The position numbers and the translations under genes are program-made. Below are positions 1 to 64,000 of a DNA stretch of 64,000 nt, piece after piece. Every line of letters begins with the position of its first letter. Position 1 is the first letter of the stretch. The stretch comes from an uncultured Eubacteriales bacterium (GTDB lineage Bacteria > Bacillota > Clostridia > Christensenellales > Aristaeellaceae). Location of the stretch: NCBI GenBank assembly GCA_902801765.1, contig CADCJO010000001.1, positions 37,935-101,934 on the forward strand. Direction: 5' to 3'. The notes beneath the pieces were generated by a model. The model did not search any database. It worked only from the letters and a program-made list of their open reading frames with translations, and was not told the DNA's origin.

Positions 1-1398
1 CGCACCATTCTGGTGGAACGTGCCGCCGAAATACCGGCGGACTTTATCAATATCCACAATCATCACATAGGAATAGCCGCCGGCGCATCTACACCGGATT
101 GGTCATTTAAGGAGGTTGTCACACGCATGAACGACATGGAACACATCGACCAGGAAACCCAGCAGGAACCCGTCGCCCAGGTTGAGCAGGAAGCCGCAGC
201 TCCCGTGGAACAGGAAGCTCAGGAGCCCCAGGCGCTCACCATGGAAGACATCGAAAAGACCGTGGTTCGCATCCGCACGGGCCAAACCGTTACGGGCACC
301 GTGGTACAAATCACCGACGACGAAGTGTGCGTCAACATCGGTTACAAGTCCGATGGGCTGATCAAGCGCTCCGACTTGGTGGATCAGGACGTGAAACTCG
401 GCGACGAGATTGAGGTCGAGGTCGTCAAGGTCAACGACGGCGAAGGCAACGTCCTGCTCTCTCAGCGCAATATCGTAAACCGCAAGGCTTGGGAAGCGCT
501 GATGGAAAAGTATGAGAACGGCGAATATATCGACGCCGTGGGCAAGGAAGCCGTCAAAGGCGGTCTGCTGGCCAGCGTCGAGGGCGGTGTGCGTGCTTTC
601 GTGCCCGCTTCCCAGCTCGCTCAGCGCTATGTCGAAAAGATCGGCCAGTTCGTGGGCCAGCCCATGAAGCTCAAGATCATCGACGTGGATAAGCAGAAGA
701 AGCGCATCGTGGCCAGCCGCAAGCAGGTCATCGAAGAAGAATCCAAGGCCAAGAAAGAAGCGGCCTGGGAAAAGCTCGAAGTGGGCGCTGTCGTGACCGG
801 TATCGTCCGCCGCTTTGCGGACTTCGGCGCGTTTGTTGACCTGGGCGGCGTGGATGGCCTGATCCACATCACCGACCTGGCCTGGAGCCGCGTGAATCAT
901 CCCAGCGACGTGCTGCAGGTGAACCAGGAAGTGGAAGTCAAGATCAAGTCCCTGGACCGCGAACGCGAACGCATCCAGCTGGGCTTTAAGGAACTGCAGC
1001 CCAAACCCTGGGACAACATCGAAGAAAAGTATCCCGTGGGCGTCATCCTGGAGCGTCCCGTGGTCCGCATCCGTCCCTTCGGCGCGTTCGTCGAGTTGGA
1101 GCCCGGCGTGGACGGCCTGGTGCATATTTCCCAGGTTGCTCCCACCCGCGTTGCCAAGGTGGAAGACGTGCTGCAGGAAGGCCAGATGGTGCTGGTCAAG
1201 GTGCTGGGCGTTGATCCCGAAGCCAAGCGTATCAGCCTGAGCATCCGCCAGGCGCTGGAAGATGAATCCGTGCTCGAAAACAATGAGCTGGAAATCCCCG
1301 GCGAAGCGGAGGAAGCCCCCGCTGAGGAAGCTCCTGCGGAAGAAGCGTCCGCCGCGGAAGAAGCCCCTGCTGAAGAAGCGCCCGCCGACGCCGAATAA
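1..1398 (+). CDS. ispH: IspH (LytB) C-terminal end, truncated by the window edge, fused to ribosomal protein S1 repeats (Clostridial bifunctional type)
   Basis: Frame 1 is open from base 1. The '...GIAAGASTPDW' IspH C-terminus is followed by four S1-like OB repeats (GQTVTGTVVQI..., GAVVTGIVRRFADFGAFVDLGGVDGLIHITDL, RPFGAFVELEPGVDGLVHISQV) and an acidic PAEEA tail. A terminator follows. Confidence 0.85.
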   Translation, partial: RTILVERAAEIPADFINIHNHHIGIAAGASTPDWSFKEVVTRMNDMEHIDQETQQEPVAQVEQEAAAPVEQEAQEPQALTMEDIEKTVVRIRTGQTVTGTVVQITDDEVCVNIGYKSDGLIKRSDLVDQDVKLGDEIEVEVVKVNDGEGNVLLSQRNIVNRKAWEALMEKYENGEYIDAVGKEAVKGGLLASVEGGVRAFVPASQLAQRYVEKIGQFVGQPMKLKIIDVDKQKKRIVASRKQVIEEESKAKKEAAWEKLEVGAVVTGIVRRFADFGAFVDLGGVDGLIHITDLAWSRVNHPSDVLQVNQEVEVKIKSLDRERERIQLGFKELQPKPWDNIEEKYPVGVILERPVVRIRPFGAFVELEPGVDGLVHISQVAPTRVAKVEDVLQEGQMVLVKVLGVDPEAKRISLSIRQALEDESVLENNELEIPGEAEEAPAEEAPAEEASAAEEAPAEEAPADAE

Positions 1399-1414
1399 TC
1401 TTATCGTTCTCCCT

Positions 1415-1449
1415 GCCGCGCCCGCTTTATTGCGGCGCGGCGTTTTGTT
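1415..1449 (+). terminator. Rho-independent terminator of the ispH-S1 gene
   Basis: GCCGCGCC(c)GC / GCGGCGCGGC stem, loop TTTATT, then GTTTTGTT. Confidence 0.7.
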
Positions 1450-1451
1450 AT

Positions 1452-1552
1452 CAGAGAACAGAGTTCAGAGTACAGAGTGCAGTTTTATATAGTCAATCCC
1501 GGATATATTCGGAAGCGATTATGCCATATAATCTGAACTCTGTACTCTAAAG
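1452..1552. repeat. Heptad-arm hairpin element, copy A
   Basis: Left arm is (CAGAGAA)(CAGAGTT)(CAGAGTA)(CAGAGTG)CAG. Right arm ATCTGAACTCTGTACTCTAAAG is its inverted heptad array. 1467-1478 pairs with 1537-1548 (12 bp, plus 3 more) around a ~50-nt loop. The arms are near-identical to copy B at 11801-11905. Confidence 0.7.
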
Positions 1553-1567
1553 CATCTGGAGGATTTC

Positions 1568-2812
1568 ATGAGAAAAATTATTGCCCTTTTTCTTTTTCTT
1601 CTCCTTCTTTCCTGTGTCCACGCGCTGGCAGAGGAAGCGCCGGATTTAACCGCCCAGTGCAAGATCACGGTATCGTCCCAGTCCAAGCGCGCATCCCGCA
1701 TGAGCGACAGGGATTATCTGACCGGTTTCATCAGCGACAAGCAGAAAAATCCCAGCATTGAAATCGTTGCTCCAAAAGGCCAGCCAATGTATGGCTTGTA
1801 TGTCTGCTTTGGCGGCAAGCTGGCCCCCTGGGTGGTGGAAGCCAAGAAAGGCGGCAAATGGGTGGGCGTTTACCAGAGCGAAGGAGCTTTCGCCCATGAA
1901 TACGCCCCGCTGCCCGATGGGGAAACCGACGTGCGCATACGGCTGAACAGCGACAAGCAGGCCGTGCTGGCAGTCAGCGAGCTGTTTGTTTTGGGAGAGG
2001 GCGAAACGCCGTCTTACGTGCAGCAGTGGCAGCCCACCCCCGACAAGTGCGATCTGCTGGTATTAGCCGGACACCCGGATGACGAGATCTTATTCTTTGG
2101 TGGCGCGATTCCTTATTACGCCGCGGAACGGAATATGCAGGTAGTCGTCGCCTACTTAACCTCCGGCAACATGAGCGACCTGATCAAGAACAACCGCGTC
2201 ACCGGCCGCCGCAGCGAGCTGCTGAATGGGTTGTGGGAAATGGGCCTGCGCAATTATCCTGTGGTGTACGACTTCTGGGACAAGTTTTCCACCAAGCTGG
2301 ACAGCGGCTACACCGCCGTGGGCAAGAAAAAAGTACAGGAAACCATGGTCGAATTGCTACGCCAGTGCAAGCCCGAGGTCGTCGTGACCCATGACGTGAA
2401 CGGCGAATACGGCCACGGCATCCACCGCGTGTGTGCCGACGTGATGATGCACTGCATTCCCGTCGCCGCGGAAGCCGCCAATTACAACGATTCCGCCCTG
2501 CGGTATGGCGCATGGCAGGCGAAGAAGCTGTACCTGCACATGTATAACCAGAACCCCATCGAAATGGACTGGGATCAGCCGCTGTCCGCGTTCGGCGGGC
2601 TAACGGGCTACCAAGTGGCGGAGGCGGGGTATCAATGGCACGTGTCCCAACATGAAGCAGGCCAAAAGAATCCCGAAACCGGCAAGTTTGAATACTTCAT
2701 CGTGGAACCCCGGGAAAGCAAATACTCTTGCTACCGCTTCGGCCTGGCCTACACCGTGGTGGGTTACGACGTGAACGGCAACGATTTCTTTGAAAATATT
2801 CCCGGATACTGA
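1568..2812 (+). CDS. Secreted PIG-L/LmbE family deacetylase
   Basis: Signal peptide MRKIIALFLFLLLLSCVHALA. PIG-L motif LVLAGHPDDEILFFGG and a downstream His cluster HDVNGEYGHGIH. RBS GGAGG lies 7 nt upstream. Confidence 0.8.
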   Translation: MRKIIALFLFLLLLSCVHALAEEAPDLTAQCKITVSSQSKRASRMSDRDYLTGFISDKQKNPSIEIVAPKGQPMYGLYVCFGGKLAPWVVEAKKGGKWVGVYQSEGAFAHEYAPLPDGETDVRIRLNSDKQAVLAVSELFVLGEGETPSYVQQWQPTPDKCDLLVLAGHPDDEILFFGGAIPYYAAERNMQVVVAYLTSGNMSDLIKNNRVTGRRSELLNGLWEMGLRNYPVVYDFWDKFSTKLDSGYTAVGKKKVQETMVELLRQCKPEVVVTHDVNGEYGHGIHRVCADVMMHCIPVAAEAANYNDSALRYGAWQAKKLYLHMYNQNPIEMDWDQPLSAFGGLTGYQVAEAGYQWHVSQHEAGQKNPETGKFEYFIVEPRESKYSCYRFGLAYTVVGYDVNGNDFFENIPGY

Positions 2813-2873
2813 GCTTCTTTCCCGCGTTTGCTTTTCGCAGACGCGGGCATTTCTATGAAACAGGAGAAAAGAC

Positions 2874-3356
2874 ATGCGGCTGACGACCCTTTGCTATATC
2901 GAACGCGACGGATGCTACCTGATGATGAACCGCAACAAAAAGGCCAACGACGAAAACGAAGGAAAATGGATCGGCGTGGGCGGGCACATGGAGGAAAACG
3001 AAGCGCCGGAGGAATGCGTGCTGCGTGAAATCAAAGAGGAAACCGGACTGGAGGTCACGGACCTGCGGCTGCGCGGGATCATCACCTTCATCCTGCCGGA
3101 CTGGGGCAACGAGCTGACCTTTCTCTATACCGCGAAAACGGAAACGGTGGAAACCCTGCCCTGCTCAGAAGGAACCCTGGCCTGGATTCCCATTTCAAAA
3201 ATTCCCGAGCTGCCCTTATGGGAGGGCGACCGCATCTTTCTGCCCCTGCTGCAATCCCGGCAGGACTGCTTTTCCCTCAAGCTGATCTACGCCCCCGGCG
3301 GCGCTTTGATCCGTTATGCGCTGGATGGAGGAACAGTAATCAGCGCACAGGCATGA
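2874..3356 (+). CDS. NUDIX hydrolase (MutT-like)
   Basis: Nudix box GGHMEENEAPEECVLREIKEETGL (GX5EX7REUXEEXGU). Confidence 0.85.
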   Translation: MRLTTLCYIERDGCYLMMNRNKKANDENEGKWIGVGGHMEENEAPEECVLREIKEETGLEVTDLRLRGIITFILPDWGNELTFLYTAKTETVETLPCSEGTLAWIPISKIPELPLWEGDRIFLPLLQSRQDCFSLKLIYAPGGALIRYALDGGTVISAQA

Positions 3357-3360
3357 AACT

Positions 3361-3384
3361 CTACTGCCTACTGCCTATTGCCTG
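3361..3384. repeat. Solo heptad tandem array (CTACTGC)(CTACTGC)(CTATTGC)CTG
   Basis: Read directly, 5 nt after the NUDIX stop codon. No inverted partner was found within 150 bp. Confidence 0.6.
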
Positions 3385-3454
3385 AATCCTTTATGGCCAA
3401 ACCGTGAATTTTTGGAAAACGCAGGGTTTTGGGAAAAAGAGTCCATCTTCTGTC

Positions 3455-3483
3455 TTTACATTCCAGCGGCGCTATGGTATACT
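3455..3483 (+). promoter_or_regulatory. Sigma-A-type promoter of cggR-pgk-tpiA
   Basis: TTTACA - 17 nt - TATACT. Confidence 0.5.
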
Positions 3484-3489
3484 AATTTG

Positions 3490-3525
3490 TGGGACGCGAT
3501 TTGCCCAGTGGGGCAAGGTTCGTCC
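3490..3525 (+). promoter_or_regulatory. Candidate CggR operator (imperfect palindrome / repeated GGGAC-type half-sites)
   Basis: TGGGACgcgaTTTGCCCagtGGGGCAAggttcGTCC lies immediately downstream of the -10 box. It resembles the B. subtilis CggR operator pattern CGGGAC-N6-TGTC, repeated. Confidence 0.4.
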
Positions 3526-3548
3526 ATAAGAAAGAAAGGGGGCTGCGG

Positions 3549-4571
3549 ATGTTGGATGAAATGAAGGTACTCAGCCGTATCGCCCCTGACTTGATGGCCG
3601 ATATTGGCAGAAGGGCGCAGGTGCTTTCTTCCATAGAAAGTATGCAGCCGGTAGGCAGACGCGCCCTTGCAGCAAGGCTGAACCTGCCCGAGCGCGAAGT
3701 CCGCGCGGCAGCGGCGGCGCTGAAGGAGCTGGGACTCATCAGCATGGACGCCGCGGGAATGCAGCTGACTTCTCAGGCGATTGAGGTGCTTGCCGGGGCA
3801 CATGACCTGAGCCGCGCCATGTTCGGCCTGACAAAGCTGGAGCAGGAGCTTTCCAATTTTCTTGGTGTGCCGCATGTGATTGTGGTTTCCGGCAACGCTG
3901 ACAGCGATCCCCAGGTTCTGCGCGAAGTAGGCCGCGCTGCGGCGCATCGCGTGCATAAGCTGCTGCAAAGCGGCATGACCCTGGCCGTGACCGGGGGGCG
4001 CACCATGAGCGAAATGGCCCATGGCATGCAGTCCGCCACCCCCATGAATGTGATGGTGGTGCCTGCCCGCGGCGGGATGGGCGCTTCGGTAGAAACGCAG
4101 GCCAGCGCCGTGGCGGCGGAAATCGCCAAGCACATCGGCGGGCATTACCGGGTAATGCACCTGCCGGATTCGCTGGACGCGGCGGCGCTGCAGGAAATGA
4201 TGAAGCTGCCGGATGTGCGTGAACCGATAGAGTTGCTGCAGCGGGCCGACCTGGTGGTGCACGGTATCGGCCGGGCAGACACCATGGCCCAGCGCAGAAG
4301 GCTGTCAGCGGACGATGTTGAAATCCTGCGAAAGAAAAAAGCGGTGGGTGAAGCATTCGGCGATTTTTTTGACGGTGATGGCAAAACTGTGCTGAAAACC
4401 AGCACGGTATCCCTGGGCATCGGCAAGGCCTACAAGGAAAGTAAAATGGTGGCCGTGGCCGCGGGCGAACGCAAAGCGGAAGCTATCATTGCCGCCACCC
4501 GCCACGAAAAGCACGATTCCCTCATCACTGACGAAGCGGCGGCGCAAAAAATCGTCGCGCTGCTCAAATAA
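3549..4571 (+). CDS. cggR: Central glycolytic genes regulator, SorC/CggR family
   Basis: N-terminal wHTH (VGRRALAARLNLPEREV) plus a SorC sugar-phosphate-binding domain. It sits directly upstream of pgk. Start chosen at ATG 3549 behind an AAAGGGGG RBS; the ORF track begins at GTG 3489. Confidence 0.85.
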   Translation: MLDEMKVLSRIAPDLMADIGRRAQVLSSIESMQPVGRRALAARLNLPEREVRAAAAALKELGLISMDAAGMQLTSQAIEVLAGAHDLSRAMFGLTKLEQELSNFLGVPHVIVVSGNADSDPQVLREVGRAAAHRVHKLLQSGMTLAVTGGRTMSEMAHGMQSATPMNVMVVPARGGMGASVETQASAVAAEIAKHIGGHYRVMHLPDSLDAAALQEMMKLPDVREPIELLQRADLVVHGIGRADTMAQRRRLSADDVEILRKKKAVGEAFGDFFDGDGKTVLKTSTVSLGIGKAYKESKMVAVAAGERKAEAIIAATRHEKHDSLITDEAAAQKIVALLK

Positions 4572-4645
4572 CGGTTCCACGGCTTTTTGAAGCCTTGGCA
4601 TACAACTTTCGGTTATCCAAATAATTAAAAGGAGTGGCATCTATC

Positions 4646-5848
4646 ATGGCAAAGAAAACCATCGACGACATCAATGTAAAAGGCAAGCGGGTTCTGGTTC
4701 GCGTTGACTTCAACGTGCCCATGAAGGACGGCAAAATCACCAACGACAAGCGCATCCAGGCTGCGCTGCCCACCATTCAGAAGCTGATCGCGGACGGCGG
4801 CAAGGTCATCCTGTGCAGCCATCTGGGCAAGCCCAAGAACGGCCCCGAAGAAAAGTTTTCCCTGGCTCCCGTGGCCGTGCGCCTGGGCGAGCTGCTGGGC
4901 AAGAACGTTGTGTTCGCCAATGACGACAACGTTGTGGGCGAAAACGCCAAGGCCGCTGTCGCCGCCATGAAGGAAGGCGACGTGGTGCTGCTGCAGAACA
5001 CCCGCTTCCGCAAGGAAGAAACCAAGAACATCGAAGACTTCTCCAAGGAACTGGCTTCCCTGGCGGACTGCTATGTGGACGACGCTTTCGGCTCCTGCCA
5101 CCGCGCGCACTGCTCCACCGAGGGCGTGACCAAGTTCACTTCCCCCAACGTGGCCGGCTATCTGATTGGCAAGGAACTCTCCATCATGGGCAAGGCCCTG
5201 GAAAATGCTGACCGGCCCTTCGTGGCTGTTCTGGGCGGCGCTAAGATCGAAGACAAGCTGAACGTGATCAACAACCTGCTGGAAAAGGTTGACACCCTGA
5301 TCATCGGCGGCGGCATGGCCTTCACCTTCCTCAAGGCCAAGGGCTATGAAATCGGCCAGAGCTTGCTGGACGAAACCAAGCTGGACTACTGCAAGGACAT
5401 GATGAAGAAGGCCGAAGAAAAGGGCGTCAAGCTGCTTCTGCCCATCGACACCGTGATCGTGAAGGAATTCCCCAACCCCATCGACGCCCCCATCGACACC
5501 TGCGTTGTGGATTCTGACAAGATTCCCGCCGACATGCAGGGCTGCGACATCGGCCCCAAGACCGCGGAACTGTTCGGCAACGCCGTGAAGGCTGCCAAGA
5601 CCGTGGTTTGGAACGGCCCCATGGGCGTGTTTGAGAATCCCACCCTGGCCAAGGGCACCCTGGCTGTGGCCCAGGCCATGGCTGACAGCGACGCCGTGAC
5701 CATCATCGGCGGCGGCGACAGCGCGGCTGCCGTGGAACAGATGGGCCTGGCCGCCAAGATGACTCACATCTCCACCGGCGGCGGCGCTTCTCTGGAATAC
5801 CTGGAAGGCAAAGTGCTGCCCGGCGTTGCCTGCCTGGACGAGAAGTAA
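4646..5848 (+). CDS. pgk: Phosphoglycerate kinase
   Basis: [25 protein letters not shown]..., full-length PGK. Start ATG 4646, 10 nt after AAGGAG. Confidence 0.95.
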
Positions 5849-5850
5849 TT

Positions 5851-5937
5851 GAGTTTTTTCTGGGGGAAACCGCTCTTTGCAACCAAAGAGCGGTTTCCCC
5901 CAGACCCCCTTCCGAGAAAGTTATAAAGGATAACTGA
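5851..5937 (-). repeat. REP-like ~85-bp palindromic element, copy 1 (reverse orientation)
   Basis: TTTTTTC-TGGGGGAAACCGCTCTTTG-caac-CAAAGAGCGGTTTCCCCCA-GACCCCCTTCCGAGAAAGTTATAAAGGATAA. Its reverse complement aligns with copies 2 and 3. Confidence 0.8.
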
Positions 5938-5977
5938 ATCCTTTTCTTTTTCATTTTTAGGCCGAAGCAATTTACAA

Positions 5978-6060
5978 TAAAATCCCCTCTATGGCTTTCT
6001 TGGAGGGGGCCTGGGGGAACCATTCTTTGGCCTCCAAAGAATGGTTCCCCCAGAAAAAAT
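5978..6060 (+). repeat. REP-like ~85-bp palindromic element, copy 2
   Basis: ATCCCCTCTATGGCTTTCTTGGAGGGGGC-CTGGGGGAACCATTCTTTGG-cct-CCAAAGAATGGTTCCCCCAG-AAAAAA. It is head-to-head with copy 1, about 40 bp away. Confidence 0.8.
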
Positions 6061-6081
6061 AACAATAAAGGAGTGGTTCCC

Positions 6082-6834
6082 ATGCGCAAGCCTATTATCG
6101 CCGGTAACTGGAAAATGAATAAGACCCCCGAAGAAGCGAAAAAGCTGGTTGCTGATCTCAAGCCCCTGGTGAAGGACGCCAACGCGACGGTGGTCGTGTG
6201 CGTGCCCGCCGTGGACATCTGGGCTGTGAAGGAAGAAATCAAGGGCAGCAACATTCATCTGGGCGCTCAGAACGTGCACTTCAAAGAGTCCGGCGCGTAC
6301 ACCGGTGAGCTCTCCGCCGCCATGCTGAAGGAAGCGGGCGTGGAATACGTGATCATCGGCCACAGCGAACGCCGCCAGTATTTCGGCGAAACCGACGCCA
6401 CCGTGAACCTGCGCACCATCGCAGCCGTGAAGGCGGGCCTCAAGCCCATCATTTGCGTGGGTGAACGCAAGGAAGAACGCGAAGCGGGCTACACCAACGC
6501 CCTGGTGGAATACCAGACCCTGATCGCCCTGAACGGCCTGACCGAGGACGAAATCAAGAACGTAGTGATCGCTTATGAACCCGTGTGGGCCATCGGCACC
6601 GGCCTGACCGCTACCGACGAACAGGCCAACGAAACCATCGGTGTCATTCGCGCCGCCATCGCTCGGAAGTACGGCAAGCGGGTTGCCAACGCTGTGCGCA
6701 TCCAGTACGGCGGCAGCATGAACCCCAAGAACGTGAAGGGCCTGATGGCGCAGCCCGAAATCGACGGCGGCCTGATCGGCGGCGCTTCCCTGAAAGCGCC
6801 CGATTTCTCCCAGGTTGTCAACTACGATAAATAA
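6082..6834 (+). CDS. tpiA: Triosephosphate isomerase
   Basis: IIAGNWKMNK, AYEPVWAIGTG, GGASLK motifs. ATG 6082 follows AAAGGAG. Confidence 0.95.
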   Translation: MRKPIIAGNWKMNKTPEEAKKLVADLKPLVKDANATVVVCVPAVDIWAVKEEIKGSNIHLGAQNVHFKESGAYTGELSAAMLKEAGVEYVIIGHSERRQYFGETDATVNLRTIAAVKAGLKPIICVGERKEEREAGYTNALVEYQTLIALNGLTEDEIKNVVIAYEPVWAIGTGLTATDEQANETIGVIRAAIARKYGKRVANAVRIQYGGSMNPKNVKGLMAQPEIDGGLIGGASLKAPDFSQVVNYDK

Positions 6835-6847
6835 TCCTTCCATATCA

Positions 6848-6885
6848 AACGGCGGACGCTGACAATCAGCGCCCGCCGTTTTCTG
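6848..6885. terminator. Bidirectional terminator between tpiA and the convergent small gene
   Basis: AACGGCGGaCGCTGA-caa-TCAGCGcCCGCCGTT followed by TTCTGTT. An A-run lies on the other side. Confidence 0.7.
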
Positions 6886-6894
6886 TTGGATCAG

Positions 6895-7296
6895 TTATCG
6901 TTCCACATAGGTGAAATTACAGGAGAACGTGCAGGAATATTTTTCATCGCAGGAATACGTGCCAATTTTCATGCTGTGTTTCCCGTTGAATGTAAAGCTC
7001 TGTTTCCACAGGCTCAAAGGACTGACGGTAAACTGGTTGATCGTGCCAAAGTTTCCTTGGGCGATGAGTTTGTTGTTTTCATATACATTCATTTTGAATT
7101 CTTTGAAATTTTTGACTTCCACATCAGGGTTCAGGTTCACGAAATACCCTTCCACCTTGATGCTGTCGCTTGAAACGATAATCAGCGTTGGAAGAAAACG
7201 GATATAGTATCCAATGGGGGCATCCCGGGCAGCAAGCGCAGAAGAAACATTGAAGAGGCAGATGATGGCCAGAAATACAGCAAGCAACTTTTTCAT
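6895..7296 (-). CDS. Small secreted hypothetical protein (low-GC gene)
   Basis: Start at MKKLLAVFLAIICLFNVSSALA, behind an AAGGAGG RBS. It has a signal peptide, is beta-rich and Cys-containing, and has no recognisable motif. The gene and its flanks are visibly AT-rich compared with the neighbours. Confidence 0.6.
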   Translation of the reverse strand: MKKLLAVFLAIICLFNVSSALAARDAPIGYYIRFLPTLIIVSSDSIKVEGYFVNLNPDVEVKNFKEFKMNVYENNKLIAQGNFGTINQFTVSPLSLWKQSFTFNGKHSMKIGTYSCDEKYSCTFSCNFTYVER

Positions 7297-7392
7297 GCGT
7301 ACAGCCTCCTTTTGTGCCGATATTGAATTATCCATCCGCTCTAATCATAGCATGTTTTTCTATAAATGGCAATACCCGATTTCAAAACAGGT

Positions 7393-8343
7393 TTATAGAA
7401 TTGACTCTTTTTCCAGTTCTTTCTTGAAAGCATCCAATTCTTCATGATTCCCCAGCACAAAGTGCTTCGGTTCAATTTCACACCAAACCGGTTGATCGAC
7501 GCTGTAATCATGGATAGATTCATCATAGATTACAGGCGGCTTGTCCTGCTTCAAATCCGGCGATGGTACAGGCACGGCGGACAGGAGCGCTTTGGTGTAA
7601 GCGTGGAGCGGATGACGGAACAGGGTTTCCGTATCGGCAAGCTCCATCAGCTGTCCCTTATGGATGACGGCAATGCGGTCGCAGATGAAGCGCATCACGG
7701 ACAGATCGTGGGAAATGAACAGGTAGGTTAAGCCCCGCTTCTGCTGCAAATCGGCCAGCAGGTTCAGCACCTGAGCGCGGATACTTACGTCGAGGGCAGA
7801 GATGGGCTCGTCGGCGATGATGAATTCCGGCTGCATGATTAGCGCCCGGGCGACGCCGATGCGCTGGCGCTGGCCGCCCGAAAACTCGTGCGGGAAGCGG
7901 CTGGCAAACTCGGGCAGCAGCCCCACGTCCAGCAACGCCTGGTGCACCATCTCCTGCCGCTGTTCTTTGGTTAAACCCTTGTGGCTGTTGTACAGGCCCT
8001 CGGAAACAATATAGTCCACCTTGGCCCGCTCGTTCAGAGAGGCCATGGGGTCCTGGAAGATCATTTGAATCTTCCGGGTAATTTCCCGGTCCAGCTCGTT
8101 GCTGATCTTGCCGTTGATCTTTTGCCCCTTGAAAATCACTTCGCCCCCGGCAGTTTCATAAATGCGGATTATGGCGCGGCCGATGGTGGTTTTGCCGCTG
8201 CCGGATTCGCCCACCAGACCGAAGGTTTCGCCGGGAAAAATATCAAAGCTGACGCCCTTTACCGCGTGAAAAGGCTTGCGGCGGGAACCGAAATCCACCT
8301 TCAAATCACGCACAGATAAAAGCGGCTGTTTTTGTTCGCTCAT
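7393..8343 (-). CDS. oppF: Oligopeptide ABC transporter ATP-binding protein
   Basis: Walker A GESGSGKT, signature [15 protein letters not shown], and an Opp-type C-terminal extension. Confidence 0.9.
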
Positions 8344-9377
8344 ACGCGCACCTCCTCCCCGCGCAGCCTTTTCAGCACCGGCGGCGGCTCCACCTTCGGC
8401 GCGTCGGGGTGCAAAAGCCAGGTACGGGCAAAGTGCGTGGGCGACACCTCAAACATCGGCGGGCGGCGCTCAAAATCGATTTTCAAAGCGTGTGGATTGC
8501 GTGCGGCGAAGGCGTCGCCGTGGATTTCCTGAAAAAGACTGGGCGGTGTACCCTGAATGGAGAACAGCTTTTCGCCCTTCACGCCCAGCTGCGGCAGAGA
8601 GGACAGCAGCGCCCAGGTGTAAGGATGTCGGGCGTCGTAAAACACTTCCCGGGCCATGCCGATTTCCACAATGTCCCCGGCGTACATCACCGCCACTCGG
8701 TCGGCTACGTTGGCCACCACACCCAGATCGTGGGTAATATAAACAGTGGTCAGAGAATATTTGCGCACCAGATCACGGATGAGATGCAGAATCTGCGCCT
8801 GGATGGTCACGTCCAGGGCGGTGGTAGGCTCGTCGCAGATGAGGATTTTCGGATTGCAGGCCATAGCGATGGCGATGACCACCCGCTGGCGCATCCCGCC
8901 GGAAAACTCGTGAGGATACTGCTTCGCCCGGCGTTCCGGTTCGGTGATGCCCACATCCGTCAGCGTTTCAATCATGCGCTTGTGCGCCGCCGGGCCAGTC
9001 AGGTTTTGATGCAGCTTTAATGCTTCCTCGATCTGCGCGCCGATGGTTTTCAGGGGATTCAAACTGGTCATGGGGTCCTGGAGCACCATGGCGATCTCCC
9101 GGCCACGGATGGTCAGCCACTCCTTTTCCGTTTTGAATTGCGCCAAGTCCCGGCCATTGTAGAGGATGCTGCCGCTGTCGATCCAGCCGTTGGCGTCCAG
9201 CAGACCCATAAATGTTTTTGTCAGCACCGATTTGCCGGAACCGCTCTCCCCCACAATGGCGAGCGTCTCCCCTTTATACAAGTCCAGTGAAACATCCCGG
9301 ATGGCGTGCAGCATCTTGCCCCGCAGGGAGAATTTCACATTCAGATGCTGTACCGACAGGATTGGCTCCTGATCCAT
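8340..9377 (-). CDS. oppD: Oligopeptide ABC transporter ATP-binding protein
   Basis: [22 protein letters not shown]. There is a 4-nt overlap with oppF. Confidence 0.9.
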
Positions 9378-9389
9378 GAAAATTCCCCC

Positions 9390-10754
9390 TTACACGTGAT
9401 TCTTGGGATCGGCGGCGTCCGCGAAGGAGTTGCCGATAATGTAGAACGAAATGGTGATGATGGACAGCACGATGGTCGGGAACACCAGCTGATAGCTGGC
9501 CGACGTGGCCAGCAGCTTGCGGCCCACGTTGATCAGGTTGCCAAGAGACGGGATGCTGACCGGCAGGCCCAGGCCGATATAGGTAATGAACACTTCGCTG
9601 CCGATGGCTCCGGGAATAGACAGGGCCATGCGCAGGGTGATGACGGATACCAGGTAGGGCAGCAGATTCCGGAAGATGATGCGGAAGGTGCCTACGCCCA
9701 GACAGCGGGAAGCCAGGTTGTAGTCCCGGTCGCGGATGATGACGATCTGGTTGCGCACGAACCGCGCCATCCCCACCCAACCCGTCACGCTCATGGCGAA
9801 GATCAGCGTGGACACGCCTGGCCGCATGATATAAGAAATCAGAATCAGCACGATGGTGGTGGGGATGTTGTCGATCACATTGTATACTTCGGTCAGAAGC
9901 CGGTCGAGGGCCTTCACATAGCCCCACAGTACGCCGATCAGAATACCGATGATCGCCTGAAAGATAGCCACCATCACGCCGATGGTCAGCGATGTGCGGG
10001 TGCCGCTCCACACCATGGCCCACAGATCCTGCCCCGCGTTGTTGGTGCCGAACAGGAAAGGCCGGGTGTCGGGCAGCAGACGAAGCTCTGCTTTCCCGAC
10101 AGTCAGAGCTGTGCCGTCCTCCTGCATGTTCAGCGAGGACTTTTTCACGAACAGCTCATTGCCCTTGTTGTTGGTCATTTCCTTTGGCGCGGTGAACAGC
10201 TTCACGGCCAGGTTGGATTTGGCCTTGTAGGGCGTGTTTTCAAAATCGTCGGGCAGTTTGAGCTTCGTGGTGAAATCGTTTTTCACGTAGCCGGTGTGGC
10301 CGTCGTATTCCACCTGGCAGTAATCCGCGCCGTATTGCAGCACGGTAAATTCCTTGCGGGAGGGAATGGTCATCAGCAGGTTGCTGACCGCCGCCCATTC
10401 GCCGTTTTCCCAGGGCGTGACGATCAGCAGGGTTCCTTCCTCCGCAGTTTCCACCACGTTGGTCAGAGCCGGCGGGATATTCATCATCTGGATACCGGTG
10501 ACGGGATGATTGATGACCAGGTTGGATTCAAACTGGTTGGGCAGGTAAGGCTGAATGATGGTGAACACCAGCAGCACGGCCAGCACGATCAGCAGGCTCA
10601 TGGCCACCTTGTTTTTCAGGAACGCCCGGAAGGTGCTGCCCCAGTAAGAATAATTGGAATAGCCCGTTTTTTCGGCCGCCTCGCTGTCGTAGGAGGCGAA
10701 TTCCAGCAACGATTTTTCGATCGGCTCGGACAGATGATCCTTAACGCCTTTCAT
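9390..10754 (-). CDS. oppC: Oligopeptide ABC transporter permease with a ~170-aa extracytoplasmic insertion
   Basis: Conserved FGTNNAGQDLWAMVWSGTRTSL motif and a BPD_transp_1 core. It is 454 aa; ~300 aa is typical from memory. Confidence 0.85.
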   Translation of the reverse strand: MKGVKDHLSEPIEKSLLEFASYDSEAAEKTGYSNYSYWGSTFRAFLKNKVAMSLLIVLAVLLVFTIIQPYLPNQFESNLVINHPVTGIQMMNIPPALTNVVETAEEGTLLIVTPWENGEWAAVSNLLMTIPSRKEFTVLQYGADYCQVEYDGHTGYVKNDFTTKLKLPDDFENTPYKAKSNLAVKLFTAPKEMTNNKGNELFVKKSSLNMQEDGTALTVGKAELRLLPDTRPFLFGTNNAGQDLWAMVWSGTRTSLTIGVMVAIFQAIIGILIGVLWGYVKALDRLLTEVYNVIDNIPTTIVLILISYIMRPGVSTLIFAMSVTGWVGMARFVRNQIVIIRDRDYNLASRCLGVGTFRIIFRNLLPYLVSVITLRMALSIPGAIGSEVFITYIGLGLPVSIPSLGNLINVGRKLLATSASYQLVFPTIVLSIITISFYIIGNSFADAADPKNHV

Positions 10755-11713
10755 CAGCGCGCCCCCTCCTTTCGGTTCAGGCTGATGCGCGGGTCGATGA
10801 TCGCCATCAGGATGTCACCCAGAATCATGCCGATGATGCCGATGCAGGAATAAATCATTACCAGCGCCTGCACCATGGGATTATCCTGCTTGCTGATCAC
10901 GTCCACCAGCAAGCCGCCCATGCCGGGAATTGAATAGAGGGACTCGATATAAATGGAGCCGCTGACGGTGTAAAGCAGCGACGTGGGAATGTACTGGATC
11001 ATGGGCACAAAGGCGTTGCGGAATACGTGGCGCATGGTGATTTTCCTGCTGTCCACGCCCTTGGCGCGGGCCAGGCGCACGTAATCCTTATTCATTTCAT
11101 CCAGCATGTAGCGCCTCAGCCACATGGCGTAGTAGGCGATGCTGCCCAGCGACATGGAGAACACCGGCAGAATCCAGGACACCCAATTGCTTTCGTCAAA
11201 CAGCATACTGACATTCAGCGCCAAAGAACCGTAGGACTGTAAATAAATATAATAGACCGCCGCGGGGACGGCATTCACCAGCACGATAAACACCGTGCCG
11301 AATTTATCCCAAAACTTGTTTTTGCTGCGGGCCATAGCCGCGCCCAGCGGGATGCCCAGCAGCATGGAAACTGCCATGGAAAGCAAGCCCATCTGAATGG
11401 AAATGGGAGCCTTGGCGGCGATGATCTGGGTGATGGGCACGCCCCGGCTGTAACGGGCGGAGGTTCCCAGATCGCCATGAAGCAGGTCGATAAAAAAATC
11501 CTTGAGCTGTACCAGGATGGGGTCATTCAGGCCCATCTGATCCAGGGTGGCTTTGATGACGGCTTCATCCAGCTTGTCGATGTTTTCAAAATAGCCGTCG
11601 ATGGGCATCTGGCGCACCATAATAAACACCAGCGTCAGGATGATCACCAGCGTCAGAATGGATTGCCCGATGCGTTTGAGCAGATACTTTGCCAAGGTTT
11701 CAGCTTCCTTCAA
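10754..11713 (-). CDS. oppB: Oligopeptide ABC transporter permease
   Basis: LKRIGQSILTLVIILTLVFIMV... is a typical OppB/DppB N-terminus and core. The ORF-track start is TTG 11713. TTG 11695 (MAKYLLKRIG), behind GAAGGAAG, is an equally plausible start. Confidence 0.85.
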   Translation of the reverse strand: MKEAETLAKYLLKRIGQSILTLVIILTLVFIMVRQMPIDGYFENIDKLDEAVIKATLDQMGLNDPILVQLKDFFIDLLHGDLGTSARYSRGVPITQIIAAKAPISIQMGLLSMAVSMLLGIPLGAAMARSKNKFWDKFGTVFIVLVNAVPAAVYYIYLQSYGSLALNVSMLFDESNWVSWILPVFSMSLGSIAYYAMWLRRYMLDEMNKDYVRLARAKGVDSRKITMRHVFRNAFVPMIQYIPTSLLYTVSGSIYIESLYSIPGMGGLLVDVISKQDNPMVQALVMIYSCIGIIGMILGDILMAIIDPRISLNRKEGAR

Positions 11714-11800
11714 TACTCGTATGCGGCAGGAGGGGGCGGGCCTCTCCTGCCGCAGCGATCATTTATGATTGGATGATATGCTCGTTCCGCTATTAAAGAA

Positions 11801-11905
11801 AGAGAACGAGTGTGCAGAGTTCAAAGTACAGAGTACAGATAATTATGATGATCACAAACGAGCGTATAGAAATTCAAACAAATCAATCTGTACTCTGTAC
11901 ACTTT
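11801..11905. repeat. Heptad-arm hairpin element, copy B (oppA-oppB spacer)
   Basis: Left arm is (CAGAGTT)(CAAAGTA)(CAGAGTA)CAGAT. 11826-11840 pairs perfectly (15 bp) with 11886-11900, with a 45-nt loop. The 24-nt core differs from copy A at 2 positions. Confidence 0.75.
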
Positions 11906-11910
11906 CAGCC

Positions 11911-13761
11911 TTACTCCGCCTTGTCGCGGGCTTCCGTGTAGGCGTCGTATGCGTCGTAGTAAGCGTCGGTGTCCATGTAGCCTTCCAGCTTGTACTGGCC
12001 CTTGTAGCGATCGGTGGAAATGCCGAAGGGTGCCATGGGGCCGGAGAAGGGATCGAGCAGGGACGCGGTATAGCCGCCGGAGCCATGGCCGAAGGGCATC
12101 ACGAACGCGTGCTGAATCAAATAGGCTTCCGCTTTGGCGAAGGCTTCATAGCGGGCGGGAATGTCGTTGGTGATGGCCTTGGCGGCGTCCACCAGCGCAT
12201 AGTATTCTTCCACCAGCGCGTTGCCGGATTTGTCCATAAAGTTGTACTTGTTGCCAGCGGTGAAGGGATCGGTGAAGGTTTCGGGGTCGGCGTAGTCGGG
12301 GCCCCAGTTGCAGTTCATCATGCCGTAAAGGCCGGTGCGGCGGGCGGTCAGGTAGCTGGTGGAGGGACCGGCTTCAATGACCACGTCGATGTAATCCTTG
12401 CCCAGCACGTCTTCCAGCTGCTGCTCCACGATCTGGGCTTCTTGGTCGGAGTTGTTGGCAGAGGCGTTGGGGTTGTACAGCAGCAGCACCTTGACGGGGA
12501 AAGTCGCGCCTGCTTCGGCCAATTCTTTCACGGCCAATTCCTTGAAGGAAAGGGCTGCTTCGACTGCCAGGGTGTCCACACTGGCGGCGGACAGGGCAGC
12601 GAGCTCGCCGATGTTGATGTAGTCCACACCGTCCACTTCGCAGAAGAAAGGCGGGGTAATGGTGTTATACAGCATCTTGTCGGGGTTTTCGGCGTCCAGC
12701 AGGGTCTTGGCCTTGATGCGGTTGAAGGCGTTGACGATGGACAGGCGGAAGTTTTCGTTGTTTACGGCGATCTTCCAGTTGTCCGGCTCATAAATGGCGT
12801 CGAATTGCGGATCAAAGTTGAAGGTGTAGAAATAGCTGTAATAGTCGGTATCGTAGCGGACGGGATGAATCTTCGCCGCCTTTTCCTCGTCGGCCAGCCA
12901 GTCGGCGGTCAGCTCGTTGCTCAGGGACGCGGAATCCACTTCGCCGCGCAGATAGAGTTCGGCGGACACGGTGGAAGCTTCCTTGTTGTACTTGGACACG
13001 ATCTCGTCAATGTGCACGTTCCCGGCATCCCAGTTCTTTTCGTTCTTGCTCAGCACGCGGATCTCCTGGGGCTTGAACTGGCTCAGGTAGTATGCGCCGC
13101 AGTAGAGCAGGGTGTCGTTGCCGGTGGCCAGGCCGAAGTTCTCGCCCTTTTCCAGCAGGAAGGGCTCATACACGGGCATGAAGTTGACGTAGGTCAGCAT
13201 GGACAGGAAGTAGGGCACGGGATGGGTGAGCGTATACTGGAGGGTATAGTCATCCAGGGCTTTAATGCCCACGGTGTCCCATTCCATGACGGGGGCGGGT
13301 TCAGCGCCTTCCTCGGGGGTGGCGGTTCCCTGGTAGTAGGCTTCCGCGCCTTCAATTACGCCGTACAGAATATCGGCGGTGGAGGAAGCGTTCTGGGCGT
13401 TGAGGATGTACTTGGCGGCGGCCACGAAGTCGTTGGCAGTGACGGGAGCCACCACTTCGTTATTGCCGTCCACCCAGCAGGCGTCCTGCCGCAGGGTGAA
13501 GGTCCAGGTCAGGCTGTCCTCGGAGTTTTCCCAGGCGATCGCCAGGGAAGGCTGCATGCGGCCATACATATCGTATTCCACCAGGGTGTCAATCAGGTTG
13601 GCGGCAATAGCGAATTCGTTGGTGGTGGAGGTGATGAGATAATTGAGCGTGGTCACTTCGCTGCTGTACAGCGAGGTATACGTGACCGGGTCTTCCGCAA
13701 CCGCACCGGCCATACCAAGCAGCATCGCCGCGCAAAGCAGCAGGGCAATCAGTTTCTTCAT
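11911..13761 (-). CDS. oppA: Peptide ABC transporter substrate-binding protein (family 5)
   Basis: Signal sequence MKKLIALLLCAAMLLGMAGAVA and a long SBP_bac_5-like body. Start chosen at ATG 13761 behind GGGAGA; the ORF track begins at 13788. Confidence 0.85.
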   Translation of the reverse strand: MKKLIALLLCAAMLLGMAGAVAEDPVTYTSLYSSEVTTLNYLITSTTNEFAIAANLIDTLVEYDMYGRMQPSLAIAWENSEDSLTWTFTLRQDACWVDGNNEVVAPVTANDFVAAAKYILNAQNASSTADILYGVIEGAEAYYQGTATPEEGAEPAPVMEWDTVGIKALDDYTLQYTLTHPVPYFLSMLTYVNFMPVYEPFLLEKGENFGLATGNDTLLYCGAYYLSQFKPQEIRVLSKNEKNWDAGNVHIDEIVSKYNKEASTVSAELYLRGEVDSASLSNELTADWLADEEKAAKIHPVRYDTDYYSYFYTFNFDPQFDAIYEPDNWKIAVNNENFRLSIVNAFNRIKAKTLLDAENPDKMLYNTITPPFFCEVDGVDYINIGELAALSAASVDTLAVEAALSFKELAVKELAEAGATFPVKVLLLYNPNASANNSDQEAQIVEQQLEDVLGKDYIDVVIEAGPSTSYLTARRTGLYGMMNCNWGPDYADPETFTDPFTAGNKYNFMDKSGNALVEEYYALVDAAKAITNDIPARYEAFAKAEAYLIQHAFVMPFGHGSGGYTASLLDPFSGPMAPFGISTDRYKGQYKLEGYMDTDAYYDAYDAYTEARDKAE

Positions 13762-13823
13762 GGTTTCTTCTCCCTTCATTTCCTTCAACTTACGGGATAC
13801 GAGCTACCCGCATCGTTTTGAAT

Positions 13824-13852
13824 ATCATATCATTCATGGCATAAAAATGCAA
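13824..13852 (-). promoter_or_regulatory. Promoter of the opp operon
   Basis: Minus strand: TTGCAT - 17 nt - TATGAT. Confidence 0.45.
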
Positions 13853-13870
13853 TGTAATGTACAAAATATA

Positions 13871-13904
13871 AACAAAATACCGGATTTATGCTGAAATCCG
13901 GTAT
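13871..13904 (-). terminator. Terminator of ribU
   Basis: Minus strand: ATACCGGATTT-cagcat-AAATCCGGTAT followed by TTTTGTT. Confidence 0.7.
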
Positions 13905-13926
13905 GTAAAGCGGAGAAAGCGCTATT

Positions 13927-14526
13927 TTATTTGATTTTCGCGTGCAGGAGGGGCGACAAAGGCTTATAGATCAGCCCGGTCACAATGCTGAGCACCACGC
14001 CCTTGAGCAGGTTGAAAGGCGCGGTAATGAGCAGCAGCAGCTTCCATTCGCTGTCAATGCCGCCCACGTTGGCAAATTTCAGGATACCGTCCATGTCCAT
14101 GTGGTATGCTCCCATGTAGAAGGGCAGCATGATAAACTTGTTCGCCAGCACGCCCACGACCACCATGCACAGCGTGCCCACCGCCATACCGATCAGCGCG
14201 GTTTTCCGGGTCTTGTTGCGGTGATAAATCACCGACGCGGGAATAATCAGCGCGGCGCTCATGAGGAAGTCCGCCAGGTCGCCCACGCCCGCGCTGGTGG
14301 TGCGCAGGAGCGCCAGGGCGCATTTGAGCGCCAGAATGATGATGCCCGGCACCGTGCCCATGGAGAACGCGCCCAGCAGCACGGGAATGTTGCTCAGATC
14401 CAGCTTGTAGAAGGCGACCACGGGAATCTGCACCAGGAACAGGATGAAGGCGATGGCGGTCAGGATGGCCATGCGGGTCAGGTAGGGGGTGGAGAAGATG
14501 TTGGGTTTCTTGGCGTTTGCGGACAT
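13927..14526 (-). CDS. ribU: ECF-transporter S component, riboflavin (RibU-type)
   Basis: Small multi-TM protein of about 200 aa. An FMN riboswitch lies immediately upstream. Confidence 0.8.
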   Translation of the reverse strand: MSANAKKPNIFSTPYLTRMAILTAIAFILFLVQIPVVAFYKLDLSNIPVLLGAFSMGTVPGIIILALKCALALLRTTSAGVGDLADFLMSAALIIPASVIYHRNKTRKTALIGMAVGTLCMVVVGVLANKFIMLPFYMGAYHMDMDGILKFANVGGIDSEWKLLLLITAPFNLLKGVVLSIVTGLIYKPLSPLLHAKIK

Positions 14527-14559
14527 AAAAATACCTCCTTGTTTTCGGCACCGCCCCCT

Positions 14560-14761
14560 TTCAGCATCTTCGCTTGCAGGGAACGGACGCGCCGAAACCG
14601 GGAGGCGCTTTCACTCCGTTTCTTCTCTCATCCAGACTGTACTGTCGGCATCGGAATTTCACCGAATCGGCTGAACGGAATCCATTCAGTTCGCGGGCTG
14701 TCACCGCCGGTAGGGAATTTCACCCGACCCCGAAGAAGCTTAGGTGGCTTGTGCAATTTTC
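14560..14761 (-). promoter_or_regulatory. FMN riboswitch (RFN element)
   Basis: Minus strand: CGGGGTCGGGTGAAATTCCCTACCGGCGGTGACAGCCCGCG ... GGTGAAATTCCGATGCCGACAGTACAGTCTGGATGAGAGAAG. There is no U-tract terminator. GCGCCTCCCGG can mask the AAGGAGG RBS, so control is probably translational. Confidence 0.9.
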
Positions 14762-14767
14762 GGATCA

Positions 14768-14796
14768 ATTATAGCGCATGAAGCCCTGATCGTCAA
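14768..14796 (-). promoter_or_regulatory. Promoter of the FMN riboswitch-ribU unit
   Basis: Minus strand: TTGACG - 17 nt - TATAAT. Confidence 0.55.
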
Positions 14797-14810
14797 TAGA
14801 AAATTTCGTG

Positions 14811-14839
14811 TTGATTTTCTTTGTTTCATCATGTATCAT
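14811..14839 (+). promoter_or_regulatory. Promoter of the M18 aminopeptidase gene
   Basis: TTGATT - 17 nt - TATCAT. Confidence 0.4.
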
Positions 14840-14878
14840 AAGAGCGCCGATCATGATTGATTCAGGGAGGAAACACAA

Positions 14879-16204
14879 ATGCCAAATGAAGTACAGGCGA
14901 ATGACCTTTTGCAGGCGCAGAAACTGATTTCCTTTATTCAAAGCAGCCCCACCAGCTTCCATGCCATCGAAACGGTTGAAAAAGAACTGGCGGGCTACAC
15001 GAAGCTGTCAGAACGGGAAACGTGGCGTTTGCAGCCCGGCGGAAAATACTATGTCACCCGCAACCGCAGCAGCATCATCGCCTTCACGCTGCCGGAAGGC
15101 CCCTGCCGCGCGTTCCAGCTCATCGCCAGCCACTCCGACTCCCCCACCTTCAAGATCAAGGAAAACGCCGAAGTGGTGGTGCGGGACAAATACGTGCAGC
15201 TGGACACCGAGCGCTACGGCGGCATGATCATGTCCAGCTGGTTTGACCGGCCTCTGTCCATTGCCGGGCGGGTGATCGTAAAGGATGAAACAGGCGTGCG
15301 CACCGTGCTGGTGAACCTGAACCGGGATATGACGATCATTCCCAACGTGGCGATTCACATGAACCGGGAGGTCAACAACGGCTACAAGTACAACGCCGCC
15401 GTGGACACCTTCCCCCTCTGGGGCGGTCCGGAAGCGAAAAACACCTTCAAAGCCGAAATCGCCAAAGCGGCAGGCGTGGAAGAAAAGGACGTATTAGGCG
15501 CAGACCTGTTCCTCTATAACCGCGTACTCGGCACCGTATGGGGCGTAAACAGCGAATACCTGTCCGCCCCGCGTCTGGACGACCTGGAATGCGCGTTTGC
15601 CTCCCTGGAAGCGTTTAAAGCAGCCAAGCAGGGCAGTCATGTGAACGTGTGCTGCATTTTCGATAATGAGGAAGTGGGCAGCACCACCAAGCAGGGCGCC
15701 CACTCCACCTTCCTGAGCGACACGCTGAAACGCATCATGCTGAGCCTGGGCGGCACGGAAGAAAGCTATTACGCCGCTTTGGCCAGCAGCTTCATGCTCT
15801 CTGCCGACAACGCCCATGCCATGCACCCCAACCACCCGGAATACTCTGACAGCCAGAACATGACGTTCATGAACCAGGGCATCGTGGTCAAGTTCAACGC
15901 CAACCAGAAGTACACCACCGACGCGGTGAGCGAAGCGGTGTTCCACGCCATCTGCGAAAAAGCTGGCGTACCGGTGCAGCATTACGCCAACCGCTCCGAT
16001 CTGGCAGGCGGCGGTACCCTGGGCAACATCTCCGGTTCCCACGTGTCCATTAACACGCTGGACATCGGGCTGGCGCAGCTGGCCATGCACAGCTGCTATG
16101 AAACCGCCGGGGTCAAGGACGTGGATTATATGATTCGTGGCATGAAAACCTTCTATGAAACGGAAATTGAAAGCACCCAGGACGGTCAGTACAGGCTGGA
16201 CTGA
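14879..16204 (+). CDS. M18 family aminopeptidase
   Basis: SFHAIE..., IASHSDSPTFKIK, ...LAQLAMHS motifs typical of aspartyl/M18 aminopeptidases. Confidence 0.85.
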   Translation: MPNEVQANDLLQAQKLISFIQSSPTSFHAIETVEKELAGYTKLSERETWRLQPGGKYYVTRNRSSIIAFTLPEGPCRAFQLIASHSDSPTFKIKENAEVVVRDKYVQLDTERYGGMIMSSWFDRPLSIAGRVIVKDETGVRTVLVNLNRDMTIIPNVAIHMNREVNNGYKYNAAVDTFPLWGGPEAKNTFKAEIAKAAGVEEKDVLGADLFLYNRVLGTVWGVNSEYLSAPRLDDLECAFASLEAFKAAKQGSHVNVCCIFDNEEVGSTTKQGAHSTFLSDTLKRIMLSLGGTEESYYAALASSFMLSADNAHAMHPNHPEYSDSQNMTFMNQGIVVKFNANQKYTTDAVSEAVFHAICEKAGVPVQHYANRSDLAGGGTLGNISGSHVSINTLDIGLAQLAMHSCYETAGVKDVDYMIRGMKTFYETEIESTQDGQYRLD

Positions 16205-16216
16205 TCATCAGACATG

Positions 16217-16254
16217 AAAAAAGGCGGGGCTGAAACATGCCTCGCCTTTCTTTT
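16217..16254. terminator. Bidirectional terminator between convergent genes
   Basis: AAAAAAGGCGGGGC-tgaaacat-GCCTCGCCTTTCTTTT. Confidence 0.6.
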
Positions 16255-18937
16255 ACCGAATCAAAGATTCTATCCAGTCAACGGACAATTCCTGCTCCGG
16301 TTCAAACGCTTCGGAAACCATATAATCATAGATCGCCTGGCGCAGCGCTTTGACTTCCGGATACTGGGGCAAATTATGCAGTCCCATGGAGCTGACCATC
16401 AGCTTTCCCCCGCCGCACCGGCATTCAAACAGCTTCGCCATCGGCCGCAGGAACGCGTAAGAATCCATTTCGGTGATGATGGCTTCGATGCGTTCCGGCA
16501 GGATCAATGCCCGGGTATTCGCCATGGGCCACCATTGCCAGGTGTTCCAGCATTCCGTGGGGAACTTTTTGAAAAGGGGATGTTCATTGTTGATCAGCTG
16601 GCCCATGCCGCCCGCTTGATTCGGGAAGGTGCACACCGACCAGAAGTCGGGACTGAATTGGGTGGGAAGGGAATGCGGCATGGCTTCCGCTGTGGTGTCA
16701 GGCGCCAAAAACACTTTTCCGCCATGTGCCAGCACCGCTTTGGCCTTTTCATCCAGCGTCCGGCATTCATACACGTTTTCGGGGCAGACGAGAGATACTT
16801 CGGGATAGACCCACAGGGGATATTCATTTTCAACCCCACAGAAGGAAAGGGTCAGGATCAGCTTTTCAGCCGCTTCAATTCCTTCCAACGGCGCATGAAC
16901 TGTACCCAGCGGAGTCAGGCCGCCCGCCGGAGCGGCAGCAATGGGCAGGAAGCCATCCGCGAAAAAGCTTTCCCCTTTTATTGTCCAGACGCAGCTTCCC
17001 ACGAAATTGTTTTTTCCGTAATTTGCTATTTGTATTTTTGCTTCGACTGTTTCTCCTGCCGTATATGTGTACTTTGGCAGCAGCGCCAGGGGCAGCGCGT
17101 CCCGGAAGAAAGCGTGAAAACGTTCCGGCTGGCCGAAGAGATAAGGCTTGGGCTTCAGATGGCTGTTCATCATACCCACAAGCGCGGTGCCCTGGCCCGG
17201 AAAATCCTGCAGGCCCAGCAGAGAAATACCGCTGAGCTCCCGCGTGCGCAGGGCAGCCTCCGCTTCCGCGCGGTAGCACAGCAGGGAGCTTTCCCCCGTC
17301 GCTTCCACCATACGCTTCCAGTTCTTATCAAAGCCTTTTTCGATGACTTTTTTCCGGATGTGCTTCAGGTTTTCAGGGCTGGTGACGCCCTGGAAATCTT
17401 CAATTTCGTCAAAGTCCGGCAATACCTCGTACTGCCCCACCTCAAAAGAAAACACAGGCTGAGCGGAGCTATTCCGCAGAGAGGCCATTTCCGCATCATA
17501 ATTGACCTGGGCGTTGGGGTATTCCTGATTCAGCTTGCCCCGGCACTGAGCGGAAGTCAGGCGGATGCGCCGCTCCCGGTCGTTGGAGGAAGTGTAAAAA
17601 TCACTGCAAGGATCGGGACCATACGCGCCGTAATGCGGGTTGGAGCCGTTGGCATACAGGCGGGTAGCATCATACGCTTTCGCTTTTTCCAGCAGATGAT
17701 TCATAAAGGCGTGGCCCGCCGCGTCGGCGTGCAGTTCGTTGCCGAAGGTCAGCATCACGAAGGACGGATGGTTCGCCAGGTGCTTGAGGATCTCCACCAG
17801 TTCGGTTTCGTAATACTGCTTTGCTTCCTCGCCGGCAAAGGCGTCGTTCGGATTCCAGTGGGATAATTCCGGCTGCATCAGCATCCCCAGCTCATCCGCG
17901 GCGATGAACGCGGCTTCCGGCGGGCAATGGCTGTGGAAACGCAGGCAGTTGACGCCGTAGGACTGATAGCGCCGGATGATTTCTTTCCAGGCTTCCACGT
18001 CCATGGGAATATACCCCGTTTCCGGGAACGCGGCGCAATTGGCTTCCCCGCGCAGGAAAAACCGACGGCCGTTCAGGGTCAGATGACCGTTTTCCGCGTG
18101 AAAGTCCCGCAGACCAAAGGTGACGGTTTTAGGCTCCATCCCGTCCAGCGACACGGTAAGGGAATGAAGATTTCCTTCTTCCGTATCCCACTGCTTCGCA
18201 TTCGGCTGCACCGGTAAATCGTCAAACCATAATTCCTGTTTTCCGGCTTTCAGCAGCCCTTCCCTAACCAGGCAAGCTTCCCCGAAAACAGGAGAGGAGA
18301 GCGTCACGCTCCCCGTCCAATTCCGGGTCAGAGAAAGCGCAATCTGAACGCGAATCCCCTGTTTCTCCCCCGGATACCAAACTCGCACCGCGGAAATAAA
18401 ATCCGGTTCTTCCGTGCGGATGCGCACATAACCCAGCAGGCCGTTCCAGTTGGTCTGGGTTTCGTCGGAGGCGGCGGAAGAATACATGATCGCGTCATGC
18501 GGCCAACCAGGATAGCTGTTGTCAGACAGAAAGGTGAATTCATCCTCGCCCGTGACCAGGCCGGTGACTTCAAACACATACGGCGTCGAAATGCTGGCAG
18601 GGTGGAACAGCGGCGCTTCCCGGCCGTTTACCAGCAGGCGCAGATGCCGGGCGCGTTCGCATTCCACAAAGATTCGTTTTCCTGTCGGCAGATCCCACTT
18701 GTAAAAGCGGGAAATCTTCGCCTCTCCTTCAAAGGTATGTTTCCGGGTCAGGCGCGTCACGATGGAATCGCCCGGCTTCCAGAAGCCGATGCGCTCTACT
18801 TCGTCCACCTTCCACTGGTGAAGGGGATCGTCCTGGAAACCAATGCCGTTTTCATCCAGCGTTCCAGGCAGCAGCATTTCGCCGCGGAAGCCGGGGATTT
18901 CACAAATCCAGGAACCGGAAAGGTCAATATACCGCAT
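16253..18937 (-). CDS. Glycoside hydrolase family 2 protein
   Basis: 894 aa. It has a GH2 sugar-binding N-terminus and a TIM barrel with NCLRFHSHCPP...LTFGNELH. Confidence 0.8.
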   Translation of the reverse strand: MRYIDLSGSWICEIPGFRGEMLLPGTLDENGIGFQDDPLHQWKVDEVERIGFWKPGDSIVTRLTRKHTFEGEAKISRFYKWDLPTGKRIFVECERARHLRLLVNGREAPLFHPASISTPYVFEVTGLVTGEDEFTFLSDNSYPGWPHDAIMYSSAASDETQTNWNGLLGYVRIRTEEPDFISAVRVWYPGEKQGIRVQIALSLTRNWTGSVTLSSPVFGEACLVREGLLKAGKQELWFDDLPVQPNAKQWDTEEGNLHSLTVSLDGMEPKTVTFGLRDFHAENGHLTLNGRRFFLRGEANCAAFPETGYIPMDVEAWKEIIRRYQSYGVNCLRFHSHCPPEAAFIAADELGMLMQPELSHWNPNDAFAGEEAKQYYETELVEILKHLANHPSFVMLTFGNELHADAAGHAFMNHLLEKAKAYDATRLYANGSNPHYGAYGPDPCSDFYTSSNDRERRIRLTSAQCRGKLNQEYPNAQVNYDAEMASLRNSSAQPVFSFEVGQYEVLPDFDEIEDFQGVTSPENLKHIRKKVIEKGFDKNWKRMVEATGESSLLCYRAEAEAALRTRELSGISLLGLQDFPGQGTALVGMMNSHLKPKPYLFGQPERFHAFFRDALPLALLPKYTYTAGETVEAKIQIANYGKNNFVGSCVWTIKGESFFADGFLPIAAAPAGGLTPLGTVHAPLEGIEAAEKLILTLSFCGVENEYPLWVYPEVSLVCPENVYECRTLDEKAKAVLAHGGKVFLAPDTTAEAMPHSLPTQFSPDFWSVCTFPNQAGGMGQLINNEHPLFKKFPTECWNTWQWWPMANTRALILPERIEAIITEMDSYAFLRPMAKLFECRCGGGKLMVSSMGLHNLPQYPEVKALRQAIYDYMVSEAFEPEQELSVDWIESLIR

Positions 18938-18951
18938 AAACCAGTTTCTCC

Positions 18952-19956
18952 TTACCGATGGCGAAGAGGGGCGTTTCCGTGATAAGCGGCGTCCATGATG
19001 CGCGTGGTTTCCAGCGCGTCCCTGGACGTGATGAAGGGTGCCTGTCCTAATCTCAGATGCCGGTAGAAATCCGCGATCATCTGATCATGACCAGCACCCC
19101 AGTAGTTCTTTCCGACACCCGCGGTAACGGAAAAATCCTCCAGCCTTGCGCCGTCCGGGGTGATGATGGTCAGCCTTGCGCCGTCCATGTGCAGCTCGCC
19201 TTTTTCCAGAATCAGGTGCAGATAGATGTTTTCATTGGTAGAAGCACAGTTGGTGCAGTAGAAAACAAACCGGTTTCCATCTTTGTTTTCCAGCAGCATA
19301 TCGCAGGTATCTTCCGTTTCGATGGTATCCGCCAGGCGTTTGGCGGTCATGGTCGCGTTTTTGAGCTTCAGCCCGCCTGCCAGCCAGCGCAGCAGATCCA
19401 GCGTGTGGATGGACTGGTTGATGAGCGATGAACCACCCTCGGTTTTCCAGGTGCCACGCCAGGGGCAGGAAGCGTAATAGGCTTCGTCCCGGTCCCAGCA
19501 AACGAACGCGCTGCCGCCAATCACCCGGCCTAGTTCTCCCCCATCAATGATTTCCTTCATGCGGAGGGACGCGCCGTTATAACGGTTCTGAAAGCAGATG
19601 GTCAAGGTCTTTCCGCTTTCGTCGGATGCCCGCTGCATCGCTTCGGCTTCCTCGATGGTCATGCCCATGGGCTTTTCACAGAGCACATGCTTGCCCGCTT
19701 TCAGTGCGGCAATGGCAATCGGCGCGTGCAGATAGTGCGGCACGCAGACGTGCACCGCGTCAATATCCGACCGGGCCAGCAGATCGTTGTAATCCGTATA
19801 GCCTTCAACGCCCTGGGCTTCCATGGCCCTGTGCAGTTTTTCCACGTCAACGTCGCACACCGCGCGCAGCACCGCGTGTTCCGCTTTTCCGATCGCGTGA
19901 AAATGATTGCCGGAGATGGCCCCGCAGCCGATTACGCCAACACGAAACTGTTCCAT
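18952..19956 (-). CDS. Gfo/Idh/MocA family oxidoreductase
   Basis: FRVGVIGCGAISGNH Rossmann motif and EKPM motif. Start at ATG 19956 behind GGGGGA. Confidence 0.85.
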   Translation of the reverse strand: MEQFRVGVIGCGAISGNHFHAIGKAEHAVLRAVCDVDVEKLHRAMEAQGVEGYTDYNDLLARSDIDAVHVCVPHYLHAPIAIAALKAGKHVLCEKPMGMTIEEAEAMQRASDESGKTLTICFQNRYNGASLRMKEIIDGGELGRVIGGSAFVCWDRDEAYYASCPWRGTWKTEGGSSLINQSIHTLDLLRWLAGGLKLKNATMTAKRLADTIETEDTCDMLLENKDGNRFVFYCTNCASTNENIYLHLILEKGELHMDGARLTIITPDGARLEDFSVTAGVGKNYWGAGHDQMIADFYRHLRLGQAPFITSRDALETTRIMDAAYHGNAPLRHR

Positions 19957-19986
19957 TTCATATTCCCCCATCCTTTGATTTGGTTT

Positions 19987-20874
19987 TCAGAATTCTCCCA
20001 GATATTGCGTCACATACCATTCCTTGCCGTCCGTTTCCATCACGATCCGGCCAAACCCTTGGGTGACGAAGGTCATATTCCGCCGCTCCACCTGCCTGGC
20101 GCAGGGCTCGATGTTGGAAAGCCAGTTGGTGGCGAACACCAATTGCGGGTTCACGGTTTCCAGAAAATCGATTTCCATGATGGTGTAGGCGTGATGCGGA
20201 AATTTCAAAATATCCGCTTTCAGCCAATCAACTGGCACCTGATTCAGCACGCCCATCTGGGCGATGCTTTCCGCATCGGCAGTCAAAAGCAGCGTGGCGT
20301 CCCCGAAGGTGACGTGGGTCAGGCAGCTCAGCTCATTCGGTCCTCCACCGTCCGCCCACCAGAAAAAACGCAGCGTCGCGCCACCCAGGTCCATGATTTC
20401 GTTCTGCTCCAGCTGGTGGATGGGAATGTTCCGACCCCGGAATTCTTTCAGAGCGGTGCGCAGCATACTGTTTTTGTACGTGTCGGGGAAACTGGTGATG
20501 AATTCATCGGTGGTCAGGCCCTTGCGAATCATGCGGTAAATGCCTTTTAAATGATCCTCGTGGGGGTGCGTATTGAACACGTGGGGAATGTGCACGTGCC
20601 CGTCCTCCGCAGTCAGTCCCATCTCCGTGAACGCGTCCAGCAATAACTGCGCCCACTTGTCCATCGCCCCGTCCACCAGCATCGCGTCCCCGCCGCATTG
20701 CAGCAGCATGGCGTCGTTGACCATGGTCTTGAACACGGTCAGGCGAAGCAAGTCGCGCTCCTGCCAGTCCTCCGGCGGGGTTTCGTTAAAATGAACCGGG
20801 GCTTCCGACAGCGCGCCAAGATGAGGCAAGCAGAAAAGCAATACGCAGACCAAAAAAACCAATCGCTTTTTCAA
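19987..20874 (-). CDS. Secreted MBL-fold metallo-hydrolase
   Basis: Signal peptide MKKRLVFLVCVLLFCLPHLGA. HPHEDH metal-binding motif. Confidence 0.8.
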   Translation of the reverse strand: MKKRLVFLVCVLLFCLPHLGALSEAPVHFNETPPEDWQERDLLRLTVFKTMVNDAMLLQCGGDAMLVDGAMDKWAQLLLDAFTEMGLTAEDGHVHIPHVFNTHPHEDHLKGIYRMIRKGLTTDEFITSFPDTYKNSMLRTALKEFRGRNIPIHQLEQNEIMDLGGATLRFFWWADGGGPNELSCLTHVTFGDATLLLTADAESIAQMGVLNQVPVDWLKADILKFPHHAYTIMEIDFLETVNPQLVFATNWLSNIEPCARQVERRNMTFVTQGFGRIVMETDGKEWYVTQYLGEF

Positions 20875-21575
20875 TGCTGTTCTCCTCGGTTTTCTCCCCT
20901 CAATTGCTTTAAGAATTCCTTCCGTTCTTCGGAAATCTGATAGCTTTCCAGAGCCTTCTGGATGGTTTTGCTGTGCACCCAGGGAGAAAGCTGTCTTTCC
21001 GTCAGATAGGGCAGCACGGCGTCATACTGCTTCGCCAGCGCCGTGGCAAAATACCAGGCGATCATCATATTCACGTAGTATTCTTCACTTTGAATATCGG
21101 CGACCAGCGCGGGATAAGCGGGGTCAAAAGCGTCGTCCAGACCATGCTGCATCAGCATCCTGATACCGAAGCGGATGGTATATGGGTGAGAAGCCGCAAT
21201 CCATTTTTTGATATATGGCAGCAATTCCGCCCGATGCTTTTTGAAGACTTTCGGGGACAGCTGATCGCAGGTAGCCCAGTTGTCCACATAAGGCAGGAAC
21301 GTTTCCACCCGCTTCACGCAGGTGTCAAAATCCTTTTCTTCTGAAATCAGAAAAGCGTGAAGCTGGTTTTCATCAAAATACCGGTGCGGCAATCGCTGAA
21401 GGAATGCTTCCCCCGCTCCGCTTTTGTGCAGTTCCTTCGCGAAGGTTCTCAGTGCGGGTGTGCGCACGCCGATGAAGCTGTCCTTAGGCGCGGTGGGAAT
21501 CAGTTTCACCTGGAACGCTCCGTAGGCTTCATCCTGCATTTCAAACAATCGTGCTGCGATCTCTTGTTCAGTCAT
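20871..21575 (-). CDS. DNA alkylation repair protein (AlkD-like HEAT repeat)
   Basis: FQVKLIPT...FIGVRTPALRTFAKEL pattern of the DNA_alkylation family. Confidence 0.75.
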   Translation of the reverse strand: MTEQEIAARLFEMQDEAYGAFQVKLIPTAPKDSFIGVRTPALRTFAKELHKSGAGEAFLQRLPHRYFDENQLHAFLISEEKDFDTCVKRVETFLPYVDNWATCDQLSPKVFKKHRAELLPYIKKWIAASHPYTIRFGIRMLMQHGLDDAFDPAYPALVADIQSEEYYVNMMIAWYFATALAKQYDAVLPYLTERQLSPWVHSKTIQKALESYQISEERKEFLKQLRGENRGEQH

Positions 21576-22131
21576 GATTTTCCCATTCTTCCCTTTTGAG
21601 AATGTTCGTTTGATCCGGTTCTACAGTATCAAAATGGGTATGGTATTCTCCGAAAGCGTATGGATGGAATCCACATTTTTGCTGAACCCTGGCAGATCGT
21701 GGATTGGAAAGAAAATGGCTGCAAGTGATGAAATCCACACCCACGTCCTCAAACAGATAACGAATCACTTCCCGCACCGCTTCCGGCATCAATCCCTTGC
21801 CCCAGAAATCTTTGGAAAGAACAAAGCCCAATTCACGGCCCGTATTCTCCCACAGTTCCGGGAATCGCTGCTCATTGTAGCGTTCAATACCCAGGGAACC
21901 AATCACCTTTCCCCGGTATTCCAGAGCAAAGGTCTTTTTATTCTCAATGAAATGATTCAGAATGGTTTTGGATTCTTCCTTGCTTTTGTGGGGAACCCAC
22001 CCCGCCATTTGGCCCACGCCGTCCACAGAGGCGTATTCATAAAAATCGTCCAAGTCCTCCTGCCGCCAGGGACGCAGGGTCAGGCGCTCGGTTTTCAGGA
22101 CCGTTTTGCTGATGTCAATCTCCGCGTTCAT
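21568..22131 (-). CDS. GNAT family N-acetyltransferase (RimJ/RimL-like)
   Basis: TERLTLRPWRQEDLDDFYEY..., acetyltransferase core. Confidence 0.8.
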   Translation of the reverse strand: MNAEIDISKTVLKTERLTLRPWRQEDLDDFYEYASVDGVGQMAGWVPHKSKEESKTILNHFIENKKTFALEYRGKVIGSLGIERYNEQRFPELWENTGRELGFVLSKDFWGKGLMPEAVREVIRYLFEDVGVDFITCSHFLSNPRSARVQQKCGFHPYAFGEYHTHFDTVEPDQTNILKREEWENHD

Positions 22132-22134
22132 CCT

Positions 22135-24063
22135 TTATCCCTCCGTGGCTTCGGCCAGCGCTTCCTCCGCTTCCTCCCAATCCGTATACGCTTGGGAAAG
22201 GGCATCCTTCAACCGCTGGTATTCCTTCGCGGCGGCGGCGGCCTTGTCCGGATTGGTGTAAACCTCCGGGCTTGCCATCAGTGCTTCCTGCCGTTCTATG
22301 GCTTCCTCGGTGTCAGTGATCATTTTTTCAGCCTGTCGAGTGGTTTCTTTCAGGGCTTTCAGCTGCTCCTTTGCCAGCCGGATTTTCCGCTTTTCCTTGC
22401 CTGCTTCCGTGCGGGTCATTTCGGCAAAACGCGGGTCCTGATTCTGCTGGGCCTGTTCCCATTGCAGCTTCGCCATGTAGTCGTCAAAGTTGCCCAGATA
22501 TTCCTTGATGCCGTTTTCCGTCAGCACGGCCACGCGGGTAGCGAAGCGGTTAATAAAATAGCGGTCGTGGGAAACGGCCAGGATGGTGCCCTCGAAATTT
22601 TCCAGGGCGTCTTCCAACACTTCGCGGCTGTCCATATCCAGGTGGTTGGTAGGCTCGTCCAGGAGCAGCAGATTGTCCCTGTGCAGCATCAGCTTGGTCA
22701 GTGCGACCCGGCCCTTTTCCCCGCCGGACAGGGTGTGGATGGGCATAAACACATCCTCGCCGGTAAACAGAAACAGGCCCAGTGCCCCGCGCACCTGGCT
22801 TTGCTCCAAGCGGGGGAAGGCGTCCCAAACTTCGTCCAGCACTGTTTTTTCCGGGTGCAGCCCCTCCTGCTTCTGGTCGTAGTAGCCCGTATCCACGTTA
22901 GCGCCCCAACGAACAGAACCGGTGTCCGGCGTTTCTTCGCCCACGAGGCATTTAAGCAGGGTGGATTTGCCGATGCCGTTAGGCCCCAGCAGGGCCACCC
23001 GGTCGCCCGCCCGCAGGGTCAGATTAACATTTTTGAAAAGGGTTCTTTCACCGAAGGATTTGCTGTAATCCCGGATGAACATCACATCGTCCCCGGTGCG
23101 CCGCTTGGCCTCGAAGCGGAAGCGCACCTGATGCTCGTCCTCCGGGCGTTCCAGGCGCTCGACCTTTTCCAATCGTTTCTCCCGGCTTTCGGCGGCTTTG
23201 ATGGATTTTTCCCGGTTGAAGGATTTATACCGGGCAATGATCGCTTCTTCTCTTGCAATCATCTTCTGCTGCTGTTCCCAGGCCCGCATCCGGATTTCAA
23301 AACGCTCTGCCCGCTGGTTCATGTAGGAAGAATAGTTGCCGGTATACTGTTCCAGCGTTCCCAGCAGCAATTCAGAAATATGCGTGCACACATGATCCAG
23401 GAAATAGCGGTCATGGCTGACCACCAGCAGCGTGCCCTTGTATTCGGACAGATAATGTTCCAGCCAGTCCAGCGCGGATAAGTCCAGGTGGTTGGTGGGT
23501 TCGTCCAAAAGCAATAAATCGGGCTTTTGCAGCAGCAGCTTGGCAAGGCACAGCCTCGTCAGTTCGCCGCCGGACAGCAGCCGGGCGGGCTGTTCGTACT
23601 GCTCTTTGGTAAACCCCAGGCCAGCAAGCACACCTTGAATGGAGGACTTCCAAGCGTAACCGTCCGCCTTTTCAAACGCGTCGTTCAGGCGGGCGTAGGT
23701 TTCCCCCATGCGTTTGAGTTCGATCTCGCTGGCTTCGGACATGTCGTGTTCCAGCGCCCGCAGCTTTTCTTCCATGGCAAACACGGGCTCAAACACCTGC
23801 TTCATTTCTTCAAATACGGTGCTGTCACCCTGCGCCTGATATTGCTGCTCCATGTAACCTACGCGCATTCCCTTCATCAGGGAAATACTGCCGCCGTCAG
23901 CGTGTTCCCGTCCCGCCAGGATATTGAGCAGCGTGGTTTTTCCGCAGCCGTTCACGCCTACCAGACCCATCCGCTGATGATCCTGCAAGGTCAGGCTCAC
24001 ATCCTTGAGCACCACGTTGCCGCCAAACGCCTTGTGGAGGTTCTGAATCGTTAAAACAATCAT
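22135..24063 (-). CDS. ABC-F family ATPase (two ABC domains, no TM, coiled-coil C-terminus)
   Basis: Two Walker A sites (GVNGCGKTT, GPNGIGKST), two LSGGE signatures and a charged C-terminal helix. Start at MIVLTIQNL (ATG 24063). Confidence 0.85.
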   Translation of the reverse strand: MIVLTIQNLHKAFGGNVVLKDVSLTLQDHQRMGLVGVNGCGKTTLLNILAGREHADGGSISLMKGMRVGYMEQQYQAQGDSTVFEEMKQVFEPVFAMEEKLRALEHDMSEASEIELKRMGETYARLNDAFEKADGYAWKSSIQGVLAGLGFTKEQYEQPARLLSGGELTRLCLAKLLLQKPDLLLLDEPTNHLDLSALDWLEHYLSEYKGTLLVVSHDRYFLDHVCTHISELLLGTLEQYTGNYSSYMNQRAERFEIRMRAWEQQQKMIAREEAIIARYKSFNREKSIKAAESREKRLEKVERLERPEDEHQVRFRFEAKRRTGDDVMFIRDYSKSFGERTLFKNVNLTLRAGDRVALLGPNGIGKSTLLKCLVGEETPDTGSVRWGANVDTGYYDQKQEGLHPEKTVLDEVWDAFPRLEQSQVRGALGLFLFTGEDVFMPIHTLSGGEKGRVALTKLMLHRDNLLLLDEPTNHLDMDSREVLEDALENFEGTILAVSHDRYFINRFATRVAVLTENGIKEYLGNFDDYMAKLQWEQAQQNQDPRFAEMTRTEAGKEKRKIRLAKEQLKALKETTRQAEKMITDTEEAIERQEALMASPEVYTNPDKAAAAAKEYQRLKDALSQAYTDWEEAEEALAEATEG

Positions 24064-24160
24064 ATGGGATAACTCCGGTAAAAAGATTTGCGCTCCAAAA
24101 CCCAAACAAAGGGCTGACCATTTTGCTGTCAGCCCTCAAAAGCCAAGCGATAAACGCCGC

Positions 24161-24397
24161 TTATTTCACCAGCAGCATCACGATCGCCAGCACCACGAAC
24201 ACGATGGAAGAAACCTTGGTAGCCAGAGCCAGCTTGCCTTCCAGGGTATTGTTCTTGTTTTTGCCGAAGAACGTTTCGCTGCCGCCGGTCAAAGCGCCCA
24301 TGCCGTCGGATTCGCTGTCCTGCATCAGCACGGTCACGATCATCACCAAGGCGGAAATGACCATCAGAATGTCCAGAATTACTTCAATTGCGCTCAT
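24161..24397 (-). CDS. secG: Preprotein translocase subunit SecG
   Basis: 78 aa with two TMs flanking QDSESDGMGALTGG. Start ATG 24397 behind AAGGAGGG. Confidence 0.8.
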   Translation of the reverse strand: MSAIEVILDILMVISALVMIVTVLMQDSESDGMGALTGGSETFFGKNKNNTLEGKLALATKVSSIVFVVLAIVMLLVK

Positions 24398-24510
24398 GTA
24401 AAATGTCCCTCCTTGAAATAGCACAGAACGTATTCTATCACAGGTTTTGAAAAAATACAAGCGGAATACTGAAAAAAGTGGGAAAACTGCGTAAGTTTTT
24501 TACAATTTCT

Positions 24511-25893
24511 TTACGCTTCCGCACCGATGCCGGTCTGGTCCTTCTTCCAACGGCCGGAGAAGATGAACCAGCCGCCCAGAAGGACGCCCGCCACGGACGC
24601 CGCGGGCCCGGCCAGACCCACGCCCATCAGACCCCAGCCCAAGACGGAACCAAACAGAATAGCGACGGGAATTCGCAAAAGAAGAGAAGAAAGCGACGCG
24701 TTGAGCAGTGTAAAGCGGGTATGCCCCGCGCCCATGATCAGGCCGTTAAAGCAGAACTGAATCGGCACCAGCAGGTAGTCAAAGCTGAACGTGCGCATAT
24801 ATTCCACGCCGTTTTTGATCAGCTCCGGGTCGGGGCTGAAAATGCCGATGATGGCCTCCGGAAAAATCTGCACCGCAGCGAACACAACCAGGGAAATGCC
24901 CATGGCGATTTCGATGCCGACCCACAGGCTCTTTTTCGCCCGGTCATACAGCCGCGCGCCGATGTTCTGGGCGGCGAAGGCACTGACAGAGGAAGACATG
25001 GCGACGGCGGGCAGGATGGCGAAGGAATTGAACTTGCCCACCACGCCGACCGCGGCGGAGGCGGTGTAGCCGCCGATGGAATTGACGATGCTGGTCATCA
25101 CCAGGAAGGAAATATTCACCACGATGCTCTGCACGGAGGAGGGAATGCCCAGCTTTACCATCAGCTGCATCTTTTCCTTCTGGATGCGGAAGGATTTGAG
25201 CTTGAAATCAAAGATGAACTTGTTTCGGCTCAGATACCAGGCGGCCAGCAGCAGGCTGATTGCCTGCGCGATCACGGTGGCCCAGGCTGCGCCCGCGGCT
25301 CCCATGCCCATGCCCTTGACCAGCCACAGGTCAAGCACCACGTTCACCAGGCAGGCGATGCCGACAAAGATCAGCGGCCGCACGGAATCGCCCAGCCCGC
25401 GCTGGATGGAGGAAACCGCGTTGTATCCGAAGATGAACAGCGTGCCGCTCAGGCAGATATTCAGGTAGGATTTGGCGTGGTCAAACGCCTCGGCGGGGGT
25501 ATTCAGCAGCCGCAGCATCACGTCGGAAAGAATCAGCATCAGCGCCATCAGCACCAAGCCCACCAGCGCCATGAGGGTGAACATGGTGCCCACGGTTTCG
25601 GAAGCGTCCTTCTGCTTTTTCGCGCCGACGTACTGGCCCACCATGACTGTGCCGGAGATGGTCAGGCCGCTCACCATCATCACCACCAGGTTGGTGATCT
25701 GGCTGCCGATATTCACGCCGGACAGAATCTGGGCGCTGATCACTGGGTCGGGGTCGGAAAAGTTGCCCACCACCAGCATATCCACAGCACCGTAGAGCGC
25801 TTGCAATATATTGGAAAGAAGAAAGGGCAGGGAGAAGGCGATCATGCTTTTGGCGATCGGCCCTTGGGTAAAATCCCGCTGTGTTCTTGCCAT
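24511..25893 (-). CDS. MATE family efflux transporter
   Basis: 460 aa, 12 predicted TMs, N-terminal FTQGPI..ML.FSLPFLLSNILQALYG MatE signature. Confidence 0.85.
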   Translation of the reverse strand: MARTQRDFTQGPIAKSMIAFSLPFLLSNILQALYGAVDMLVVGNFSDPDPVISAQILSGVNIGSQITNLVVMMVSGLTISGTVMVGQYVGAKKQKDASETVGTMFTLMALVGLVLMALMLILSDVMLRLLNTPAEAFDHAKSYLNICLSGTLFIFGYNAVSSIQRGLGDSVRPLIFVGIACLVNVVLDLWLVKGMGMGAAGAAWATVIAQAISLLLAAWYLSRNKFIFDFKLKSFRIQKEKMQLMVKLGIPSSVQSIVVNISFLVMTSIVNSIGGYTASAAVGVVGKFNSFAILPAVAMSSSVSAFAAQNIGARLYDRAKKSLWVGIEIAMGISLVVFAAVQIFPEAIIGIFSPDPELIKNGVEYMRTFSFDYLLVPIQFCFNGLIMGAGHTRFTLLNASLSSLLLRIPVAILFGSVLGWGLMGVGLAGPAASVAGVLLGGWFIFSGRWKKDQTGIGAEA

Positions 25894-26226
25894 CGGAAAA
25901 ACCTCGCTTGCATAATATAATACACAGGTTCATCATAAATCAATCATAGCAAAAAAACAAGACCGGAATCCGGTTTTGTTTTATCCGTTTTCGTCGTGCA
26001 TAAATTGTTCCTTGTATATTCCGATCAAAATTGTCGGGATTATTCATGCAGGATTAAACAAAAAAACTATAAAATTTCATTGTTTTTTTCGCCATATTTT
26101 TTAAAAATGGGCGTGCAATTTGCAAAAAAATATGGTATGATAATCAATGGTATATACCGTATATGGATATGCCGCCATTTCGGATGCAAAATCCGACGCA
26201 AGTATTAAAGGAGGTCTTGAACTGTC

Positions 26227-26703
26227 ATGCCGGACAACAAAGACAAGTATGAGCAGCTGAATCAGGTCATCGCTGAGCTGAAAGACCAGCCCGGCGCGCT
26301 GATGCCCGTGCTGCAGCGCGCCCAGGGGATCTTCGGCTGCGTGCCCATGGACGTGCAGAAGATCATCGCGGAGGGGCTGGGCGTCACGCTGAGCGAGGTC
26401 TACGGCGTCGCCACCTTCTATTCCCAGTTCCGCCTGGAGCCCAACGGCAAGTACACCATCAGCGTGTGCCTGGGCACCGCCTGCTACGTCAAGGGCAGCC
26501 AGAAGGTGCTGGACCGCCTGAGCGAAGAGCTGAAAACCCCCGTGGGCAAGACGTCTCCCGACGGTCTGTTCACCCTGAACGCCACCCGCTGCCTGGGCGC
26601 CTGCGGCCTGGCCCCCGTTATGACCATCAATGATGAAGTGTACGGGCGTCTGGTGCCCGACGACATCCCCGGCATCCTGGCCAAGTACAGAGAGCAGGCG
26701 TAA
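26227..26703 (+). CDS. hndA: [FeFe]-hydrogenase NuoE-like [2Fe-2S] subunit (HndA/HydC)
   Basis: Thioredoxin-like ferredoxin with CLGTACYVKG ... CLGACGLAPV. Confidence 0.9.
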   Translation: MPDNKDKYEQLNQVIAELKDQPGALMPVLQRAQGIFGCVPMDVQKIIAEGLGVTLSEVYGVATFYSQFRLEPNGKYTISVCLGTACYVKGSQKVLDRLSEELKTPVGKTSPDGLFTLNATRCLGACGLAPVMTINDEVYGRLVPDDIPGILAKYREQA

Positions 26704-26707
26704 ATAG

Positions 26708-27262
26708 ATGCGCGATTTGTCCCTGCACATTCTCGATCTGATGCAGAACAGCATCCGGGCTGAGGCGACGGTGGTGTCCCTGAGCGTGCTGCTTGATGAC
26801 AATGGGATTCTTTCTATTATTATAGAAGACGACGGCACCGGCATGAGCGAGGAATTGCTCTCCCGGGTCATGAGCCCCTTCGCCACCACCCGCACCACGA
26901 GAAAAGTGGGCTTGGGCATCCCCATGATGGCGGAGAACTGCCGCCTGGCGGGGGGCGATTTGCAGTTGGAAAGCGCGCTGGGCAAGGGCACGAAACTGAC
27001 CGCCACGATGGACACCGCGTCCATTGACTGCCTGCCCCTGGGCGATCTGCCCGGCACGGTGACGACGCTGGTGACCATGAACCCGGACAAGCCCGAATTC
27101 GTGCTGCATTGCCAGTCTCCCAAGGGAGAGATGCAGTTCGACACGCGGGAGATCAGGGAGGCTTTGCAGGGCGTTCCTTTCAGCGAACCTGAAATCGCCG
27201 CATGGATGCTGGAATCTTTGCGGGAAGAAATAGAACCGATCTTTGGAGGTGTCATTTTATGA
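26708..27262 (+). CDS. Stand-alone GHKL (histidine-kinase-like) ATPase domain protein inside the hydrogenase operon
   Basis: N-box HILDLMQNSIRA, G1 DDGTGM, G2 GLGIPM. It has no DHp/His domain and no TM. Its stop overlaps the next start (ATGA). Confidence 0.8.
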   Translation: MRDLSLHILDLMQNSIRAEATVVSLSVLLDDNGILSIIIEDDGTGMSEELLSRVMSPFATTRTTRKVGLGIPMMAENCRLAGGDLQLESALGKGTKLTATMDTASIDCLPLGDLPGTVTTLVTMNPDKPEFVLHCQSPKGEMQFDTREIREALQGVPFSEPEIAAWMLESLREEIEPIFGGVIL

Positions 27263-27633
27263 AGTCTTTGGCAGAATTGCAGGCCATCCGGGAAAAGACC
27301 CTGAACCGTATCAACCTGCGCAAGGAAGAAGAAAGCGAAGCCACCCGCGTGGTCATCGGCATGGCCACCTGCGGTATCGCCGCCGGCGCTCGCCCTGTGA
27401 TGCTGTCCTTCATGGATGAAATCCAGAAGCGCGGATTGCAGCATGTCACCGTCAGCCAGACCGGCTGCATCGGCATGTGCCGCCTGGAGCCCATGGTGGA
27501 CGTGATCATGCCCGGCCAGGAAAAGGTCACCTACGTGCACATGACCCCCGAAAAGGTGGGTCGCGTGGTGGCGGAACACATCGTCAACGGCCGTCCCGTG
27601 GAGGAATACACCATCGGCGCCGCCGAAAAATAA
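27259..27633 (+). CDS. hndB: [2Fe-2S] ferredoxin-like subunit (HndB-type)
   Basis: VVIGMATCGIAAGA ... TGCIGMCRLEP. Start ATG 27259 behind GGAGG. Confidence 0.85.
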   Translation: MKSLAELQAIREKTLNRINLRKEEESEATRVVIGMATCGIAAGARPVMLSFMDEIQKRGLQHVTVSQTGCIGMCRLEPMVDVIMPGQEKVTYVHMTPEKVGRVVAEHIVNGRPVEEYTIGAAEK

Positions 27634-27665
27634 GCATATGATGCTGTAATAGGGAGGAGAAATTC

Positions 27666-29465
27666 ATGGATATCTATCGCGCTCATGTGCTCTGCTGCGG
27701 CGGTACGGGATGTACCTCTTCCGGCTCTGCCCAGCTGATCCAGCGCTTCGAGGAAAAGATCAAGGAAAACGGCTTGGACAAGGAAGTCAAGGTCATCCGC
27801 ACCGGCTGCTTCGGCCTGTGCGAAGCGGGCCCCGTGGTCATCGTGTACCCCGAAGGCACCTTCTATTCCCGCGTGAAGGTGGACGACGTGGATGAGATCG
27901 TCACCGAACACCTGCTCAAGGGCCGCAAGGTGCAGCACCTGGTGTACAGCGATCACGCCACCCACGAACAGAACGCCAACAAGTCCCTGCAGGACATCAA
28001 CTTCTATAAGCATCAGCATCGTATCGCCCTGCGTAACTGCGGTGTGATCGACCCTGAAAATATCGACGAATACCTGGCCTTCGACGGCTACAAGGCTCTG
28101 GAAAAGGCCCTGACCACCATGACCCGCGAACAGGTTATCGAGGAAATCCTCAAGTCCGGCCTGCGCGGACGCGGCGGCGGCGGCTTCCCCACCGGCCTCA
28201 AGTGGAAATTCGCGGCGGCTTCCGTGGCCGACCAGAAATACGTGGCCTGCAACGCTGACGAGGGCGACCCCGGCGCGTTCATGGACCGCTCCGTGCTGGA
28301 AGGCGACCCCCACGCCGTGCTGGAAGCCATGGCCATCGCCGGCTATGCTATCGGCGCTTCCGAGGGCTATATCTACGTCCGCGCCGAATATCCCATCGCT
28401 GTGAAGCGTCTGGAAATCGCCATCGGCCAGGCCCGTGAATACGGCCTGCTGGGCGAAAACATTTTTGAAACCGGCTTTAACTTCGATATCAAGATCCGTC
28501 TTGGCGCCGGCGCGTTCGTGTGCGGCGAAGAAACCGCTCTGATGCGCTCCATCGAAGGCAAGCGCGGCGAGCCCACGCCCCGTCCTCCGTTCCCTGCGGT
28601 GAAGGGCCTGTTCGCCAAGCCCACCATGCTCAACAACGTGGAAACCTACGCCAACGTCGCCCAGATCATCCTGAACGGCGCGGACTGGTTCGCTTCCATG
28701 GGCACCGAAAAGAGCAAGGGCACCAAGGTGTTCGCTCTGGGCGGCAAGATCAACAACACCGGCCTGGTGGAAGTGCCCATGGGCACCCCGCTTCGCACCA
28801 TCATTTACGACATCGGCGGCGGCATCCCCAACGGCAAGAAGTTCAAGGCCGTGCAGACCGGCGGTCCTTCCGGCGGTTGCCTGCCGGCGGAACTGCTGGA
28901 TACCCCCGTGGACTATGACAACCTGATCGCGGCGGGCTCCATGATGGGTTCCGGCGGTATGATCGTCATGGACGAAGACAACTGCATGGTGGACATCGCC
29001 CGCTTCTTCCTGGACTTCACCGTGGACGAGAGCTGCGGCAAGTGCGCTCCCTGCCGCATCGGCACCCGCCGGATGCTGGAGATCCTGGAACGCATCGTGA
29101 ACGGCAAGGGCGAGGAAGGCGACATCGAGAAGCTGGAAAACCTGGCCAACACCATCAAGGCCACCGCTCTGTGCGGCCTGGGCCAGACGGCTCCCAACCC
29201 CGTGCTGTCCACCATCAAGTTCTTCCGTCATGAATACGAAGCCCATATCCGGGAAAAGAAGTGCCCCGCGCATCACTGCCAGGCCCTGCTGAGCTACGTG
29301 ATCGATCCTTCCAAGTGCCGCGGCTGCACCGCCTGCGCCCGCGTCTGCCCCGGCGGCGCGATCAGCGGCGAAGTAAAGAATCCCCATGTGATCGACCCCA
29401 GCAAGTGCCTCAAGTGCGGCGCGTGCATCGAGAAGTGCCGCTTCGGCGCGATCTCCAAACAGTGA
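27666..29465 (+). CDS. hndC: NuoF-like flavoprotein subunit (HndC/HydB) with FMN/NAD(P)H site and Fe-S domains
   Basis: N-terminal CCGGTGC 2Fe-2S domain, GRGGGGFPTG FMN site, ESCGKCAPCR, and two C-terminal CxxCxxCxxxC ferredoxin motifs. Confidence 0.9.
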   Translation: MDIYRAHVLCCGGTGCTSSGSAQLIQRFEEKIKENGLDKEVKVIRTGCFGLCEAGPVVIVYPEGTFYSRVKVDDVDEIVTEHLLKGRKVQHLVYSDHATHEQNANKSLQDINFYKHQHRIALRNCGVIDPENIDEYLAFDGYKALEKALTTMTREQVIEEILKSGLRGRGGGGFPTGLKWKFAAASVADQKYVACNADEGDPGAFMDRSVLEGDPHAVLEAMAIAGYAIGASEGYIYVRAEYPIAVKRLEIAIGQAREYGLLGENIFETGFNFDIKIRLGAGAFVCGEETALMRSIEGKRGEPTPRPPFPAVKGLFAKPTMLNNVETYANVAQIILNGADWFASMGTEKSKGTKVFALGGKINNTGLVEVPMGTPLRTIIYDIGGGIPNGKKFKAVQTGGPSGGCLPAELLDTPVDYDNLIAAGSMMGSGGMIVMDEDNCMVDIARFFLDFTVDESCGKCAPCRIGTRRMLEILERIVNGKGEEGDIEKLENLANTIKATALCGLGQTAPNPVLSTIKFFRHEYEAHIREKKCPAHHCQALLSYVIDPSKCRGCTACARVCPGGAISGEVKNPHVIDPSKCLKCGACIEKCRFGAISKQ

Positions 29466-29487
29466 TTCGTGCAAGGAGGAAAGAACA

Positions 29488-31236
29488 ATGGAACAAATGG
29501 TCAACCTTACGATTGATAACGTTAAGGTTTCTGTCCCCGCTGGCACGACTGTTCTGGAAGCTGCCAAGCAGGCGGGCATTAACATCCCCACCCTGTGTTA
29601 TCTGAAGGACGTGAACGCCATCGGCGCCTGCCGCATGTGCGTGGTCAACGCGGGCGGACGCGCCCTGCAGGCCGCCTGCGTGCTGCCCGTCAGCGAAGGC
29701 ATGAACGTGAAAACCAACACCCCCCAGATCCGCCAGTACCGCAAGAACCTGCTGGAGCTGGTGCTCTCCGCGCACGAGCAGAAGTGTCTTTCCTGCATCC
29801 GTTCTACCAACTGTGAATTGCAGAAGCTGTGCCGCGAGCTGGGCGTGGAAAACGGCGACAAGTATGCCGGCAAACAGAATCACTATGACATCGACGACGT
29901 GAGCCCCTCCATCGTGCGCGACAACAACAAGTGCATCCTGTGCCGCCGCTGCGTGGCCGTGTGCTCCAAGGTGCAGAACGTGGGCGTCATCGGCGCGGTG
30001 AACCGCGGCTTCGTGACCGCCATCGAATCTCCCTGGAACCTGAAGCTGGCCGATATGCCCTGCATCAACTGCGGCCAGTGCATCACCGCCTGCCCCGTCG
30101 GCGCCCTGTATGAAAAGGACGAAACCAAGAAGGTGTGGGACCTGATCGCCGACGATAGCAAGCACGTGGTCGTGCAGCCCGCTCCCGCCGTGCGCGCCGC
30201 GCTGGGCGAAGAATTCGGCCTACCCATGGGCACCTCTGTCACCGGCAAGCTGGCCGCAGCCCTGCGCCGCATGGGCTTTGACAAGGTGTTCGATACCGAC
30301 TTCGGCGCTGACCTGACCATCATGGAAGAAGCCACCGAGCTGGTGAACCGGGTCAAGAACAACGGCGTTCTGCCCATGATCACCTCCTGCTCTCCCGGCT
30401 GGATCAAGTTCTGCGAAACCTATTATCCGGACTTTATCCCGAATCTGTCTTCCTGCAAGAGTCCCCACGAAATGCTGGGCGCGATTATTAAGAGTTACTA
30501 CGCCGAAAAGGCGAACATCGATCCCAAGAACATCGCCGTGGTTTCCGTGATGCCCTGCACCGCCAAGAAGTTCGAGGCCGACCGTGAAGAACTGGCCGGA
30601 ACCGGTTATCCAGATGTGGACGCCGTCATCACCACCCGCGAGCTGGCCCGGATGATCAAGGAAGCGGGCATCGACTTCGTGAACCTGCCCGACGAAGACT
30701 TTGACGATCTGTGCGGCGAATCCACCGGCGCGGCCGTCATCTTCGGCGCCACCGGCGGCGTGATGGAAGCGGCCCTGCGTACCGCTTATGAAGTCATCAC
30801 CGGGAAAACCCTGGAAGACGTGAACTTCACTGCCGTCCGCGGCATCGAAGGCATCAAGGAAGCCACCGTTCAGGTGGGTGACCTGCCCGTGTCTGTGGCT
30901 GTTGCTCACTCCACCGGCGCCGCTTCCAAGCTGCTGGATATGGTTCGCTCCGGCGAAAAGAACTACACCTTCATCGAAGTGATGGCCTGCCCCGGCGGCT
31001 GCGTGACTGGCGGCGGTCAGCCCATCGTGTCCAGCCAGGATAAGATGACCTGCGATCCTCGCGTGGAACGCGCCAAGGCTCTGTACGGCGAAGACCTGAG
31101 TAAGCCCAAGCGCAAGAGCCATGAGAACGCCGAGATCAAGAAGCTGTACGACGAATTCCTGGGCGAGCCCAACGGCCATAAAGCTCATGAGTTGCTGCAC
31201 ACCCACTACATCAAGCGCGAAAAATATACCAAGTAA
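29488..31236 (+). CDS. hydA: [FeFe]-hydrogenase catalytic subunit (HndD/HydA)
   Basis: N-terminal 2Fe-2S and 4Fe-4S domains. H-cluster motifs ITSCSPGW, MPCTAKKFE and EVMACPGGCVTGGGQP. Confidence 0.9.
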   Translation: MEQMVNLTIDNVKVSVPAGTTVLEAAKQAGINIPTLCYLKDVNAIGACRMCVVNAGGRALQAACVLPVSEGMNVKTNTPQIRQYRKNLLELVLSAHEQKCLSCIRSTNCELQKLCRELGVENGDKYAGKQNHYDIDDVSPSIVRDNNKCILCRRCVAVCSKVQNVGVIGAVNRGFVTAIESPWNLKLADMPCINCGQCITACPVGALYEKDETKKVWDLIADDSKHVVVQPAPAVRAALGEEFGLPMGTSVTGKLAAALRRMGFDKVFDTDFGADLTIMEEATELVNRVKNNGVLPMITSCSPGWIKFCETYYPDFIPNLSSCKSPHEMLGAIIKSYYAEKANIDPKNIAVVSVMPCTAKKFEADREELAGTGYPDVDAVITTRELARMIKEAGIDFVNLPDEDFDDLCGESTGAAVIFGATGGVMEAALRTAYEVITGKTLEDVNFTAVRGIEGIKEATVQVGDLPVSVAVAHSTGAASKLLDMVRSGEKNYTFIEVMACPGGCVTGGGQPIVSSQDKMTCDPRVERAKALYGEDLSKPKRKSHENAEIKKLYDEFLGEPNGHKAHELLHTHYIKREKYTK

Positions 31237-31299
31237 TGCTTCATTCCCCGGGAGAGCCCTGTGTTCTCCCGGGGTATTTTGATGAAAGGAAGAAAAGCC

Positions 31300-31680
31300 A
31301 TGCCTGATTTTACGGAAATTTTGAATAAGGCCACAACGGAAGCCAAGGACTTTATCAACAATCCTTCGCGCCTGGATCAATTGTTGGTCAACTTGGAAAA
31401 CACCCTGCAAAAAGTGCCGCTGATTGGTGAATCCGTGTCCGAGCTGCCCACCATGATCGCCATGGTGAAAAGCTGGATCAAAAAGGAATATGACGTTTCT
31501 TACAAAGTTCTTGCCACAATGGTTGGCGCATTCATCTATGTTGTCAAGGATAAGGACATCATTTCGGATAATATTCCCCTTGTTGGCCGTGCCGACGACA
31601 TCGCTGTGGTCGGGCTGGCACTGAAATTCGTGGAACCCGAGGTGAAGGCCTATAAAGCCTGGCGGGATGGCAGACGATAA
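31300..31680 (+). CDS. DUF1232 (YkvA-like) membrane protein
   Basis: ...FIYVVKDKDIISDNIPLVGRADDIAVV... is a typical YkvA motif. Start ATG 31300 behind GAAAGGAAG. Confidence 0.65.
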   Translation: MPDFTEILNKATTEAKDFINNPSRLDQLLVNLENTLQKVPLIGESVSELPTMIAMVKSWIKKEYDVSYKVLATMVGAFIYVVKDKDIISDNIPLVGRADDIAVVGLALKFVEPEVKAYKAWRDGRR

Positions 31681-31701
31681 TCCCTGTCCATAATTGAAAT
31701 G

Positions 31702-31737
31702 AAAAAAGAGGAGCCGATTTGCCTCCTCTTTTTTTCA
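31702..31737. terminator. Bidirectional terminator (convergent DUF1232 gene / rluD)
   Basis: AAAAAAGAGGAG-ccgatttgc-CTCCTCTTTTTTT. Confidence 0.7.
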
Positions 31738-32601
31738 TTCAATACTGAAAGGACAAGGCGCTGTAAAGCGCATTCTTTCGCCTGTCGCTGGGTGCGTAAA
31801 TTCCAGGGAATAAGCGTGGAGCATTAAACGCGGCGCGTCGGGCATGCGCTTGTGCCCATACAACGGGTCGCCCAGCACAGGATGCCCGATGGATGCCATG
31901 TGAACGCGAATCTGATGGGTTCGGCCCGTGATGATGTGCACGTCCAGCAGCGTGCTGTCAGGATATTCTTTCAGCACCTTCCATTCCGTTTTCGCCCAGC
32001 GCCCGTTTTCGTCCACCGCCATTTTCTTCCGGTCAGTCTTGCTGCGGCCGATGGGCTTTTCGATCACGCCTTCCGGTTCCTTCATTTTGCCGTACACAAT
32101 GGCCCGGTAATGCTTCTCCATTTGTCGGTCAGACAATTGCTGGGATAAGGCGGTATGGGTGGCGTCGTCCTTCGCGACCAGCATGAGCCCGCTGGTGTCC
32201 TTGTCCAGCCGGTGCACGATGCCGGGGCGCATCTCTCCCCCAATCCCTGACAAGCTGTCCAGGTGGAACAGCAGGGCATTCACCAGCGTGCCGTCGTCGT
32301 TGCCCGCCGCCGGGTGCACCACCATGCCGCAGGGCTTCACCACCACGGCCAGATGCGCGTCCTGATACAGGATTTCCAGAGGAATATCCTGAGCTTCCGC
32401 CTTGGCGGGCTTGGGCTCCGGCAAATCCAAACGAATCGTTTGCCCCGGTTCGGCCTTGTAGGAGGGCTTGATTTCCTCCCTGCCGTCCACCGTGACACAA
32501 CCTTCTTTGATCAGCGCCGCCGCCCGGCTGCGGCTCAGTTCCCCGTCGGCGGACAGCAGCACGTCCAGCCGTTCGCCGTTTCCCGTAAACTCCCGAATCA
32601 T
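31735..32601 (-). CDS. rluD: RluA-family 23S rRNA pseudouridine synthase
   Basis: S4 domain plus HRLDKDTSG catalytic motif. Start chosen at ATG 32601, which overlaps the lspA stop (ATGA); the ORF track begins at 32652. Confidence 0.85.
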   Translation of the reverse strand: MIREFTGNGERLDVLLSADGELSRSRAAALIKEGCVTVDGREEIKPSYKAEPGQTIRLDLPEPKPAKAEAQDIPLEILYQDAHLAVVVKPCGMVVHPAAGNDDGTLVNALLFHLDSLSGIGGEMRPGIVHRLDKDTSGLMLVAKDDATHTALSQQLSDRQMEKHYRAIVYGKMKEPEGVIEKPIGRSKTDRKKMAVDENGRWAKTEWKVLKEYPDSTLLDVHIITGRTHQIRVHMASIGHPVLGDPLYGHKRMPDAPRLMLHAYSLEFTHPATGERMRFTAPCPFSIE

Positions 32602-33053
32602 TTCTTTCGTTTGCTCCAATCCTGAGGGCGGAACAGCAGGCTTAAGCCGCATAAAAACGCACCAGATACCACGCCTGCGTCCGCCACGTTGAAAATATAA
32701 AAATCCATGAACAGCAGCTCAAACATATCCACCACATAACCCAGAGCCAGCCGGTCGATCATATTGCCAATTGCCCCGCCCGCCATCAGAGAAATGGCAA
32801 CGGGGGCCAGGCCCTGGGGCCGCATACTCCGCAAGAGGCAGGCGCAGATTCCCACCAGAAAGATGGAAGCAAGCAGAATCAAAAGGGTATTGTCCTGGAA
32901 TAACCCCAAGGCCATACCGGTGTTTTTCGCGGGACGCAAGGCGATTACGCCGGGGATGAGCGTTATCTCCATCTCCCCACAATATGTTTTCACCAGCCTG
33001 TCCAGTATCAGCACCATCAGGCCGGGAAGCGTCCATTTCAAAACGTTTTTCAT
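32598..33053 (-). CDS. lspA: Signal peptidase II
   Basis: 151 aa, four TMs, GGAIGNMIDR and FNVADA motifs. Confidence 0.9.
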   Translation of the reverse strand: MKNVLKWTLPGLMVLILDRLVKTYCGEMEITLIPGVIALRPAKNTGMALGLFQDNTLLILLASIFLVGICACLLRSMRPQGLAPVAISLMAGGAIGNMIDRLALGYVVDMFELLFMDFYIFNVADAGVVSGAFLCGLSLLFRPQDWSKRKK

Positions 33054-33054
33054 C

Positions 33055-33321
33055 TCAGTGCATCCTGCTCTCCACCAGCATGACCACTTTCGCCAGGTAA
33101 TCCCCGATCAGGGGGATATTCGCCCGCATCAGTGCCTGCAAAACATAAATCAGCAGAGCGCCAATCAGGGAGAACCCCACCATGAAGCCCAACCCCCGCA
33201 GTACGCCTTCCCAGAATGCGTCCCGCAGCCGGGCTTTCCGGTTGCTTTGATAGCGCACATATTCGCCCAGCCGCATCCGCTCCGCCGCGTCGATGATTCG
33301 CTCCACCCGTTCCTCCAGCAT
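33055..33321 (-). CDS. Small membrane protein (DUF5665-like)
   Basis: 88 aa with a single hydrophobic segment, GLGFMVGFSLIGALLIYVL. The family assignment is from memory only. Confidence 0.55.
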   Translation of the reverse strand: MLEERVERIIDAAERMRLGEYVRYQSNRKARLRDAFWEGVLRGLGFMVGFSLIGALLIYVLQALMRANIPLIGDYLAKVVMLVESRMH

Positions 33322-33410
33322 GGCTTCCTCCTGAACAAGCTTCTGCTCTTATCATGTCCGCTTTCCCATCATATCACAACATTTCTTTTCCGTAAATGAC
33401 TTTTCAACAG

Positions 33411-33440
33411 AAAAAGCCCCTGACACAATCGTCAGGGGGG
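33411..33440 (-). terminator. Terminator of the OFOR operon
   Basis: Minus strand: CCCCTGACG-attgt-GTCAGGGG followed by CTTTTTCTG. Confidence 0.7.
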
Positions 33441-33456
33441 AAGTAGCGTTGCGGGA

Positions 33457-33981
33457 TTATTCGCCCAGGAACGCCTGCTTATTCAACGGGATCAGGGCCG
33501 CTTTCCGGCCGGAGAACACCTTTTCAAACACCTTGAACACGGTCTCCACCTGCACCACGCCTGTGCCGCGGACGACCTCGCCCAGCATGACCATGTTGGC
33601 GACCTTGTCGTTCCCCAGCTGCGCGCAGCGGGCGGCCAGATCGACGGCTACGGACTTTATGTCGTTGCGAGCAGGCTTGCGGTCAATGATGGATTCGTTG
33701 TAGAACATGAATCCGCCTTTCTTCACCATGGGCTCAAACTTGTCCATGGAAGGCAGGTTCATGACCACGGCGATGTCCGCCTCGTAAATCAGCGGAGAGG
33801 ACACGGGCTTGTCGCTGACGACCACGGTGCAGTTGGCAGTGCCGCCGCGCATTTCGGGGCCGTAGGAGGGCAGGAAGGTGGCTTCCTTGCCTTCCAGCAT
33901 AGCGGCGTAGGTGATGATCTGACCCATCAGCAGCACGCCCTGGCCGCCGGAACCGGCGAAAAACATTTTGTAGGTACTCAT
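33457..33981 (-). CDS. 2-oxoacid:ferredoxin oxidoreductase, gamma subunit
   Basis: MFFAGSGGQGVLLMG motif. Start at MSTYK (ATG 33981), abutting the beta-subunit stop. Confidence 0.85.
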   Translation of the reverse strand: MSTYKMFFAGSGGQGVLLMGQIITYAAMLEGKEATFLPSYGPEMRGGTANCTVVVSDKPVSSPLIYEADIAVVMNLPSMDKFEPMVKKGGFMFYNESIIDRKPARNDIKSVAVDLAARCAQLGNDKVANMVMLGEVVRGTGVVQVETVFKVFEKVFSGRKAALIPLNKQAFLGE

Positions 33982-34730
33982 GCCTGCTCCTCCTCCTTCG
34001 GCTCCTTGATCACGCCCAGGGGATAATACGCCATCACGTTGTTGCGCACCCATTCCAGGGCCTTCACCGGGGGCAGGCCCCAGTTGGTGGGGCAGGTGGA
34101 CAGGAACTCGACCAAGGTAAAGCCCAGGCCCTTTTTCTGAATCTCGAAGGCCCGGCGCACGGCCTTTTTCGCTTGCCGGATGTGGGCGGGGCTGTCCAGC
34201 GCCACACGCTCCACATAGGCCGCGCCGTCGATGGAGGCCAGCATTTCGCTCATTTTCACGGGCATGCCGTTGATTTCCTTCTTGCGACCGTCCTGGCTGG
34301 TGGTGCTCTTCTGGCCGATCAGGGTGGTAGGGGCCATCTGGCCGCCAGTCATGCCGTAGATGCCGTTGTTGATAAAGAAGGTGGAGAACTTTTCCCCGCG
34401 CACGGCGGCGTGGACGATTTCGCCGGTGCCGATGGAGGCCAGGTCGCCGTCGCCCTGATAGGTGAAGACCACCTTGTCAGGATGCACGCGGCGGATGCCG
34501 CTGGCAACGGCGGGGGCGCGGCCATGGGCGGCCTCGCACATATCCACGTTCATGTATTCATGGGCGGTGACGGAGCAGCCGATGGGGGCCACGCCGATGG
34601 TGTTGCCCAATTCGCCCATTTCCTCCAGCACCTCCATGATGATGCGATGGGCGATACCGTGGGTGCAGCCGGGGCAGTAATGGGTGGGCACGTCGGTCAT
34701 GCCCTTCGTATACTCAAAAATGGGCTTCAT
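33978..34730 (-). CDS. 2-oxoacid:ferredoxin oxidoreductase, beta (TPP-binding) subunit
   Basis: YCPGCTHG ... GDGDLASIGTGE TPP motif. Confidence 0.9.
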   Translation of the reverse strand: MKPIFEYTKGMTDVPTHYCPGCTHGIAHRIIMEVLEEMGELGNTIGVAPIGCSVTAHEYMNVDMCEAAHGRAPAVASGIRRVHPDKVVFTYQGDGDLASIGTGEIVHAAVRGEKFSTFFINNGIYGMTGGQMAPTTLIGQKSTTSQDGRKKEINGMPVKMSEMLASIDGAAYVERVALDSPAHIRQAKKAVRRAFEIQKKGLGFTLVEFLSTCPTNWGLPPVKALEWVRNNVMAYYPLGVIKEPKEEEQA

Positions 34731-35821
34731 TTCAATCCCTCCAATACAGCCTTGGCCCTTGCGGCCACTTCCAGGGAGGTGGGCACCATGCCGCCGGTGC
34801 GGTGGGCCAGGAACGTGGGCAGACGGCCGTTCAGCGCCAGCTGCACGTCGGTGATCATCTGGCCCATGGACAGCTCCACGGACACGACGGCTTTCGTCGC
34901 GCCAAAGTCGATTTCGTCAAAGGCCTTGTTGGGGAAAGGCCACAGGCTGATGGGCCGGATGAGGCCCGCCTTGACGCCCTGCTCCGCCAGCACTTCGCAG
35001 GCTTCGCGGCAGATGCGGGCCGTGGTGCCGAAGGCCACCAGAACCACTTCCGCGCCTTCCAGGTTTTCGGTCTCATACCGGCAAAGCTCTTTCTCGGCCC
35101 GGGCGTATTTTGCGAACAGCTTTTCCACGTGCTTTTCCAGATCCTCGGGCTTCATGCGCAGGGACTTGACCACCCGGCGGTTCCGGTCGCCGCCCCGGTC
35201 GTTGTAACCGGTGCAGGCCCAGTCGCGAATACCCGCGATCTCGTTGGGCTTGGGAACGGGCTTGAATTCCGGCAGACGCACGGGCTCCATCATCTGGCCG
35301 ATCATGCCGTCGGCCAGGATCATGATGGGATTGCGCCACTGCTGAGCCAGCTCGGTGCCTTCGTACAGCAGGTCAACGGCCTCCTGAATGGAGCTGGGGG
35401 CAAAGACGGGAATGCGATAGTCGCCGTTACCGCCGCCCCGGGTGACCTGGTAATAGTCCGCCTGGCCGGGCTGGATGCCGCCGATGCCGGGGCCGCCGCG
35501 GGAAACGTTCATTGCCAGCAGTGGCACCTCGGCGGAGCACAGGAAGCTCATGCCCTCCTGCATCAGCGCGATGCCGGGCGAGGACGAGGAAATAAAAACC
35601 GTGCCGCCCGCGGCGCCTGCGCCGTAGGCCATATTGATAGCGCCCAGCTCGCTTTCCGCCTGAACGAAATAGCCGCCGTGCTTGGGCAGCTCACGGCTCA
35701 TATATTCGGGCACTTCGCTCTGAGGCGTAATGGGATAACCGAAATACATCCGGGCGCCGCCGCGAATGGCGGCTTCGGCAAAGGCTTCGTTGCCTTTCAT
35801 GAGCACTTTATCGGTGGTCAT
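34727..35821 (-). CDS. 2-oxoacid:ferredoxin oxidoreductase, alpha subunit
   Basis: [15 protein letters not shown]...YPITPQSE is a typical POR/KOR alpha N-terminus. Confidence 0.9.
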
Positions 35822-36045
35822 TGGTCGCCCTCCTCCTTCTGATAGATGGCAATGGCCCCGTCAGGGCACATCAGCGCGCAGCTCTGGCAGCCGATGCAGG
35901 CTTCCTGATTGACCGCGCAGGCGGGGTGGTAGCCCTTGGCGTTGACCTGGCTGGACATGCCGATCACGTCCTTGGGGCAGGCGTACCGACACAGTTCGCA
36001 CCCCTTGCACCTTTCCGGACGGAAAACAAGTTGGAACGAGCGCAT
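35818..36045 (-). CDS. 2-oxoacid:ferredoxin oxidoreductase, delta (2x[4Fe-4S]) subunit
   Basis: [12 protein letters not shown] and [12 protein letters not shown] motifs. Confidence 0.9.
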
Positions 36046-36075
36046 TTTCTTCTCCTCCGATTTGTAAAATATTAC

Positions 36076-36768
36076 TTATTTATCCAGATATGCGGGCCGC
36101 ATATACAGGCCCAGTGGACGCAGCGGGGCAATGCCCGCGATGTCCTCCGGGGCGATGATGCCCGCGGGATAACAGGTGAATAATAAGGGAATGTTCATTT
36201 CATGGGAAAGCGTTTGGGCTTTTTCGTACCCTTCCCGGATAATCTCCGCCGTGGTTTCCCGCAGCAGGTGGGTATTGTTCACCAGGCCGGTCACGGGGAT
36301 TTGCAGTTCGTTCTGAATCGCTTCCACGTGCTCCCGGCTGCTTTCCACATCCCGGGTTTCATACCGGCGGAAATTCACCACCGCCCACAGCTCGTGATCA
36401 TTTCCCCGAAAGTATTTGCCAAACTGGCGCAGCACCCGCGCCCCGGCGTCGTTGCCGCCCAGGTCAATGATGGTCTGGCATCCTTCGTCCTCCAGCGGCG
36501 CGCGCAGGGCGGCGGTCAGGGCGGGCAGCTCGGCGGTTGCGCCTGTGGAATTGTAGGCGTCGCCATAGAGCGCGATGCCGTTTTCCTCCAGCAGCGCCTT
36601 GCGCTCCCGGGAACGGAAGTAGGGGTTCGCCACGTCCAGATCCACCACGGCCAGCCGGGGCCAGGCCCGCTTCGTTTCCTTGGCCAGATCCAGGGCCAGG
36701 CTCACGGCCAGCTCGGTCTTCCCGCTGCCGTAGTGCCCGGCGATCACGATCATCCGTTTCAAGGCCAT
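36076..36768 (-). CDS. Uncharacterised SIMIBI-type P-loop NTPase, first gene of the OFOR operon
   Basis: Walker A IAGHYGSGKT and Walker-B-like TIIDLGGND. No TM and no HTH. It ends 30 nt upstream of the delta-subunit gene, and a promoter lies upstream of it. Confidence 0.7.
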   Translation of the reverse strand: MALKRMIVIAGHYGSGKTELAVSLALDLAKETKRAWPRLAVVDLDVANPYFRSRERKALLEENGIALYGDAYNSTGATAELPALTAALRAPLEDEGCQTIIDLGGNDAGARVLRQFGKYFRGNDHELWAVVNFRRYETRDVESSREHVEAIQNELQIPVTGLVNNTHLLRETTAEIIREGYEKAQTLSHEMNIPLLFTCYPAGIIAPEDIAGIAPLRPLGLYMRPAYLDK

Positions 36769-36797
36769 TCCCCCTTCCCTGCCAAGTGTCTCCTGTC

Positions 36798-36826
36798 ATT
36801 ATGGCGCGGTAGTCGATAAATGTCAA
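36798..36826 (-). promoter_or_regulatory. Promoter of the NTPase-OFOR operon
   Basis: Minus strand: TTGACA - 17 nt - CATAAT. Confidence 0.5.
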
Positions 36827-36870
36827 CCCGATATGATTGTATTTCTTTTGTTTATACTGAAATAGATATT

Positions 36871-36907
36871 AAAAGAGCAAAAGGGCAATGCGGCTCTTTT
36901 GCTCCCG
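36871..36907 (-). terminator. Terminator of trpS
   Basis: Minus strand: GAGCAAAAGAGCC-gcattgcc-CTTTTGCTC followed by TTTTAAT. Confidence 0.65.
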
Positions 36908-36952
36908 TATGCTGATGGAAAACAAGGAAGAAACGAAGGACTGCCGCTTGCT

Positions 36953-37960
36953 TTACACTTGATACAGCCCGACCTTTTTATAAACCTTCCGCAGGGTCTT
37001 CTGTGCAAGGTAAGCGGCCCGTTCCGCGTTGCGCTTGAGCATGGCGTTCATGCCTTCCTTGTCGGCGATAATGGCGTTGTAGCACTCCTGGATGGGCGTC
37101 AGTTCTTCGATGACCGCATCGGTGACGGCTTCCTTCAAAGCGCCGTAGCCCAGACCGGAGAGGGAAGAAACCGTCTCCTCCATACTCTGCTTTTTGAGCA
37201 CGCTCAGGATGGTGAGCAGGTTGGAGACGCCGGGCTTGGTTTCCGGATCATAGCGGATTTCCCCATCGCTGTCGGTGACGGCGCGCTTGAGCTTGCGGCG
37301 GATGTCCTCCGGCTTGTCCAGCACGGCGATGAAGGTGTCCTCCGGGTCGGACTTGCTCATCTTCTTGGTGGGCTCGGCCAGGCTCATGATCCTGGCAGTT
37401 GCCTTGGGAATATATGGTTCGGGAATCGTGAACACGTCGCCGTAAATGCTGTTGAAGCGCTGAGCGATGTCGCGGCAGATTTCCACGTGCTGCTTCTGGT
37501 CGCCTCCCACGGGCACCAGGTTGGTCTGGTACAATAGAATGTCGGAGGCCATCAGCACGGGATAATCGAACAGGCCGGCATTGATGTTGTCGGCGTGCTT
37601 GGCGGACTTATCCTTGAACTGGGTCATACGGGAAAGCTCGCCCATGTAGGTGTAGCAGTTCAGAATCCAGGCCAGCTCCGCGTGGGCGGGCACATGGCTC
37701 TGGCAATAGATGATGTTCTTGTCGGGATCAAGGCCGCAGGCCACGTAAATGGCTGCCAGGGACACGGTGCGCTTGCGCAGCTCTGCGGGATTCTGGCGCA
37801 CGGTCAGGGTGTGCAGATCCGCCATGCAGTACAGGCAGTCCGCGTCGTCAAAAAGAGAAAAATTGCGCAGCGCGCCGATGTAGTTGCCCAACGTAATATT
37901 GCCGGAGGGCTGAATGCCCGAAAAAACCACTTTCCTTTTTTCAGTTGCCTGATTTTCCAT
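36953..37960 (-). CDS. trpS: Tryptophan--tRNA ligase
   Basis: FSGIQPSGNITLGNYIGA (HIGH-like region) and KMSKS motif (KKMSKSD). Start ATG 37960 behind AGGGGGA. Confidence 0.95.
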   Translation of the reverse strand: MENQATEKRKVVFSGIQPSGNITLGNYIGALRNFSLFDDADCLYCMADLHTLTVRQNPAELRKRTVSLAAIYVACGLDPDKNIIYCQSHVPAHAELAWILNCYTYMGELSRMTQFKDKSAKHADNINAGLFDYPVLMASDILLYQTNLVPVGGDQKQHVEICRDIAQRFNSIYGDVFTIPEPYIPKATARIMSLAEPTKKMSKSDPEDTFIAVLDKPEDIRRKLKRAVTDSDGEIRYDPETKPGVSNLLTILSVLKKQSMEETVSSLSGLGYGALKEAVTDAVIEELTPIQECYNAIIADKEGMNAMLKRNAERAAYLAQKTLRKVYKKVGLYQV

Positions 37961-38144
37961 TTGTTTGAATCCCCCTGTTCGCATTGGTTGTTAATCCTTC
38001 GTATTATAGCATGAATCTCCAATGCTGTAAAGCAAAACCGCAGCAGTATTTTCACGCAAAGTTTTCTTCATTTACCTTCGTTTTCCTTTATTTTTCCTTT
38101 TCTTTTGCTTCTGTATCATGTATAATATGGATCAGGGAGGAAAC

Positions 38145-39446
38145 ATGATGCACTATTCTGACGACGCTTCCAGCTTTGTTCTGCTGAGTGAAGCGGTGCC
38201 TGACGCGATTCTGGAAATCCGATACCATTCCACCTACAATTTCGTAGGCGACCGCATCGAGGGCTATGAGGAACCGATCGCGCTGCTGACCAAGGAAGCA
38301 GCGTATGCTTTGCGAAAAGTAAGCGAAGAAATGATCCGGCATGGTTACAGACTCAAGGTTTTCGACGCCTATCGCCCGCAGATGGCAGTATCCCATTTCA
38401 TGCGATGGGCACAGAGCTTTGAAGATACCCGCATGAAGAAATACTTTTATCCCTCACTGGAAAAGGAACAGCTGATTCCCCAGGGATATATCGCAGAGCA
38501 TTCCGGCCACACCAGAGGCAGCACGATCGATTTGACGCTGTTTGACATGACCGCCGAAAAGGAAGTGGACATGGGAGGTCCCTTTGATTTCTTCGGCGAG
38601 ATAAGCCATCCGGACTGCAGGAGCGTCACGGAAGAACAGTATCGCAGCCGCATGCGCCTGCGCGGCGCGATGCTGGCCCATGGCTTCAAGCCCATTGAGG
38701 AGGAATGGTGGCACTTCACCCTGGCGGAGGAGCCTTTCCCGGACACGTATTTTACCTTCCCGGTCTGCCGCGCTTCCGTTGAAGGCACGAATGCGCTGTA
38801 CGCCGCGTCGCAGCCCGTGGCTGATTCCCCGGACTGGGTGAAAGCATTGCCTGCCGCGCAGGACGCCGACCAGCTCTTTGTGGTCGCGGCCAGTGGGATA
38901 GATCAGACCACAGCCTGCGTTACCATGCATGAGAGGAATGCCTCCGGCGTCTGGAAGCAGATTCTGTCCACCCCCGGATTCGTAGGCAAAAATGGCCTGT
39001 GCCCGGACGCTGATCATTTCGAGGGCTGCGGCCGGACACCGATGGGCGTGTACCGGTTCAATCAAGCGTTCGGCATCGCCGCGGACCCCGGCTGTGCTCT
39101 CCCCTATGTTCAAGCAGATGAGAACACCTATTGGTCCGGCGACCCAGCCCGGCAGTATAACCGGATGGTCAGCATCCGCGACGTGCCGGAGTTGAATAAG
39201 GATGAAAGCGAGCACATCCTGGATTATGCCTATCAGTACCGCTATTGCCTGAACATCAGCTTTAATGAAGAGGGCACGCCGGGCCGAGGCTCCGCTATTT
39301 TCCTGCACTGCTTCGGCGTACAGAACCCCTGGACAGGCGGATGTGTGGCGATTCCCGAATACTTCATGAAGCAGGTGATCAAGTCTGTGCGGCGAAGCTG
39401 CGTCGTGGTCATCGGCACGATGGAAGGCTTGAACGCCGGGCGCTGA
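38145..39446 (+). CDS. Fusion protein: M15D D-Ala-D-Ala dipeptidase (VanX/DdpX-like) + YkuD-like L,D-transpeptidase-fold domain
   Basis: N-terminal half has FDAYRP, HSGHTRGSTIDLTLFD and EEWWHFTL. C-terminal half has GRGSAIFLHCFG....TGGCVAIP. No signal peptide. Start ATG 38145 behind GGGAGG. Confidence 0.75.
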   Translation: MMHYSDDASSFVLLSEAVPDAILEIRYHSTYNFVGDRIEGYEEPIALLTKEAAYALRKVSEEMIRHGYRLKVFDAYRPQMAVSHFMRWAQSFEDTRMKKYFYPSLEKEQLIPQGYIAEHSGHTRGSTIDLTLFDMTAEKEVDMGGPFDFFGEISHPDCRSVTEEQYRSRMRLRGAMLAHGFKPIEEEWWHFTLAEEPFPDTYFTFPVCRASVEGTNALYAASQPVADSPDWVKALPAAQDADQLFVVAASGIDQTTACVTMHERNASGVWKQILSTPGFVGKNGLCPDADHFEGCGRTPMGVYRFNQAFGIAADPGCALPYVQADENTYWSGDPARQYNRMVSIRDVPELNKDESEHILDYAYQYRYCLNISFNEEGTPGRGSAIFLHCFGVQNPWTGGCVAIPEYFMKQVIKSVRRSCVVVIGTMEGLNAGR

Positions 39447-39501
39447 AACGATTGCAGGGAAACCGTAATTAAATCAGCAAAAGCTGAGAGGAGGATCCCT
39501 T

Positions 39502-40134
39502 ATGTCAAAACGCTTTTTGATCGTTCTTTTTGCCCTGCTGCTGACATCGCTCGCTTCATCCGCTCTGGCAGAAACTATGTATGTCGTCACCCAGGACGGC
39601 GATCCGCTGAACGTCCGCGATCAGCCGTTTATCAGCGCTGATACGCTTATCGGCAGCTTGGAAAACCATTCGGCGGTCAATGTTCTTTCCATCGATTCCA
39701 ACGGCTGGGCAAAAATCGAGTATTGGCCGGAGGACGGCAGGATGATCCACGCCTATGTGTCAAGCCGGTATCTTTCCTACGACAGAGACGGCTATTACCG
39801 CAGCGAACAATCCAACGTGCCGCTGCCCACGGCAGTGCCCAAGGAATCCAAGGACAATGCCATGGAGGAGCTGAACGCCGAGCTGAAATCGGTGAAGTCG
39901 GTGCCTGTATCTTTTACCGTGCTGGTTCGTCCTTCCCGCGCGACCGGAAGGGTCAATCTTCGCTGGGCGCCGAACAACAAAACCCGCGCGATCTGCACCT
40001 ATCCTGCCAATTATAAGCTAACCGTCATCGCGGAAACCAACAACTGGTATCAGGTGCAGGACCCCGTGCAGGGAAATGTCGGCTTCATATCAAAAAAGCT
40101 GGTAACGGTCGTGCTGCCCGAGCTGGAAGAATAA
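39502..40134 (+). CDS. Secreted protein with two SH3b-like domains
   Basis: Signal peptide MSKRFLIVLFALLLTSLASSALA. Two '...LNVRD.P......IG.L......V......GWAKIEY' / 'VNLRWAP...NNWYQVQD...GFISKKLV' modules. Confidence 0.7.
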   Translation: MSKRFLIVLFALLLTSLASSALAETMYVVTQDGDPLNVRDQPFISADTLIGSLENHSAVNVLSIDSNGWAKIEYWPEDGRMIHAYVSSRYLSYDRDGYYRSEQSNVPLPTAVPKESKDNAMEELNAELKSVKSVPVSFTVLVRPSRATGRVNLRWAPNNKTRAICTYPANYKLTVIAETNNWYQVQDPVQGNVGFISKKLVTVVLPELEE

Positions 40135-40150
40135 TCGCTTTTGCAGCGGA

Positions 40151-40177
40151 CTGCTCCGATGAACGGGGCAGTTTTTT
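40151..40177 (+). terminator. Terminator after the SH3b gene
   Basis: CTGCTCCG-atgaa-CGGGGCAG followed by TTTTTT. Confidence 0.6.
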
Positions 40178-40303
40178 CTATACCGATTATGATATTTCAA
40201 TTGTTTGTAACCAATTTGTGAAAAAGCTGTGTTATAATATAAAATGCTGTGATTTGTAGAACGGAGATTGCAGCATTCACCGAAAGGGAAGGGAGCCGCT
40301 CGA

Positions 40304-42049
40304 ATGATTCGAAAACTGATCAGGCAAATGCTGGCCGCGCAGACCCTGTCCGCGCTGACGGTATCATTGTGCCTGTTAATTGATAACATCATGATCTGCC
40401 GCTTTTTGGGTGTTCAGGCCACCGCCGCTTATGGGCTGGCCAATCCCGTTTTGCTTGCGATCGGGGCTATCGGCGCGCTGCTGGCCGCGGGTGTGCAGGT
40501 AACATGCAGCAAATCCTTGGGAAGCGGCTCCAAGGAGGAAACTGATCGGGGGTATTCCTCCGCTCTCGCGCTGATGGTCGGTATTTCCGCGGTTTTCATG
40601 GCGCTGGTGCTGATTCTCCGCGATCCTCTGTCCACCATAATGGGAGCGGGCAGAGAAGGCGAGCTGTTTGACATGACGCGGGATTACCTGGCGGGCTTTA
40701 TCATTGGGGCGCCTGGTTCCATGGGCGCTTTGGTGCTGGTGCCGTTTTTGCAGATGGCCGGGCAGAGCAACCTGCTGATTGTGGCGGTACTGGTCATGAC
40801 GGTAACGGACGTTGGCTTTGACCTGCTGAGCGTGCTGGTATTCCACGGCGGCATGTTCGGAATGGGGCTGGCCTCCTCCCTCAGCTATTACGCCGCGATG
40901 CTGGTCACGCTGGGTTATTTTCTCTCCAAAAAATGCGTTTTCTCTTTTTCCTTTAAGAATATATCCGGCAAGAAAATCCGTGAACTGTTTGTGGGCGGAG
41001 TACCTGCTCTTTTCTCCATGGCGTCTTCGGTGGCGCTGGTGTTCATCCTGAATAAAATCCTGCTCGCAGTAGGCGGCAGCGATGCGGTAGCGGCATATAC
41101 CGTGCTGGCCGGCATCGGAAACGCCAGCAACTGCATCACCACCGGCGTGGGCGGTGTGTCGCTGACGCTGTCCGGGATTTTATATCATGAAGAAGACCAG
41201 ACGGGGCTGAAAGAATTGCTGAAGCTGCTCACGCGCTGCGCCGTACTGCTGGGCGCGGTGATGGGCGCGCTGCTGACAGTGTTTGCCCCGCTGTTTGTGC
41301 GCATCTTTTTGTCTGAACCGGGGCCGGTGCAGGACTTGACCATTCTGGGGGTACGTCTTTTTAGCTTGGGGCTGATGCCCTGCTGCGTCATCGGCGCGCT
41401 TAAAAACCTGTATCAGGGCACCGAGCGGGTGACGCTGACAGAAGCGATTTCTGTTATGGAGGGCGTGGCATTGCCCGCGCTTGCCGCCCTGCTGTTCAGC
41501 CGATTCTGGGGCGTAACCGGCGTGTGGCTGTTTTTTGGTGTGGGTGAGGCGCTGGCGCTGCTTTGTATCGCAGTTTTCGTGTGGAAGAAAAACGGGAATA
41601 TTTCACTGTCCGCCCAGTCCTTTTTGCTGCTGAAAAAAGATTTCGGTGTGGAACCGAAGAATCTGCTGGAAATGGACATTCAATCGCTCCAGGATGTAAA
41701 AGGAGCGGTTGCTTCGGCGGAAAGCTTCTGCCGCATTCACGGGCAAAGCGCGAAAATGTGCAACCATATCGCACTGTGTATCGAGGAAATGGCAAGCAAC
41801 ACAGTTCAGCACGGTTTTGCGGAAGGAAAGAAAAACCATCTTTCCATCCGGGTGCAGCATAAGCAGGATCGCTGGGTGCTGCGCTTCCGGGATGACTGTC
41901 AGGCGTTCGACCCAGTCAGCTACGTGCCAAAGGAAAACGGTAAAGAACCGTTGGGGATCCGTTTGGTCATGGCCATGGCCGACGACATCCGGTATACCTA
42001 TTCCCTGAATCTGAACAACCTGACCATCAAGCTGCAGGCCAAACACTGA
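40304..42049 (+). CDS. Fusion protein: MATE efflux transporter + C-terminal SpoIIAB/RsbW-like HATPase domain
   Basis: About 440 aa of 12-TM MatE body. Then ...CIEEMASNTVQHGF (N-box), RFRDDCQAFDP (G1-like) and GIRLVMAMADDIRY (G2-like). Start ATG 40304 behind GGGAAGGGAG. Confidence 0.75.
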   Translation: MIRKLIRQMLAAQTLSALTVSLCLLIDNIMICRFLGVQATAAYGLANPVLLAIGAIGALLAAGVQVTCSKSLGSGSKEETDRGYSSALALMVGISAVFMALVLILRDPLSTIMGAGREGELFDMTRDYLAGFIIGAPGSMGALVLVPFLQMAGQSNLLIVAVLVMTVTDVGFDLLSVLVFHGGMFGMGLASSLSYYAAMLVTLGYFLSKKCVFSFSFKNISGKKIRELFVGGVPALFSMASSVALVFILNKILLAVGGSDAVAAYTVLAGIGNASNCITTGVGGVSLTLSGILYHEEDQTGLKELLKLLTRCAVLLGAVMGALLTVFAPLFVRIFLSEPGPVQDLTILGVRLFSLGLMPCCVIGALKNLYQGTERVTLTEAISVMEGVALPALAALLFSRFWGVTGVWLFFGVGEALALLCIAVFVWKKNGNISLSAQSFLLLKKDFGVEPKNLLEMDIQSLQDVKGAVASAESFCRIHGQSAKMCNHIALCIEEMASNTVQHGFAEGKKNHLSIRVQHKQDRWVLRFRDDCQAFDPVSYVPKENGKEPLGIRLVMAMADDIRYTYSLNLNNLTIKLQAKH

Positions 42050-42102
42050 CCGAAGGGGATGCCTGCCGTCCTGATGAGCGCCATCAAAGGAGAACAGCCC
42101 GC

Positions 42103-42657
42103 ATGAAATGGTTGATCGCCTCGGACATTCACGGTTCAGCGCTGTACTGTGAGCAGCTGCTGAACGCATATCAATCAGAAGGAGCGGATCGTCTTCTGCT
42201 GCTGGGGGATATCCTGTACCATGGCCCGCGAAATGATCTGCCGGAGGGCTACGCACCCAAAAGTGTGATCGCCCTGTTGAACCCGCTGCAAAAGGATCTT
42301 CTCTGCGTGCGCGGCAACTGCGATACGGAAGTGGATCAGATGGTGCTGGATTTTCCTATACTGGCGGACTATGCGCTTTTGTCCCTGGGCCGGAAAATGG
42401 TATTCATGACCCATGGCCATGTATATAACAGCACACACCTGCCGCCGCTGCATCCGGGCGATATCCTGCTGCACGGCCACACGCATGTGCCTGCCTGCGA
42501 GGAACACAGCAGCCGCATTTACCTGAACCCCGGCTCTGTGTCCATCCCCAAAGCAGGCTCGCCAAGGAGCTATATGACGCTTGAGGACGGATTGTTCCAG
42601 TGGAAAACGCTGACAGGCGAAAGCTACCGGGAATACCGTGCCGTACCGGAAATGTAA
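42103..42657 (+). CDS. YfcE/MJ0936-family metallophosphoesterase
   Basis: IASDIHGS, LLGDILYHGPRN, GNCD, MTHGH and GHTH motifs. Confidence 0.85.
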   Translation: MKWLIASDIHGSALYCEQLLNAYQSEGADRLLLLGDILYHGPRNDLPEGYAPKSVIALLNPLQKDLLCVRGNCDTEVDQMVLDFPILADYALLSLGRKMVFMTHGHVYNSTHLPPLHPGDILLHGHTHVPACEEHSSRIYLNPGSVSIPKAGSPRSYMTLEDGLFQWKTLTGESYREYRAVPEM

Positions 42658-42734
42658 AAAAGACGGAAAAGGAGCATGAATCCGTCCGGCGCAAACGTTC
42701 TATGGATGATTTTTCCCAAAGGAGGCGAATGGTT

Positions 42735-43478
42735 ATGACTTCTGTTAAGACATTCATTCGGCATATCCTGTGCCCTTCGCTGGCACTGCTGACGCTGCTT
42801 TCCTGCGTCCCCGCTCAGGCGGATGACGGTTACGCATCGGGCACGACCCTGCTTCGCAGCCTGACCCACAACTGCCCCAATACCGGCATTATGCTGCCTG
42901 AAACGTTCAACCCTTACCAAACGACTTATCTGCTCACGGTGGCAAGCTGGGTATCCCGCCCAACGTTCACGCCCGTCGCCATGGACCCGAGTGCTTCCAT
43001 CTTTGTGAATGGTCAATACGTGCGCAGCGGCGAAACCAGTCCGGTCATTCCCATGACTGACGCCCCCCAGGCTGTGACCATCCAGGTCAGCAACGGGACG
43101 GCCTCCACCACTTATACCATCTATCTCCAGCGCCGTCCCAGCGAACGCCGTACCCGCGTTTCCGCAGGCTATATTCAGAACATCTATCTGAAAGGCACCA
43201 CCTGGCGCATCGACGCCGACCTGGTTACCATCAAATACAGCGGGAACGACTACAGCAGCGGCAACCTGTCCACCTTTACCAATAAAACCGTGGAGCACTA
43301 CGACTATGAGGTGGACCCCAACTGCCTGTTCTATTACGGCGTCAAGTCCAACTGCTACCGGGCCAATAATATTACCACTTTTATGAACACCTATCTGCAA
43401 TATGGCAGCCCGCTGTATACGATTGTTTACATTGAGGACAAGATCGTGGCGGTGTTCCCTTATGGCGCGGACTTTTAA
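42735..43478 (+). CDS. Secreted protein with cadherin-like beta-sandwich domain
   Basis: Signal peptide ...LALLTLLSCVPAQA. L.SL....G.MLPETFNPYQTTYLLTV......TFTPVA.D..ASIFVNG...TTYTIYLQR pattern. The start among ATG 42702/42729/42735 is uncertain. Confidence 0.65.
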   Translation: MTSVKTFIRHILCPSLALLTLLSCVPAQADDGYASGTTLLRSLTHNCPNTGIMLPETFNPYQTTYLLTVASWVSRPTFTPVAMDPSASIFVNGQYVRSGETSPVIPMTDAPQAVTIQVSNGTASTTYTIYLQRRPSERRTRVSAGYIQNIYLKGTTWRIDADLVTIKYSGNDYSSGNLSTFTNKTVEHYDYEVDPNCLFYYGVKSNCYRANNITTFMNTYLQYGSPLYTIVYIEDKIVAVFPYGADF

Positions 43479-43502
43479 AGCGCAGTATACCGTGAATAAA
43501 AA

Positions 43503-43548
43503 CAGAGCATTCTTTCGATCATAACGCGAAAGAATGCTCTGCCTTTTT
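43503..43548. terminator. Bidirectional terminator (convergent cadherin-like gene / mltG)
   Basis: CAGAGCATTCTTTCG-atcataacg-CGAAAGAATGCTCTG (15 bp), flanked by AAAAA and CCTTTTT. Confidence 0.75.
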
Positions 43549-43554
43549 GCTTGA

Positions 43555-44757
43555 TTACAATCCCTTTTCCCTGTCGTACGCCTGCCACAGCGGAGCGTAG
43601 ATGCTGACGGCCAGTTCGTGCTCCTGTAAGGTGCGGCTGAAATGCAGCTCGCCGGTGTTGGGGTCTTTGGAACAGAAATACAGGTATTCATCCTGCACAT
43701 ACTGTTCATCCGGATACAGCGCCGCGCGGATGGCTGCGGACGAGGGCGAACAGATCGGCCCCAGCGGCAGGCCCTTCACGAGATACGTGTTATACGGTGA
43801 AGCAATCTGCAAATCGCTGTCGGTCAGCGCCATGCGCTTGACGCCGCTCACATACTTGACCGTTACGTCGCTGCCCAGGGTCATATTCTTTTTCAGCCGG
43901 TTATGGAATACGGCGGATACTTTGGCAAAATCCGGATTCTTGGCTTCTTTCTCGATCATGGACGCCATGGTGATGACCTGATCCATGGTCATGCCCAGCG
44001 CCTCTGCCCGGGCATGATATTCTTCGTTGAACACCGCTTCCGTCTGACTCAGCAGCTTGCGGATCACATCCTCCGCTGTGGCGGTGGTATAGATTTCATA
44101 AGTATCCGGTGCCAGATACCCCTCCAGCGCAAACAGTCTTGACGCGGCGTTTGGCGATGAGAGCACGTCGGCAATATAGTAATAGGCTGAAAACGACGTG
44201 CCTCTCTGACACAGGCTGAGGAACTCCGTATCGTTTTCAATGACCTTCTGCTCCGTCAGGTACGCCCCAATGTCCCTGACCGTCCAGCCGGGAATGATGG
44301 TGATGTTCCGGGTGATGGGATTGCCGTCTCCGGTGGTGAGCAGCTCCATAATCTGCTGCATGGTCATATTCCGGCTGACCTTGTATTCACCGGACTGAAT
44401 CTTCTGGCCATAACCGAGAAAGTCCGCCACATATTTGAATACGGTGCGGTTATGAATCAATCCGGCTTCCTCCAGGTTATTGGCCACGCGGGTCAGGCTG
44501 CTGCCGGAAGACACCACAAAGGTGATTTCGTCATGATCCTCGGCGTCCACCGGCGCAAAAAAGCTGCGGTCGACCCAGTTCCAGCCGGCCATGACCACGC
44601 CCGCCACCACGACAGCCACACACAGCGCCAAGAGCAGCGGGCGCAGCGCCGTCCACAGCCAGCTGTACCAGAATACGCCATACTGCCTTTCCTCCCGAAG
44701 TTCCTCGGGTGAATAGTCCCGCTCCTTCTGATTTCTGTTCAACGCGTCCTCCTGCAA
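43555..44757 (-). CDS. mltG: Endolytic murein transglycosylase (YceG/MltG)
   Basis: N-terminal TM followed by a YceG domain (...ASMIEKEA..., ...LGSDVTV.Y..., SPYNTY...GLP.GPI..P). Confidence 0.85.
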   Translation of the reverse strand: MQEDALNRNQKERDYSPEELREERQYGVFWYSWLWTALRPLLLALCVAVVVAGVVMAGWNWVDRSFFAPVDAEDHDEITFVVSSGSSLTRVANNLEEAGLIHNRTVFKYVADFLGYGQKIQSGEYKVSRNMTMQQIMELLTTGDGNPITRNITIIPGWTVRDIGAYLTEQKVIENDTEFLSLCQRGTSFSAYYYIADVLSSPNAASRLFALEGYLAPDTYEIYTTATAEDVIRKLLSQTEAVFNEEYHARAEALGMTMDQVITMASMIEKEAKNPDFAKVSAVFHNRLKKNMTLGSDVTVKYVSGVKRMALTDSDLQIASPYNTYLVKGLPLGPICSPSSAAIRAALYPDEQYVQDEYLYFCSKDPNTGELHFSRTLQEHELAVSIYAPLWQAYDREKGL

Positions 44758-44760
44758 TGA

Positions 44761-45108
44761 TTACATTCCCGGCATCGGGATTTCCATGCCCGCAGCCCGG
44801 GTGAGGGTTTCAAAGATTTCGGCCATCATACGCTGCATTTTCATTTCCGCCATCAGGAAGCCCGACGTGCGGCTGTCCGCGAACAAAAGCATGTTCAAAG
44901 AATTGAAGCGCCGGGTCTCCTCCGCGTCCATTCCCTGGCCGGCAAGCAGACGCATCTGCATACTGGTCTGCATTTTGCGGTACTCCTGAATGAGTGCTTT
45001 GATGCCAGCATCCTCGTCGATTTCTTTTTTCAGCTGAATATATTCCCTGTATTCCGGGCTCTCCTGAATGGCCTGGGCCAACAGTTTGGCCGCTTCCATT
45101 GCCTGCAT
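44761..45108 (-). CDS. YlbF/YmcA family regulatory protein
   Basis: AIQESPEYREYIQLKKEIDED...IQEYRKMQ pattern. Start ATG 45108 behind GGAGGGA. Confidence 0.7.
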   Translation of the reverse strand: MQAMEAAKLLAQAIQESPEYREYIQLKKEIDEDAGIKALIQEYRKMQTSMQMRLLAGQGMDAEETRRFNSLNMLLFADSRTSGFLMAEMKMQRMMAEIFETLTRAAGMEIPMPGM

Positions 45109-45230
45109 AGTATTCCCTCCGATCAAGAAAACGATACGCCGCCGCATATTCTTCCCGCTTGTGCGGCGGCCAGATTCATTATAGCAGGAATCGACCGCTT
45201 TGAAAAGAGAAAAACCGGATGAAAAAAGCA

Positions 45231-45260
45231 TTTACAAACAACTACCACATGTGGTATACT
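45231..45260 (+). promoter_or_regulatory. Promoter of the MIF-like tautomerase / SDR genes
   Basis: TTTACA - 18 nt - (TGg)TATACT. Confidence 0.4.
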
Positions 45261-45330
45261 ATCTTTGTTTCATCCACCGGATGGGCTGTGCCGCGCAAAA
45301 CGCGCGGTGATCATCAAAGGAGGAAAAACC

Positions 45331-45672
45331 GTGCCGTTCATTCATACCCGGGTCAACCGTCCCATCTCCCAGGAAGCGGAAAAAGCCATGGCCAAGCAGC
45401 TGGGCGACGCTGTTGCTCTGCTGGGGAAAAGCGAAAACTGGCTGATGCTGCAATTTGAGGACAATTGCCGTATGTATTTTAAGGGAGATTGTTCCAAAGC
45501 GCTGGCCTTCGTCGGCGTCAAGCTGTACGGCAAAGCGGACAATGCCGCTTATCAGCGCTTTACCGCCGAAGCAACCCGCATTCTGGGCGACGTGCTGTCC
45601 GTTCCTGCCGACGGCGTATATGTGGAATACGAGGAAACGGAACACTGGGGCTGGCAGGGAGAAAACTTTTAG
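45331..45672 (+). CDS. MIF/phenylpyruvate-tautomerase-like protein (Pro-1 tautomerase superfamily)
   Basis: GTG start behind AAAGGAGG gives M-PFIHTRVN..., so Pro follows the initiator Met. 113 aa. Confidence 0.65.
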   Translation: MPFIHTRVNRPISQEAEKAMAKQLGDAVALLGKSENWLMLQFEDNCRMYFKGDCSKALAFVGVKLYGKADNAAYQRFTAEATRILGDVLSVPADGVYVEYEETEHWGWQGENF

Positions 45673-45725
45673 TATGGAAAGAGCTGCTTTTCAGGCAGCT
45701 TTTTCTATTGGAGGGACAATCTGGA

Positions 45726-46442
45726 ATGAATACGGTTTTGATCACCGGCGGTTCCCGGGGCATCGGCGAAGCGATGGTTCGCCTGTATGCCGATCAGGGC
45801 TGGCGGGTGGCGTTCACGTATTTGAACAGCGATGAAAAGGCACAGTCGCTCAGCCGGGAAAGCGGCGCGCTGGCCTTGCGCTGCGACGCGAAAAGCGAAG
45901 CGGAAACGTCGGTGATGGCAGAACAGGTGCTTCGCCAGTTTGGCCATTTGGACGCGCTGATCTGCAACGCCGGGATTTCATACACCGGTTTATTGCAGGA
46001 CATGACCGTTTCCCAATGGGACGAACTGTTCGCTGTGCATGTGCGTGGTGCGTTCCTGGCGACGCGGGCCTTCCTGCCGGGGATGATCTCCCGGCAAAAC
46101 GGCAGCATTCTCTATGTATCCTCCATGTGGGGCCAGGTGGGCGCCTCCTGTGAAGCGGCTTACTCCGCCTGCAAGGCGGCGCTGATCGGGCTTGGCAAAG
46201 CGCTGGCCAAGGAAGCCGGACCCTCGGGTGTGCGCGTCAACTGCCTCTGCCCTGGCGTGATTCAAACGGATATGCTGCGGGCATTCTCTCAGGAGGAGCT
46301 GCAAATTCTCGCGGACGATACGCCCCTGTGCCGCCTCGGCACGCCGCTGGACGTGGCCCGCGCCGCTTTTTTCCTCTCGTCTCAGAGCGCTTCCTTCATC
46401 ACCGGCCAGGTTTTGGGCGTCAACGGCGGATTCGTGATTTGA
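45726..46442 (+). CDS. SDR family oxidoreductase (3-oxoacyl-ACP reductase-like)
   Basis: VLITGGSRGIG, NAG, YSACKAA catalytic Tyr-x3-Lys. Confidence 0.85.
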   Translation: MNTVLITGGSRGIGEAMVRLYADQGWRVAFTYLNSDEKAQSLSRESGALALRCDAKSEAETSVMAEQVLRQFGHLDALICNAGISYTGLLQDMTVSQWDELFAVHVRGAFLATRAFLPGMISRQNGSILYVSSMWGQVGASCEAAYSACKAALIGLGKALAKEAGPSGVRVNCLCPGVIQTDMLRAFSQEELQILADDTPLCRLGTPLDVARAAFFLSSQSASFITGQVLGVNGGFVI

Positions 46443-46619
46443 TCTTTTCGCTTGTTTTTGACCACATTTTGCAGGATGCCTTGATTCATTCGGCAAATTT
46501 GTGCTGTTTACGACAAAAAACACCAAATTACGGCTTTCCTCTTTCCAGAATTCCAAAAATCATGTATAATATATTTGTTCTCTTTACCAGCGCATATTTT
46601 GATAAAGGGGTGCTGCGGT

Positions 46620-47825
46620 ATGAACAGTTTTCTGACAGAGTGGGATTTGAAGAGCATTCCCGTGGGGCCTCTTGGCTTGATCGCCATGTCGGGCTGCGAG
46701 GAAATGGGCAACAAGGTCAACGCTTGGCTGAAAAAATGGAACTCCCTCCAGGAAACCCAGGACGAAGAATTCTACACGATGCCGGGGCTCAACCGTGACT
46801 CCTTCCTGATCAAGACGTACTGCCCCCGCTTCGGCACCGGCGAAAGCAAGGGCGTCATCAAAGAAAGCGTGCGCGGGTACGACATCTACATCATCATCGA
46901 CGTATGCGCCTACAACAAAACCTTTAACATGTACGGCATGGAAGTGCCCATGTCCCCAGACGACCACTTCCAGGATCTGAAGCGCGTCATCGCCGCTATC
47001 GGCGGCAAAGCCAAGCGCATCAACGTTATCATGCCGATGCTGTACGAGAGCAGGCAGCACAAGCGTTCCTCCCGCGAAAGCCTGGACTGCGCCCTCGCTT
47101 TGCAGGAGCTGGAGCAGTACGGCGTGACCAACATCGTCACCTTCGACGCCCACGATCCGCGCGTGGCCAACTCCATTCCGCTGATCGGGTTTGAAAATGT
47201 GATGCCCACCTATCAGATGATCAAGGCCCTCACCCGCACGGAAAAAGGCCTGCGCATCGACAAGGACAACATGATGGTCGTCTCCCCCGACGAAGGCGCC
47301 ATGCAGCGCAACATTTTCTATTCCTCCGTGCTGGGTTTGGACCTGGGCATGTTCTACAAGCGCCGGGATTATACCACCGTTGTCAACGGCCGCAACCCCA
47401 TCGTGGCGCATGAATACCTGGGTGCGTCCGTGGAAGGCAAGGACGTGATCGTGGTAGATGATATGATCGCTTCCGGCGAATCCATCCTTGACCTGTGTAA
47501 GGAGCTCAAGGCCCGCAAGGCCAACCGCATCTTTGCCGTCGCCACCTTCGCGTTCTTTACCAACGGCATTGAGGATTTCAACAAGGCATACAATGAAGGG
47601 CTGCTGACCAAGGTCGTGGCCTCCAACCTGACCTACCGCCGCCCTGAGGTGATCGCCGCGCCCTGGTTCGTGGAAGCTGATCTGAGCAAGTATATCGCCT
47701 ACATCATCGCCACCCTGAATCATGACCGCACGCTGTCCAAGCTGCTCAATCCCTACAACCGCATCAAAAATCTGCTGGAACGCTATAAGAACGATCAAAC
47801 CGCGGAAGGTCTCCGCATGGCATAA
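46620..47825 (+). CDS. prs: Ribose-phosphate diphosphokinase (long ~400-aa form)
   Basis: ...FGTGESKGVIKESVRGYDIYII.DV..., DAHD and VVDDMIASGESI PRPP-binding loop. Confidence 0.8.
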   Translation: MNSFLTEWDLKSIPVGPLGLIAMSGCEEMGNKVNAWLKKWNSLQETQDEEFYTMPGLNRDSFLIKTYCPRFGTGESKGVIKESVRGYDIYIIIDVCAYNKTFNMYGMEVPMSPDDHFQDLKRVIAAIGGKAKRINVIMPMLYESRQHKRSSRESLDCALALQELEQYGVTNIVTFDAHDPRVANSIPLIGFENVMPTYQMIKALTRTEKGLRIDKDNMMVVSPDEGAMQRNIFYSSVLGLDLGMFYKRRDYTTVVNGRNPIVAHEYLGASVEGKDVIVVDDMIASGESILDLCKELKARKANRIFAVATFAFFTNGIEDFNKAYNEGLLTKVVASNLTYRRPEVIAAPWFVEADLSKYIAYIIATLNHDRTLSKLLNPYNRIKNLLERYKNDQTAEGLRMA

Positions 47826-47830
47826 AAACT

Positions 47831-48295
47831 ATGAGCAAAGACGAAGAACTTGAACTGGTTCCCGAAACCGAAGACGCGAAAAAGAACGTGATGCAGTCCG
47901 CGAAGGACTTTATGAACGGTGTGCTGCATCCTCTGAAGGGCAAGGATTTGGGCCAGCTGGTGGAGGATTTTACCTCCGAAATGACTCTGGTCGCCGAAGG
48001 GCTGAGCGAGGATCAGCAAAAGCTGTTCCGCGAGACCGACAAGCTCAGCGCTCAGCAGACCGAGCTGGAGCAGCGCCTGTTGGACGGATTGCACGACGCC
48101 GACGTGGAAAACAAGGAACTGCGCAAGGAAGTGCAATCGCTGACCGCGCGGCTGGACAAGGCCGAAAAGCTCCTTTCAGAAAAGAAGCTGAAAAAGTCCG
48201 ACGGGCTTTTGTCCATCATCCGACAAGCTACCTGGCTGGTCGCCATTTTCAGTGCCGCCTGGGTGATCGTGACGATCATCAGAGCATTTACGTAA
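47831..48295 (+). CDS. Hypothetical coiled-coil, C-terminally anchored membrane protein
   Basis: Charged helical region (QQTELEQRLL...KELRKEVQSLTARLDKAEKLL) and one C-terminal TM (ATWLVAIFSAAWVIVTII). It starts 6 nt after the prs stop. Confidence 0.55.
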   Translation: MSKDEELELVPETEDAKKNVMQSAKDFMNGVLHPLKGKDLGQLVEDFTSEMTLVAEGLSEDQQKLFRETDKLSAQQTELEQRLLDGLHDADVENKELRKEVQSLTARLDKAEKLLSEKKLKKSDGLLSIIRQATWLVAIFSAAWVIVTIIRAFT

Positions 48296-48296
48296 A

Positions 48297-48332
48297 AGCA
48301 AGCCCCGGCAGAATCCTCTGCCGGGGCTTGCT
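48297..48332. terminator. Bidirectional terminator
   Basis: AGCAAGCCCCGGCAGA-atcc-TCTGCCGGGGCTTGCT. Confidence 0.7.
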
Positions 48333-48343
48333 CATTTATCATT

Positions 48344-49942
48344 TCACCGAAAAATCTTGGGGGCGGGGATTTCGCCTTTCCCCCATTGTTCCGCTTCGTG
48401 CAGACAGGAAATCAATTGATCGGTGGTCAGCTCCCGCTGGCCGAACTTTTCTTCTCCGATCATTCCTGCCATGCCGTGCCAGAGGCAGGCCAGGGCGGCG
48501 TCATCCAGGAAAGAGCCATCACATAAGATTGCGGCCAGGATGCCCGTCAGCGCGTCGCCGCTGCCGCCCTTGGCTAAAGCGGAAGAACCCACAGTGTTCA
48601 AGAAATACTTCGGTTTTCCATCGTCATCCATTCTGCAGATCACTGAAACATCGCTTTTGAGCACGGCCTCGCAGTCATATTTTTCCACCAGCGCCCAGGC
48701 CGCTGCCAGGCGGTCCTCCATGATTTTTTCCAAAGGCCAGCTCAAAAGCCTTGCGGCTTCGCCGGGATGCGGCGTGATGACGGCTTTTTCTCCCAGCTTC
48801 ATTTCGTGCTTTGCCAGCAGGTTCAGCGCATCCGCGTCCCAGACGGAGGGCTTGCCCGGATTCCACAGCTTCAGAATGTTTCCCCAGGTTTCTTCCTCTT
48901 GCCCCAACCCGCAGCCCACGGCGAACACGTCGTAAGCAGGCGGATGCTTGATTGCATCCCGGATGTCCACGCACATGGCGTTGGGCGCCAGGGTTTGCAG
49001 GATGGGAATGATTTCTTTCTCGCAGGCGATCGTCGTCAACCCCGCCCCGGCAGTGATGGAAGCCTTGGCGCACATGGCGGCGGCCCCGGCCATGCCCATT
49101 TTCCCAGCGTAGATCAGCACGCGGCCATTGTCTCCCTTGTGCGCACAGACAGAGCGCATTTTCAACCGGTTCAGCGCTGAGGGCAGCAGCGTTTCACAGT
49201 TCAGCTCGGGTTCCTCCAGCAGCAGCGCGTCGCTGTTCCAGGGCATCATGGGCCACAAGCCAATATCCGCTACCACGATTTTTCCCACAGCTTCCCGATT
49301 CTGCGTCAGATATAAGCCGGGCTTGGGGGTATTGAAGGTGACGGTCACGTCAGCGGATACGAACGATCCGGGAGTTTCCCCGGTCGCTCCATCAATGCCG
49401 CTGGGTATATCTACCGCGATAACAGGGGCAGGCTGATCAATCGTGAAATGCCGGGGAACGGCCATCATGGCCGCAAGCAGCCCCTCCGGTTTGCCCCGGA
49501 AGCCGGTGCCCACCAGCGCGTCCACATAGGCGTCGAAGGGACGGCGAAGCTCGTCCAGAGATCTTCCGGCTTCGAGCATGGAGGCGACATTCACGATTTC
49601 CACCTCCGGCAGCTGCCGCAGCCATTGCAGATTGGTTTTCGCGTCGGGAGTTTTCGGCTCATTCAGAATCCAAACCGCAGCCCTGCCGCCGCGCCCGGCA
49701 AACAACCGCGCAGCGGCGAAACCGTCCCCGCCGTTGTTGCCCGTGCCACAGAGGAACAGTACCCGCTTGCCCTTGCAGTTGCCGCCCAGGGCTTTTTCCA
49801 GTTCATCTACCACGGCCATGGCCGCGTGTTCCATCAGCAGGAGGCTGGGAACGCCCAGGTCAAAGGCTTTCTGTTCTCTACGGCGGGTGTCGTTGGGCGT
49901 GAGGATTGGATAGTAAATCATGTGTGAATCGTTTTTGATCAT
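48344..49942 (-). CDS. nnr: Bifunctional NAD(P)H-hydrate repair enzyme (epimerase/dehydratase)
   Basis: YjeF_N (GTGNNGGDG) plus carbohydrate-kinase domain (GGSGD). Start ATG 49942 (RBS AAAGGGA) or ATG 49921. Confidence 0.9.
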   Translation of the reverse strand: MIKNDSHMIYYPILTPNDTRRREQKAFDLGVPSLLLMEHAAMAVVDELEKALGGNCKGKRVLFLCGTGNNGGDGFAAARLFAGRGGRAAVWILNEPKTPDAKTNLQWLRQLPEVEIVNVASMLEAGRSLDELRRPFDAYVDALVGTGFRGKPEGLLAAMMAVPRHFTIDQPAPVIAVDIPSGIDGATGETPGSFVSADVTVTFNTPKPGLYLTQNREAVGKIVVADIGLWPMMPWNSDALLLEEPELNCETLLPSALNRLKMRSVCAHKGDNGRVLIYAGKMGMAGAAAMCAKASITAGAGLTTIACEKEIIPILQTLAPNAMCVDIRDAIKHPPAYDVFAVGCGLGQEEETWGNILKLWNPGKPSVWDADALNLLAKHEMKLGEKAVITPHPGEAARLLSWPLEKIMEDRLAAAWALVEKYDCEAVLKSDVSVICRMDDDGKPKYFLNTVGSSALAKGGSGDALTGILAAILCDGSFLDDAALACLWHGMAGMIGEEKFGQRELTTDQLISCLHEAEQWGKGEIPAPKIFR

Positions 49943-49944
49943 AC

Positions 49945-50025
49945 AATTATCCCTTTACAGCTTTCTCGGAGGGGGACTGGGGGAACCGCTCTTTGGCTCC
50001 AAAGAGCGGTTCCCCCAGAAAAAAA
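49945..50025 (+). repeat. REP-like ~85-bp palindromic element, copy 3 (acpS-nnr spacer)
   Basis: TTATCCCTTTACAGCTTTCTCGGAGGGGGA-CTGGGGGAACCGCTCTTTGG-ct-CCAAAGAGCGGTTCCCCCAG-AAAAAAA. Confidence 0.8.
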
Positions 50026-50029
50026 CGTC

Positions 50030-50404
50030 CTATCCGTTCCTTTCCGCGACGCATACCGCTGCCGCCATGCCCGCTTCATGGGTGATGGAAAGAAAAAAGC
50101 CGGAGATGCGCCGTACTTCGGCGAAGCGGGCGTACTCCCCGGAGAGGGAATAATACGGAGCGCCATTCGCGTCGTGCTTCACACAGATTTCCCGAATATC
50201 CGCCGCAATCCCAACCCCAAGGGCTTTTGCCAGCGCTTCCTTGGCAGCGAAAATCCCTGCCATGGACTGCGCTCCGCTCTTCCCTTTTTCCCGGATATAC
50301 GCCTGCTCCTCCGTATTGAAAAAACGAACAAGAAAGCGCTCATCCTGAATCAGCTTTTCCATGCGCGATATTTCGCACAGGTCGATGCCCACGCCCGCGA
50401 TCAT
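50030..50404 (-). CDS. acpS: Holo-[acyl-carrier-protein] synthase
   Basis: MIAGVGIDLCEISR... Start ATG 50404 overlaps the upstream stop (ATGA). Confidence 0.9.
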   Translation of the reverse strand: MIAGVGIDLCEISRMEKLIQDERFLVRFFNTEEQAYIREKGKSGAQSMAGIFAAKEALAKALGVGIAADIREICVKHDANGAPYYSLSGEYARFAEVRRISGFFLSITHEAGMAAAVCVAERNG

Positions 50405-51351
50405 CTTGTATACAGCAAGGCGTTGGCAATCGCCCTGGCGGTCACTTCGGCGGCGGCGGCGCACAGCTTCACGAAATTCACTTCCGCGTCCGTGCGGCCC
50501 GTAGCAAGTGCAAAGAGCGTGTCGCCGTCCATCTGGGTGTGCACCGGGCGAATCGTCCGGGCCAGACCATCGTGGGAAACGTCGGCCAGGCGGTTCGCCT
50601 GTTCTTTGGTGAGCTTGCAGTCCACGGCCACCACGCCGATGGTGGTGTTGCTGCCGGGGGCGGGAATGCGGATCTGCTGGGGCACCGGGGCGTGACCATA
50701 GAGCAGCCCTTCCGCCAGGACCGGCGTGCCGTCCGGCATGTGGGCGCAGCCCAGCACCTCCCGGGTTTCAGGGTGGTACACGTCGCCCACGGCGTTCACC
50801 GCCACCACCGCGCCGACCGTCACGCCTTCTGGCAGCGTAATGGACGCGGAACCAATGCCGCTGTCCTGGGGTACCCCGCCGGGCACCAGCTTGCCCACCG
50901 TAGCCCCCGTGCCTGCACCGACCTTGCCCTGGCTCATGCCCTTGGCGGCGTTCATGCAGGCGGAACGCCCCATGGCCGCGTCGGGACGGATGGACGGGTC
51001 GCCCACGTTCAGATCAAACAGCACGGCGGCGGGCACGATGGGCACATGCACATTGCCCATGTCCATGCCGCAGCCCATCTGCTCCAAGTAGCGCATCACG
51101 CCGCCCGCCGCGTCCAGGCCGAAAGCGCTGCCGCCGGATAAGACGACGGCGTTCACCCGTTCCACCAAATTGCCGGGACGCAGCAAATCCGTTTCCCTTG
51201 TGCCGGGAGCCGCGCCGCGGACGCTCACGCCGCCGATGGCCCCTTCCTTCCGGCACAGCACCACCGTCACGCCCGTCTTGCCCCGCGCGCTCTGGGCGTG
51301 GCCCACGCGGATGCCATGCACGTCGGTAATATCGCCTGGATAATAATTCAT
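50401..51351 (-). CDS. P1/S58 (DmpA-type) family peptidase
   Basis: ITDV.GIRVGH...TG.TVVL......GGV.VRGAAPGTRETDLL...VNAVVLSGGSAFGL. Confidence 0.8.
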   Translation of the reverse strand: MNYYPGDITDVHGIRVGHAQSARGKTGVTVVLCRKEGAIGGVSVRGAAPGTRETDLLRPGNLVERVNAVVLSGGSAFGLDAAGGVMRYLEQMGCGMDMGNVHVPIVPAAVLFDLNVGDPSIRPDAAMGRSACMNAAKGMSQGKVGAGTGATVGKLVPGGVPQDSGIGSASITLPEGVTVGAVVAVNAVGDVYHPETREVLGCAHMPDGTPVLAEGLLYGHAPVPQQIRIPAPGSNTTIGVVAVDCKLTKEQANRLADVSHDGLARTIRPVHTQMDGDTLFALATGRTDAEVNFVKLCAAAAEVTARAIANALLYTR

Positions 51352-51360
51352 CGAATCACC

Positions 51361-51972
51361 TCATTTTTCTGTGGCTTTTTCAGGATGGGTTTTCACGGCT
51401 TCCACACCCTCAAAATGCTTTTTCCATTCGCCCATTTCCCCTATTTTTTCTTTCACGATATAATACTGGTATGGGCTGTATACGACGGGATGGATGCGTT
51501 CCAGTTCGATGTGTTCCATATCCATGTCCTGATACGCTTCGTCAATCTGAATATTGACCACTTCCGCCAGGAAGAAATCAGCGCCGTCCAGGGGAAAGTG
51601 TTTCTTCACCCGGCATTCATAAACCCAGTGGCTTTCCCCAACGACAGGCACATCCACCTTGCGTCCCCGCTCCACGGTATAAGCCACATCCCGCTTCGGG
51701 CCGTTCTCGCCCCTGGTGGTGCCGAAGTAATCCGCCAGCCAAAGGTTATCTTCGGTGATCATGCTGGCGGAGAAGCAGCCCTCCCGCAGGATGTTGGTTT
51801 TCGTCAGCTTGCTTCCTCCGATGGTCATCATCAGGCAGGGGCCGCTGTCCGCGGAAAAGCCCAGCCAGGTGATGATGCAGAAGTTGGGTGTGCCGTCTGC
51901 ATTGTTGGTGCCGATCATATACATCGGCTGCGGACTGAACACAAAGCCGGGCTTCAAATCGAAGCGCTTCAT
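51361..51972 (-). CDS. Flavin reductase family protein
   Basis: PMYMIGT.N.DG.PNF..ITW pattern. Start ATG 51972 behind AAGGAGA. Confidence 0.75.
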   Translation of the reverse strand: MKRFDLKPGFVFSPQPMYMIGTNNADGTPNFCIITWLGFSADSGPCLMMTIGGSKLTKTNILREGCFSASMITEDNLWLADYFGTTRGENGPKRDVAYTVERGRKVDVPVVGESHWVYECRVKKHFPLDGADFFLAEVVNIQIDEAYQDMDMEHIELERIHPVVYSPYQYYIVKEKIGEMGEWKKHFEGVEAVKTHPEKATEK

Positions 51973-51973
51973 C

Positions 51974-52507
51974 TCATTCTCCTTTTGGAAACCCGTTGAA
52001 CCACGCGCGTTCCTCAAACGGCTTTTTCCTGGGAAGCTTCGGTTCATCCTCCGCCACGCCCACGGGCAGGAAACACACCAACTCGTACTCCTCCGGAACA
52101 TTCAGAATCCGCGCCATCTTGTCCCCGATCCTGTCAATGTCGGTGATATGGCCCTCGAACCAGCAGCTTTGATACCCCAGGGCGGTGATGGCCAGCAGCA
52201 TGTTTTCAATGGCGGCGGCGTAATCCTGAACGGCGAAGCAGCGGTCACGGTAAGCGATAATCTTCTGGCTCAGCACGCAAATCATAGCCGGAGCAGTTTC
52301 CCCCACCGGCGGGTCGATTACCGCGTGAAGCCGCTGTAAGACAGCGGGATCGTCCACCGCAATCAAACTAACGGTCTGTTTGTTGCAGCCGGATGGCGCG
52401 GCCAGACCTGCTTCCATGATAATCTGCAAGTCTCTTCTGGGAACCGGAACAGCTTGATACTTTCCCCGGTAGCTATGCCGTGATTGAATTGTTTCGATGG
52501 CGTCCAT
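51974..52507 (-). CDS. Nitroreductase family protein
   Basis: IQSRHSYRG ... APSGCNKQ motifs. Confidence 0.8.
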   Translation of the reverse strand: MDAIETIQSRHSYRGKYQAVPVPRRDLQIIMEAGLAAPSGCNKQTVSLIAVDDPAVLQRLHAVIDPPVGETAPAMICVLSQKIIAYRDRCFAVQDYAAAIENMLLAITALGYQSCWFEGHITDIDRIGDKMARILNVPEEYELVCFLPVGVAEDEPKLPRKKPFEERAWFNGFPKGE

Positions 52508-52697
52508 TCGGCGCTCCTTTTCAGTCCGTGGCGGTTGTGGATTGTGTCATCCTGTTTCTTGATTCCTGTTCTTTCATACATCATTCAGCTTTGTATCCTG
52601 ATCATCATTTGGGCGAAAAACATCATGCAGCTCAGCATCTTTTCGTTTTAACAATCAAAACGACCACATATTCCTTGCGGCCGCTTTGATGCAAAAA

Positions 52698-64000: not shown

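Follow-up and report, generated by a model that had tools for sequence, protein, structure and literature searches.

The window, by which we mean the whole 64,000-nt stretch of DNA analysed, carries three hairpins of about 100 bp whose arms consist of tandem 7-nt units (Table 1). Copy A is situated between the terminator of an S1-domain gene and a PIG-L gene; copy B lies between an oppA-like gene (SBP_bac_5) and a permease gene, both on the minus strand; and copy C lies between rpsB and tsf, likewise on the minus strand. These neighbours were assigned with Pfam, and the differing transcriptional contexts are those that an earlier note on this DNA had described. Its description of the hairpins themselves agreed with the output of three kinds of program: TRF returned period-7 arrays at 1452-1482, 11815-11839, 59055-59092 and 59132-59161, an inverted-repeat finder paired the arms in all three copies, and folding gave MFE values of -28 to -43 kcal/mol on both strands (z of -2.4 to -7.1 against dinucleotide shuffles).

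Table 1. Parts of the heptad hairpins, and a solo array, in the window
Feature	Position	Strand	Units or remarks
Copy A (type 1), 5' arm	1452..1482		CAGAGAA CAGAGTT CAGAGTA CAGAGTG CAG = 4.4 heptads, (C)AGAGTN
Copy A, interior ('loop')	1483..1532		50 nt; ends TTTTATATAGT ... CCATATAAT
Copy A, 3' arm	1533..1552		CTGAACT CTGTACT CTAAAG
Solo heptad array	3361..3383		CTACTGC CTACTGC CTATTGC CTG
Copy B (type 1), 5' arm	11801..11838	+ (as read)	AGAGAAC GAGTGTG CAGAGTT CAAAGTA CAGAGTA CAG
Copy B, interior	11839..11887		49 nt, AT-rich; weak match to family interior ends
Copy B, 3' arm	11888..11905		CTGTACT CTGTACA CTTT
Copy C (type 2), 5' arm	59055..59093	+	(AAGTTCN)5, last AAGC
Copy C, interior	59094..59130		37 nt, with a 16-nt internal duplication
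Copy C, 3' arm	59131..59161		GCTT (AGAACTT)n

Copies A and B share a 24-nt core, CAGAGTTCAGAGTACAGAGTGCAG (1459-1482) in the former and CAGAGTTCAAAGTACAGAGTACAG (11815-11838) in the latter with two differing positions, as well as AGAGAAC at the left edge and AATCTG-NN-CTCTGTAC in the right arm, all of them present as reported before. With up to two mismatches allowed, CAGAGNNCAGAGNNCAG has 10 matches against 1.28 expected, a number reached in 0 of 100 shuffles. The 3' arm of copy A pairs with 1464-1485 (86% complementary), and copy B contains a perfect 15-nt inverted repeat (11826-11840 / 11886-11900). Copy C was rightly said to follow the same principle, with AAGTTCN / NGAACTT units and arms that pair. 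It was also correct that several pairing registers are possible; in register, the variable seventh base is usually mismatched. That the loops of A and B are unrelated holds for the unconserved centre, but was too strong as a general statement, since both have the family interior length (50 and 49 nt). The interior ends of the family, ..CAGAT.ATATAGT ... ACTATAT.AATCTG.., fit copy A and, weakly, copy B; in copy A these ends are AT-rich and the non-conserved centre folds as a small inner hairpin.

A covariance model (R1), trained on 90 elements with the window copies excluded, matched copy A at 1460-1555 (70 bits), copy B at 11816-11912 (59 bits) and copy C at 59061-59156 (32 bits), and gave no further match in the 64-kb window. 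The solo array is the reverse complement of TAGGCAN, a type-3 unit found in hairpin arms of related MAGs. Because no inverted partner lies within 140 nt of it, the array is probably a half or decayed element.

Rules of the arms and interiors

Each element starts with 2-6 tandem heptads as its 5' arm, continues through an interior and ends with the complementary heptads as its 3' arm. The type-1 unit is AGAGTNC, with an interior of about 50 nt, while type 2 is built on AAGTTCN and type 3 on TAGGNAN, which places a TAG every 7 nt. At least eight different heptad sequences share this single architecture and coexist in the same genomes, and an inverted partner was present within 140 nt in 321 of 369 arrays (87%). 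Five of the seven positions in the arm heptads are purines. An arm alone folds at -2.2 to -2.5 kcal/mol, elements trimmed to three heptads per arm have a mean MFE of -38.6 kcal/mol, and the interiors add about -3 kcal/mol with respect to shuffled interiors.

In type 1 the CAGAGT core is invariant and strictly spaced at 7 nt. The variable position is occupied by A, T or G, with C in 4 of 766 units, and it is paired in 29% of cases against 38% expected, that is, more rarely than by chance. Identical neighbouring units are avoided, and polarity is fixed in all types, with the AGT/purine-rich arm at the 5' side and the ACT/pyrimidine-rich arm at the 3' side. Among about 100 type-1 copies the interior has a conserved length and AT-rich ends around a variable centre; the alignment of these ends is so AT-rich that covariation gave no crisp pairs other than AGAT/ATCT. 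The fixed polarity, the exclusion of C, the unlike neighbours and the 50-nt interior of fixed length go beyond what a simple selfish-DNA model would predict.

Family size, genomic location and turnover

An exact pattern in one arm order, GTACAGAGTNCAG-N35-65-CTGNACTCTGTAC with GTACAGAGTNCAG at the 5' side and CTGNACTCTGTAC at the 3' side, was found in more than 117 genomic stretches among the matches listed, which included at least 32 in RUG13860, 20 in RUG13367 and 10-12 in each of four other MAGs. Most loci belong to rumen Clostridiales MAGs and a few to Bacteroidota, Verrucomicrobiota, Acidobacteriota and Planctomycetota, so that the AGAGTNC unit occurs in five phyla, with unrelated interiors. 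The similarity is therefore decisively not confined to copies A and B. The proposal of the earlier note that these are dispersed elements and not gene-specific signals gains from these further loci, from the independent covariance model, from the presence or absence of elements between close relatives and from near-identical copies on different contigs of one MAG.

Viral contigs contributed two pattern matches, one of which duplicates a MAG locus, and blastn against plasmid and phage collections gave no match to the elements. A search of Rfam at the gathering score returned nothing for the hairpins, and at E up to 10 copies A and C obtained only far sub-threshold matches to generic long hairpins (miRNA precursors). 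A metagenome scan for PGK, meant to survey loci A and B in relatives, yielded 80 loci; none shared synteny with A or B, and the nearest of them lacked heptad hairpins, so it serves only as a negative control. In the literature we found no description of heptad-stem hairpin repeats, and we could not find a bacterial description of inverted arrays of tandem heptads as an architecture. The three hairpins are members of an abundant family, apparently undescribed, of small palindromic repeats in the intergenic gaps of rumen Clostridia.

No predicted gene is overlapped by 128 of the 144 hairpins detected, and the remaining 16 look mostly like cases of over-extended ORF calls. Among hairpins with genes called on both sides, 102 of 119 (86%) lie between co-directional genes, compared with 72% of background spacers, and elements are depleted between divergent genes (7% against 14%). 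The median position is about 19-28 nt past the upstream stop codon and about 45 nt before the next start codon. With tens or more copies per genome, the elements adjoin functionally unrelated genes, and those with a copy on either side have ordinary housekeeping functions.

Could the hairpins be ordinary transcription signals, either intrinsic terminators or promoters in the AT-rich interior? The interior ends resemble -10 boxes, with ACTATATAAT adjoining the arm on either strand; the spacer in front of the PIG-L gene is taken up entirely by copy A, which has TATAAT at 1527-1532; and a consensus scan gave weak promoter-like matches (9/12) in A and B. However, no -35 element is properly spaced from the TATAAT-like ends, and elements are depleted, not enriched, between divergent genes. 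An intrinsic terminator would have a short GC-rich stem and a U-tract, and we rejected this assignment: the scan found no terminator-like site at copies A, B or C, and the T fraction after the stem is 0.375 on the sense strand against 0.378 at the antisense equivalent, with no T-run. We therefore regard such signals as extremely unlikely to explain the family. Chi or uptake-sequence arrays, Type III restriction sites (CAGAG), primase initiation triplets, integron attC sites, invertible promoters and H-DNA/triplex motifs (PMC4666352) were also considered and dropped.

Comparison of orthologous loci, which the earlier note had recommended, showed that some sites are conserved and others polymorphic between genomes about 90% identical. 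At locus A the arms and the position are kept in three species, while the centre of the interior is nearly unrelated and the adjacent terminator is about 95% identical; the orthologous elements in L099 and L100 have the same position and arms and an almost unrelated centre, and the unit numbers are 4.4, 3 and at least 6. After oppA, L098 carries the orthologous element of copy B with near-identical arms, even though the oppA genes are only 72% identical.

The rpsB-tsf spacer behaves differently. It contains an element of the type of copy C in the window and in L126, another heptad type (AGGTAGG/CCTACCT) in L127, and no element in L118, L122 and L124, where it measures 45 nt; Tsf is identical in the window and in these five strains. 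In L126, which is 96% identical, the interior of the counterpart has 21-25 nt, and the right arm has 4 units compared with 6 in the window. It should be noted that a breakpoint of recombination in the flanks accompanies gain or loss at this site, so homologous recombination, and not transposition, could underlie some of the polymorphism. In addition, the cggR-pgk spacer has a type-1 copy in L099 that is absent from the window, and L068 1733-1835 compared with L031 is a clean indel of a whole element. This filled/empty pair, with flanks about 88-94% identical, presents no obvious target-site duplication, and it is the only clean pair, the others having diverged too far. Nested insertions of elements also occur.

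In RUG13860, nine copies on nine contigs have interiors 84-92% identical and similar asymmetric outer flanks, with unrelated distal flanks; such identity on different contigs indicates recent spread. The elements are thus intergenic, are passed on by vertical descent at some sites and come or go as whole units at others, and one subfamily has recently multiplied within a genome.

A local origin would do without copying between sites: polymerase slippage at 7 nt, together with intramolecular template switching that copies one arm to the other, would generate the hairpins in place, from convergent or privileged heptads. According to earlier work summarised in PMC4679880, long simple repeats in most prokaryotic genomes are most often heptanucleotides, and slippage is the explanation given. 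The variation of unit number among orthologues, the many heptads with one architecture, the different heptad types present at one site according to the strain, the presence of one heptad in five phyla with unrelated interiors, and the absence of a transposase in the sampled loci all agree with this explanation. Nevertheless, the nine copies at unlinked sites of one MAG with alike interiors and asymmetric flanks, the conserved length and ends of type-1 interiors, and the clean addition or removal of whole elements by indels are what copying from site to site would leave behind. The dynamics of the arms are probably a matter of slippage, but the dispersal of the elements is not, and we consider a purely local origin very unlikely.

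Known repeats and regulators

As in REPINs, two conserved inverted sequences are separated by a spacer in which length and hairpin potential outweigh sequence (PMC3116915). Both groups measure about 100 nt, are extragenic, form hairpins, reach tens to hundreds of copies, are often transcribed at gene ends and include solo half-elements. On the other hand, REP units are short imperfect palindromes with a GTAG/CGTC head, whereas the heptad arms are purine-rich and do not fold on themselves (about -2 kcal/mol); types 1 and 2 lack the GTAG head and their arms are not palindromic. REPINs cluster round a RAYT gene. In the sample examined, about 1.8 Mb of sequence from fragmented MAGs, E. coli RayT as a tblastn query matched one RAYT-like ORF (L040 6910-7503), with an HUH-like PDHVHLLL motif, a YTYIDNNP motif and a Pfam Y1_Tnp match below the cut-off (E = 0.0075). 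Its flanks carry its own GTAG-type REP, GTAGGGGCGGATATCATCCGCCC inverted repeats, and no heptads, and we rejected it as the mobilising partner; given the incomplete sample, the lack of a RAYT gene associated with heptad repeats is a weak negative. The search for an autonomous partner revealed no transposase gene enclosed by paired copies; long multi-copy repeats were likewise absent from the sampled loci, and the ORFs near solo arrays encode a serine recombinase and housekeeping functions.

The elements also resemble bacterial MITEs such as Correia, RUP and Nezha, being small, non-coding and dispersed in multiple intergenic copies with terminal inverted repeats, folding as long RNA hairpins, differing in presence between strains and showing nested insertions. 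The one clean filled/empty pair gave no clear target-site duplication, and the sampled loci yielded no parent IS whose ends match. Unlike those of classical bacterial MITEs, the inverted repeats are themselves repetitive, with a period of 7 nt and a varying number of units. Eukaryotic foldback (FB) transposons have long inverted arms of short degenerate tandem units, and both the unit number and the middle are variable. Their arm architecture is the same as that described here, with unit number varying between copies and a variable middle, but FB elements are eukaryotic, of kilobase scale and made of other repeat units, so the analogy is one of architecture only.

Tandem intergenic 7-nt units, abundant and patchy across phyla and many of them containing ACT/AGT, are known as STRR in cyanobacteria and as TAACTGA repeats in Beggiatoaceae, cyanobacteria and Bacteroidetes (PMC4679880). 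Those arrays are almost always direct, with one inverted set among 170 in the Guaymas genome (PMC4679880), and lie immediately before start codons, with one orientation preferred. The heptad arrays described here are likewise intergenic, abundant and patchy across phyla, with ACT/AGT in many units, but they are nearer to the upstream stop codon than to the following start codon, 87% of them are inverted-paired, and their units are not CCCCAGT, TTGGTCA, CAACAGT or TAACTGA.

A conserved triplet at regular spacing, here CAG or TAG every 7 nt, also recalls the targets of HutP and TRAP. In HutP sites TAG recurs every 7 nt, and the type-3 unit has the same spacing. The elements would then be arrays of binding sites, and together a regulon, for a protein reading a 7-nt register, whether a HutP/TRAP-like ring, a cold-shock-domain protein or a nucleoid protein. 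The strict spacing of the invariant CAGAGT core, the restriction of the variable position to A, T or G and the fixed polarity of all types would fit such a protein, and CspB reportedly binds heptamer repeats with one protein per unit (PMC4679880). However, HutP/TRAP sites are single-copy and single-stranded and belong to one operon and one regulator gene, while the arrays described here are paired in a stem that would sequester putative single-strand sites, are highly repeated next to unrelated housekeeping genes, comprise at least eight heptads in the same genomes, and are polymorphic between strains. The parallel with a HutP-type ring regulator drawn in the earlier note found no support, given these numbers and neighbours, no strong strand bias with respect to transcription, and the gain and loss of whole elements as in mobile DNA; binding arrays of any such protein would be a most improbable account of the family.

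Origin and possible effects on transcripts

We think it probable, with some reserve, that copies A, B and C are non-autonomous foldback repeats, small and non-coding, from a dispersed family or superfamily with MITE/REPIN-like behaviour. They look like selfish miniature DNA elements and not like gene-specific regulatory signals. Copying or movement would occur in trans, by a putative machinery with specificity for the arm sequence; the conservation of the arms across species beyond what pairing needs, with turnover at the centre of the interior, would then be accounted for. Replication slippage may alter the number of units, and exchange between copies or between arms could homogenise the arms. 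When transcribed, a copy would fold as a long stem divided into 6-bp blocks, usually by a break at every seventh position. In oppA-oppB (copy B) and rpsB-tsf (copy C) the most plausible role for this stem would be a generic barrier or processing site between cistrons, by which the stability of the mRNA upstream of it could become independent of that downstream.

Such intercistronic or 3'-UTR stem-loops may instead be the selected function, as cis-acting RNA that protects from 3'-5' decay or offers sites to double-strand-specific RNases, and thereby sets the expression ratio within operons, like the REP in malE-malF, with dispersal being secondary. The preference for spacers between co-directional genes, shortly after the upstream stop, and the very stable stems point in this direction. 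So do the location of copy B, where the binding-protein gene needs more expression than the permease genes, and the element retained at its site in L098. Furthermore, the orientation of the interior relative to gene direction is 41:21, and G-U mismatches on the sense strand slightly exceed A-C mismatches (74:51 for the interior ends and 39:32 for position N). These biases are weak, however, and no sense-specific U-tract is present. It is the arm sequence that is conserved, not pairing: compensatory variation is absent and the variable position pairs less than expected. Moreover, close strains can do without an element at rpsB-tsf, and copy A sits downstream of a conserved terminator. We consider this explanation unlikely on the whole, and under our preferred reading of dispersed selfish repeats we regard any effect on mRNA as a side-effect or an occasional co-option and not as the reason for the existence of the family. 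The retention at oppA-oppB across distant relatives could nevertheless reflect selection for an RNA function.

A further idea, speculative and decidedly unlikely in our judgement, is that heptad-stem hairpins form a cross-phylum class made or moved by a putative machinery with a 7-nt register that reads an AGT/ACT-containing heptad. It could be a transposase, a nuclease or a polymerase-associated activity. Such a machinery would explain the arm polarity, the near-absence of C, the unlike neighbours, the mismatch at the seventh pair and the fixed 50-nt interior, as well as the occurrence of AGAGTNC in Clostridia, Bacteroidota, Verrucomicrobiota, Acidobacteriota and Planctomycetota. If it exists, the same mechanism could be common to the long unexplained heptanucleotide repeats of cyanobacteria and Beggiatoaceae, and it may bear on the commonness of heptanucleotide repeats in prokaryotes.

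Whatever their origin, the strict sequence rules of these elements call for a mechanistic explanation, and for studies of how both arms evolve in concert the superfamily provides many heptad types that are independent of one another. The copies in oppA-oppB and rpsB-tsf are natural, strain-polymorphic insertions with an interrupted stem of about 30 bp, and they could serve to test the effects of the stem on mRNA processing and expression ratios. The elements fill a sizeable share of the intergenic spacers in an uncultured group of rumen Clostridia, and the covariance model can be used to mask or annotate them. They also break short-read assemblies, and contig L128 ends at copy B.

The heptad hairpins and their family

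Copies A, B and C, the three heptad-armed hairpins of the window, are members of a repeat family that is dispersed and intergenic, forms hairpins and includes subfamilies. Re-examination of the sequence with TRF, which detected their period-7 arrays, and with an inverted-repeat finder, which paired their arms, bore out all the sequence details in the earlier note, and Pfam matches agreed with the gene contexts proposed there (see the table). On both strands the three copies folded far more stably than their shuffles (z = -2.4 to -7.1). The heptad pattern occurs 10 times in the window against 1.3 expected, and a purpose-written 7-periodicity detector reported only five arrays across the 64 kb: both arms of C, the left arm of A, the left arm of B, and a solo array with no partner arm within 140 nt. 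The solo array is the reverse complement of TAGGCAN, which serves as a hairpin-arm unit in related MAGs.

The species-representative genomes were scanned for exact matches to GTACAGAGTNCAG-N35-65-CTGNACTCTGTAC, which are the two innermost heptads of each arm in type 1 (AGAGTNC units, copies A and B). About 0.03 matches were expected by chance, and at least 117 stretches with at least 129 elements were found. Among the matches listed, most came from rumen "uncultured Clostridiales/Clostridia" MAGs, with at least 32 type-1 loci in RUG13860, at least 20 in RUG13367 and at least 10-12 each in RUG10975, S32M_St, RUG563 and RUG14052. Since RUG14052, RUG13860 and RUG10975 share ~90% identity with the window across orthologous stretches (blastn), the window belongs to the clade of these MAGs. 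Furthermore, a covariance model trained on 90 scanned elements, leaving out the window copies, scored A with 70 bits (E ~1e-15), B with 59 bits and C with 32 bits; with filters off, it matched nothing else in the 64-kb window. The further stretches and this independent recovery uphold the claim of a dispersed element family. No Rfam family matched the elements, nor did anything in the plasmid and phage collections; viral contigs gave two matches to the element pattern. Type-1 heptads, with unrelated interiors, are also present in Alloprevotella/Prevotella, Verrucomicrobiota, Acidobacteriota and Pirellulaceae assemblies, where some contigs are short and may be mis-binned. A Terriglobales MAG presents the same A/T/G alternation at the variable position.

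The flanks of the fetched loci held 369 heptad arrays, 321 of which have an inverted partner at most 140 nt away. Type 2 (copy C) has AAGTTCT units, arms ending in AAGC..GCTT and unconserved interiors of 21-46 nt; type 3 has TAGGGAT/TAGGCAN units. Further types are AGGAGAT, GGAGGTA, GAGAGTT, GAGGAGT and GGAAAGT and, in a Cyclobacteriaceae MAG, GTACAGG and ACGATGT. Arm polarity is fixed: the purine-rich or AGT-containing arm lies 5' and the ACT/pyrimidine arm 3' in all 22 arrays outside types 1 and 2, and in type 2 the AGTTCT arm always leads. The type-1 polarity count is biased by the search pattern.

Coordinates of the elements and neighbouring features (L-numbers are contigs from related genomes)
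Feature	Location	Strand	Description
Copy A	window 1452-1552		(CAGAGNN)4.4, 50-nt interior, CTGAACTCTGTACTCT; 3' of the terminator of an S1-domain gene, 5' of a PIG-L gene
Copy B	window 11801-11905		core as in A with two differences, 49-nt interior; on the minus strand, in the spacer that separates the first permease gene from an oppA-like binding-protein gene
Copy C	window 59055-59161		AAGTTCN / NGAACTT units round a 37-nt interior; on the minus strand, rpsB-tsf spacer
Solo array	window 3361-3383 (detector: 3360-3384)		CTACTGC x3.3, directly past the stop codon of a NUDIX gene
3' end of S1-domain gene	window 1306-1387		tandem repeats (15-33 nt) coding a Glu/Ala/Pro-rich repetitive tail; gene is a 701-aa LytB(IspH)-S1 fusion in related contigs
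GC-rich palindromes	window 5854-5908, 6005-6059, 49977-50018		first two in the pgk-tpi spacer
Short palindrome, twice	window 57435-57485		CTCCCCTGATAGGGGAG / CTCCCCTATTAGGGGAG, downstream of pyrH
~145-nt palindromic repeat	L118 4463-4790 (also L119-L121, L123); L003 ~1990-2150; L077 ~7390-7540; L106 ~1330-1450; L083 ~7770-7930		TGTCATCCCGACCGAAGCGGAGG...CCTTCGCTCGGGATGACA
Whole-element indel	L068 1733-1835		compared with L031
REP/RAYT arrangement	L040 6862-7660		RAYT-like ORF at 6910-7503
Alpha-amylase inversion	window 55426-57300 vs L118 4800-6622		breakpoints in repeat-rich spacers
FMN riboswitch	window 14616-14741	-	Rfam gathering score
Small SRP RNA	window 57141-57239	+	Rfam gathering score
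tRNA	window 63124-63205	+	Rfam gathering score

Anatomy of type 1 and placement among genes

After heptad trimming, the type-1 interior measures 47-53 nt in about 100 of the 129 copies among the matches listed (mode 50). Its AT-rich ends are conserved (..CAGAT.ATATAGT ... ACTATAT.AATCTG..) and its centre is free, save in one subfamily conserved around GGAATCC. Real interiors add ~3 kcal/mol of structure compared with shuffled ones; therefore, the whole element is an extended imperfect palindrome. With three heptads per arm the mean MFE is -38.6 kcal/mol, and an isolated arm does not fold. At the single variable position N of the unit, A accounts for 51%, T for 25%, G for 24% and C for 0.5%, and neighbouring units carry an identical N in 16% of cases against 38% expected. 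N and the base opposite across the stem, N', are complementary in 29%, below the expected ~38%, so the in-register stem consists of 6-bp blocks mostly broken every seventh position. These positions are likewise unpaired in the RNAalifold consensus.

Among the Clostridiales loci, 128 of 144 hairpins were free of overlap with predicted genes, the other 16 being mostly apparent overlaps with over-extended ORF starts. The flanking genes were co-directional for 102 of the 119 hairpins with genes called on both sides, compared with 72% of background spacers, and hairpins were depleted in divergent and convergent spacers. The median distance is ~19-28 nt from the preceding stop codon and ~45 nt from the start codon that follows. 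Ordinary genes are bracketed by copy pairs (SpoU methylase, SLT, aldo-keto reductase, DnaX, MMPL, GH28, RpiB and YceD). A sense-specific T-run past the stem was not found, and a consensus scan gave no terminators at copies A, B and C. The orientation of asymmetric interiors relative to gene direction is weakly biased (41:21), and the sense-strand G-U versus A-C asymmetry is weak as well, with ratios of 39:32 for position N and 74:51 for the interior ends. In transcribed operons, copies B and C probably act as generic stable stems and may plausibly influence mRNA decay or processing, though close strains can do without copy C.

Gain, loss and multiplication of the elements

The elements are inherited vertically, gained and lost whole, and have multiplied recently within a genome. 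As the earlier note had proposed, orthologous loci were compared among relatives, and some sites were retained while others were gained or lost. The rpsB-tsf spacer varies among contigs coding identical Tsf: it is 45 nt long and element-free in L118, L122 and L124, carries an element of the type of copy C in the window and in L126 (there with fewer units and a shorter interior), and holds another heptad type, AGGTAGG...CCTACCT, in L127. Flank identity of L122 is 99% on one side and 95% on the other, and this shift across the spacer implicates recombination in the polymorphism.

At locus A an element is present in the window, in RUG14052 and in RUG13860, with conserved arms, an adjoining terminator ~95% identical and an interior centre nearly unrelated. 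Its unit numbers (4.4, 3 and at least 6, respectively) point to slippage, by which arm unit number would change. Palindrome centres are known to be unstable, and the variable interior centre is consistent with this. At locus B the element is also present in L098, despite an oppA identity of just 72%, and other orthologous pairs keep both element and interior at 84-98% identity. On the other hand, the cggR-pgk spacer holds a type-1 copy in RUG14052 and no such copy in the window; the pgk-tpi spacer holds a hairpin of type 3 in RUG14052 and GC-rich palindromes in the window. L068 and L031 differ by a clean indel of the whole element, with no evident target duplication. About half of the elements mappable between ~90%-identical genomes are lineage-specific. 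In RUG13860, nine copies on nine different contigs have interiors 84-92% identical and share asymmetric outer flanks, with unrelated distal flanks.

The arm sequence is conserved across species and even phyla and shows no compensatory drift, yet the centre turns over. This suggests that something reads the arms or that the copies homogenise one another; such a pattern would not be expected if selection acted on pairing alone. The proposal of a HutP-like regulator found no support. A dedicated machinery working in a 7-nt register is an unlikely agent, kept as a reading because the polarity is fixed, C is excluded at N, identical neighbours are avoided, a mismatch is favoured every seventh pair, the interior is fixed at 50 nt and one heptad is common to several phyla.

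Comparison with known systems and neighbouring repeats

The elements are probably foldback elements, non-autonomous and similar in kind to MITEs and REPINs. REPINs are the closest behavioural analogue: their inverted ends are conserved, and length and pairing constrain their spacer (PMC3116915). Two defining REPIN features differ, however: the arms here are not palindromic REP units, and no RAYT gene flanked by the heptads was found in the sampled sequence. The other MITE features are present; a target duplication was not evident at the one clean filled/empty pair, and no parent element was found in the sampled loci. In the sampled loci there was no transposase between paired copies or adjoining solo arrays, and no long multi-copy sequence. 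A tblastn search with E. coli RayT against 1.8 Mb of sampled sequence gave one RAYT-like ORF, in RUG13367 (197 aa, IS200-type Y1 transposase-like, motifs PDHVHLLL and YTYIDNNP, Pfam Y1_Tnp match under the cut-off). Its flanks carry its own inverted GTAG-headed REP, GTAGGGGCGGATATCATCCGCCC, instead of heptads; gene and repeats form a REP/RAYT arrangement of the classical kind within a Clostridiales MAG and are not related to the heptad elements. Among the long simple repeats of prokaryotes, heptanucleotide tandem repeats are the commonest, and they abound in cyanobacteria and Beggiatoaceae (PMC4679880, PMC4692102); those arrays are direct, whereas the present ones are inverted. The literature searched yielded no account of a repeat family built from inverted arrays of heptads.

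Other repeats accompany the elements. Past pyrH in L118-L121 and L123, a type-1 element has a ~255-nt interior with a nested palindromic repeat, GTCATCCCGA...TCGGGATGAC. The ~145-nt palindromic repeat recurs in these genomes, nested in a type-1 interior or abutting heptad arrays. The GC-rich perfect palindromes, CTGGGGGAA(M)C(S)(Y)TCTTTGG / CCAAAGA..GGTTCCCCCAG, form a second repeat family of the window, with stems of 20-21 bp and loops of 2-4 nt, and look like terminators or REP-like repeats. Hairpins similar to the short palindrome downstream of pyrH (CCCCT..AGGGG) are terminator-like elements adjoining heptad arrays in L041 and L106. In addition, the window and L122 differ from L118-L121 by an inversion of the alpha-amylase gene with respect to the tsf-pyrH-SRP RNA block.
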